A stretch of 43,980 bases of DNA, taken from the IMG/VR virus record IMGVR_UViG_3300020043_002247, positions 1 to 43,980 of that record; one strand, written 5' to 3'. The stretch is from a virus. Taxonomy: Duplodnaviria; Caudoviricetes. The stretch's first letter is position 1. Each line of letters starts with the position of its first letter. The notes beneath the pieces were generated by a model. That model did no database searches, was not told the DNA's origin, and worked only from the letters and a program-made list of their open reading frames with translations. A program made the translations under genes and the position numbers. This document shows positions 1 through 43,980 of this stretch, in pieces.

Positions 1-120
1 TTGCTCACGGAAAACGCGTGACCATTCATCGGTACGCTGATCGTAGACACCATCAAAACATTCATTAAGAATAGGTTCGACAATGCTACGAAAGTCGGTA
101 CTTCTCATCGGGGCTGCCAT
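1..120 (-). CDS. Major capsid protein, N-terminal 40 aa (runs off window)
   Basis: Read manually: ATG at 118-120 after AAGGAGG RBS; MAAPMRSTDFRSIVEPILNECFDGVYDQRTDEWSRVFREQ; position at end of portal-scaffold-capsid block. Confidence 0.75.
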   Translation of the reverse strand, partial: MAAPMRSTDFRSIVEPILNECFDGVYDQRTDEWSRVFREQ

Positions 121-135
121 AGTTCAGTCCCTCCT

Positions 136-735
136 TTAGATAGCGTTAATCGAAGCAACGTACTGACTGAGAGCAATCTGTACTTGCACGATAGGATAGT
201 CATCACCCCAAGCATTGTCAGGGTACGGAGCAATATTGATCACGCGCAACTGATTGGTAGCAGAGCCACCAGCAGGAGTCGTGCTCATTGCAGCAGACGA
301 TAGACCAGTTGAGCTTGATCCAGCAGTTGGGTTGCTAACGTCATACTGATCACCAATAGCGTTTTGAGCCAGAGTACCTGCAGCCTGAATCTCATAAACA
401 ATATTAGCGTCTTGGTAGAAGTAAGCGATAACCGAACCAACTTGGAACGACTCGTTCGCAGGCCAGAAATTCGACACGCGACGACGACCAGTTGCGTCAG
501 TCCACTCCGCACCGGCAAATGCGCCGAGGAAGGCTTCCGAAGAAGAGATGTTTTCAACATAGCCAGCAGTGTTCATCTTCACGGGCGCACCCTTGAAAAT
601 GTTCGCTGCATAACCCAAAGATACGTTTCCACTTGTGGAAACAGCTTGTATGCCGTTAGCAAGAGCCATTGCACGATCCAAACCAGATGGATGGTACGCA
701 GGGCGCAGACCAAACGGAGCACTAGTAGCAGACAT
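136..735 (-). CDS. Capsid-associated (decoration/cement-like) protein
   Basis: 199 aa, Ala/Gly/Ser-rich, immediately upstream of capsid gene, GGAG RBS. Confidence 0.6.
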   Translation of the reverse strand: MSATSAPFGLRPAYHPSGLDRAMALANGIQAVSTSGNVSLGYAANIFKGAPVKMNTAGYVENISSSEAFLGAFAGAEWTDATGRRRVSNFWPANESFQVGSVIAYFYQDANIVYEIQAAGTLAQNAIGDQYDVSNPTAGSSSTGLSSAAMSTTPAGGSATNQLRVINIAPYPDNAWGDDYPIVQVQIALSQYVASINAI

Positions 736-762
736 AGGTCACTCCATAAATTAAGTTTTGCC

Positions 763-1341
763 TTAACCGTAAAAATGCGGCGCTGGCAGTTCTTTGTCCA
801 GATTGTCTATGCCCTCACCCTCAAACGACCCTAGCTTTTTGCCAGAACTATCTCGTGCGCCTTGTACGCTCTCTGCTTGGACTCTGATCTTATTGGCCTC
901 CTCAAGAGGAGCCTCATGGTGGAAGTGAGCCATAATTTCTTGGTACACATCCATCGGAATCTTAAACAGCAGCATCTCGTTACACGCTATATAACCAACA
1001 TGTTCGCCAGCCTTTACGCGGTAGTTTTCAAATCCTTGGACATCCTCTGCCTTTACAGGCACGTATCCAAGTCGAATCCGCTTATCAATACTGTCGTAAC
1101 TGTTTGTTGTCGAAAGCCAGCATAAATGCCAGCCAGGTAAATCAGGAGCATTAGGCAATGCGCTTTGTGTCCACTCATCCTTCCACATCTTGCGACGTTC
1201 TTGGGAAGATACAGACTGTTCCTCTGGTGCATCTCGACTACGATCAAGACTTGCGCGGCTTTCGCGTCCACCAGCAGAAAGTGATTTCTTTAAACGAGAG
1301 TCAGTCATATTAGCTCCTATATCCTTTATTTTGCCGAGCAT
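763..1341 (-). CDS. Head-module hypothetical protein (probable start MTDSRL at 1308)
   Basis: Long ORF between scaffold-like and capsid genes; AGGAG RBS precedes ATG at 1306-1308. Confidence 0.6.
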   Translation of the reverse strand: MLGKIKDIGANMTDSRLKKSLSAGGRESRASLDRSRDAPEEQSVSSQERRKMWKDEWTQSALPNAPDLPGWHLCWLSTTNSYDSIDKRIRLGYVPVKAEDVQGFENYRVKAGEHVGYIACNEMLLFKIPMDVYQEIMAHFHHEAPLEEANKIRVQAESVQGARDSSGKKLGSFEGEGIDNLDKELPAPHFYG

Positions 1342-2311
1342 CAGAAATGTACCGCTTTATCATCTTCTGACGTTTTATTGGGTCATCCCACATTCCTGCT
1401 TCTTTCATGGCTGAAACCTGTTCCCGCGTTAGCTGGAACTGTTGGCCTCCACCGCCACTACTCACTGCATTCTCGCGGCCTGAACCCGTTATATGGCTTT
1501 TAGGACGTCGCTGAGTTGACTGTCTCTCCTCAGTGTCACCATTGTAATAATGAGGTAGGTATTTTTGCAACCGTCTATCAAGTTCTTCAAAATATTCCGG
1601 TGATCTGGCATCCCAACCCTCTTCCGTTAGCTTTTGGTCAACCGACCAAACCAACCGAGTCTCAGGATCGTTGTTGTTTGCAGGGTCATACCAGCTATTC
1701 TGCGTCTGCCAACTGTTCACATTACGCTGAACAATAGGATCAACCTTCGGAATGTTCCCTTGATTTGATGGTGACGCCATTTTTCGTCTTGCCGACTCTA
1801 AAGTCTCAGCATTACGACGGGCGTCATACCACATCTCTTGTGCAGAAGCTAAAAGTTCGCCGTTTTGGCTCTCCGTTGCCTCCGCAATCTTCTGTTTTGC
1901 AAATGCCATACGGGTTCTGTTGTCCTCAATTGCCGATTCCAGCCTTGCAATGTCGGTTCCGTGTGACTTTTTCTCTAAATTAGCGATTCTCTCGGTCAAT
2001 TCTTGATTAACACGAGACAAATGGTTCAAGCGAAGGTCTTTTTCTACCTGTACTTGCTTGTGATACTCCTTCTTAGCCTTACGTTTGTCCCTACGTTGAG
2101 CACGAATAGCCTCTTTTTCAGGATCAACCTCCCCACCAGTGGCTAATTCAGCATCTCTAGCAGCCTCATCAGCCTCGTCTGAGTCTTCTTCATGGTTAGA
2201 TTGAGGAATATCCTCATCTTCCAACATATCTTTTGGCAAATCGACAACAACTGTGCCATCAACCTGCTCTTTGACGTTTAAATCGTCCTTGTCTTTAGTT
2301 TTTGTACTCAT
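1310..2311 (-). CDS. Putative capsid scaffolding protein
   Basis: 333 aa, acidic N-terminus, long charged coiled coil, C-terminal LTREQVSAMKEAG helix; synteny. Confidence 0.6.
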   Translation of the reverse strand: MSTKTKDKDDLNVKEQVDGTVVVDLPKDMLEDEDIPQSNHEEDSDEADEAARDAELATGGEVDPEKEAIRAQRRDKRKAKKEYHKQVQVEKDLRLNHLSRVNQELTERIANLEKKSHGTDIARLESAIEDNRTRMAFAKQKIAEATESQNGELLASAQEMWYDARRNAETLESARRKMASPSNQGNIPKVDPIVQRNVNSWQTQNSWYDPANNNDPETRLVWSVDQKLTEEGWDARSPEYFEELDRRLQKYLPHYYNGDTEERQSTQRRPKSHITGSGRENAVSSGGGGQQFQLTREQVSAMKEAGMWDDPIKRQKMIKRYISDARQNKGYRS

Positions 2312-2751
2312 ACGAACGCTCTCACTTTCATAGGATCACCAGTTATCTTTGCGATAACCTCGTGGTCGTTAAGAACCATGAATAGGATTGGGTCGTCATC
2401 ATCCTTAGCATCAGGAGCAGCTACCTCCCAACGATCACCACCCCACTTAGGAACGCGGATATAGTCGCCAACATCGCACCATGAGCCTTCAGGCCACGGC
2501 TCCATGTCATCCCGTTTACGGAAAGCCAATGGCCCAATCTCGACGACTTTCGCCACCATGTTGTTCCACTTCTCCGTCTCCTTGGTTTCATGAACCAAAA
2601 TAATCCCAGCGTTCGACGTCTTGAGCTTAGTGCGACGCAACTGCACTAAAATTCTTGCACCAAGAGGTTTCGCACCGGGTTCAACGCTCGGAAATGCCCA
2701 AGCCAATTCAGCTTCGCTAGAAGCTTCCGGTATCTCATTCATCCTCATCAT
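2308..2751 (-). CDS. groES: GroES/Cpn10-like co-chaperonin
   Basis: KPLGARILVQ, AGIILV, AKVVEIGP, VGDYIRVPKWGG, LNDHEVIAKI match the Cpn10 pattern. Confidence 0.8.
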   Translation of the reverse strand: MMRMNEIPEASSEAELAWAFPSVEPGAKPLGARILVQLRRTKLKTSNAGIILVHETKETEKWNNMVAKVVEIGPLAFRKRDDMEPWPEGSWCDVGDYIRVPKWGGDRWEVAAPDAKDDDDPILFMVLNDHEVIAKITGDPMKVRAFV

Positions 2752-2920
2752 CTTCCTTTAGTAAATTGTTAAGAATATCGAGGCAGGTTTCTAGCCCCTG
2801 ATACTGTCCGACTAAGCGTTGATAAGTCTCAAAGTTAGGCAAATGCCCAGACGTTAACGAAACACTTATCTTCACTTGCTCTGCCTTTACGGCAGCAATG
2901 TAGTCGGACACGTACCTCAT
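2735..2920 (-). CDS. Small hypothetical head-module protein
   Basis: 61 aa, overlaps both neighbours; FETYQRLVGQYQGL helix. Confidence 0.65.
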   Translation of the reverse strand: MRYVSDYIAAVKAEQVKISVSLTSGHLPNFETYQRLVGQYQGLETCLDILNNLLKEDDEDE

Positions 2921-3090
2921 GCGTTAGATTTCTCAATCCCTTTACCACCAAAGTTGCCGTGATCGCTGTTGGCTTTAGGCATCGTTGCCGAACCCTGTTC
3001 ACCAACCTCTTCACCGTCAACCCAAGCACCAGCCGCCATGCGGTGATGTTGCTTGACCTGCTCTACCTTCTCATCAACTTCGTTTGCCAT
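2917..3090 (-). CDS. Small hypothetical protein (57 aa, not in ORF track)
   Basis: MANEVDEKVEQVKQHHRMAAGAWVDG...KSNA*; AGGAG RBS; ATGA overlap with next gene. Confidence 0.65.
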   Translation of the reverse strand: MANEVDEKVEQVKQHHRMAAGAWVDGEEVGEQGSATMPKANSDHGNFGGKGIEKSNA

Positions 3091-3091
3091 G

Positions 3092-5623
3092 TCACTCTCC
3101 TAATTGACGTTGTGCTACCTCGTTTAACCGCAAGGCAGTTTCGGTTTGCTCACCTCTGAGAACTTGCTCATCAGCTAACAATTCTGCAGTCTTGATGCGT
3201 TCTTGCGTTAAATTATTCTCCGCATTCATCGCCACCTTGACCTGTCTATCCTTATCCTTCTCAGCCACATCAGACTGCAACTTAGCCATACGGAACTGCA
3301 AGTCAGCCATATCATCCTGAGTCTTACGCTGAGTCTCAGCCATAGAAGACTGCAGAACAGCCTGTGCCGCTGGATCAACCTGCATCTGCTGCTGCATCTG
3401 TACTTGCTGTTGTTGCAATTGCATCATTGTCTGGCTCAGTTGCTGCATAGCCTGCATCACGCCAGCAAATGTTTCCTGAGAATCTAACTTCACATGGTCA
3501 GACGCTACAGCCATCGCCCGATCAATCTCAGCCGCAAGCTTGCTTGTTTGGTACTCGCCTAGAACCATGCCAGAACCAGGAGGCGCTACATACGTATTCA
3601 TTTGGTTCGTGTACCAAAGCATCATGTGCTGCTTGATATGCTCTAAAACCTGCGGGATGTACGTAGGGGAGATCAACTGATTCATCCCAAACATAGGGTC
3701 TAACGCAAAGTTTAAGTGCGTCTGAATGTGCGCTAGATGATCCTGACGCGGATATGCAAACGCTGGACGACCCAAAGCCATAGACGCATTCTCATCAGCC
3801 GCATTCATCTCTGTAGGCTTTGCAGCCGTTGGCATCAGCTCATTGACGTTAGGTATCTTCAACTGCTTCAACATACGGCTAACTACCTGACGCATGTCAA
3901 ATAGCGCAGGGAATTGACCAGCCATCTGCATAACAGCCTGCATTTGAGCTACGCGCTGTGTCTCGCTAAAGATATGCGGATCAGATACCGGCACAACATC
4001 GCTGTTACGTCGGAAGTCCTCACGCCTAATTGGCAAGTCAGCAACTACGTCACCCTTCTTCTGTTCATCTAAGTACCAACGGTTCAGACGACCCAGAATC
4101 ATCAGCACACGCTTCTGAGACTCGTGTAGACGCGCATGGATAGACGAGAACACAGCAGAACCCTGCTCAATCAACGCCTGAGTAGTTCCCACCGGAGTGT
4201 TTGACGTTACATCAGCAATCTTCTCTTCTGCCGTGGTCACCACGCCCTTAGCAGCGTTGTCCAACCAACCAAGCAACTGATACAACACAGGGCTAGGAGG
4301 ATTGAACGGCAACGGCATCGCAACCTTACGTATGTCATCAACACCAGGAGCCGCTTCAATCTCCGTTACTTGCGTCACATCAATCTGCTGGCTCTGGCCT
4401 GAAATCTTAGCCCCTTTGAGCTTGACCATCGCTGCAGTGTTGTTGATATGGGCAGTGTCTAATAAAGCCCGTAGAGCGCCTGTAAGGGCCGCTGCTAGGC
4501 CACCAATCAAATGAGGTAGGCCAATAGCGTAAGCGCCACGCCAAGGCACAAACTTGAACTCTACAATCCAATCCAGCTTGTCCCTAGATTCGTCGCCCTC
4601 TTCCCAGTTTCGGTACAAACCCAAAACCGTTGAGTCCAACTCATCAATCATCAGAATGTACGGAGCAGACTCGCCATCCGTATATTCGTCATCATCCAAT
4701 TCCAGCCAAGCATAGATGTGATAAACGGTACGCAAACCATCTTCGTTGTCGTCCCACTGTTTACCCTCAATCTTTAGATTGGCCTTCTCTGCACCACTCA
4801 TCTCAGGCTCAGACGTAGCAGGGATCAGATCAACATCTCGATACAACCCACGCGCTACACGCTGACCATATTCCCACGAAGTAATGTCCTGCTTCTCACT
4901 AGCCCGTTGAGCTGTGTAGAAGTTCGTTGCAGCAAACGGCAAGATCATGTTGTCAATAGGAATAAACTCAGCACACGGACGACGCTTCTTCTCGTCATAC
5001 CAAAGCTTCATGTACTGTGAGCCACCCAACGGTAACTGGGTTAGTAACTGCTCTTGCTCATCCCGAAACTCTTCGATCTGCTGCGTTAACTGCCAGTTCA
5101 TCCAATCACGCTTGCGCTCTGCTACCTCAAGCTTGGCATCATCTACCTCACCTAAAATCTTGGTCTTGGTAGGGCCGTCTGGTGGGAACATCTCTTTGAT
5201 AGCTCTTGCGGCAAAGTCAACGCAAGCCTCAGCCATCACAGGGTGAACTACCTTAGACGCACCGTTAAAGCTTGCACCGCCAGGCGCATCATTACCCATG
5301 CCAGTACGCTTCAACCCCTCTTCGTACTGCTTGTCACGTTCTTTACGTGCCTGTTTATCTTTATCAATAAACTCAAGGTAACGAGTAGCTAAACGGTCTA
5401 GGTCGTAAGAACTAAACGTCTCAGCTAAGTTGTCGTAAAAGTCAGTGTCATCTGTTGGGCTTTTGAATGGCTCAAGGTTGACCATCGCCGAACCATCAGG
5501 CAACTCCTCAACTTCTGCTTGCTCCATGTTTACATCAACAATGGCTCCACCGTCTTCAGTCTCCTGAAGTCCATTAACAAATCGCCCGAACTCCGGGTCT
5601 ATTGGCATCTCAGGCATAACCAT
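3092..5623 (-). CDS. Portal protein (P22-like, long C-terminal helical extension)
   Basis: 843 aa; GASKVVHPVMAEACVDF, EMFPPDGP, LPLGGSQYMKLWYD, GLPHLIGGL, TPVGTTQALIEQG; Q-rich tail; downstream of terminase. Confidence 0.85.
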   Translation of the reverse strand: MVMPEMPIDPEFGRFVNGLQETEDGGAIVDVNMEQAEVEELPDGSAMVNLEPFKSPTDDTDFYDNLAETFSSYDLDRLATRYLEFIDKDKQARKERDKQYEEGLKRTGMGNDAPGGASFNGASKVVHPVMAEACVDFAARAIKEMFPPDGPTKTKILGEVDDAKLEVAERKRDWMNWQLTQQIEEFRDEQEQLLTQLPLGGSQYMKLWYDEKKRRPCAEFIPIDNMILPFAATNFYTAQRASEKQDITSWEYGQRVARGLYRDVDLIPATSEPEMSGAEKANLKIEGKQWDDNEDGLRTVYHIYAWLELDDDEYTDGESAPYILMIDELDSTVLGLYRNWEEGDESRDKLDWIVEFKFVPWRGAYAIGLPHLIGGLAAALTGALRALLDTAHINNTAAMVKLKGAKISGQSQQIDVTQVTEIEAAPGVDDIRKVAMPLPFNPPSPVLYQLLGWLDNAAKGVVTTAEEKIADVTSNTPVGTTQALIEQGSAVFSSIHARLHESQKRVLMILGRLNRWYLDEQKKGDVVADLPIRREDFRRNSDVVPVSDPHIFSETQRVAQMQAVMQMAGQFPALFDMRQVVSRMLKQLKIPNVNELMPTAAKPTEMNAADENASMALGRPAFAYPRQDHLAHIQTHLNFALDPMFGMNQLISPTYIPQVLEHIKQHMMLWYTNQMNTYVAPPGSGMVLGEYQTSKLAAEIDRAMAVASDHVKLDSQETFAGVMQAMQQLSQTMMQLQQQQVQMQQQMQVDPAAQAVLQSSMAETQRKTQDDMADLQFRMAKLQSDVAEKDKDRQVKVAMNAENNLTQERIKTAELLADEQVLRGEQTETALRLNEVAQRQLGE

Positions 5624-8600
5624 TTTTCTCCAAAATCATTAGCCCACCGTCAGACCTATCGGGGCTGGTGTTGTAATCACTAATCGTGCCACCTTCGGCA
5701 TACTTCTGTAATTCTTTGCTGAACTTGTGATGCTTGATTGAGCCACCCTTAGCCATACGGACAGCGCCTCCTTGGGCCTTCATTGGTATGCCATAAGTAT
5801 CTTGCATAAACTTAGGGTCTATTGGCGTACTTGTTTTTTCAAAGTATTGTTTTACTAAATTTTCATATTCTTTGTCTGAAACATAATTAGGAACATCAAT
5901 TCCAGCATCTTCAAATCTTTTTCTCCAAGGAGCATTTTTTGTTTGTTGTAAACCAGTATTTTGAAGATCACCAACCTGCGACCAATCGCCACTCTTAACA
6001 AAATCTTGCACGAATGGTTGCAAATCTTCTTTTGGCGCTCTGTTACCTTCGCCTTTGATTTGTTTAATCTTATGGGGTTTTGCCGCCATTGCAGCATCCC
6101 ATTCTTCTTGTGTAGGTTTTCTACCTAACTTATCTTCCAATTCATAAAACACAAAATCACTGTCATGTTTTGCATACGGCTGCACTTCAATCGTCGCATG
6201 TGGGCGACCAGACTCATCACGCAAAGAGTAAATACGAGATTTACCAGAAAGAACATCAGGACAATATCCACCAACGCAGTGCTGCAATATTTCACCTTCG
6301 TATTTAAGCGCATCTTCTAGCGCTGATTGATTAATTGTTTGATGTAAATGTTTAACCGCAGCCTCTTCAGAACCTAAGCCCGATGTAATATATTGTTGAT
6401 TCTCTTTATCCCAAATTGCAAAAGTTTCAGATGATGGCGTTGGCTTTTTTATTTCATATCGGTCTGGAGTTTTAAAGTTTTCTGTCATCTCAGGAATCTT
6501 TAACTCAACCCATTTCATGCCTGCTTCTGGGTATTCTTTATGCACAACCGTCGCAGCATTAGCAGCACGCGCTTTATTTACTTCAGCCTTCTGTGCTGCC
6601 CTCCATGCGTTGATCTTGTCTACATGCTCTACCGCTTGAGGCACGCTCATCTTATCTAGCGTCTTCGTTGTAAGCCTTAAATTGTTAGGAAGCGCATCGT
6701 TTATTAATGCACCTCTTAATTCATCGACTAAATGGTCAAAGCCAAGCTCACTAACTGGATAGCCAGAATCAAGGCTATATGCATATGCCTCTGGGTTTTG
6801 TACAGCAAAATCACCGCCCAACTTTCTAAGGCTTTCGTTATTCATTTGCCGAATCATTGCAATTTGTTCTTGTGGGTCTAATGATTTAAGGTTTACATAT
6901 GCATCGTTTTCTATAAAAGGAATTTGAAACTTATATTGTGAATTCCTAATTGTTTTGTCAGTTACATCTTCCCAGTTTTTACCAACTTGGCTTTTAGCTA
7001 CATTCTCTTGGGGCATACCAGCATAGCCCCTTAATCTTTGTGGAGTTCCAAATAATTGTTGAGGAAGGTCATAATGCAAACCTTTTCTGTGTTCAATTAA
7101 AGACTTTTCATGCTCTAGCTCACGAAGACGAGCCTGTGATCGAGTCAACACTTCTGGCTCTACATTACGTGCTTGCTGAGCTTTTTGAATGTCAGCCATA
7201 ACCTTATCAATTTGTTTTTGCTTGTCAGCTAATAGCTGCTGTTTTGTTTCTTGCCATGTGTCAGCGTGTATCCGTACAGGGTCAGATGCAGTACCCATCT
7301 CATTTTGCAAATAGCGCGTTAGTTTTTTATCAATAAAATTATTGATTGCAGAGTGTTCGCGTATATTAGGGTACAAACCAGCGTTAATAACTTCATCAGC
7401 ACCTTCTTTGCCATACTTTGCTTCAAGTTCGGATAAAGTAATTGCTGGATCAGCGTTATGAAGTTTTAGTCTTAATGGATCAACATATTTTTTGGTGGCA
7501 TCCTTTACCCAATTCCCACCCTCTGGCTTAATGATGTCTTGAATCATCCCTGACTTACGTAGCTGCGTCTCTAATAGATCAGCCACCGTAGGTGCTAATG
7601 CCTCACCTGCTTTCTTTGCACCTGCCACTACCTTGGGTGCTGTCTTTACCGCCTTAACCACAGCCGCAGGGCCAACGACTCCAGTTGTAAACTCCATCAA
7701 CGGACGCTCTGTCTTCGTCGCCATACCCGCTTTTTCCATGCCGCGCTTCATCGACTCAGAACCACCAAATGGCTGCTCAGACGATAGATACCTACGGTCT
7801 GTCTTCAAAGCCTTATTAAGCAGCGCATCAACAGCATCAAACGGCAAGCTGAATAGATCAACCACGCCGCCCAAGTTCTCAGCAATCAATCCCTTGTTAA
7901 CAAGGTCAGTAATCGCGCTAGGGTCTTTTAAACTTAGCAGCTCTTCACGGCCTTGTTCTTTGGCTTTTTGTTTTACTAACGAAAGTATGCGCTGATAAGT
8001 GCTTCTGTCGTCAATCCCAGAGGTATCACTAAAGGCAACATCCCCCATAGGGTTGCCACCGACAGAGCCTTCCATCATGCGACGGCGTTGCTCTTCTTCA
8101 GGGTCTTTCAGTGGGAACGTCTGACCACCGTCAGCCATCTTCACAGCCCCACCCTCTGCCATCAGCATCTCGCCTAGCTGGTCGTACCACGTAAGCTCAG
8201 GGTTTTGTAGCATCGCACCTAGCTGGGCGTACCAATCAGGCGCGTCTACAGCCCCACCATCAGCTTTATTAATGTCTGGCGTTAGTATCTCTTTAGCTTT
8301 GGACAATCCCTTCTTGCCAGCTTCTGAAGGTAATGTATGCGCTGCATAAGCAGCCTTCTCAGCAGCCTCACGAGCCGCCATCTCAGCAGCTATAGCCTCT
8401 TGTGCCGCCTTACTTCCCGCAGGCAACTCAGCTAACAACTTAGCCAACTTAGAAATAGCTCCACCGCCTGCCATGTTGACCTGACCACCCTTCTTCTTGC
8501 CAATCAACCTACGCATACGCTCTTGGTACTCATTTAACTCATTAATAAATTGCTCATCAATCGTCTGACGCGGCCCAAGTAATTTCAGCGTATTAAAAGG

Positions 8601-9728
8601 CTCTTCAGCAATCTTCGGGTTCTTCCGAACTAAATCTAGCTCATCACGGTAAATCAAGTCATATGGCGTTGGGTGTTGAGTCTGCCCTAAGACAGTGCCT
8701 TTAATGTCTTCTGTGTAAGTACGGTGCGAAGATGGTGTGAACTGCTGATCAAGCGGCAACTCAGCAATTTTGAACCCACTTGCCCCCGTCTCAAGGTTAG
8801 TCAACTCAGGATGCGTGACAGCAAACTGGACATCACCCGCAGGTCGTAAGCCATATAACTGGCTCTTCTCTAACCTGTCTGCAATGTGCTTACGTAAAAT
8901 CGAGTTCGCCTCAGTTGCAAGCGAAACTTCATTCAAATCATCAAAACCAGAAAATTTAGGGAACGTCACACGTTTACCCTGAGCGTTAATAAAGCCTTTA
9001 CGGATGTCATCCTCAAGTGCTTCCCGCGCTGCTTTAGGTAATTGATCTGGTCGAGTGTATTGCAACAGAGAGTCCAGATAGTGCTGGGCGAACCCAAAGC
9101 CCTCCGGCATTTTTTGATACATGGCGTAAATAGGAGCGCCACCATACTGCTCAGACGCCCTTCTTCCAGCACCTATAAGGTTTGTTGCACCAGCAATGTT
9201 GGAAGCCCAAAATTTTTTCTTGTTCTTGTATCTTGGGCCACCTTCCAATGTTACCGGCTTCTCAAAAAGCACATCATCAATACCTGACAACTCAGTCCTA
9301 GCCAATGTAGGGTCGCCAGATAAACCTATGATAACGCCACCCTTTTGGTCTTCCATCGTCATGTAAGGCAATGGTGCTGATGGGTCTTCCTGCCCTGGTA
9401 ATACACGGCGCTGCACAGGCAACGTCTTCTCACGCTCAAACTGCTTCTGCGTCTTACCAGCGACCGTCTTAGCCCCCGTCTTGCCACGGGTCAACTTACC
9501 CTCAACCTGCGGAGCCATACGCTCGGCGAATGCCTGTATATCAGCGTCGCTCAACGGCTTGGCTCTAGGCATAGCAGGGTCATTCACCCCAGCCTGAATA
9601 GCGTTTCGGAGTTCCTTATTCTTTTGTAAGGCGGTTTCAATGTCGCCAGCCTTCTCCGCAGCCTTCTGCTCTTTAGCAATCTTCTCAATTGAGCGAACTA
9701 GCTTCGCGCCAAAATCCAGTTTTCCCAT
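5610..9728 (-). CDS. Large multidomain protein with PcfJ-like C-terminal domain and repeated xAxGG linkers
   Basis: 1372 aa; LKYEGEILQHCVGGY...IYSLRD..GRPHATIEV...IKQIKGEGN resembles PcfJ-like domain; nine GG motifs. Confidence 0.65.
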   Translation of the reverse strand: MGKLDFGAKLVRSIEKIAKEQKAAEKAGDIETALQKNKELRNAIQAGVNDPAMPRAKPLSDADIQAFAERMAPQVEGKLTRGKTGAKTVAGKTQKQFEREKTLPVQRRVLPGQEDPSAPLPYMTMEDQKGGVIIGLSGDPTLARTELSGIDDVLFEKPVTLEGGPRYKNKKKFWASNIAGATNLIGAGRRASEQYGGAPIYAMYQKMPEGFGFAQHYLDSLLQYTRPDQLPKAAREALEDDIRKGFINAQGKRVTFPKFSGFDDLNEVSLATEANSILRKHIADRLEKSQLYGLRPAGDVQFAVTHPELTNLETGASGFKIAELPLDQQFTPSSHRTYTEDIKGTVLGQTQHPTPYDLIYRDELDLVRKNPKIAEEPFNTLKLLGPRQTIDEQFINELNEYQERMRRLIGKKKGGQVNMAGGGAISKLAKLLAELPAGSKAAQEAIAAEMAAREAAEKAAYAAHTLPSEAGKKGLSKAKEILTPDINKADGGAVDAPDWYAQLGAMLQNPELTWYDQLGEMLMAEGGAVKMADGGQTFPLKDPEEEQRRRMMEGSVGGNPMGDVAFSDTSGIDDRSTYQRILSLVKQKAKEQGREELLSLKDPSAITDLVNKGLIAENLGGVVDLFSLPFDAVDALLNKALKTDRRYLSSEQPFGGSESMKRGMEKAGMATKTERPLMEFTTGVVGPAAVVKAVKTAPKVVAGAKKAGEALAPTVADLLETQLRKSGMIQDIIKPEGGNWVKDATKKYVDPLRLKLHNADPAITLSELEAKYGKEGADEVINAGLYPNIREHSAINNFIDKKLTRYLQNEMGTASDPVRIHADTWQETKQQLLADKQKQIDKVMADIQKAQQARNVEPEVLTRSQARLRELEHEKSLIEHRKGLHYDLPQQLFGTPQRLRGYAGMPQENVAKSQVGKNWEDVTDKTIRNSQYKFQIPFIENDAYVNLKSLDPQEQIAMIRQMNNESLRKLGGDFAVQNPEAYAYSLDSGYPVSELGFDHLVDELRGALINDALPNNLRLTTKTLDKMSVPQAVEHVDKINAWRAAQKAEVNKARAANAATVVHKEYPEAGMKWVELKIPEMTENFKTPDRYEIKKPTPSSETFAIWDKENQQYITSGLGSEEAAVKHLHQTINQSALEDALKYEGEILQHCVGGYCPDVLSGKSRIYSLRDESGRPHATIEVQPYAKHDSDFVFYELEDKLGRKPTQEEWDAAMAAKPHKIKQIKGEGNRAPKEDLQPFVQDFVKSGDWSQVGDLQNTGLQQTKNAPWRKRFEDAGIDVPNYVSDKEYENLVKQYFEKTSTPIDPKFMQDTYGIPMKAQGGAVRMAKGGSIKHHKFSKELQKYAEGGTISDYNTSPDRSDGGLMILEKNGYA

Positions 9729-9730
9729 AG

Positions 9731-11164
9731 TTACACCGCGTAAGGGTTGACCCGCTTGGGCATATATTCTGCATAATCGTCGTCATCGTCCACCGGAGAG
9801 GGGTCTATGTCAAGGAACCCCGCGTCTCTCAGATACCGTAAAGCCTGGGTGCAGGAATCAACGTAATCGTCATGTGTCGAGTCAGGGAAGCTGCATATCT
9901 GACTGACGAACCCCTCTGCCCAATCCCTCACGTATCCCTTCTTCTTGCCACTCTCAGGTATCCATACCCGCCTATACGCAATGATGTTCGCAACAATACT
10001 CAGCCTCTGTATCTTGTCGGCGCGACCAGGGTTGTAGGCACGTACCGGCAAGTGAGCACGCTGAAGGTCTTGTATGAGGCTAATACCTGCCGCCTTGTCT
10101 TCAACGAGGATGAGGTCAACACGCTTGCCCTTAATGAATCCCTCAGTCCTCTCCGCTTCTGGGTCAGTCCCATACGATACTTTGAACTCGTCAATAACCT
10201 TTGGGCGTAAATCTGGGTATTGAAGCCGATCCTGCCAAGCGTCGACAAGCATGACAGCCATCGGGCCATCCAACGGCTTGAATACTCCCCACGTTGTACA
10301 TGCAGTCGGATCATTGACCGTCTTCTCTGTGTACGCACAATCATAGCTTTGGATAATGTACTCAAACTTAGGGAACGGCTTACCGTCAGGCCACAGCTTA
10401 AACATCTCACGCTTAACGATGCCAGCCTCTTCAGGGTCAATCAGCTCGGCCTCGATCTCCTGCCGACCTAACCTCGTACCCTCGTACTGCAAAATAGACT
10501 TCTTGAAGTTAGACGCTAAGTTGTCTAAGTTGACATACGTAGATGCTTTCGTAATGACAACGTCGTCACCGTCACGCCCCACTAACTCAATGATCAAGTC
10601 CCTCGGCTTCGGCGTAGTCGTGCAGATCAGCCGCGTCTTCTTACCTAGCCGCATACCGAACTGCGCCATGTCCCACGCGTCCTGCAAATACTCCCACGCT
10701 GCTAACTCATCGAACCAGCCGCCGTGGAACTGTGGCCCACGAAAGCGCTCGGGCTCGGATGCTGGGATTCCTTTGATCAGACTGCCGTTAATTAACGTAA
10801 TCTCGTGTAATGCCTTGTTGTAGTCTTTGATCAGCACCGAAGGGATAACGGACATCAAGCCTGAATCACCCTCAAAACATGTACTCCTGACGTCAGCAGA
10901 CGTAGGCGCTGCCACTAACCACCGAGTATTGGGAGCACTCCATGCCCACCAGCCTAGCTCCTCGGCAGCAGTCCTAGTCTTACCGGCACCACGACCCGCT
11001 AACATTAGCCAGATGTCCCACCAATCCCCCGTAGGTAGTATCTGGTGCTTGTGTGCAGCCATAAGCCACTTTGCACGCCATTCAAACGCAGCACGATGAC
11101 TCTCAGGCAACTGACTAAACTGTTGCCTGGTCTTTGGGTCACGCAGTATCTCAGTGAGTTCCAA
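9731..11164 (-). CDS. terL: Terminase large subunit
   Basis: Walker A AGRGAGKT, Walker B WFDE, TTTP coupling motif, nuclease QSYDCA and HDDYVDSCTQAL. Confidence 0.95.
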   Translation of the reverse strand: MELTEILRDPKTRQQFSQLPESHRAAFEWRAKWLMAAHKHQILPTGDWWDIWLMLAGRGAGKTRTAAEELGWWAWSAPNTRWLVAAPTSADVRSTCFEGDSGLMSVIPSVLIKDYNKALHEITLINGSLIKGIPASEPERFRGPQFHGGWFDELAAWEYLQDAWDMAQFGMRLGKKTRLICTTTPKPRDLIIELVGRDGDDVVITKASTYVNLDNLASNFKKSILQYEGTRLGRQEIEAELIDPEEAGIVKREMFKLWPDGKPFPKFEYIIQSYDCAYTEKTVNDPTACTTWGVFKPLDGPMAVMLVDAWQDRLQYPDLRPKVIDEFKVSYGTDPEAERTEGFIKGKRVDLILVEDKAAGISLIQDLQRAHLPVRAYNPGRADKIQRLSIVANIIAYRRVWIPESGKKKGYVRDWAEGFVSQICSFPDSTHDDYVDSCTQALRYLRDAGFLDIDPSPVDDDDDYAEYMPKRVNPYAV

Positions 11165-11402
11165 TCATCTCTCGTATCTTAACTACGGGGATGCCGTACT
11201 TCTCATGGATACGTAAGATAATCGCAGGCCCAAGCGTTAGCTTGCCGTTACGAACACGCGAGATAATCGACGGCGTAGTAGCTAACTCCCTCGCCAAAGC
11301 CCTGTCGCTGCGCAGCTTACGTAAGTGTATTAGATGGTCTAGCAGCGCATGAGGCTGCATATATGTTTCGTAATCAGTAGCACGCAATTGTTGTATTAGC
11401 AT
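11151..11402 (-). CDS. XRE-like helix-turn-helix protein (probable start MQPH near 11360)
   Basis: SDRALARELATTPSIISRVRNGK HTH pattern. Confidence 0.65.
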   Translation of the reverse strand: MLIQQLRATDYETYMQPHALLDHLIHLRKLRSDRALARELATTPSIISRVRNGKLTLGPAIILRIHEKYGIPVVKIREMIGTH

Positions 11403-11954
11403 TTAACCCTCGTCTACCTGGCGCTTCAACTGCATGTGCGTAAGTATCCCGTCAAAGATAGCCCCGTTATGGTTCACCTCAACTGGACTGTCAGCATCCC
11501 CAGCCAGAATCTGCCTGTCGCCATATTTTTTGGGCTTTAGCTTACTAGCCACCCATTTGCGGCTGTCAATCCGTAAGCGCATCCAATTGACGTAACCAGA
11601 GTCAATACGAGCCACACCCTTGTCATCCACCACCTGCGTAGGCTCAGTGTCAGCAATATCTTGGATTTCATCGGCTAACGTATCAGCCTGATCTTCTCTT
11701 GCTCTTGCGTATTGGTAGAGAAACTCTTCGTTCTGACCCATCCATAAGTAGACTGTCTTTATGTCTGGCATCAAAGGGTCACGGCATATTGATTTGAGAG
11801 ACTCACCGTTAACTAACCGAGAACATATCTCAGCAGCCCTGTCTTTTGAGTAACTTGATGGTCTTCCTATCTTCTTAGAAGAACCCGTCTGGGTTACCGT
11901 TTGGGTTACCGTCTGGGTTTTCTTTTTGATGTGTTTGCTATCAGTTTCAGCCAT
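11403..11954 (-). CDS. terS: Terminase small subunit (Sf6 gp1-like)
   Basis: GRPSSY..EICSRLVNGESLKSIC..MPDIKTVYLW..YARAREDQAD..RLRIDSRKWVASKLKPKKYGD. Confidence 0.9.
   Translation of the reverse strand: MAETDSKHIKKKTQTVTQTVTQTGSSKKIGRPSSYSKDRAAEICSRLVNGESLKSICRDPLMPDIKTVYLWMGQNEEFLYQYARAREDQADTLADEIQDIADTEPTQVVDDKGVARIDSGYVNWMRLRIDSRKWVASKLKPKKYGDRQILAGDADSPVEVNHNGAIFDGILTHMQLKRQVDEG
11885..11920. repeat. Three tandem 12-bp repeats CCGTYTGGGTTW in the 5' part of terS
   Basis: ccgtctgggtta-ccgtttgggtta-ccgtctgggttt; encodes TQTV repeats. Confidence 0.9.
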
Positions 11955-11989
11955 TATGCTTATTCCTTTACGTTAGCTGAAATGATACT

Positions 11990-12235
11990 TCAGTTTTCCA
12001 AAGTGTCAACCTTGGGGGCAATCTTACCGTCTTGGATAATGTCTAATGCCCATGTAGCTGCCTTAACCATATCCCTAACAGCTCGTGCATCTGTAGCAGC
12101 TACGTTAGGTATATCAACTATCTGGTTCAATGCATCTAAAGCTATTTCCAGATTGCAATACATGTCGTAACCTATAGTATCCATGCGATCTAGTTCGTTC
12201 TGTAGCTTGGCTACTTCGTATTGATCTTCTTTCAT
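11990..12235 (-). CDS. Hypothetical protein
   Basis: 81 aa with GGAGG RBS. Confidence 0.7.
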   Translation of the reverse strand: MKEDQYEVAKLQNELDRMDTIGYDMYCNLEIALDALNQIVDIPNVAATDARAVRDMVKAATWALDIIQDGKIAPKVDTLEN

Positions 12236-12253
12236 CGTTCCTCCGTTAGAGTA

Positions 12254-12514
12254 TTAAATGCTACGCATATGCTGATCCATCTCATCCATAAATCTCTGAA
12301 ACTTCCTTACATGCGGTTCAACTTCTTTCTTTTTTGATACTTTCTTTTTTTTAGGCTTGTAATTCTTTATTACCTCTTCACTCAACCACCTAGAAAATGG
12401 TTCTAAACTAATAGGATTTCTGATGTACCAAACTTTCTTATCAGAATCCCACTTGGCACCTAAATTCTTAACATAATCTTTATCTTCATAAGGACACTGT
12501 AAGTTAATTCTCAT
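12254..12514 (-). CDS. DUF5710-like protein
   Basis: LQCPYEDKDYVKNLGAKWDSDKKVWY; GGGAGG RBS before ATG at 12512-12514. Confidence 0.75.
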   Translation of the reverse strand: MRINLQCPYEDKDYVKNLGAKWDSDKKVWYIRNPISLEPFSRWLSEEVIKNYKPKKKKVSKKKEVEPHVRKFQRFMDEMDQHMRSI

Positions 12515-12519
12515 AACGA

Positions 12520-12905
12520 TCCTCCCATGCAGACTAGGAAACACGTAGACCCGAGAGGCATAACTATCCCCAAGCCATCTGATTATAGATAGCTCGGGAA
12601 GGTTATCAATGCTGACTGAGGTTATCCAGTGAGCCGTCGCATCGTCTAGCCCTAGTCCTGCCTATGCTAGATCGGGGACTTTACGCCACAGGAGCGCCAC
12701 ACCGAGTACCCCGCCACCCTCAGTTTCTACCGTAATCTCTACGGATTCATCCGGTGCCATCCACTCTCGCCAGTCTGGTGTCATTCTCCTGGCACTACCA
12801 CTATGACCCGAACGGCGACCACTTGCCTCGTGTATGGGGACTACACCTTACGGCTTCCTACCCATAACTTCTAAACTGACAAGCATGACCCATAAAGTCA
12901 TAACA
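12520..12905 (-). ncRNA. Candidate structured RNA / long leader of unknown class
   Basis: No credible ORF; nested stems, e.g. 12567-12580/12587-12600 (14 bp, closing with G-U pairs only on minus strand), 12616-12621/12718-12723. Confidence 0.55.
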
Positions 12906-12917
12906 GGTAGCGGCAAT

Positions 12918-13066
12918 AAAAAAGCCCTACAAAGGAGGCTTTAGGCTTGGTTTGCCGCATGTAGAAGATGCCGTACCATCTTATCTACAGCTTTGACGAA
13001 GCCGCCTTTGTAGGGCGTTCTCTCACTGTACGGAGCTTTCTGTTCGGCACCACCCGTGAACAGACA
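12918..13066 (-). ncRNA. Multi-stem RNA ending in U-tract (c4-antisense-like architecture / attenuator)
   Basis: Perfect 12-bp closing stem 12924-12935/13005-13016 followed by U6; inner hairpin with GUACGG loop; 5' hairpin 13039-13064. Confidence 0.65.
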
Positions 13067-13071
13067 ACCTA

Positions 13072-13100
13072 ACTTTACCCCAAATCCCTCAATCTTGCAA
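13072..13100 (-). promoter_or_regulatory. Sigma70-type promoter
   Basis: TTGCAA-17 bp-TAAAGT directly before the first hairpin. Confidence 0.6.
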
Positions 13101-13101
13101 A

Positions 13102-13492
13102 CATACACTCTGTATGGTTGTTGGTACTCGCTGCGTCTGTATTGTCTGTTACGTGCTCACCGCTCTTACGAGTCCCGTGCGACATGCCAGCAGTCGGCTT
13201 ACAGCATCCGTAAGTACCAACACGGCTGGAGACTGTCTACGACCATCCACCCAGGCGTTTCGTGTCGCTCTCGCCCAATCTCCATGCGTGTTGGTGCTGG
13301 CACGCGACAACCGACGCCAGCTCATCGAGACGAGGGGATCATCGTCTGTGTCGCTCAGGTTCTACATAACCCAAACGGTTTACGTCTAGGTTTCCAACTG
13401 GGTTATTAGTGACCGTCTTTCCGGTCTGTCAGGCTCTTATGATGAGCAACCGACCAAGGCGAACTCACCACTTGATAACCACCGGCAAACCA
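13102..13492 (-). ncRNA. Array of long hairpins; candidate sRNA cluster
   Basis: Stems 13440-13470, 13411-13426, 13366-13406, 13296-13321, 13216-13295, 13120-13221; no credible ORF. Confidence 0.65.
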
Positions 13493-13493
13493 T

Positions 13494-13522
13494 ATTTTAC
13501 GCCATTAACGTGGGTTTATTAA
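13494..13522 (-). promoter_or_regulatory. Possible sigma70-type promoter for hairpin array
   Basis: TTAATA-17 bp-TAAAAT; weak -35. Confidence 0.4.
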
Positions 13523-13560
13523 CACTCAAATTCGATTATTTGACACTAGAATTCGGTTAT

Positions 13561-13719
13561 CTACACATCAGAATTCTCCCAATAAAGCTCAACCCAATCG
13601 TCATACGCAGCCCAGCACATTAGCCAATCCCACATTAATTGTTCGTTCTTAGATACATCACAGTAATACTGAGCCATGCGAAGACATGTAGTTTGAGTTG
13701 GAGCAGGAAATTTATCCAT
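13561..13719 (-). CDS. Small Trp-rich hypothetical protein (52 aa, not in ORF track)
   Basis: MDKFPAPTQTTCLRMAQYY...WENSDV*; overlaps stop of upstream gene. Confidence 0.55.
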   Translation of the reverse strand: MDKFPAPTQTTCLRMAQYYCDVSKNEQLMWDWLMCWAAYDDWVELYWENSDV

Positions 13720-13954
13720 TGGCTCTCTCTTTCAAGTAACTCATCATCTCCGCGTTCATCTTCGCTTGCGCCCATTTCTGTGGGCCTGCCAGTTGCATTA
13801 AAGCTAATGAGAACTGTACGAAGTTATATAGCTTCTCAAGCTCTTCTTCATCGACTTCGCCATTGTTAATGCTGTCAAACACTTTGCCAATCCCAATCCG
13901 ATTGCCGTTAATGACTGCTTCCCAATTGAAATCATATTTTTGTGGCTTAGGCAT
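13712..13954 (-). CDS. Hypothetical protein
   Basis: 80 aa, coupled to neighbours. Confidence 0.65.
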   Translation of the reverse strand: MPKPQKYDFNWEAVINGNRIGIGKVFDSINNGEVDEEELEKLYNFVQFSLALMQLAGPQKWAQAKMNAEMMSYLKERANG

Positions 13955-14255
13955 TCTTTTCTTTCAGCTTGGCTTCGATGGCTTTTGCGTATTTCAGTGT
14001 GTCGAAATAACAGTTAGTTACATACTGCTCTGCCATTGCTTCGTATTCTTCATCAGTCAGCCCCACCCATTCTTTCTTTTTGATGTATCCAGCTTTCTCA
14101 AGAACACCATTTACATTTATTAGCTTTGTTGGCTCCGGTTCAGGCTGCGCTAAATGATCATCCAGCCTTTCAATTAAATCCTTATCAGTCGGGCAACCGT
14201 CCCAAAGGTACATCAACGCATTCCTCGCCTGCTGTAATAGTTCGCGGTCAGTCAT
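13947..14255 (-). CDS. Hypothetical accessory protein
   Basis: MTDRELLQQA...EWVGLTDEE...AKAIEAKLKEKN, a mosaic pattern typical of small phage genes. Confidence 0.75.
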   Translation of the reverse strand: MTDRELLQQARNALMYLWDGCPTDKDLIERLDDHLAQPEPEPTKLINVNGVLEKAGYIKKKEWVGLTDEEYEAMAEQYVTNCYFDTLKYAKAIEAKLKEKNA

Positions 14256-14455
14256 CCCTGCCCCCTTGCGCGTACATATATTGGTACGTTTATTTGACTG
14301 CCGTATTTAGTTGCATTTTCTTTTGTTGTAACCAAGCACTTATTACCATCTGTATCAGTAAAGTAATTGCCTAAATCAACGTGTTTAAAACCTTCTTCAC
14401 GGTTGGCATCTGGCACAGTAATCATGCACATCGTGCCTGTATTTTTAAATGTCAT
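14252..14455 (-). CDS. Hypothetical accessory protein
   Basis: 67 aa, ATGA overlaps on both sides, ends RARGQG. Confidence 0.65.
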   Translation of the reverse strand: MTFKNTGTMCMITVPDANREEGFKHVDLGNYFTDTDGNKCLVTTKENATKYGSQINVPIYVRARGQG

Positions 14456-14706
14456 CCCTGCCCCCTTGCGCGGATAGCGTCAGCAGCGGTTTCGTATGCG
14501 GCAGTAACAATTTCGCTATGCCACGCAGCTAATCCTTTGCAAAGAATTGCACATGCTTCGCGTTCTTGTTTTACTCCTATTAAATAACCTTGCCATGCCC
14601 AGTACGAATGTGAACCAGTTACAAATGTAGGACTATCAACAGATTTATGTGCAAGCCATAACTCAAAAAATTGTTGGTCGTCTTGTTCTATGTCTTCCCT
14701 AGTCAT
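14452..14706 (-). CDS. Hypothetical accessory protein
   Basis: 84 aa, EREACA...AADAIRARGQG. Confidence 0.7.
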   Translation of the reverse strand: MTREDIEQDDQQFFELWLAHKSVDSPTFVTGSHSYWAWQGYLIGVKQEREACAILCKGLAAWHSEIVTAAYETAADAIRARGQG

Positions 14707-14900
14707 CCCTGCCCCCTCGTTAGCTTTGCCATGATCTTCTTAACGTCAGCTACCTTGCCTGATTTGTTCATGTAGATGCTCTCTGTCTTATGCTCAGAGC
14801 ACAGAAGGCATATCCACCTGCCACTTGTCTTACTCTTACGGAAAACCCCTCCTGTGGTTTCACGTATGCACTGGCAGCTAGTACAAAAGCGAGTAGTCAT
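14703..14900 (-). CDS. Small Zn-ribbon protein
   Basis: CTSC...CLLC. Confidence 0.65.
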   Translation of the reverse strand: MTTRFCTSCQCIRETTGGVFRKSKTSGRWICLLCSEHKTESIYMNKSGKVADVKKIMAKLTRGQG

Positions 14901-14903
14901 TCT

Positions 14904-15053
14904 CTAATCCTTGCTTTTTTTAGCCTCAGCTTCTAATACCCGAAGATCATTAGCCGCATCAGATACGCCATGCCAATCACCACGAGCTACCATTACTAAC
15001 AAATACTCCATCAGAATTTTGTGTTGTGCTGCATGGTCGTGGTAATTAGTCAT
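14904..15053 (-). CDS. Small hypothetical protein (49 aa, not in ORF track)
   Basis: MTNYHDH...VARGDWHGVSDAANDLRVLEA; fills gap in operon. Confidence 0.6.
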   Translation of the reverse strand: MTNYHDHAAQHKILMEYLLVMVARGDWHGVSDAANDLRVLEAEAKKSKD

Positions 15054-15237
15054 GTTCTTCTCTTGCTTTCATCATTGCGTCTGCTAATTTGTATACACGT
15101 TTTGCTGTTATTCTATCGTCGCCTTCGTAATCACGATAGGTCAATCCTACATTTGATATTTCGCCTTGCAATATTTTTATTGCAAAGTAATCACGTAAAT
15201 CCATGCCTTCACTTCTGTTGTTTGGAAATGCTTTCAT
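15046..15237 (-). CDS. Hypothetical protein (GMxLRDYFA family)
   Basis: AFP..GMDLRDYFA..YKLADAMMKARE. Confidence 0.75.
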   Translation of the reverse strand: MKAFPNNRSEGMDLRDYFAIKILQGEISNVGLTYRDYEGDDRITAKRVYKLADAMMKAREEHD

Positions 15238-15521
15238 TATTTAACCTTTCTAGTAAATAATTCTGGGTTATAGGTATAACTTGCTCCGTCGTCATAGACC
15301 ACATGAACTTGACCCGACCAATAGTTCCAACACCCCCAATAGGTCTGACCATTTATATGAGCTGCATACATACGCTTTAAAGTAGTTGTCTCAGGTCTGC
15401 TTATACAAGCAGTATTCAACAAAACAATCTTCCCACCTGAACTGTTAAGTGCCTCAAACCATTCTTCTTCAGCGTATGCTAGGTTAGATACTAAAACCAA
15501 GGCAATCAATAGTTTTTTCAT
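15237..15521 (-). CDS. Small exported protein
   Basis: Signal peptide MKKLLIALVLVSNLAYA; two Cys. Confidence 0.7.
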   Translation of the reverse strand: MKKLLIALVLVSNLAYAEEEWFEALNSSGGKIVLLNTACISRPETTTLKRMYAAHINGQTYWGCWNYWSGQVHVVYDDGASYTYNPELFTRKVK

Positions 15522-15712
15522 TTTGGCTCCCTCTTACCGTAACCTGCCGCATAAGCATTCTTTAATTTTTCACACATGTCGTCACAACCTTTTGCATATC
15601 CCTTATGCCAAAAGACTAAACATAACGATATGTGCCAAGGCTTTATCTCACCAGCGTTATTCAACATTGCAAATTCTTTTTTAATTATTTCGTCTATCAT
15701 CTCTGGAGTCAT
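15518..15712 (-). CDS. Hypothetical protein
   Basis: 64 aa, ATGA overlaps. Confidence 0.6.
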   Translation of the reverse strand: MTPEMIDEIIKKEFAMLNNAGEIKPWHISLCLVFWHKGYAKGCDDMCEKLKNAYAAGYGKREPK

Positions 15713-15909
15713 ACAACCTCCTCAACAGTAATCTGGTAAGCCTTGCCGTTCATGTCTGTCACTGTTAACGTCTTCTTTGTACTTAGGAACTGACCATAGT
15801 CCCCTAAGTCATAAGCAATGTGACCGATCACATCCAACATCTTAGAATCATCGTTAGCCAGTAACGTGCGCTTAATCAGGGTCACTATGTAGTCGCAATA
15901 AGCAATCAT
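15709..15909 (-). CDS. Hypothetical protein
   Basis: 66 aa, AAGGA RBS. Confidence 0.65.
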   Translation of the reverse strand: MIAYCDYIVTLIKRTLLANDDSKMLDVIGHIAYDLGDYGQFLSTKKTLTVTDMNGKAYQITVEEVV

Positions 15910-15911
15910 GA

Positions 15912-16142
15912 TTATTCCTTTGAGTCAGCGTAACGAGCTTCGTACATAGCATCTAGTCTGTATTCTTCACGGTTCTCGTAATTCCAATCTAAGTCAGGTA
16001 TCAATGAAAGCATCTCAGTAGTGCCACAGTGTGGGCAAATATCTACTGTGCCATCACTAGCACCAGTGTTATCGTTTACAGTCTCAATGTCGTCTTCTTC
16101 AACAATCTTTTTGCAGCAATCACATTTGTAATATTTATTCAT
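15912..16142 (-). CDS. Small Zn-ribbon protein
   Basis: CDCC...CPHC; GAGG RBS. Confidence 0.65.
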   Translation of the reverse strand: MNKYYKCDCCKKIVEEDDIETVNDNTGASDGTVDICPHCGTTEMLSLIPDLDWNYENREEYRLDAMYEARYADSKE

Positions 16143-16151
16143 GATTAATCC

Positions 16152-16241
16152 TCAGTAAATTAGACCTTCGTTTGCCATGACGACCACTATGATCGCCAGG
16201 GCAATACAGAACAGAGCAACTAGCTCGTCAACGTCAAACAT
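16152..16241 (-). CDS. Small membrane peptide (29 aa)
   Basis: MFDVDELVALFCIALAIIVVVMANEGLIY; ATG directly after upstream stop. Confidence 0.5.
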   Translation of the reverse strand: MFDVDELVALFCIALAIIVVVMANEGLIY

Positions 16242-16242
16242 G

Positions 16243-16530
16243 TTAGCGACTCGTAACTTTGACGGAGAAAACAGCAGAAGTCTTTGTGTACTTGAGGAGA
16301 GTATCTGCGTCGATACCGAGATCAGCAGCCAGAGCTTTCCAATCAATAGTTGAACGGTTAGCTTCGATGACTGTGGCTTTGAAGAGATCACCCTCGAACA
16401 CTTTGTTGCCGCCTGGTGCAGTAGCTGCATCCTTGAGGTCAGACTTGATTACGTCAGCTTGCTTTTCTAACGTAGCGATTTGAGCTAAAAGTGAGCCGAG
16501 AGTGTCGATGGTGTTGAGATCGTTTTTCAT
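16243..16530 (-). CDS. Hypothetical protein, first gene of accessory operon
   Basis: 95 aa, AAGGA RBS, directly after strong promoter. Confidence 0.75.
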   Translation of the reverse strand: MKNDLNTIDTLGSLLAQIATLEKQADVIKSDLKDAATAPGGNKVFEGDLFKATVIEANRSTIDWKALAADLGIDADTLLKYTKTSAVFSVKVTSR

Positions 16531-16574
16531 GGTCGGTTTCCTTGGTCGGTTATATGGCTAAGTGCCATGACTGA

Positions 16575-16603
16575 ACTTTAATTCTAAGTTAAAGTGGTGT
16601 CAA
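16575..16603 (-). promoter_or_regulatory. Strong sigma70 promoter with overlapping palindromic operator
   Basis: TTGACA-17 bp-TAAAGT; ACTTTAA-N7-TTAAAGT at 16575-16595. Confidence 0.8.
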
Positions 16604-16622
16604 GCACTTTTATAAAAATAAT

Positions 16623-16916
16623 TCAAATATCTTCATTGTTTTTTTCTATTGGCATCCCGTCCTCCAATAGCCTACGTATTGTTACATTTAAAGCATCAAG
16701 CTCATCCATCTTCCTTATAGCCCACGCCCTGCGGTTCCCATGCCAGCCCATCATTGACCCCTGATGGCAGTCGTAGCAGAGGGCTACACAGGTGTACTGG
16801 CTGTGTTGTTTAACGTGGTGGGCAGAACTAGGTGGAGGGGCGTTACACACGCTGCAGGGCAGGCTCTTGACTCTCTGTAGATGCCTACGCTCTGCAGCAT
16901 TAAGCTTGTTGTTCAT
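16623..16916 (-). CDS. HNH-like nuclease (Ref/DUF968-like)
   Basis: LPCSVC...AHH...ALCYDCHQG. Confidence 0.65.
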   Translation of the reverse strand: MNNKLNAAERRHLQRVKSLPCSVCNAPPPSSAHHVKQHSQYTCVALCYDCHQGSMMGWHGNRRAWAIRKMDELDALNVTIRRLLEDGMPIEKNNEDI

Positions 16917-18183
16917 AATTTGCTATGCGTTGACCTATCCATGCCATAACTGGCACTGCCATTGAATTGCCTAAAGCTTTATATCTTGGCCCATCAGGCG
17001 ACTCTACAGCTTTGCGCCAAGGGATATTGGTGTAATTGTCTGGGAAGCCTTGCAAGCGTTCGCATTCAACGGGGGTTAGACGGCGCACGGCCATGTTGGG
17101 CTGCATGACCGTCCCTTCAAACCCACCACCTGCTGTGCGTGCCTTCAACGTACCAAACGCATCGACCATCGCGTTCTGTTCTTCATCTAAACCAATTGGC
17201 TGCGCCGCGAACAAACTACCGTTGGTTGCACTAGCATTACCGTTCCAATTACGACCATAAGCAGCTGTCAAGCAATCAGCGGTTTCACGAAATGCTATTG
17301 GCTGCGCTACGGCTAACTGATTGTCACCAGCATCTGCCCTTAATGTTGGACATAACCCAGGCTCTGCATCCCCATAGCCAAGCCGTTTTAATTTACCTGG
17401 TTCAAAAGCAATCGGCTGCGCTACATAACTTGTTTGCTTCATACCTGCTTCAGCAGCCAACGCACCAACAATCTGCCCATCCCCGTTCACCCAACGCACT
17501 TCATCGCGGGTATTTTGGGCAAACGCCATCGGCTGCGCTACTTCACTTGATTGGGGGCTTCTGCTTGGGTCGTTACTTGCTGTAAGGCTTGGTGCAACAA
17601 CTCTGGCAACTTCTTGCCTCTTTTCTCTGCTCGGCGCAGAATCCCCGCGCATGCTCTCTCGCTCAAAAAGAACTTCTGCGGCAGGTCGCCAGTCTCCAAG
17701 GTATCCGACAACGAACACACGACGGCGTCGCTGGGCCACTCCGAAGTATTGAGCGTCAAGCACTCGGTAGGCGAACCCATACCCGAGTTCAGCCAACGCC
17801 CCAAGGAAGGAACCAAAGTCCCGTCCACCGCCTGAACTGAGGACACCCGGCACGTTTTCCCATACGAACCACTGGGGTCTAAAGTGGTCAAGAATCCCGC
17901 AATAGACAAGGGCAAGGTTTCCTCGCGGGTCGGCAAGTCCTTTGCGGAGTCCGGCAACTGAAAAAGATTGGCAAGGGGTTCCTCCGACCAGAAGGTCAAT
18001 TGATTCAAGATTCCACTCCTTATACTTTGTCATGTCACCAAAGTTAGTGACTTCGGGGTAGTGATGTTTGAGTACCGCAGATGGGAAAGGCTCAATCTCA
18101 GAATAACCAACCGCTTCCCATCCCAATGGATGCCAAGCAACTGATGCAGCCTCAATACCGGCGCAAACAGATAAATATTTCAT
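16900..18183 (-). CDS. DNA (cytosine-5) methyltransferase
   Basis: Motif I CAGIEA, IV GGTPCQSFS, VI ENVPG, VIII QRRRRVF, IX RRLTPVECERLQGFP, X YKALGNSMAV. Confidence 0.95.
   Translation of the reverse strand: MKYLSVCAGIEAASVAWHPLGWEAVGYSEIEPFPSAVLKHHYPEVTNFGDMTKYKEWNLESIDLLVGGTPCQSFSVAGLRKGLADPRGNLALVYCGILDHFRPQWFVWENVPGVLSSGGGRDFGSFLGALAELGYGFAYRVLDAQYFGVAQRRRRVFVVGYLGDWRPAAEVLFERESMRGDSAPSREKRQEVARVVAPSLTASNDPSRSPQSSEVAQPMAFAQNTRDEVRWVNGDGQIVGALAAEAGMKQTSYVAQPIAFEPGKLKRLGYGDAEPGLCPTLRADAGDNQLAVAQPIAFRETADCLTAAYGRNWNGNASATNGSLFAAQPIGLDEEQNAMVDAFGTLKARTAGGGFEGTVMQPNMAVRRLTPVECERLQGFPDNYTNIPWRKAVESPDGPRYKALGNSMAVPVMAWIGQRIANYEQQA
17538..18008 (-). CDS. Overprinted gene in alternative frame of MTase (M.EcoHK31I beta-like)
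   Basis: 156-aa open frame; TTG start 7 nt after TAAGGAG; RWLNSGM..EWPS..CSLSDTLET..FLSERACAGILRRAEKRGKKLP. Confidence 0.7.
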   Translation of the reverse strand: MNQLTFWSEEPLANLFQLPDSAKDLPTREETLPLSIAGFLTTLDPSGSYGKTCRVSSVQAVDGTLVPSLGRWLNSGMGSPTECLTLNTSEWPSDAVVCSLSDTLETGDLPQKFFLSERACAGILRRAEKRGKKLPELLHQALQQVTTQAEAPNQVK

Positions 18184-18278
18184 TTAAGAATCCAGAACCC
18201 AATAGATACAGCACCAATTGCAGTACCCAACCCAACTAAGAACCCACTTATAAATATAATAATTACGTAAGTTTCCAT
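18180..18278 (-). CDS. Small membrane peptide (32 aa, not in ORF track)
   Basis: METYVIIIFISGFLVGLGTAIGAVSIGFWILK; ATGA overlap with MTase start. Confidence 0.5.
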   Translation of the reverse strand: METYVIIIFISGFLVGLGTAIGAVSIGFWILK

Positions 18279-18328
18279 TTTCTTTTTCCTGTCTGCCTGG
18301 CTCAAAAAGTGAGCCACCTGCCTTTTTC

Positions 18329-18559
18329 TCATTCCGCAATTTTCCGTTCGCGGTTCTGCTTAAATAGAAAGTCATTCCTGTACTCACTAGGTGGTATCCA
18401 AGTGGCACCTGTATTCTGGTCAATGACAACTTTTCTAAACGACTTCATGACATCAGCACCATGTGTCCATACCCTACCCCACGTAGTTTTAAATTCGTCT
18501 TCTGGACGTTGTGCTGGCCTTATTTCAGCCACAATTGATAAACGATCATGACGTTTCAT
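18329..18559 (-). CDS. Hypothetical protein
   Basis: 76 aa, GGAGG RBS, ATGA overlap. Confidence 0.65.
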   Translation of the reverse strand: MKRHDRLSIVAEIRPAQRPEDEFKTTWGRVWTHGADVMKSFRKVVIDQNTGATWIPPSEYRNDFLFKQNRERKIAE

Positions 18560-18783
18560 ACTTCCTCCTGAATAAAAAGTTTCAATTGAATTACTACTTT
18601 CTTAATTTTAGGCGGGTTAACTTTACGTATCTTCTCCACCATCACATGCACACGTTTAGTATATTTCCATTTTTCGGTAGGAGGCACTTCCACTAGAAAC
18701 CTTTCACCACGGTCTTTTGAGTCAATGACTCGACCACGTTCTCCGGTTTCGCAGATTAGTACCCAATCCCCCTCATTGATCAC
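18556..18783 (-). CDS. Hypothetical protein (SH3/KOW-like)
   Basis: EGDWVLICETGERGRVI. Confidence 0.6.
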   Translation of the reverse strand: MINEGDWVLICETGERGRVIDSKDRGERFLVEVPPTEKWKYTKRVHVMVEKIRKVNPPKIKKVVIQLKLFIQEEV

Positions 18784-19136
18784 AACGTCACTCGCCCTTC
18801 CATCCTCGCATTAGCTTGCTGTGTCCTCCACACATCAATCCTAGCTTGAGCAGCAATTAACTCCCACCTGTACTTCTCTTCCTCCTCTACTGCTACTTCA
18901 ATGCTTTTTAATAAGTCTTGATACTCTTGATGAGAGTAAGCTTCCCTCTCCTGCCCACCTATCGTTGATTCAATACTCTTTGACATCAACAGGGCTTTCT
19001 TTGATTTCCTGAACTCTTCTAAATAGATTCTGGTAGCCTTAGCCTTGGCATATGGAGCAGCGTATTTAAAGATATGATCAACAGCTACATGAGGGTCAAT
19101 CACTCTCTCTTTATTAATGTCAGACATGTTGCTCAT
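18780..19136 (-). CDS. Coiled-coil phage protein
   Basis: YLEEFRKSKKA..EREAY..RIDVWRTQQANAR. Confidence 0.75.
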   Translation of the reverse strand: MSNMSDINKERVIDPHVAVDHIFKYAAPYAKAKATRIYLEEFRKSKKALLMSKSIESTIGGQEREAYSHQEYQDLLKSIEVAVEEEEKYRWELIAAQARIDVWRTQQANARMEGRVTL

Positions 19137-19321
19137 TTGTCTTTCCCCTCTGTGATTATTTTCCTCACCTGAATCATTGTCTGAGCTATGTCGTAAGCTC
19201 TAACGCCTATCTCGTGGTCACTATCAAACTCATCGCTAACCATGAGTAAGCCAGTTAACGCACAGCCAGCAAAGTAATCAATTAATTCGTCATCCATATG
19301 TCTTTCTCCCGTACTCCGCAA
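19133..19321 (-). CDS. Hypothetical protein (probable start MDDEL)
   Basis: DYFAGCALTGLL..AYDIAQTM. Confidence 0.65.
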   Translation of the reverse strand: MRSTGERHMDDELIDYFAGCALTGLLMVSDEFDSDHEIGVRAYDIAQTMIQVRKIITEGKDK

Positions 19322-19751
19322 TCAATAGTGCCTCAGCTAAATTATGATGCTTTTTTAAATTTAGATTTGCTGTAGGCCACATCTGCCGAGCTAACTCTAA
19401 CGACCCAAACTTGTCAGCACCTAAGCCAAAGAACTTCTTCCACACTTGAGGTCTGACCCATTCCACCTGATCACACACTAACTGACTGACAGCTTCAATA
19501 GCACCTGCTGCCCTCATAAACCTGCCTGTACTAGCTATTCCCTGATTCGGTCTGGTGGCTACAGTTTCTATACAGATAGAGAATGAATCACCAGCTACCG
19601 TAATCTTGTAAATCAACTCCTTTAGCTGACGGACATCAATCTTGTCTTCAATAGCGGGGATGTCATACATCCAAACAAATTCCCCGTTATGGTTTATTGA
19701 TGCTATTGCTCCTGACCGTAGTCCAGGGTCGATCCCCACAAATATAGGCAT
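19290..19751 (-). CDS. RuvC-like Holliday junction resolvase
   Basis: GIDPG, CIE, VRPQVWKK, AEALLIAEYG. Confidence 0.85.
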   Translation of the reverse strand: MPIFVGIDPGLRSGAIASINHNGEFVWMYDIPAIEDKIDVRQLKELIYKITVAGDSFSICIETVATRPNQGIASTGRFMRAAGAIEAVSQLVCDQVEWVRPQVWKKFFGLGADKFGSLELARQMWPTANLNLKKHHNLAEALLIAEYGRKTYG

Positions 19752-20035
19752 TACTGTCTTTGCTTGGCTATACGATCAAGGATTTTCTCAGCAGCATTTC
19801 TCAACGCTGTGCAGACTTCACCTTCATCTTCTTCATCAGCTAACTTATTGACTAACTCAGCACAGGCTTGGCGCTCAATCATAATGGCCTGCTTACTGGT
19901 TTCTATAGCCACCGCCATGATCTCAGCCTGAGCTAACGTCAATGCCTCATCAAACTCCTTTTGCGTAAACACTTCAACATGCCCACTGTTTGCTAAGAAC
20001 TTCTTTGAAAAATTACTTAGTTCACTCATTTCCAT
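19751..20035 (-). CDS. Hypothetical protein
   Basis: 94 aa, GGAG RBS, ERQACA motif. Confidence 0.7.
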   Translation of the reverse strand: MEMSELSNFSKKFLANSGHVEVFTQKEFDEALTLAQAEIMAVAIETSKQAIMIERQACAELVNKLADEEDEGEVCTALRNAAEKILDRIAKQRQ

Positions 20036-20277
20036 TCTCCTTGTTGACCACGGTTACCTTTTTTCCACTGTTCGAGTACGTCACGTTCGAGAATTGAATT
20101 TGGATGCCTGTCGTTCCATCCCTTAACTGCATTTCCCCTGTCATCAAGCCACCCTTTAAGGAACTTATGTGCAGAGTCTCGATCTTCAATCCTTCGGCGA
20201 ATGACCCACCTAACCAAACAGCGATGTCGCTCTTGGTCAGCGCCCTGCCCCTCATTAGAAATTTCCTTTTCCATCAA
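20026..20277 (-). CDS. Hypothetical protein
   Basis: RHRCLVRWVI...EQWKKGNRG; overlaps both neighbours. Confidence 0.55.
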   Translation of the reverse strand: MMEKEISNEGQGADQERHRCLVRWVIRRRIEDRDSAHKFLKGWLDDRGNAVKGWNDRHPNSILERDVLEQWKKGNRGQQGEWK

Positions 20278-21265
20278 ATGACATCGGAACTGAATCCGCG
20301 CTCTCTACAAATTGTTGACTATCTCGGTGATAGTAAAGACCAAACCAATCCTCCGCTTCGCCGTTCCTCTGCTTCTCACACATAACAAATAGATCGTGTT
20401 CTGTCTCATCTACTATCTGACCCTGCTGCCTTTTATGTTCTTTACGTTTATTACGCTGAATCATCAGGACGTTATCTACCTGATCCGTAATCGAGCCCGA
20501 ACCCTTAATATCAAACTTGTTAGGGGTTATCTCCTCGCTTTGCAGCTTCTTGATGTGATGCACTAAGTGAATATGAATGTTGTGATCCCGCGCTAAAGAC
20601 GTCAGCTCGTCAACGAAGTACTTCTGATCGTTATAGGCATCCTCACCAGGTATGCACTTCATTAGGCTGTCAATGAATACGTCAGTGACTCCAAGCTCAA
20701 GAGCACAGTACCTAGCCATCGCTATAACTTGCTTGGTGTTGGTCGTACCCTGTTGGTCGTAGAAGTACATGTTGTTTATAGCGTATAGCTCCATACGCTC
20801 TAGGAAAGGGGCTAGGAACTTGTCTCTGCCTGAAATCATAGGTGCGTCAGTGTTGACGCCTGCAAACTGTCTGAGCATCCTCTGTAGCGTCCTTAACGGC
20901 TTCATCTCAAAGCTGGCTACACAGACGCGCTTTTGCTGATTAATAAGACCCAAAGCAATCTGACCTGTGACTAACGACTTACCGCCACCGTTACCACCGG
21001 CATAGACAGTCACCTCGCCTGGTCTAAACTGGAAACTCATGTGAGTCTTATTCCAAGGCATAAAGTAATCAGGTCGCGGTTTAGCTGGCGTGACAAGCTC
21101 AACCCACATCTCGTCAATAAAGTCTTGTACGTTTCTTACCTTTTCACTAATGTCAGAAGCTTGTAAGTATTTCTCAACATCAATGTCAGCAGATCGGATG
21201 ATGGACTTCTTACGGTACTCATCAAGCTCTGCGGCTCGTCTTTCAATTAATGGAACATCAGACAT
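20255..21265 (-). CDS. Replicative helicase (DnaB/T7 gp4-like SF4)
   Basis: Walker A GGNGGGKS, SFEM, FIDSL, LVHH, IKGSGSITDQVD, EKQRNG. Confidence 0.9.
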   Translation of the reverse strand: MSDVPLIERRAAELDEYRKKSIIRSADIDVEKYLQASDISEKVRNVQDFIDEMWVELVTPAKPRPDYFMPWNKTHMSFQFRPGEVTVYAGGNGGGKSLVTGQIALGLINQQKRVCVASFEMKPLRTLQRMLRQFAGVNTDAPMISGRDKFLAPFLERMELYAINNMYFYDQQGTTNTKQVIAMARYCALELGVTDVFIDSLMKCIPGEDAYNDQKYFVDELTSLARDHNIHIHLVHHIKKLQSEEITPNKFDIKGSGSITDQVDNVLMIQRNKRKEHKRQQGQIVDETEHDLFVMCEKQRNGEAEDWFGLYYHRDSQQFVESADSVPMSFDGKGNF

Positions 21266-21668
21266 GGTTTAGTGCCTCAGTTATTCTTTGATATGCCACA
21301 CGTAACCTATCGGTATCCGTTTGGGTTATTTTCTTGCCTCTTGCCATGTCGTTAGCACATATCGAAACGATAGTTGCCTCAAATGAAATTATCTTTAATA
21401 AGTCAGCTGGGTGAAATCTTGGCTTAACCTTTGGATGGTGATGCCCCTCAACGTCAGGAAACAAATCCCCAAACTCCATACCAATCGCACCCAAAACTTC
21501 CTGCACCGAACACCCAGCAAAACAGTGAATTAGTATTCTGCCATCATCCTTCTCAGAAAGAGCCAAGGACGGGCTTTTGTCAGCATGGTGAGGGCATGAT
21601 GCCACCCACCTTCCGTTTTTGCCTCTAACGCGCTCTAAACGCGCCAGAAGGGCATTCATTTTGCTCAT
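21258..21668 (-). CDS. Primase-type CHC2 zinc-binding domain protein (no TOPRIM domain)
   Basis: CPHHADKSPSL...HCFAGC; only 136 aa. Confidence 0.8.
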   Translation of the reverse strand: MSKMNALLARLERVRGKNGRWVASCPHHADKSPSLALSEKDDGRILIHCFAGCSVQEVLGAIGMEFGDLFPDVEGHHHPKVKPRFHPADLLKIISFEATIVSICANDMARGKKITQTDTDRLRVAYQRITEALNHV

Positions 21669-22324
21669 AGAACTCTCCGAAGTGACATCCCTGCGGATTC
21701 GTTATCATCTAACCAACGGTCTTGATTCAAATATGTTAACGGAGCAGGATCGTATCCAGACAGCCATTGATCCGATAGTTTCATTTTCTTAACGTGAGCA
21801 ATAATCCTGTCAGCAATCTCATCTAGGTTCCTCTTATTCCATTTCTTTATGCAACCACCTTTTCCAATCTTACGTTTTGATGAAGGCCACACATTCCAAA
21901 ACTCTTCAAACCGCACGCCGTCACAACGTGACGAAGGGGTTTTATTCTTGGTTCTAGGTTCTTGGTTAGGGTTTTTTTTGGAAACCACTTCGGTTAGCGT
22001 TTGGGTTACGTCTTTTTTAGGTCTTCCACCACGCTTTCCAACTTCACGATTGAACTCAACTTTACGTTGGTAATTTTTTAACTCTTCATCACATCTAGCA
22101 TTGTGATAACCGTCTTTTTTCTTATCGAAGAACTCATTGAGTATCGTTTCCACCAAATCAACTTCCATACGAATCTTTTTGGAAACTGTGTGTGTATCCA
22201 AAGAAATAGGTGCCTCAGACATATAATACAAATCTAACAACCTTCTGTATGTCAAATCTTCTGCTTCGGACAAGTAGTGCGTCCTAGTCAGATAGTCACC
22301 AATGTGGAATTTGTACCAATTCAT
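21665..22324 (-). CDS. Replication initiator (DUF1376/YdaU-like)
   Basis: WYKFHIGDY..LSEAEDLTYRRLLDLYY; GKRGGRPKK; FEEFWNVWP..PLTYLNQDRW. Confidence 0.8.
   Translation of the reverse strand: MNWYKFHIGDYLTRTHYLSEAEDLTYRRLLDLYYMSEAPISLDTHTVSKKIRMEVDLVETILNEFFDKKKDGYHNARCDEELKNYQRKVEFNREVGKRGGRPKKDVTQTLTEVVSKKNPNQEPRTKNKTPSSRCDGVRFEEFWNVWPSSKRKIGKGGCIKKWNKRNLDEIADRIIAHVKKMKLSDQWLSGYDPAPLTYLNQDRWLDDNESAGMSLRRVL
21945..22012. repeat. Origin-like iteron region inside initiator gene
   Basis: Clustered GGTT/AACC repeats in the linker, the usual lambdoid ori position. Confidence 0.5.
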
Positions 22325-22530
22325 TTTATTTTTCCGAACAAATCTGGACGTAGGGTTTCACGCTTAACTTTGTTTCCCGTTAATTGGCAAATAAGCACAG
22401 TTAACCCCGCCGATGGGACATCCCTGCCATTAATAATTTGCGATAACCAACTTGGACTAATCTTTAAATGCTCTGCCATTTTCTGCTTAGAACCTAGTGG
22501 CTGCTTGTTAAACCATTCTTCTAACGTCAT
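22321..22530 (-). CDS. Cro-like (YdaS-like) HTH regulator
   Basis: KQKMAEHLKISPSWLSQIING..TGNKVKRETLRPDLF. Confidence 0.85.
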   Translation of the reverse strand: MTLEEWFNKQPLGSKQKMAEHLKISPSWLSQIINGRDVPSAGLTVLICQLTGNKVKRETLRPDLFGKIK

Positions 22531-22547
22531 ACGATCTCCTTTGTGTA

Positions 22548-22606
22548 TTTAACCTAATCTTAAAGCCTAAAAATTGGATTGTAAAGTAAAATTAAAGTGC
22601 TATACT
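22548..22606. promoter_or_regulatory. Divergent overlapping sigma70 promoters with two operator-like sites
   Basis: Plus: TTGTAA-16-TATACT with TGn extension; minus: TTTACA-17-TAAGAT; TTTAA-N7-TTAAA at 22548-22564 and TGTAA-N7-TTAAA at 22580-22596. Confidence 0.7.
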
Positions 22607-22625
22607 AAAGCCGCTGTAACTTTAT

Positions 22626-22823
22626 ATGAAAGGAAACAGTATGTGTAGTGAACTTCACCAACTAATGCTTGAAAGGCAAGAACGGCTGGAGGAAGCATTA
22701 ATTAAGGCAGAAACCACCAAAGCAACAAGTGAAGATTGGTCAATAATCTGGGCCGAATGTGGCCTTAAACGACCCATAAACTTAGGAGAAAACAATGGCA
22801 TTAATAGCATCAGGTGCAAATAA
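22626..22823 (+). CDS. Hypothetical protein (probable start 22641)
   Basis: AAGGA RBS before ATG at 22641; first gene of plus-strand operon. Confidence 0.65.
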   Translation: MKGNSMCSELHQLMLERQERLEEALIKAETTKATSEDWSIIWAECGLKRPINLGENNGINSIRCK

Positions 22824-23454
22824 ATCCAGCAAATTTGAGATAGTTCCTTCAGGTAGCCACCTAGCACGTTGCTATCAAATCGTAGACCTTGGAACGCAAC
22901 AAACAGAGTGGAATGGCAAACCTAAATTGCAGCATTCTGTATTGATTTACTTTGAAGTTCATGGGGAAGACGCAAACGGTAAGCCAACATCAACACCTGA
23001 TGGTAAGCCTATGATGATTACCAAAAAATATACAGTTAGCCTTTCTGACAATTCTTATCTACGTGCTGACCTTCGTGGTTGGAGGGGTAGAGAGTTTACA
23101 AAAGAAGAGTTAGATAAATTTGAGCTAAAGAATGTACTTGGTCATTGGGCTATGTTGTCTGTCATCCATAACGAATCTAAGGGCGTCACCTACGCAAACA
23201 TTGACTCTATTACCCAAGTTTCATCAGTCGTTAAAAAAGCAGGGTTACCAGAGCCACATAACGAACTCGTTCTGTTTGACTTAGATGAGCCTGACATGGA
23301 AGTGTTTAATAAGTTCAGTGCTGGCTTACAAGAGAAGATCAAAGCATCTGCTGAATGGCGCACTAAGTTTGGGAACTTTGATCCAAGTGAAACTCAGCAT
23401 GGGAAACCTAAACATGCTGATTCTGATATGGATGACGATATACCTTTTAATTAG
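22795..23454 (+). CDS. Putative single-stranded DNA-binding protein
   Basis: ARCYQIVDLGTQ N-terminus; acidic DDDIPF tail typical of SSBs. Confidence 0.7.
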   Translation: MALIASGANKSSKFEIVPSGSHLARCYQIVDLGTQQTEWNGKPKLQHSVLIYFEVHGEDANGKPTSTPDGKPMMITKKYTVSLSDNSYLRADLRGWRGREFTKEELDKFELKNVLGHWAMLSVIHNESKGVTYANIDSITQVSSVVKKAGLPEPHNELVLFDLDEPDMEVFNKFSAGLQEKIKASAEWRTKFGNFDPSETQHGKPKHADSDMDDDIPFN

Positions 23455-23462
23455 AACGGGTC

Positions 23463-23500
23463 TATAATGGGTTAGTTTCAAGCACAGGGAGCTAACCATG
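23463..23500 (+). promoter_or_regulatory. TATAAT box plus RBS-sequestering hairpin
   Basis: TATAAT 23463-23468; stem 23470-23479/23488-23497 covers GGAG. Confidence 0.6.
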
Positions 23501-23959
23501 ATTCGTTCTAAAGAATGTTTTAAGTGCAAGACCGTCAAGCCATTAGAGGAGTTTTATAAACATCCAAAAATGACTGACGGTCACGTAAATAAATGCAAAG
23601 ATTGCAACAAAAAAGATGTTCATGAAAATAGAAATAAAAAAATTGACTATTACCGTCAGTATGACCGGGAAAGAGCAAAAGACCCGGCGCGAAATAAAGC
23701 TGCGGCAGAAATTAGCTCCGCATGGAGAAAAGCAGATAAACGACGTACTGCCGCACATAATGCAGTTACTAGGGCAGTAAGAGCAGGAAAACTTATTCGC
23801 CAACCATGTGAAAGATGCGGGGAAGTAAAAAGTTATGCCCATCATGAAGATTATGATTTTCTCCTTGATGTGGTTTGGCTTTGCCAACCGTGCCATAAAC
23901 AAAGACATAAAGAAATAAATGCACTTTTGAAAGCAAATATTAATGTTACCAATAATTAA
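23498..23959 (+). CDS. HNH-type endonuclease with Zn-finger N-terminus (possible homing endonuclease)
   Basis: CFKC..CKDC; CERC..AHHEDY..WLCQPCHKQRH; AT-rich relative to flanks. Confidence 0.75.
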   Translation: MIRSKECFKCKTVKPLEEFYKHPKMTDGHVNKCKDCNKKDVHENRNKKIDYYRQYDRERAKDPARNKAAAEISSAWRKADKRRTAAHNAVTRAVRAGKLIRQPCERCGEVKSYAHHEDYDFLLDVVWLCQPCHKQRHKEINALLKANINVTNN

Positions 23960-23980
23960 ATATATTAATCGACCGTTCTG

Positions 23981-24310
23981 ATGGAGGCGGCTATGAACAA
24001 TCAATTTGATATGTTCGAGCCGCTTTTTGTTTCCAAGACAAAAGAGCTGACTCGATCTAAAGACCCTAGCACCTCAAAGAAAGCGGCAGTAAGAGTTAAG
24101 GATTTTGCCGAAAGTATGTGCGGCAAGATTTATGAAGAACTCAAAAAAGCCGATGGAACTTATGAGGAACTGTCTAACAGGACAGGATTAACTCCTCATC
24201 AAGTGGGAAGAAGGTTGTCTGACTTACAAAAAGCAAACAAAGCAGAGCCTACAGACAAAGAACGTCCTGGGGCTTCTGGTCGAGCGCAGCGCATATGGAG
24301 GGCTATATAA
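23981..24310 (+). CDS. Winged-HTH protein (probable start 23993)
   Basis: RSKDPSTSKKAA..TYEELSNRTGL..RRLSDL..SGRAQRIW. Confidence 0.7.
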   Translation: MEAAMNNQFDMFEPLFVSKTKELTRSKDPSTSKKAAVRVKDFAESMCGKIYEELKKADGTYEELSNRTGLTPHQVGRRLSDLQKANKAEPTDKERPGASGRAQRIWRAI

Positions 24311-25075
24311 GTGTCTTTAGTCATTAAATCATTTACAGCGGAGGCTGGACACTGGTACACGAAGGAGGGTGTGCCAGCCTATACCGTCATAGGATCAAAC
24401 GGTAAGGAGCGTAATACAACCTTACGTGACGCTAGAAAGCTTAACCTCTTACCGTCAGTCACAACGATCCTAAATATCTCAGCCAAGCCAGGATTAAACG
24501 TCTGGATGCAAAAGCAGGTATTGATGGCAGCTTTGACTCTCCCCCGTAGAGATGGGGAGTCAGAGCCAGACTACATTGATCGCATCATCAGAGACTCTAA
24601 AGAGGAAGGTAAATCTGCCGCAGACTTTGGTACAGAAATACATGCCAACATCCAGCAGTTCTATGAAGGACGTCCATACGACCCCAAGCATGAGCCATTC
24701 GTCAGTGGATGTAATGACATCCTTTCAAAAGAGCTTGGACTTCAAAATTGGGTTTGTGAACGATCTTTCTCCCACGAGTTAGGCTTTGGCGGCAAAGTAG
24801 ACATGCACTGTGAAAACTTTATCGTAGACATTAAAACGAGGGAATTTACAGACGGTGCAGACGTTGCTGCCTATGACGGTGAACTCATGCAGTTGGCAGC
24901 TTACAGGGCTGGTTTAGGCCTTCCAAATGCCCGTTGCGCTAACGTATACCTAAGCCGTAACGTACCTGGTCTATGTGTCGTTAAAGAATGGTCAGAAGAA
25001 GACTTGATACGAGGCTGGAAGATGTTCTTACACCTATTACAGTTTTGGCAAATTAAGAATAACTACGAGGGATAA
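24311..25075 (+). CDS. PD-(D/E)XK exonuclease (recombination)
   Basis: PSVTTIL, GTEIH, GGKVD, VDIKT, QLAAY. Confidence 0.85.
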   Translation: MSLVIKSFTAEAGHWYTKEGVPAYTVIGSNGKERNTTLRDARKLNLLPSVTTILNISAKPGLNVWMQKQVLMAALTLPRRDGESEPDYIDRIIRDSKEEGKSAADFGTEIHANIQQFYEGRPYDPKHEPFVSGCNDILSKELGLQNWVCERSFSHELGFGGKVDMHCENFIVDIKTREFTDGADVAAYDGELMQLAAYRAGLGLPNARCANVYLSRNVPGLCVVKEWSEEDLIRGWKMFLHLLQFWQIKNNYEG

Positions 25076-25076
25076 C

Positions 25077-25298
25077 ATGCTAGAAGAAAATCTTATTAAA
25101 TCTATTTATATGCAGTCTGACTTTCCTAGAAATGGTGCTCTAATTGCTACAGAGGTAGACATTGTGCAATTTGCTCACCGGATAGAAGAACAGGTAGCTT
25201 TGCAGTATGCTCGTCAGGAACGAGACGTCTGTATAAAGATTGTCCGTTCTTTAAATACCGAGGTAGCTCGTGCGCTGGAGGAAAAGCGCCAATTTTAG
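25077..25298 (+). CDS. Hypothetical protein
   Basis: 73 aa, GAGG RBS. Confidence 0.65.
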   Translation: MLEENLIKSIYMQSDFPRNGALIATEVDIVQFAHRIEEQVALQYARQERDVCIKIVRSLNTEVARALEEKRQF

Positions 25299-25306
25299 GA
25301 GACGAT

Positions 25307-25513
25307 ATGGTTTATGCCCCGCTTGAATTTGACCTTCAGTTAGTAGTACAAAAATCTGACGATTATGACAACGGAACTATTAATTCAGAAACTCAATTAT
25401 GTAAGCTCTTGATGCTGGCTTACCATAAAGGGTTTGATGATGGGGTAGAAGATACAGAAGCTATGCAACTTAATACGCATATTCTGATGTTTCATACAGG
25501 CGGTCATTGCTAA
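25307..25513 (+). CDS. Hypothetical protein
   Basis: 68 aa, AGGAG RBS. Confidence 0.65.
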   Translation: MVYAPLEFDLQLVVQKSDDYDNGTINSETQLCKLLMLAYHKGFDDGVEDTEAMQLNTHILMFHTGGHC

Positions 25514-25543
25514 AAAAACCCCCAAGTGGTCAGACTTGGGGGG
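25512..25543 (-). terminator. Intrinsic terminator between convergent operons
   Basis: CCCCCAAGT-6 nt-ACTTGGGGG stem with A7 on left (U-tract on minus strand). Confidence 0.8.
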
Positions 25544-25570
25544 AGTCACTCGGCCACGGAGCGATAAACT

Positions 25571-27052
25571 TTATTGACCTCTACCAGCGTTTTTCTTTTC
25601 TTCTTCTTCACGCTCTCTCAATTTCCTCTTGAGATAATCGTAAGCAGCTTTACCACCCTCAATACCCATTAGTCCTAATCCACCAGCCGTACCTAAGCCC
25701 TTAACAGCAGCTAATGGGCCAACCGGAGGAACCATAGACATAGCACCAAATGCAGCCTCTAACGTAGGCATAACAGCACCAGAGTAATCCCCAGCGCGAT
25801 AGCGCTTGATAGCTTCATCAACTGACATAGCCGTACCCACACCCGCCAAACCGCCTAGCAATGGCCCTAGAAGCTTCCTAGAGGCTACGTTACTACCAAT
25901 CTGGGATAACGCACCAACCTTTGATGCTTTAGCCCTCTCAGCAGCTTCTTGAGCAATCCTAGTCTTAGCCTCTTCCTCTGCAACTTTACGAGCTAAACGC
26001 TCGGCTTCTTTAGTCTGCGCACCTAATACTTGAGCACGTTGACCTGATTGTTGAGCTTGACCACGAACTGCAGCTTGCTGCTCCTGTAAGGCCATCTGTT
26101 GAGCTAATCTTTGTTCCTCTGCAGCTTGAGCAATTCGAGCCCGTTCAGCAGCTTGTTGTGATTGTTTCTGACTTAACTCTTGTTCTAATTTACCAGCCTC
26201 TTCAGGTGGCAACATTAATTGCCCACGACCTTCACCAGTTAATCGGTAATCACCAGCTCCTAATTCTCTAATCTTTTGCAGTTTAGCAATATCTTCATCA
26301 ATTAATCGTTGCGCACCACCAGGGCCGGTTTTACGCATAGTATCGACTTGCTCAACTAAAGATTCTGGCAATTCTTGGGTAGCCATAGCTCTAGCCCAAT
26401 TTTGAGCACCAGAAGCGCCAGGAACCGTACGGCTAGGTGCAACACTTTGAGCAGCCGAAGTCGCGGGTGTAGCTTGCATCGCACGACCCTCTTGTTGTAA
26501 TTGAACCAGATTTTGACGAGCAGCCTCAACCTCAGCCCTAGCGTTATTAAACGCATTACGTAAGTCTTCAACAGAACCCATTTGCCCAGCAGGGCCTGAT
26601 GCCATAGCTCTCTGTGCTTCACGTAAACGATCTTGTGCTATAGCAAATCGTTCTGCAGCACGAGATGCTTCAGCCGCAGATGTTCCAGTGGGCTTAGGCA
26701 AAAATGTCTCGGCAACTCCTTTAGCCGCACCAGCACCACCTACAAGCGCAGCAGTGTCGCTAATAGCTGGAATCTCTGAAGGCGCTCCACCTTGGGTTTG
26801 GTCTTGTGCAATTTGTTCTGCTTGGGTTTGTTCTGTGCGCATTTGCTCTGCCTGAGTTCTCTCAGGCTTGGGAGCTTCACCCTCCATTAAACCAAGGCTC
26901 TGCAGAATAGCCATCTGCTGCTCATTACTAGCCTCACGAAAGTCAGGTCGTGTAGCAATCAGATTTTGAAATACCAGCTCTTTGTCTCTAAGGCTGGCAT
27001 TTTTATAATCAGGATCGTTAATGATGCCTTCGTAAAATTTATCTAATGCCAT
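25571..27052 (-). CDS. Putative internal virion / DNA ejection protein
   Basis: 493 aa, Ala/Gln coiled coil, hydrophobic Gly-rich C-terminus; last gene of virion operon. Confidence 0.6.
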   Translation of the reverse strand: MALDKFYEGIINDPDYKNASLRDKELVFQNLIATRPDFREASNEQQMAILQSLGLMEGEAPKPERTQAEQMRTEQTQAEQIAQDQTQGGAPSEIPAISDTAALVGGAGAAKGVAETFLPKPTGTSAAEASRAAERFAIAQDRLREAQRAMASGPAGQMGSVEDLRNAFNNARAEVEAARQNLVQLQQEGRAMQATPATSAAQSVAPSRTVPGASGAQNWARAMATQELPESLVEQVDTMRKTGPGGAQRLIDEDIAKLQKIRELGAGDYRLTGEGRGQLMLPPEEAGKLEQELSQKQSQQAAERARIAQAAEEQRLAQQMALQEQQAAVRGQAQQSGQRAQVLGAQTKEAERLARKVAEEEAKTRIAQEAAERAKASKVGALSQIGSNVASRKLLGPLLGGLAGVGTAMSVDEAIKRYRAGDYSGAVMPTLEAAFGAMSMVPPVGPLAAVKGLGTAGGLGLMGIEGGKAAYDYLKRKLREREEEEKKNAGRGQ

Positions 27053-28713
27053 TATTGGTTACCATGCCTTCTTCTTAGTGCATCTAAGAGATTGCGACCA
27101 GACGGGCCAGAACTAGGTTCAGTTCCAGGGGCAGATTGCTGAGTAGGCGGCTGTGCAGATTGTGTTTGACGACCTCTACCAGAAAATAACTCTACGTTCT
27201 GATCTCGAATTTCTTTCAAAGTCTTTCGATAATTAGACACCTCAGATTTGTACGCATCAGACGTCATAAACTTCTGATAACTCTTTCCTGTGGTTTCTTG
27301 AAAATCAATCCACTTCTCATAAAGCTTTTCATCAAAGTCAGAGCGTTTCTTCAATAACTCACTCTTTAAACGTATAACCGTAGGGCTATCGTTCATCTGA
27401 GGCGCTAAAGACGCAAACATCTTTGTCTCTAAGTCAGACATCGCGCCTTCGCCAGCTATACGCTCCATACGACGGAATTGAACCTGCAAACGCATAGACG
27501 CTTGAGCTGCCATCTGTAAGGCATTTAACTCATCTTTAGACAAGTTATAGGTAGCTAACGTAGAAGCAGGCAAACTGATTGAGAAGTTACCCGTTCTAAT
27601 ACCTTCTTCAGCAGCACGAGAAACAGCGCCAGCAATACCAGGCTGCTGTAACAAGCCAAAGATTCTAGGGTTAGTCGTAGCGTAAGCAATCAAATCATCT
27701 GCAGCCTCACGATTAGGCATTGCAGACTCAGCTCGATTAGCAAGGCTTGTAGCCTTCTCAGCACCAGCCTTACCAGTTTCTTTAGCTCCAGCAATTCGCT
27801 CTTCTTCCTCAACCTTCTTTTGAGTTGGCGTGCGTAATCCCTCACCCATAGTCTCAGCAGTTACAGCAGGACGAGCACCACCACGTACATCTTCAGGGAA
27901 GTTCTTACGGAAGAAGTTCATCATTCCTTCAGAATCACCCTTTTCCTTCATGGCATCAAACTCTAGTTGAGCCTTCAAAGGAACTTTCTTCGTGCCGATG
28001 TAAGGGAAGTCATAATCAGAAACAGAATTTAACTGTGCATCTGTGTAAGCAAACTTATTAGTAGCTTTGTTGTATGTTCCCTTCTCGGTAACAACAATAT
28101 TGTCTGCTTGCAACTTAGCAATCTTCGCTAATCTGTCGCCAAGTTTACCGGACTCATCCAGCGCATAAGCTCTCGTTACTTCTTGCGGAGTAATAATTTT
28201 CTCGTAAGGTGCAGCACCCGCTGTTGGTACAGGAGTAGTAGGAGCAGGAGTAGTAGGCGCAGTAGGAGCACCAGTAGGAATCATCTCCCCACCCTCACCA
28301 CCCTCACCAACCTTAACCAGGGTCGTAGGTTTAGCAGTAGGCTCACCGCCAGATAACCCCATCATATAGTTCTGCATGGCTGCGTTCTTACGCATCTCAT
28401 ACATCTTCTGTTCAATCTCTAACTGGAGCTTCTGATTAGCCTGCTGACGAGCTAATTCTTTATCAGCCTCTTCCATGTAGCCAGAAGTGGCATATCCTAA
28501 AGACTCACCAAATGAACCTGTTTTCGTAGGTGCAAGAAAGCCCGACGCCATCTTCATTAACGCAGGATCAAAAGGTAACTGCGTCCTAGCAGATAACGCA
28601 GCCTTCATCTTTTCGTATTGCTGATTTAATGCTTGCCGACCAGACTGCAATTCCTGCATGGTTTTATCCATGTAAGACGACTCAGCATTAGCACCCAACT
28701 CTTCATCATCCAT
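27052..28713 (-). CDS. Putative internal virion / DNA ejection protein
   Basis: 553 aa; GFLAPTKTGSFGESLG, GEGAMSDLE; helical. Confidence 0.65.
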   Translation of the reverse strand: MDDEELGANAESSYMDKTMQELQSGRQALNQQYEKMKAALSARTQLPFDPALMKMASGFLAPTKTGSFGESLGYATSGYMEEADKELARQQANQKLQLEIEQKMYEMRKNAAMQNYMMGLSGGEPTAKPTTLVKVGEGGEGGEMIPTGAPTAPTTPAPTTPVPTAGAAPYEKIITPQEVTRAYALDESGKLGDRLAKIAKLQADNIVVTEKGTYNKATNKFAYTDAQLNSVSDYDFPYIGTKKVPLKAQLEFDAMKEKGDSEGMMNFFRKNFPEDVRGGARPAVTAETMGEGLRTPTQKKVEEEERIAGAKETGKAGAEKATSLANRAESAMPNREAADDLIAYATTNPRIFGLLQQPGIAGAVSRAAEEGIRTGNFSISLPASTLATYNLSKDELNALQMAAQASMRLQVQFRRMERIAGEGAMSDLETKMFASLAPQMNDSPTVIRLKSELLKKRSDFDEKLYEKWIDFQETTGKSYQKFMTSDAYKSEVSNYRKTLKEIRDQNVELFSGRGRQTQSAQPPTQQSAPGTEPSSGPSGRNLLDALRRRHGNQ

Positions 28714-28716
28714 GTT

Positions 28717-29955
28717 TTACCCCAGCAAATATCCGTCAGCGTCGTAAAAATTACCTTTTTTGTCTCTGTATGCAGCACCTGCTGGCTGTTTAGATATAGC
28801 ACCACCATCTTTTTTCGGCGCACCACTCAAATTAACGCCGCCAGGATTACTAAATGCAGCAAGCGTTGCAAGCAATCCACTAATCTGAGACATCGGACTC
28901 AATCCATAAGCTCCTGCCTGTGGGCCAGTTGTCTCTTGTATGTCACCCGTAGGAATTTGATACCCCTGCATTAACTTGGCAAAGTTACTAGTCTGCTGCA
29001 TTGGATAATCTAATACCTTTTGACCTTGAGTTTGCTCTTGAGCACCTAAGTTAAATAAAGACTCAAGACCTTTTAATCCAAGTTGCTGTTGCTCACCACC
29101 TAATTGACCCAACGCCTGACCTGACTGCAACATCCTAGTCAAATCACCTTGAGCCATTTGACCAGCCTGTGTATAGCCACTCTGTAGCGCACCATACTGC
29201 CTTCCTAATAGGTCAGCTTGGATGTCACGCATAGTCTGCCCAGTAATCTGTTGCTGACGTCGTGATCCAAAACCACCAGTAGCAGCAGCACCAGCACCTA
29301 AAGCCGGTAATACATTCTGTTCTACATTTCTCTGTGTAAGACGACCCATCTCATCAACAACTGATGACGTATATGGGTTCATATACTGACCAATTAATGC
29401 AGTCGTAGGCGTAGTTCCAGCAGCACCAGCTAACTCAGCACCCTGACCTAAAGTATTAGCACCAGAAAATGCAATATTAGGAGCCATGCCTAACGCCTGT
29501 AATTGCAAAGGCGACATACCAGCAATACCACCTTGCTTAACCGCAGACTGACCTAAGTTAGCTATATCCTGTAGATAGTCTGTATAGAACTGAGGTGCAG
29601 TTGCTTGACGCTGTACTGTAGTAGTAACAGAAGGTAAAGCAGCACCTTGAAATAGGTCTGTCCCAGTAGACGCAGAAGAATCCACACTTTTTGGTATTGC
29701 ATCAACTTTTTTAGTTGAATCAATTACGCTATTTACATCAACTTTTGGCACAACATCTACATTGGTTTTTGCATCATTTGCAACATTTTGCAAGGCACCT
29801 ACATTTGATGCACTTGCATCTGTTTTTACCGCAGAAGGGGTCGTCTTAACAGCACCACTCTTTATAGCTGCAAGCAATTGTCCAGGAGTCCCAAAAGCAT
29901 TGGCTACATTTTCTGTTACATCCCCAAGAGGGGTTGTTACCATTTTACTAGCCAT
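28717..29955 (-). CDS. Putative DNA ejection (pilot-like) protein
   Basis: 412 aa; Q/G/A-rich, YMNPYT, GGFGSRRQ. Confidence 0.65.
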   Translation of the reverse strand: MASKMVTTPLGDVTENVANAFGTPGQLLAAIKSGAVKTTPSAVKTDASASNVGALQNVANDAKTNVDVVPKVDVNSVIDSTKKVDAIPKSVDSSASTGTDLFQGAALPSVTTTVQRQATAPQFYTDYLQDIANLGQSAVKQGGIAGMSPLQLQALGMAPNIAFSGANTLGQGAELAGAAGTTPTTALIGQYMNPYTSSVVDEMGRLTQRNVEQNVLPALGAGAAATGGFGSRRQQQITGQTMRDIQADLLGRQYGALQSGYTQAGQMAQGDLTRMLQSGQALGQLGGEQQQLGLKGLESLFNLGAQEQTQGQKVLDYPMQQTSNFAKLMQGYQIPTGDIQETTGPQAGAYGLSPMSQISGLLATLAAFSNPGGVNLSGAPKKDGGAISKQPAGAAYRDKKGNFYDADGYLLG

Positions 29956-31985
29956 TATTTTCTCCCTGCCATAGCAAGATACTGCATAGGAGATTTAGAA
30001 GGAGGGGGAATGTTGTTGTTCTTTGCTGAACGCTTATGATCCCTTATCTCTTCACGAAATCTATCCAGTAAGTCAGAACCCGCTTTAGTTGATCCATTTC
30101 CCAATTGAGCTACAGTCTCAGCATCAATCACATACTCACCATCTGCTAACCATGCAGGTATATCGTCAGATTGACCATCACCCTCACCAGTTACACGAGA
30201 ACCTTTACGATAGTCATAACGCTCACCAACAACCGGCACACTAGCCTTCTCATCAGTCCTACCGCCATCACGCATCATTTGCAACTTCTCTAACGGATCA
30301 ACTGCTTTGCCGTAAGTGTAGTAACTCGTGTCTACACTACCGCCATTAGCGTAAGGCGAGTCGTACCCTAACGGAGATTTAGGAAACGTTAAAGGAGTTT
30401 GTTCAGCCACAGATTCTTTTGTAGAAAAAGGCTTGTAAATATCTAATGCTGATTTTCTTATGGGAGACGGTGCGCTTAATGCTAATGGAGAAGCTGATGT
30501 ATCAGTTTCATAAGCAGGAGCACCAAGACTAGCGTAGAGATTGGTATCTTCATAAATGTCAGACACATCAGGACGGGCTTCATAATCTTTGTACGAAATA
30601 TATCGCGGAGCACCAACACCAAAACTTGTTGTTCTAGCTGGCACACCTATATTAGCCCAATCAAAGCCCTCATTAACTGCTGATGTTCCACCAGACTTAC
30701 CAACTAAAGAAGATAAGAGAGCACCTAGAATTGCACCTGTAGCACCCTTAGTACTAAATAGATCAGATACAAGGTCGCCCCCACCTGAAATAATGCTACT
30801 TAACCAATCTGGGGTGCTAAAACTAGATGATTTATTTGTTGTGGCTGCGTCGGAAACAAGCGGAGCAGCATCATCACCGTATGACATGCCAACATCTACG
30901 CCACTTCCATCTGCAAATCGTGGATACCCACCCTTGCTCATCATTGGAGTTGCCATGCCACCGTCCTTATATCCGTAACTTCCAATATCTCTCAAATCAT
31001 AATTTTCGCCGTAAGAACCGCCGATGTCATAATTACCAAAATCAAAGTTACTGTAATTAAAGTTATCGGTATCAAACAGAGATGTATCAAAATATAAATC
31101 CCCATTAGGGGCTTCGTAATATCCTTGACCAACTGTAGACCATCCATAAAAATCATAATCAGGAGTAATGTCTATGTAATCACCAAGATTAAGCTCACCA
31201 ATATCTTGATCAAGATTAAGCTGACCAACGTCTAAATCAGTAATATTTTCTGGAATTGAACTTAATAATTCATCATCTCCCACTACATTACCTGGGAAAA
31301 TGTTCATTCCCTGTTGACCAGTAAATAGTTCTTGGGAATAAATTGATCCACCAGGAACACCGCCAACAGTTGCACCGCCAGTATCTGCGCCAATATCATC
31401 ACGAATATCAAAACCTGATGCCCCTGTACTCACATTAGATGGGCCAAGTATTGCAGCAAGAATGTCATCTCTCGTCGTATCTAAATCAACAGCACCAGCA
31501 GATAATGGCCCAGTAGAGACATCGTTACCTAATCCCTCTAAACCCTCAATAGTTACGTCAACATCTTCCGTGTAAGGAAATGTTGTAGAAATATCCTCAC
31601 CTTCAATTAATGGCCCTGAAGGAAGCATATCGCCAGTAGCAATATCAGTAATTGGCTTCTTAGGGCCGGTCTTGTCACCGCCGCCGCCGCCTCCACCACC
31701 TCCACCGCCTCCACCGACTTTCCCAGTGCCAGTTTTACTACCACCAGCACCAGCAGTTTTCCGGTACATCATCTCGCCAGCAGCACCCAAAAGAGCACCA
31801 GCAATAGCATTCATAATAGGATCAGATGATCTGGTTCCCATTATTGGAGAAGGCATAGCCGCCGTTCCCGTACCAGGTTGAGTGAATACAGATGCAGGAA
31901 CCTGACTTAACATGGCAGGAGTTGCTGACTTGTTGCGGTACTCTTCCGCTAGGGCTTGCGCCATACTTCTTGGTGAAGTAGCCAT
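29955..31985 (-). CDS. Putative internal virion protein with C-terminal GDGQSDDIPAxLxDGEYV domain
   Basis: 676 aa; poly-Gly, acidic low-complexity centre, several xxGG motifs. Confidence 0.65.
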   Translation of the reverse strand: MATSPRSMAQALAEEYRNKSATPAMLSQVPASVFTQPGTGTAAMPSPIMGTRSSDPIMNAIAGALLGAAGEMMYRKTAGAGGSKTGTGKVGGGGGGGGGGGGGDKTGPKKPITDIATGDMLPSGPLIEGEDISTTFPYTEDVDVTIEGLEGLGNDVSTGPLSAGAVDLDTTRDDILAAILGPSNVSTGASGFDIRDDIGADTGGATVGGVPGGSIYSQELFTGQQGMNIFPGNVVGDDELLSSIPENITDLDVGQLNLDQDIGELNLGDYIDITPDYDFYGWSTVGQGYYEAPNGDLYFDTSLFDTDNFNYSNFDFGNYDIGGSYGENYDLRDIGSYGYKDGGMATPMMSKGGYPRFADGSGVDVGMSYGDDAAPLVSDAATTNKSSSFSTPDWLSSIISGGGDLVSDLFSTKGATGAILGALLSSLVGKSGGTSAVNEGFDWANIGVPARTTSFGVGAPRYISYKDYEARPDVSDIYEDTNLYASLGAPAYETDTSASPLALSAPSPIRKSALDIYKPFSTKESVAEQTPLTFPKSPLGYDSPYANGGSVDTSYYTYGKAVDPLEKLQMMRDGGRTDEKASVPVVGERYDYRKGSRVTGEGDGQSDDIPAWLADGEYVIDAETVAQLGNGSTKAGSDLLDRFREEIRDHKRSAKNNNIPPPSKSPMQYLAMAGRK

Positions 31986-31989
31986 TTGT

Positions 31990-33717
31990 TTACCTTGAAT
32001 ATTTTGCTAATGCGCCACTGTTTAATGGGATCAATTTTGAAACATCTACCCTAATCCTGCCACCGTTCTTCACAACTATTGCTTGATTAGTAGCTGCCGT
32101 AGTTATTGGCTGCACAGTTGTTGGTTGTGCAGATGCAGAACTTACTTTTTGTAATACAGCACCAGGAGCAAAACTACCTTGAAATTTAGACATAGTCGGA
32201 GTACCACCAGACAATTTTTGTTTAAGCAAAGCTTTACCAGTTTCTTTTAAGAAAGCTATATGTTTTGGATCATCAATATATGACTGAACTTCTGGCCCCG
32301 CACCTGCTGCTGCTGCTGCAGTTTTAACCCCAGTAGATACAGAAGGCTGAATGTTTGTATTATAGTAATCTCGAGCGACGCCAGAAGCATAATCACCAGC
32401 CAAGTTTATTGCTGTACCTTTAGCAATATCCTCTAAACTTCCACCAGATAAAGCGCCGCCAGTAACGTTACCAGCAACATTGCCATAAGTCTTACTGCCC
32501 GTTGCCTGACCAACATTTGACGCTACATTTGCAGCAAGTCCACCAACTACGCCTGATTTCAATGCAGATTCTAAATCTTGACCTGATAATCCACCAGTTA
32601 CAGCTTGCGATACACCAGGAACAACACCAGGAATCTTGGCTAAATTAGTGCCAAAAGTGCTCATCGCAACATCGCTACCCAAACCTTTACTGACAATTTG
32701 TGGAATAAACTTTGCCCCAGCGTAACTTATTGCGCCAGACTTTAAAATATCCCCTATATCACCGCCATAAGTAGCTGTATTAAGTGAGTTCAATCCAGCA
32801 GCAACCCAAGGGCCACCATAAATACTGCCAGCAATCTGAGCCATTGGCCCAAGAACATCACCCAAACCTAAAAATCCACCCTGACCAAACAATCCACCAT
32901 CATCTTCAGGCTCAGGCAAATTTACATATTGAGAACCAACATTTGCAAATGTCCCATCTTCATTTTTCTTAAAATAATGAAAACGAGAGTCCTCTTGATG
33001 TGGAACCTTGTAATAAAATAAATCTGGATTGCTCTTGTCTTGCTTTAATTTACCCTCTGGCTTACCAGTAATTTCTGCTGGAGTAAGGTTTTTATTCGTA
33101 TATTGTTGCTGCCGATTTAAAAATGCTGCAGTACTTTGCTTTGTTTCACCCTCTTTTATGTTTCTTTTTTCATTAAAAAGGCCAGTATTTGGATCACGGT
33201 AATCTAACTGATTCATCATCGCTTTTAACGACAAACCACTCTCTAAATCACCTTGCTTGGCATACATAGGGACACCAAGATCAGAAAAACTTTTTAATGC
33301 GCTATTAAAATCTAATCCAACACTCTTTAATAAATCTGGATTGTTTGCGTAAGTAGAAGCTGATGATAAAACTGGGCCTATCTCACCATTATCACCTTTG
33401 TAACCAATAAAACCAGTGCCTACTTCATTACGTAAAGTATTCGCCTTGTCTGAATATTCCAGCTTATTAGCTTTACCTTCAGCACCAAGCGCTGCCTTAA
33501 TCTCTTTATTTGTTATTCCAAGGGCTTTTAAGTTTTTCTCTAAAGAATAAAGTTCAGCAGCTTGAGCATCTTTTAACTGTGCTAACTGGGTATTCTCAGC
33601 CCGTCTTTCTTGCAAAAAGGTATTCTGTAAAGCTTTCAGCGTAGCTTTATCCGCGCCCTCAGACTTTACGCGGCTGTATTCAGCTTTTTGTGCCTTAGTC
33701 GCATTCTTCATGCTCAT
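31990..33717 (-). CDS. Putative internal virion protein
   Basis: 575 aa; glycine-zipper repeats GGDIGDILKSGA, GQDLESALKSGV, GGSLEDIAKGTA. Confidence 0.6.
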   Translation of the reverse strand: MSMKNATKAQKAEYSRVKSEGADKATLKALQNTFLQERRAENTQLAQLKDAQAAELYSLEKNLKALGITNKEIKAALGAEGKANKLEYSDKANTLRNEVGTGFIGYKGDNGEIGPVLSSASTYANNPDLLKSVGLDFNSALKSFSDLGVPMYAKQGDLESGLSLKAMMNQLDYRDPNTGLFNEKRNIKEGETKQSTAAFLNRQQQYTNKNLTPAEITGKPEGKLKQDKSNPDLFYYKVPHQEDSRFHYFKKNEDGTFANVGSQYVNLPEPEDDGGLFGQGGFLGLGDVLGPMAQIAGSIYGGPWVAAGLNSLNTATYGGDIGDILKSGAISYAGAKFIPQIVSKGLGSDVAMSTFGTNLAKIPGVVPGVSQAVTGGLSGQDLESALKSGVVGGLAANVASNVGQATGSKTYGNVAGNVTGGALSGGSLEDIAKGTAINLAGDYASGVARDYYNTNIQPSVSTGVKTAAAAAGAGPEVQSYIDDPKHIAFLKETGKALLKQKLSGGTPTMSKFQGSFAPGAVLQKVSSASAQPTTVQPITTAATNQAIVVKNGGRIRVDVSKLIPLNSGALAKYSR

Positions 33718-33720
33718 AAC

Positions 33721-33969
33721 TTATCCCTGCGGTGTATTAACTGCGTTGACGACTTCTTGCGCCCAATCTTGCCAATTATTAAAAACATCTGGCTGTGGGA
33801 TCGCTTCGTTCATAAATACATCAATCGCTTTCATGCCCTGCGCCCATTCTTTCCAATTCGTATTAGCATCAGGAATCATCAATTGATTAGCGGCATACGC
33901 CTCACACATCAAACATCCCCAAGACTCAAACGTATGATACCGAGGGTCATAAACTACTGGGATACCCAT
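33721..33969 (-). CDS. Small tail-module protein
   Basis: 82 aa; NWKEWA..NWQDWA; coupled to upstream gene. Confidence 0.7.
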   Translation of the reverse strand: MGIPVVYDPRYHTFESWGCLMCEAYAANQLMIPDANTNWKEWAQGMKAIDVFMNEAIPQPDVFNNWQDWAQEVVNAVNTPQG

Positions 33970-36050
33970 TAATAACCCCTTATATCGCCAGCATTGGCAT
34001 TAACCAATACCCTACCCATCTGATAGTCCCCATTCTGAACATTGCTGCCAAACCGTAATCTTCCTAATCGACGTTGCTCACGCATATCAATTTTGCCAGT
34101 TGTTGGCTCGAAAACATAATGGTCAGATACTTGGTCTTCTTCTTGTGCATAAGGACGACCAATGACTTGGCAATACATCTCTCCAGACTGCACAAAATCG
34201 GGCTCAATACGCTCAATATGCAGCCAGAAGTTATCTCCAATTGGCCCAGTTTGAGAAGGGCCACCACCTACCCAGCCAAGATCAGATGTCTCAAAATAGC
34301 TATTAATTGCCACCTCTTCAGCACCATTTACCTCGTTAACGCCAATCTCATGCTGCCAAAGCGTAGTTAATCCCGCTTGGGTCTTAAACGTAGCAATCTC
34401 AGTAGCGGTAGCCGTAGCGTTAGCAGAAAGGGTAACTGTGATGTTCCCTGGGGTGGCACTAGGTGCTATAGCAATTACTGTCGACCCAGGAGGCACACTT
34501 GCAGAATCAACCACCTGACCAACCGCAATTAAGTTAGTACCCACCATCTCTATGTCAGCATTACCATTAGTTGTGTCAATTGACGACGAGAAGATGGACT
34601 CTTCTACACTCAACTCAGTCCCAGAATTAATAGGAAACCTGAAAACCTGAGAGAAGTATCCAGCCGATCTACGAGCACCTAAAGCCTGTCCAGCGTCGTA
34701 CCAAGTGTTTTCACGTATGTTGTAAACAATCGCGTCTGTACACTCTGTAGCCTGCCCACGAGGATAAAACCACCAAATCTCGCCATATCGTGGCACTTTG
34801 GTGGCATACACCTTCTCACGAGCTGCATAGTTCAGATTGTCAAAGAAATAGTTCTGGTTCATGTTATTGGGAACTTCTTTGACAACACCGTTGTATAACA
34901 AGAACCGATCTACCCCAATCCAGAAATACAAGCCGTCATACTCAATGACACACTGAGAAGACAAAATAGATGTCTGGCTGGAAATAATGTCGTACTTCCA
35001 ATAAATCGTAGCGCCAAAATCTGCCGTACCAGGAGACCCTAAAGTTTGAGGTGCTAACGACACCCTAACTAGTGAATCTAACGCCCAGAATAGCCCCGCA
35101 GGCGAGTTAGAACCACCACGGATAGGCAATCCCTTTACTATCTTCGTAGCAGCTACATTCGTCTCGTTAGAATCTGCACTGTTCCAATCAAATGGATTAC
35201 CAGCAGAGCAATTCTTAATTAATCCGTTATCACCATAAACAAAGACGTAAGGGTGCAATACCACTACCCCGCCAGATACAGATACAACATCCCCAGTAGG
35301 ACTAGGCCCACTAGTATCTGTAAGAGGAGTAGTAACACCAGAAGCCGCACCAGCTAAAACAGCCGTGTTTGTCGTGCTATCTATCTGTTGTAAGTTCTGA
35401 CCTGGGTGAGCTAATAACAACGATGCCCCACCTTGAGAGTCAAACATCGTGTCAAACTGCCATAGGTTTAAGTCGCTCGGCGTGAACTCGTCTTGGACTG
35501 TAAGTATGTCGATTGAAAAGTTTGTTCCACTGCCACCACCCAAATCAGCACGAGCAGCGCTGAGAACGTCGCCAACCACATAATATTGACCTCCATTAAC
35601 AAGCGTTACAGTAGTAACAACTCCACTACCATTAACAACTATGTTGGCTGTGGCACTGAACCCTGAACCACCAGTTAATGAAACAGCCGTGTAAGTGCCT
35701 GCGCCATACCCGGTTCCACCGACAAGTGACGCGCCGTCCAAAGCAGTAATTTCGCCCCCAAATTCAAAGTCAGTAATACCAGCACCAATACCATTGTTAT
35801 CGACATTAAGGGTTTGAATGCCGTTTGAATGACCGTTGTAAATCTTATTGAGTCCATCTTCTGAGTTAACGTATAAACCGCGTGATATGCCCTTGAGGGA
35901 ATTTGTAATTGACCGATAGCCAAGCATCTTACGTGGACGACCACGCTGAAACCTTACCCACTGACCATCTGTGTAAAAGTTCTTATCAAAATACGTACCA
36001 TCCCGTTGTATACCAGGTTCCGTATCTAGTGAAAAAACCTTTTCGGTCAT
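33969..36050 (-). CDS. Tail nozzle / stabilisation protein (P22 gp10-like)
   Basis: 693 aa, beta-rich; PGIQRDGT, WVRFQRGRPRK, EIWWFYP; synteny. Confidence 0.65.
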   Translation of the reverse strand: MTEKVFSLDTEPGIQRDGTYFDKNFYTDGQWVRFQRGRPRKMLGYRSITNSLKGISRGLYVNSEDGLNKIYNGHSNGIQTLNVDNNGIGAGITDFEFGGEITALDGASLVGGTGYGAGTYTAVSLTGGSGFSATANIVVNGSGVVTTVTLVNGGQYYVVGDVLSAARADLGGGSGTNFSIDILTVQDEFTPSDLNLWQFDTMFDSQGGASLLLAHPGQNLQQIDSTTNTAVLAGAASGVTTPLTDTSGPSPTGDVVSVSGGVVVLHPYVFVYGDNGLIKNCSAGNPFDWNSADSNETNVAATKIVKGLPIRGGSNSPAGLFWALDSLVRVSLAPQTLGSPGTADFGATIYWKYDIISSQTSILSSQCVIEYDGLYFWIGVDRFLLYNGVVKEVPNNMNQNYFFDNLNYAAREKVYATKVPRYGEIWWFYPRGQATECTDAIVYNIRENTWYDAGQALGARRSAGYFSQVFRFPINSGTELSVEESIFSSSIDTTNGNADIEMVGTNLIAVGQVVDSASVPPGSTVIAIAPSATPGNITVTLSANATATATEIATFKTQAGLTTLWQHEIGVNEVNGAEEVAINSYFETSDLGWVGGGPSQTGPIGDNFWLHIERIEPDFVQSGEMYCQVIGRPYAQEEDQVSDHYVFEPTTGKIDMREQRRLGRLRFGSNVQNGDYQMGRVLVNANAGDIRGY

Positions 36051-37273
36051 GAAAATGTCCCGCCAGAGATACCGCTAGGAATCGTTAAACCACTTGCACT
36101 TAATGTAAATTCATTAACACCCAAAATTCCAATGTTAAATTCACCAGCAGCAGCTCTGTAAATACCTGTACTAACCTCGTTAGCAAAATTAAGCGCAGGA
36201 GCTGCAACAGAACCATCATTTAACGAAATATTGGCAATACCAATCGCAACTGTAACCGCATTAATAATATTAATAGAATCACAAATAACGATAGCACTCT
36301 CACCCTGAGCAAGCGTTGCCGTATTTCCAGTGCCAGTAGATATAGTCACATCGTAGTTACTAACACCACCAACTGCCTCGTTAACGATGTAATACACCTG
36401 TACCGTAGGAGGCACAATAACCGTAGCATTCCCAACTAATGTCCCTGTGTACTTCTGAATGACGTTAGAAGCCTCAGAAGGGGTCAAGGTGAACGTCCCA
36501 CCAGCAGAGACATCCTTGGTCAACTGCGTGAAATTAAACAGCGTAGACTTGCCTAAACCCACTGTGTAGAACGCAGACCCAGAACACACCACAAACGCTG
36601 AATCTGCAGGCTGCATCACAATAGACGCATTACCGTTAATTTGTGTTCCACCAGATGGGTCTATCGTTAATGCACCAGTTCCACTGTTTCTAACCATGAC
36701 AAACCAATTGTTGCCAAGGTTGCCAACAGTATCTAATGTTAATGTTCCAGCGCCAGCAGTCCAAACATACGTCTTGGCTCGATAAGTAACGTCAGCAGTG
36801 GCATCTGTTGAGAACGTAACTACAGGGTGGCTTTGGTTAAGCGTCGTATTAACCGCCAATAATCCATAACCAGCTAACGTAGCCGCATCAGCAGCAGAAG
36901 AGCCTACGCCATACGATATGATTCCCCATGTACCCTGCTCATCAGGGTTGGAAGTAACGTAAATGTACTTAGCCTCACCAGCGGCAACCGTAATAATCGT
37001 ATTAGTGCCAGCGTAGTCTTTAACCGTAAAGCTGTTAGCCCCTACGTTACGAATCATCGCATCATTACCTACTGACGTCTGATTAGCAGGGGGCATCCAT
37101 AGCTGAAGATTTGCGCTAGTTGCCGTAACCTCCATGATCCGAGCAGCATAATCATCAGTAGCGTTGCCGTTAATAGGCCACTCAAGCTGAGTATTAGCCG
37201 CTAAAGTAATTGCACGAAAGGAAACGTCAGTCGGTTGGACAACATTTCCAGTGAAGGGGCTGTTATAGCTCAT
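36047..37273 (-). CDS. Tail structural protein
   Basis: 408 aa, Thr/Gly/Ala-rich, DGSVAAPALNF motif. Confidence 0.65.
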   Translation of the reverse strand: MSYNSPFTGNVVQPTDVSFRAITLAANTQLEWPINGNATDDYAARIMEVTATSANLQLWMPPANQTSVGNDAMIRNVGANSFTVKDYAGTNTIITVAAGEAKYIYVTSNPDEQGTWGIISYGVGSSAADAATLAGYGLLAVNTTLNQSHPVVTFSTDATADVTYRAKTYVWTAGAGTLTLDTVGNLGNNWFVMVRNSGTGALTIDPSGGTQINGNASIVMQPADSAFVVCSGSAFYTVGLGKSTLFNFTQLTKDVSAGGTFTLTPSEASNVIQKYTGTLVGNATVIVPPTVQVYYIVNEAVGGVSNYDVTISTGTGNTATLAQGESAIVICDSINIINAVTVAIGIANISLNDGSVAAPALNFANEVSTGIYRAAAGEFNIGILGVNEFTLSASGLTIPSGISGGTFS

Positions 37274-37915
37274 TTACGAATCCAATACTGTCGCCTGACG
37301 ATCCCCAATTCGCTGAATATCCTCAGACTTCAATGTATCCATCACCTGACGGTACATTTGCTGCCACAGTGGAATTCGGGAGTCATTTTTAAGGAATGGC
37401 ATCGCTTGTAACAACGTGCCGTATAAAAGCGCTTGAGGCGCATAAATAGTGAACCAATTAGTCTGATTAGACGAATCTAACGGTTGTATACGCTCGTAAT
37501 AAAGAACTTCAAAGCTGTAGTCTGCATCAGGCGTAGGAGCTACTAACCAGTGCGTATAGTCGTAATCTGCGTAATAAGCAGGAACATCTGTTTCGGTTGG
37601 ATCAGGCCAATACTCACGCAAATATTCATACTTACGCAGCAAAACAGGCCGCTTCTTACCTGCTACAGTTACATTCATAGAAACTGTCTTATGCCACCTT
37701 GCAGGCTTATTAATGACAGGATCATTCATAGTCAAGGTTGACTGCATAGGCGTAAGATTTCCAAGGAACTTAATCTCGCTGGCAATAATCTGCTCGGCAA
37801 GCATAATAAATGTTGGAATCTTTTGTAACGTAGCAGTATCAGTTCGCTCCAGATAGGACGAAATATCAGCTACCAAAGAATCGTATGTCTGGACGGCTGC
37901 TGTTGTCATTACCAA
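37274..37915 (-). CDS. Head-tail adaptor protein
   Basis: TYDSL..YLER..IPTFIMLAE..APTPDADY..PQALLYGTL. Confidence 0.7.
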   Translation of the reverse strand: MVMTTAAVQTYDSLVADISSYLERTDTATLQKIPTFIMLAEQIIASEIKFLGNLTPMQSTLTMNDPVINKPARWHKTVSMNVTVAGKKRPVLLRKYEYLREYWPDPTETDVPAYYADYDYTHWLVAPTPDADYSFEVLYYERIQPLDSSNQTNWFTIYAPQALLYGTLLQAMPFLKNDSRIPLWQQMYRQVMDTLKSEDIQRIGDRQATVLDS

Positions 37916-38094
37916 TTACCCTTCTTTGCTTTAGCGCCATGCATATTGGCTACGAGCGATGGGTACGGAGTTCCTGTCCGTTCGGCAAAAGCTTTTGCAG
38001 CTTTCTTTTGATTGGGACTTAACTTCTTAGACTTACCCAAATCCTTTGGTCGCTTCTTCTCCCACACAGGCTTTGTTGCCATTTTAGACCTCAC
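37909..38094 (-). CDS. Small basic protein (probable start 38082)
   Basis: Lys-rich; GAGG RBS before MATKPVW. Confidence 0.65.
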   Translation of the reverse strand: MRSKMATKPVWEKKRPKDLGKSKKLSPNQKKAAKAFAERTGTPYPSLVANMHGAKAKKGNW

Positions 38095-38121
38095 TGTTCA
38101 GACTGTAAAACGCCCCTTGAA

Positions 38122-38544
38122 TTAACCTAAAATCTTCACCCCAGATTGAAGTTGAGCCAAAGTTAAACCGTTAGTATATTGAAAATGCGGGTACTCTTTG
38201 AACCGTTTCCAATCGCCAGCCCACTCTAATCCTGCGGCTTTACCTAACTTGCCAACTTGCTGCCAGACCTCATCCTTAACATCCCAGCGAGGCTTACCAG
38301 CGACTATAGGAACAACATCTACCGCACACCTATAGTTATGCCAAGATTGCCCTGCTTTAGCGTTAGTGACTATCTTGCCTGGCTTAGTGCGACCTTGGGC
38401 ATATAAGGCATTCTGGCTATCATTATCTCGATAGGTACTAGTCACCAACAAATCAATTCCAGCAGCTTTAGCAGCCTCCAGAAACGACTGAACCCGCACT
38501 TTGGCGGGTGGTATTAAGTCGTCTAAGCTACGGCTGTTAATCAT
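38122..38544 (-). CDS. Endolysin, M15 family L-Ala-D-Glu peptidase
   Basis: TYR..QNALYAQGRT..VTNAKAGQSWHNY..AVD..WAGDW..EYPHFQ. Confidence 0.9.
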   Translation of the reverse strand: MINSRSLDDLIPPAKVRVQSFLEAAKAAGIDLLVTSTYRDNDSQNALYAQGRTKPGKIVTNAKAGQSWHNYRCAVDVVPIVAGKPRWDVKDEVWQQVGKLGKAAGLEWAGDWKRFKEYPHFQYTNGLTLAQLQSGVKILG

Positions 38545-38708
38545 TTGTCAGCGGTTAAGACACCAAGCAAACCAGCTAAACCTAAACCAGCCGTAATAAT
38601 CACGTTCTGTAGTTCTGGGGCAATAGGCACTCCAATAGCCGTCAGAAACAGAATTGCACCACGCCATGTAGAAGGCTCTTTTGCACGTTCAAGTATGTAA
38701 TATTTCAT
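38541..38708 (-). CDS. Putative holin (55 aa, not in ORF track)
   Basis: MKYYILERAKEPSTWRGAILFLTAIGV..IITAGLGLAGLLGVLTADK; two hydrophobic segments; ATGA overlap with endolysin. Confidence 0.75.
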   Translation of the reverse strand: MKYYILERAKEPSTWRGAILFLTAIGVPIAPELQNVIITAGLGLAGLLGVLTADK

Positions 38709-38719
38709 ATTGCTCCCCT

Positions 38720-39007
38720 TTATTTATTTTCTATCTTCTTAAATAGAAGACCTAAAGTATTATCAATCTTGCTAAATCCATTACGCATATCGTCTTTAAT
38801 CTCTTTGACAGCATCTTTGAAGTCATCACGGCGCACAAAGTCCTCATGCATCTTTGTGTCCATCTCTTTAAGATCGCGCTTGAGTTCCATATCTCTCTCC
38901 CTAGCATCCTTCTTGACTTCTTGAATGCTGTCCCAGATTACCTTCAGAATCCATCCTCCAAAGGCTCCAGCGAGAGCAAATGCCCAATTAAAGACGACCT
39001 GATCCAC
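38720..39007 (-). CDS. Membrane-anchored coiled-coil protein of lysis module
   Basis: N-terminal TM segment then coiled coil, FVRRDDF. Confidence 0.7.
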   Translation of the reverse strand: MDQVVFNWAFALAGAFGGWILKVIWDSIQEVKKDARERDMELKRDLKEMDTKMHEDFVRRDDFKDAVKEIKDDMRNGFSKIDNTLGLLFKKIENK

Positions 39008-39012
39008 TTTAA

Positions 39013-39120
39013 CTATCCCCCAAAAGAAACGTCAGCTAAAGGCGCACCAGAAAACGAACCATCAGACACAATAGCAACACCACCCGCACTAACAAAGAAA
39101 GCCAACATAATTCCACTCAT
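39013..39120 (-). CDS. Small hydrophobic peptide (35 aa, not in ORF track)
   Basis: MSGIMLAFFVSAGGVAIVSDGSFSGAPLADVSFGG*; ATGA overlap with upstream gene. Confidence 0.5.
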   Translation of the reverse strand: MSGIMLAFFVSAGGVAIVSDGSFSGAPLADVSFGG

Positions 39121-39386
39121 GCAAATCCCCTTGTAAATACCACTGTGTCGGCATCTATAAACACCGCATTGACCATAGAACGCGGTGCAAACTCAATAAA
39201 GTTGAACGTCCTTGCTATCCCAGAACGATAAGTCTTCGCTACATCACTCTGTATAGACCTAAAATCATCACTATTGTTAAACAAGATCAACGCATCACCT
39301 TGCGAAAATTCCCCAGCTGGGATTACCACCACTGGGGAATTCTCTACATTAATAAGTTTATTAGCGTGTTCTTTTGCTAATCTCAT
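39117..39386 (-). CDS. Small tail-fibre-associated beta protein
   Basis: VVIPAGEFSQGDALILFN pattern. Confidence 0.6.
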   Translation of the reverse strand: MRLAKEHANKLINVENSPVVVIPAGEFSQGDALILFNNSDDFRSIQSDVAKTYRSGIARTFNFIEFAPRSMVNAVFIDADTVVFTRGFA

Positions 39387-39814
39387 GCTTTAGGATACTT
39401 GGCTTTTATTTCAGCAATCTTTGCCGCCATAGCTGCCGCAGCATCTCCACCCTTCCACATAGCACCCATCTGCTCTGCCAAAGACGGATACTCTGCACGA
39501 CGTTTAGCATAGTAGTCAGGAATGTCTGGACGCACAATCTCCGACTTATCTATGTTTACCGTTACAGGGTCACCGCCCATAGCATCAGGTATCTGACGGG
39601 TCTTAGGTGTTAATGCCGCCCATGCCGCCTCTTTAGCGTCAATGTCTGCATATATATCAGCCTCTTTAGACGCAAGATAAGCAGCTAGATCAGAGTTTGG
39701 CGGCACAAATATCTGCCAAGCATATGTTTGACCATCATGCTCAACATTTAGATACGCAAGGCCACGCTCCTCGCCCTCAATATTAGACGCAATACCTTCT
39801 AACGAAATACTCAT
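39383..39814 (-). CDS. Putative tail fibre assembly chaperone
   Basis: DYYAKRRAEYPSLAEQM..IAEIKAKYPK. Confidence 0.65.
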   Translation of the reverse strand: MSISLEGIASNIEGEERGLAYLNVEHDGQTYAWQIFVPPNSDLAAYLASKEADIYADIDAKEAAWAALTPKTRQIPDAMGGDPVTVNIDKSEIVRPDIPDYYAKRRAEYPSLAEQMGAMWKGGDAAAAMAAKIAEIKAKYPKA

Positions 39815-41127
39815 TTAACCGCCTCCAATCTAAAGTTCTTACCCGGATGCTGCCCTGTTACTGGCAGAATCTTAATGTCTTTAAAACCTACCGTTGTACA
39901 CAAGTCAGATAACGACTTAGGCGTATAGCCCCATAGGTGCGGTGACAATGCTCCCTTTTCCTGCGTCTCAGGCGTAATACGGTCTACACAAGCACCATAG
40001 ATACACATAGCAGTCATGTGCTGTTCTGCACCCTCTTGTTCAAGGTAGTCTTTGCATAAGCCAGCGAGGTCAGGCGTCTCAAGAACAAGCATACCGCCAT
40101 CCTTCAGGGTATTGAGCCACTTCTCTAATACTTGTGGCGCACGATGCTGGGGGATATGCTCAATTACATGGCTGGCAAATATCTCGTCAGCGCACTGCTC
40201 TGGCAGGTCTAGCTTCATGATGTCCTGCTTGATGTCTGCCGTATCACTGTGCATGTCTACACCAAGGTAACCCGGCAAACGGTCACGACCACAGCCCATG
40301 TTGAACTTAATCGGCTGACCTTCTTCTAGCAGCTTCTCAATAACAGACTTATAGCCGCCAGTGCCTTCAGGCAGACGATCAGCCCAACGACGGTCAATAA
40401 ACTCTTTATCGTCTAGCGTCAAAGGACGGGTAGGCTTGATGTTGGTGTAATACTTATTTAAGTCTACAGATGGATGCGCTGTGTACATACCGCTTGCCAA
40501 GTCCATGTGTAAGCATTGGACATCAGTATTAACTAGCAGACGAGTTCCGCGCTTATGCAGCCGATGAACAAAGAAGTTATCTTCCCCAATGAACGGAATC
40601 TCATCGTTAATGTTGTTACCAATGCAGGTAAATGGCAGGTCAGGAGCTTCGTCCTTCATGGCTTGCAGGATAGAGATAGGGATCATCATCACGTCCATGC
40701 CTGTCTGCCAAGCCTCAATCAACTGACCCGGATCAACATTTGGAATGGTTATCCAATCCTGATTACGAACCATAATCATGGCATCAGAGCATTTGATGTA
40801 GTACACACCTGTTACTACCGCATCAGGGTTCTTCTCTGCTGTCTCATGCAGAACTTTAAATCCATCGTAAGGAAGAACTGTATCCTCACCGATGAACAGC
40901 ATGTATTTGGCACCACTTTGTAGTGCTTGTTCAATAAGATAGTTACGGGCTACGTCTACCTTCTCACCACCGATATGCACAAAGCCGTGGGAGAAGCCCA
41001 TCAGGTCAATATGCAAACCGTCATACCCATCAAAATTCTGTGCTGCGGTTTCTTCTAAGTTACGGCGTGGCTGTGCAATCAAGACGTAAGGCGCAATCGT
41101 CTTTGATTCATTATAGATTTCCTGCAT
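39811..41127 (-). CDS. GT-A glycosyltransferase-like domain fused to class I SAM methyltransferase
   Basis: VARNYLIEQAL..YMLFIGED, GEDNFF; then NMGCG..GVD..IFASHVIEH..LKDGGMLVLETPD. Confidence 0.8.
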   Translation of the reverse strand: MQEIYNESKTIAPYVLIAQPRRNLEETAAQNFDGYDGLHIDLMGFSHGFVHIGGEKVDVARNYLIEQALQSGAKYMLFIGEDTVLPYDGFKVLHETAEKNPDAVVTGVYYIKCSDAMIMVRNQDWITIPNVDPGQLIEAWQTGMDVMMIPISILQAMKDEAPDLPFTCIGNNINDEIPFIGEDNFFVHRLHKRGTRLLVNTDVQCLHMDLASGMYTAHPSVDLNKYYTNIKPTRPLTLDDKEFIDRRWADRLPEGTGGYKSVIEKLLEEGQPIKFNMGCGRDRLPGYLGVDMHSDTADIKQDIMKLDLPEQCADEIFASHVIEHIPQHRAPQVLEKWLNTLKDGGMLVLETPDLAGLCKDYLEQEGAEQHMTAMCIYGACVDRITPETQEKGALSPHLWGYTPKSLSDLCTTVGFKDIKILPVTGQHPGKNFRLEAVK

Positions 41128-41185
41128 CGTGGCTATGATTTTTTCGCGGTTGTACAGAGTTCTCCTTAGGCTTGTTGATGAATTA

Positions 41186-42559
41186 TTAGAATTTATTAAA
41201 AAACGGCGACAAACAATATCCTATAGGACGTTGGGTATTAGTGGAGATTTTTTGGCCTACGGCTGCACCTACAGGAATAAAGTAAATTTCTCCATTAGGA
41301 GCCAATACACCGCCGAAGTATGCTGATCCCGTAACAACCAAAGAATATGTAGAAACAACTCCCGCAACTGAAATCTTTTGACCTCTGTTTGCATTACCCG
41401 GAACAAAATGAATATCCCCGTTAGGTGCTAAAACTCCTCCATCGTATGCAGCAACAGTTGTATAAACTAATGAATAAGTTGATACAACACCAGCAGATGA
41501 TATTTTTTGCCCTCGATTAGCATTATAATGAACAAAATGTATATCTCCATTAGGAGCTAAAACACCTCCAGAATATGCATTTAAAGCTGTGTAAACTAAA
41601 GAATATGTACTAACCACACCGGAAGAAGATATTTTTTGACCTACAGCTGCACTAGAAGGAACAAAGTGTATGTCACCGTTAGGTGCAAGAACGCCGCCTG
41701 CATACGATTCAGACCTTGTATAAACCAATGAGTATGTAGAAACAACTCCAGCTACTGATACTTTTTGACCTCTGTTTGCGCCATGAGGGACAAAATGCAC
41801 ATCACCATTTGGCGCTAAAACACCTCCAAAATATGCATTTAAAGCTGTGTAAACAAGAGAGTAAGTAGAAACTGCTCCAGAAGCATTTATTTTTTGTCCA
41901 ACTGATGCGTCTTGTGGAACAAAATGTATATCGCCATTAGGCGATAAAACACCGCCTCGGTATGCATCTGTTGTTGTATAAACTAATGAATAGGTGGAAA
42001 CAACCCCAGATGCTGATACTTTTTGCCCTCTATTTGCCCTTCTTGGAACAAAATGTATATCGCCGTTAGGGGCTAATACGCCGCCATAGTAAGCAGAACT
42101 TGTTGTATAAACCAAGCTATATGTACTTCCCATCCCTGCCGTACCATTATTGTTATACGGCACACCATTAATTACACCTGCATCTAGCTGCTTCTTTAGA
42201 TTAGTCCATGCATATAAATTTGTACCAACACTACTATCATCTGCCGTAGGAACTGTTCCTTCTGTAGCCTCTGCTGGATAAGTACAGAACACATCCTTCG
42301 TCCCTGCCGACCAATTTACTAGCGCGTTGCTGTTAGATGATTCAAGAACTGTGTCGCGAGATAATGTCGTGCCACTTGACGTATACGTACCAATACCCAC
42401 TTCCCAGTTCGTGTTGTCTGTAATACAGTAGTAAGTTTGGTTTGCGTTACCTATGGCAGCAAAAGATTGAAATCCTGCCACAGCAGCACCTAACGTAAAC
42501 GTGCCAGTACCTGTCGTTGTGCTAGTTACTTTTACTCTGTCTTTGACAACATACGCCAT
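41186..42559 (-). CDS. Tail fibre / receptor-binding protein with seven ~43-aa repeats (predicted beta-propeller)
   Basis: N-terminal KDRVKVTSTTTGTGT anchor domain; 7x YxGGVLAPNGDIHFVPxxAxxGQKIS..GVVSTYSLVYT. Confidence 0.75.
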   Translation of the reverse strand: MAYVVKDRVKVTSTTTGTGTFTLGAAVAGFQSFAAIGNANQTYYCITDNTNWEVGIGTYTSSGTTLSRDTVLESSNSNALVNWSAGTKDVFCTYPAEATEGTVPTADDSSVGTNLYAWTNLKKQLDAGVINGVPYNNNGTAGMGSTYSLVYTTSSAYYGGVLAPNGDIHFVPRRANRGQKVSASGVVSTYSLVYTTTDAYRGGVLSPNGDIHFVPQDASVGQKINASGAVSTYSLVYTALNAYFGGVLAPNGDVHFVPHGANRGQKVSVAGVVSTYSLVYTRSESYAGGVLAPNGDIHFVPSSAAVGQKISSSGVVSTYSLVYTALNAYSGGVLAPNGDIHFVHYNANRGQKISSAGVVSTYSLVYTTVAAYDGGVLAPNGDIHFVPGNANRGQKISVAGVVSTYSLVVTGSAYFGGVLAPNGEIYFIPVGAAVGQKISTNTQRPIGYCLSPFFNKF

Positions 42560-42569
42560 GATTGGAATC

Positions 42570-43958
42570 CTAGAACTTGTTTAGGTAAGAGCTTAGGCAA
42601 GTGTCTATGCCAAATGGTATTGCAGGGCAGGTGGAGATTTTTTGACCCAATGGAGCAGCCTCTGGAATAAAATAAATTTCTCCATTAAAAGTTAAAACAC
42701 CTCCAGAATTAGATGATGTTGTGGAAATAAGAGAATAAGTAGAAACAACACCTGATGCGGATATTTTTTGACCGCAAACAATATTTGAATTTGGTACAAA
42801 ATGTATGTCTCCATTCGGAGCTAAAACCCCTCCTTGAAATACCGAACTTCCTGTCCGTATTAATGAATAAGTAGAAACAACTCCTGCTGCTGATATTTTT
42901 TGTCCTCTATTTGCCGACCTTGGAACAAAATGAATGTCTCCATTGGGAGCTAAAACACCACCAGAATAAGCATTGGTTGTTGTATAAACAAGAGAATAAG
43001 TAGAAACAACACCTAATGCCGATATTTTTTGACCTCTATTTGCACTACGAGGAACAAAATGTATATCGCCATTCGGAGCTAAAACACCACCCATATACGA
43101 ATCTGTTGTTGTATAAACAAGAGAATAAGTGGAAACAACGCCTGCCAATGATACTTTTTGCCCTCTATCTGCCGCATCTGGAACAAAGTGTATATCGCCA
43201 TTTGGAGCTAATACGCCACCAAAATATGCTGAGAAATTTGTATAAACTAAAGAATATGTAGACACAACACCTGATGCTGATATTTTCTGGCCTCTATTTG
43301 CTGATCCAGGAACAAAGTGTATATCTCCGTTAGGGGCTAATACACCTCCAAAATAAGCATCTGTTGTTGTATAAACAAGAGAATAAGTAGAAACAACCCC
43401 AGTAAATGTATTTATTTTTTGTCCTCTGTCTGCTCTTCTTGGCACAAAATGTATATCTCCATTTGGGGCTAAAACACCACCCACATACGCTTGAGTATTT
43501 GTTGTATAAACTAAACTATACGTACTCACTATCCCGTTAGTTCCGTTATTATTAAACGTCACTCCACTGTTAATACTTGTCTGTAAGTTCTTCTGGAAGT
43601 TATCAAACGCCACGCCATCTGTGCCAATACTACTGTTGTCACCTGTAGGTGCTGTTCCCTGCACGTTCTCAGCAGGTTGTGGAACATATACCGTCTTACT
43701 ACCTGCGCCCCAGTTCACTAACGCATTACTGTTAGATGATGCTAATACCTGATCTCGAGATAACGTAGTACCACTTACAGTGTATGTACCTATTCCTACT
43801 TCCCAATCTGTTCCGTTAGTAATGGTGTAATACGTTTGATTACCATTACCTATACCAGTGAAGTCTTGATAGCCAGCAGACGCTAGTCCAAGCGTAAACG
43901 TACCTGTACCAGTAGTCGTAGATGTAACTTGTATTCGGTCTTTGAGTACGAATGTCAT
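42570..43958 (-). CDS. Paralogous tail fibre / receptor-binding protein with seven repeats
   Basis: Same anchor domain, same 7 repeats, ends YLNKF. Confidence 0.75.
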   Translation of the reverse strand: MTFVLKDRIQVTSTTTGTGTFTLGLASAGYQDFTGIGNGNQTYYTITNGTDWEVGIGTYTVSGTTLSRDQVLASSNSNALVNWGAGSKTVYVPQPAENVQGTAPTGDNSSIGTDGVAFDNFQKNLQTSINSGVTFNNNGTNGIVSTYSLVYTTNTQAYVGGVLAPNGDIHFVPRRADRGQKINTFTGVVSTYSLVYTTTDAYFGGVLAPNGDIHFVPGSANRGQKISASGVVSTYSLVYTNFSAYFGGVLAPNGDIHFVPDAADRGQKVSLAGVVSTYSLVYTTTDSYMGGVLAPNGDIHFVPRSANRGQKISALGVVSTYSLVYTTTNAYSGGVLAPNGDIHFVPRSANRGQKISAAGVVSTYSLIRTGSSVFQGGVLAPNGDIHFVPNSNIVCGQKISASGVVSTYSLISTTSSNSGGVLTFNGEIYFIPEAAPLGQKISTCPAIPFGIDTCLSSYLNKF

Positions 43959-43960
43959 AG

Positions 43961-43980
43961 TCAGAACTTATTTAAGAATG
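43961..43980 (-). CDS. 3' end of a probable third paralog
   Basis: Reads ...FLNKF*, matching FFNKF* and YLNKF* of the two complete paralogs. Confidence 0.65.

Follow-up and report, generated by a model that had tools for sequence, protein, structure and literature searches.

We analyzed a virus record of 43,980 nucleotides, about 80% complete, which we refer to as the window. Its open reading frames include a terminase, a portal, a DnaB-like helicase and a replication initiator, and freshwater metagenomes contain its close relatives. On the minus strand we observed a sigma-70-like site, 13 small genes, a gene-poor gap of approximately 1 kb (12545-13560) and the packaging genes, in this order. 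The sigma-70-like site (16575..16603, minus strand) reads TTGACA/TAAAGT and agrees with the consensus at 10 of 12 positions. Judged by this consensus match only, it corresponds to the TTGACA promoter that an initial annotation had placed before the first gene. A similar promoter-like site precedes the homologous first gene in many relatives. The first early gene (16243..16530, minus strand) encodes 95 amino acids and belongs to the phage-only family phrog_6244, to which no function is assigned. It is followed by 12 further small genes (13561..16142, minus strand), mostly without assigned function, which fill the space down to the array described below. We refer to these genes as the early accessory operon, since their position suggests early timing. 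No integrase was detected among the 55 ORFs of the window, nor among the 58 larger ORFs of two other phage records, G019 and G006. No antirepressor was found among the ORFs scanned in this record of about 80% completeness, and a tRNA search of the window returned none.

The leader of the first early gene (16526..16553, minus strand) is the predicted target of the RNA considered in this study. It contains the Shine-Dalgarno sequence at 16543-16539 and the start codon at 16530-16528. The same 8-nt word stands on either side of the Shine-Dalgarno sequence (16544-16551 and 16531-16538), so the doubling reported by the initial annotation was confirmed.

Several observations concern the neighbouring genes. 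A 156-aa open frame (17538-18008, minus strand) overlaps the DNA methyltransferase gene (16900-18183) in a different frame. The same purine-rich junction was detected at the ends and starts of three consecutive small genes (14249-14262, 14449-14462 and 14700-14713). Contigs of relatives skip exactly between these junctions, which suggests shuffling of gene cassettes. At 13549-13570, the end of the 52-aa gene before the array, 22 bases of the window were absent in all four sequencing runs compared.

The gap contains a gene-free modular array of about 575 nt (12915..13490, minus strand), which is a predicted structured RNA (z = -4.2; 0 of 100 shuffles folded as well). The array is a mosaic of modules also present in other freshwater phages. 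A weak promoter-like site precedes it (13494..13522, minus strand, -10 hexamer 13499-13494); its match of 9/12 is not above the shuffle background. A -10-like hexamer was seen by eye just upstream of the array in all 10 relatives inspected. The first module is hairpin A (13440..13470, minus strand). It is followed on the same strand by module T (13411..13430), a short hairpin with a purine-rich hexaloop that is found also in L005, L020, L042, L055 and L085, and by a local hairpin at 13296..13321, which has an alternative long-range pairing with the insert of module F. Further, module E (13217..13294, minus strand) has a constant outer stem, a 2x2 internal loop and a variable cargo, with 33 distinct inserts of 26-146 nt in 61 copies. 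Its cargo in the window is module K (13235..13276, minus strand). Module F (13123..13216, minus strand) has a constant outer stem around a variable cargo of 62 nt here, and 22 distinct inserts were counted in 50 copies from other loci. Module G (12918..13068, minus strand) is 83-87% identical in L014, L015, L224, L225 and L656 and ends with an intrinsic-terminator-like hairpin (12942-12921) and a U run. In relatives, many array modules finish as a stem plus ACCA. Modules E and F look like processing cassettes, possibly for RNase III or RNase P.

We noted further features of this and related arrays. Modules E and F (13123-13294; L005, L007, L010, L020, L082, L291, L580 and others) form tandem arrays in several phage groups. 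A tRNA-Gly-like gene was seen by eye in the L010 array (about 15680-15755), and the L448 array carries a weak tRNA-Sec-like cargo (1651-1735, 25 bits). In L020 (about 13550-13600) the array holds what looks, by eye against the consensus, like a hammerhead core. A 13-bp palindrome after several AGCGA repeats flanks the arrays of L025, L030, L033, L043, L045, L048, L055, L065 and L071. One subgroup has it also within its replication gene; these may be origin or operator sites. Behind the terminator of the window's array there is a second gene-free, hairpin-rich stretch (12600-12915, minus strand), which had no homologue in the loci compared. A promoter-like site matching 11/12 positions (12609-12582) lies behind this stretch and precedes a DUF5710 gene.

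Rfam gave no match to the array, and modules E and F have no Rfam family. Among GenBank phages there was no match to the array, and the matches to the hairpin of the phages described below as group 3a were not beyond chance. No description of the array was found in the open-licence papers, result listings and abstract openings that the literature search covered. Six supplementary files of Fremin et al. 2023 (PMC10690425) contained no match. The unnamed candidates of that study may include modules E, F or G.

Hairpin A is predicted to consist of a 7-bp upper stem, a small internal loop, an apical stem of 2-3 bp and a UUGGUC hexaloop (13457-13452). The 7-bp stem (13470-13464 / 13446-13440) proposed by the initial annotation forms in the predicted folds, and a lower stem may reach about 13490/13420. 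The annotation had further stated that the loop displays 12 nt (minus strand, 13448-13459) exactly complementary to the leader (minus strand, 16540-16551). The complementarity is exact. The display holds for approximately half of the segment in the predicted folds: the hexaloop and the last U are open, but the flanking CC and GG pair together. The computed cost of opening all 12 nt is 5.3 kcal/mol. A second, degenerate copy of the word is present in the 5' arm of hairpin A. Close relatives found in sequencing runs span both the hairpin and the leader, and none of the 40 differences listed, out of 288, falls at either site. RNA data sets were absent from the runs listed, a result that has no bearing on expression.

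We estimated how unusual this complementarity is. The window contains 70 inverted 12-mers and about 49 separate non-palindromic matches of at least 12 nt; therefore a 12-nt match is by itself ordinary. A 12-mer to this one leader arose in 0.1% of 2000 dinucleotide-shuffled arrays. In a part missed by the initial annotation, the pairing can continue from position -21 as far as the AUG, which gives 20-21 bp. The predicted duplex reaches -30.8 kcal/mol, the best among 60 gene starts (others -16.1 +/- 3.3). For the 12-mer, about -13 kcal/mol net would be left once both RNAs have been opened. The window's hairpin-leader pair ranked third by energy among 4680 real pairs. The leader site ranked seventh of 10,986 genome windows, with the hairpin's own two matches set aside. 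In shuffled controls none of 20 arrays reached -30.5 kcal/mol with this leader, but 19 of 20 reached the energy with some of the 60 leaders. Therefore the energy counts only given the prior of a promoter-proximal target. Only one gene of the window is a predicted target of hairpin A.

These numbers bear on the simplest alternative, chance: hairpin A would be just another variable cargo of the array, with a functionless complement in the leader. The abundance of equal matches in the window, the any-leader shuffles and the free variation of cargo sequences all favour it. It leaves unexplained that a different phage group, chosen by its leader only, has the same 12-mer at the tip of a hairpin, and that the tip is shared with the bacterial prophage RNA IsrB (both below). 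We regard chance as highly improbable.

The initial annotation had suggested a multivalent array, in which a second loop (13309-13315) and a third segment (13240-13246) bind the same leader. Both 7-mers are present. Partial opening of the second loop, which lies in the local hairpin at 13296..13321, is confined to local folds (span of 100 or less); at spans of 150 or more the loop is fully paired. The third segment supplies the 3' strand to an internal stem in module K, and both strands of this stem change together in L007, L010 and L011, so the segment needs no outside partner. In shuffled arrays three separate 7-mer sites occurred in 2.6% and two in 13%. There was also no general excess of words complementary to ribosome-binding sites in 43 dereplicated arrays. 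Words of at least 8 nt were found for 98 of 1187 own starts, as compared with 3951 of 49854 foreign starts. For words of at least 10 nt the values were 14/1187 and 336/49854, and 12 of the 14 own cases came from the window and one clade. The multivalent reading is thus not supported.

We compared phages that share the first early gene. There were 78 viral and 80 metagenome loci; 43 had a visible array, and 30 were left after dereplication. Among these 30 phages, 4 had both the loop and the leader word, 26 had neither and none was discordant (Fisher p = 3.6e-5). The four are the window, L005, L218 and L222; the other 26 use a different leader and have no loop. A T-type word (T in place of C) stands at the start of two or three early genes in L005, L218, L222, L301 and L304, and the arrays of these loci contain a hairpin in which the identical hexaloop precedes an A in place of G (A-type). 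In a quick terminase tree (SH-aLRT only) the L005-type loci form one clade, the window branches separately and the sister group has neither loop nor leader. Because of this placement the four positive phages count as two lineages. The change between A-type and G-type also closes the hairpin itself (U-A vs C-G) and therefore needs no outside partner.

Other leaders and hairpins were observed in the same material. Most relatives (leaders L001-L078) double AGCGA around the Shine-Dalgarno sequence of the first gene, and we detected no matching anti-leader element in their arrays. A separate clade (L092, L096, L101, L103, L104 and 8 more) has a leader with a doubled CCGAC word. In this clade a hairpin with an 8-11-nt complement lies 3.4-4.3 kb downstream, between the terminase and the next gene. 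It was detected in 13 of 18 loci with at least 3 kb of downstream sequence, all of one lineage, and may be an independent anti-leader RNA. In the window a sequence very similar to the core of the A-type hairpin occurs at 15787-15802 (minus strand), inside the gene 15709-15909, and is probably due to chance (E 0.23, model R1).

The loop core recurs at the tips of long hairpins in three other phage groups, and in two of these the complementary word stands at the phages' own early start codons. In one group A for G in the loop is matched by T for C in the leaders. A scan for the A-type hairpin returned 17 loci, 13 of them from the second group, including the near-complete records G001 and G002, which have the loop and hold the complementary word only in the hairpin itself. 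A scan for the leader word of the window returned 83 loci, 79 of them with flanks (854 kb). Five related loci among these 79, which had been chosen by the leader word alone, carry the exact 12-mer of the window. In the four of them whose hairpin is complete (group 3a), it forms the tip of a 70-nt hairpin directly behind module F. Loci collected by other routes, 1.79 Mb in total, did not contain the exact 12-mer. Group 3a differs in kind from the window: these phages have 37 kb and their own DNA polymerase, and share only one short gene with the window (tblastx). In G019 the 70-nt hairpin lies directly before the DNA polymerase. The array of group 3a is on the strand opposite to the early cassette, so that the DNA orientation is flipped and the RNA complementarity is kept. 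Across the window and the four hairpins of group 3a (five rows, aligned architecture) the stems covary while the loop is fixed, which was reached in 0 of 500 shuffles.

Loop and leader types were compared in whole records. A-type loops occurred only with T-type leaders (G006, G007 and G008, 2-3 each, no C-type). G-type loops occurred with C-type and also with T-type leaders (the window, G019, G170, G171 and G172). This matching fits the pairing rules, because A with C would be a mismatch whereas G with U would be a wobble pair. Loop and leader types obey the pairing rules in 8 of the 8 records holding both. In the tally of 14 records including the window, which were picked by leader or by loop and are not a random sample, 8 had both, 2 had the loop only and 4 the leader only. 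The leader without the loop was found together with short arrays in G016, G017 and G018, which are complete, and in G015 (84%). Pairing of the 5' CCUU in the group-3a loop is possible with the leader of the window (14 bp) and not with the group's own leaders, where the register is 9 bp. Both leader words are generic; they occur in about 610 and 83 viral stretches, and 18 matches were found in 151 bacterial genomes.

Homology of the whole hairpin across the groups is putative. Models built without the window miss its hairpin: R1 did so, as did R3, which has a poor consensus structure, and the top nhmmer match had E 0.9. Model R2 includes the window, so that its match there is circular; it also matches the hairpins of L661 and, with E 0.13, of L005. 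A 15-mer scan with the window hairpin gave 118 loci, none of them in an array, and missed group 3a, whose flanking sequence is different. When the scaffold was scanned with the loop left free, the results were three loci already known and two matches probably due to chance. In the 36 of 64 parts of the database that were covered, a scan for the doubled word found no window-type leader.

The detection of IsrB, a small RNA of the Salmonella prophages Gifsy-1 and Gifsy-2, dates from 2008. The tip of hairpin A (13447..13464, minus strand) is identical in 17 of 18 letters to the IsrB loop of Gifsy-2; as the comparison started from ten tip letters, 7 of the 8 remaining letters are identical. The Gifsy-2 IsrB scores 99 bits with the Rfam model RF01386. 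With this model the window had no match at E <=5 or <=10 (gathering threshold 35 bits), and the hairpin of G019 scored 9.6 bits (E 1.04), below the threshold of 35 bits. In both cases the sequence forms a hairpin tip (that of the middle hairpin in IsrB), is phage-encoded and lies near early genes. The differences are considerable. IsrB is a free-standing RNA of 88-94 nt with three hairpins, in which a terminator of its own immediately follows the loop hairpin, whereas hairpin A heads a 575-nt array, has different stems and has its next terminator-like site approximately 500 nt downstream (12942-12921). IsrB overlaps the leader of recE, a gene of a lambdoid prophage, in cis-antisense, whereas hairpin A is on the same strand as its predicted target, between small genes and the terminase region and at a distance of 3 kb from the leader. 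A single exact complement of the loop occurs in the whole of the Gifsy-2 record, namely this cis-antisense site upstream of recE, in its leader. IsrB was detected on northern blots, is induced by starvation and overlaps its flanking genes, according to the accessible part of PMC2330248; it is expressed from a resident prophage, according to the accessible part of PMC7067206. The Rfam description of RF01386 states that it binds Hfq. No target of IsrB is named in these parts of the two papers or in the open-licence listings and abstract openings searched. The near-identity of the tips makes a functional role of hairpin A as an RNA, though predicted, more credible. That Gifsy-2 has no trans target of its own lowers confidence in the own leader as the whole story.

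Other phage RNAs offer a comparison. Like the proposed role of hairpin A, c4 of P1/P7 (RF01695) and CI of P4 are phage RNAs that control phage mRNA by pairing. They occupy the 5' end of the very transcript that they regulate and from which they are cut, use two separate antisense segments for paired targets, act on an antirepressor operon of a temperate phage and serve lysogenic immunity. Hairpin A lies 3.1 kb downstream of its predicted target and, in group 3a, on the opposite strand. The RF01695 model gave no match in the window. Hairpins of c4 and CI are substrates of RNase P, as described in the accessible parts of PMC8201110 and PMC5499578, and by analogy the stem-plus-ACCA ends of the array modules may resemble such substrates. 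P22 sar, lambda OOP and STnc6030 of BTP1 are likewise phage RNAs that block translation or destabilise phage mRNA, and STnc6030 acts in superinfection exclusion (PMC12197685, accessible part). These three are fully complementary cis-antisense RNAs, in contrast to hairpin A, which would act in trans through a short loop on a word common to several genes and phages.

The recurrence of the loop, the type matching and the near-IsrB loop speak for the trans-acting RNA that the initial annotation had proposed, but the loop is also present in phages that have no trans target of their own. One explanation is that the loop binds a conserved host molecule, such as a protein, an mRNA or the CCA end of a tRNA by analogy with the T-box bulge. 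The match to the leader would then be secondary or incidental, reflecting a common strong ribosome-binding spacer. In accordance with this, Salmonella prophages and freshwater phages share an almost unchanged tip, which goes beyond what a private phage target would need and is kept where an own target is absent (G001, G002 and Gifsy-2); the starvation induction of IsrB (PMC2330248, accessible part) also fits. We found no corresponding host site: 8 matches against 10 control matches in 101 Burkholderiales genomes, counts at control level in 5 MAGs, and no loop-complementary site in four 16S rRNA loci. The host itself was guessed from four of the five module-bearing MAG contigs only. A search for a tRNA-end pattern in 5 genomes gave no match, and this pattern is uninformative. 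A host partner leaves both the 4/0/0/26 distribution of loop and leader word and the type matching unexplained. We consider this explanation rather unlikely.

Hairpin A could also be mainly a weapon against other phages, in superinfection or co-infection exclusion, with pairing to the own leader tolerated since the RNA appears after the early genes have acted. Loop-only phages (G001, G002) and leader-only phages (G015-G018) coexist among similar array-bearing records, and the group-3a loop pairs better with the leader of the window than with its own. The expression of IsrB from a resident prophage (PMC7067206) and the RNA-based precedent of STnc6030 (PMC12197685), both taken from accessible parts of these papers, point in the same direction. 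Against this, the common hosts that such a role presumes are hypothetical for these phages, and the leader of the window doubles the word and so strengthens self-pairing, where a mere bystander should lose it. Exclusion as the main role therefore appears quite unlikely to us. That the word is instead a DNA element, an operator or recombination site used in both orientations, would fit the two direct and one inverted copies in the window but is largely refuted and in our view close to negligible, as the orientation varies (inverted in the window, direct in group 3a) with RNA complementarity kept, the stems covary with G-U pairs on one strand and IsrB is an RNA.

We conclude that hairpin A is a real, conserved element, a predicted RNA that shares the tip of IsrB and stands outside both RF01386 and the c4/CI type. 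Our preferred reading, to which we give a probability of about one half, is that it is an IsrB-like anti-leader RNA that would block early translation of its own phage and possibly of competitors. The basis is drawn from sequence: the complementarity, the identity with the IsrB loop, the recurrence in four phage groups and the matching of loop and leader types. In this anti-leader scheme the array would be transcribed from its own weak promoter-like site, later than the early genes, and the module would be released by processing, possibly through cuts at the stem-plus-ACCA borders. The UUGGUC hexaloop would first contact the repeated leader word. The duplex would then zip across the Shine-Dalgarno sequence and the AUG and halt translation of the first gene; expression of the genes behind it might also be lowered, by polarity. 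Other freshwater phages commonly carry this leader word, and so early genes of a co-infecting phage would be silenced by the loop as well.

A wider reading is that phages of Proteobacteria share a family of RNAs with the UUGGUC loop, of which IsrB is the only named member, and that it is swapped as an array cartridge and used for both own shut-off and silencing of competitors. We offer it tentatively, as possible and still doubtful. If true, it would mean RNA-level warfare between phages and would give IsrB a function. That an IsrB-type loop occurs in freshwater phage groups beside matching early leaders makes the role of this RNA family specifically and cheaply testable. The array, in which constant stems carry interchangeable cargo RNAs and which has no Rfam family, also deserves its own study. 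In summary, if the anti-leader reading is right, phages with no evident repressor or integrase may use a single short RNA, directed at a shared leader word, to set the timing of their early genes or to hold back rivals.
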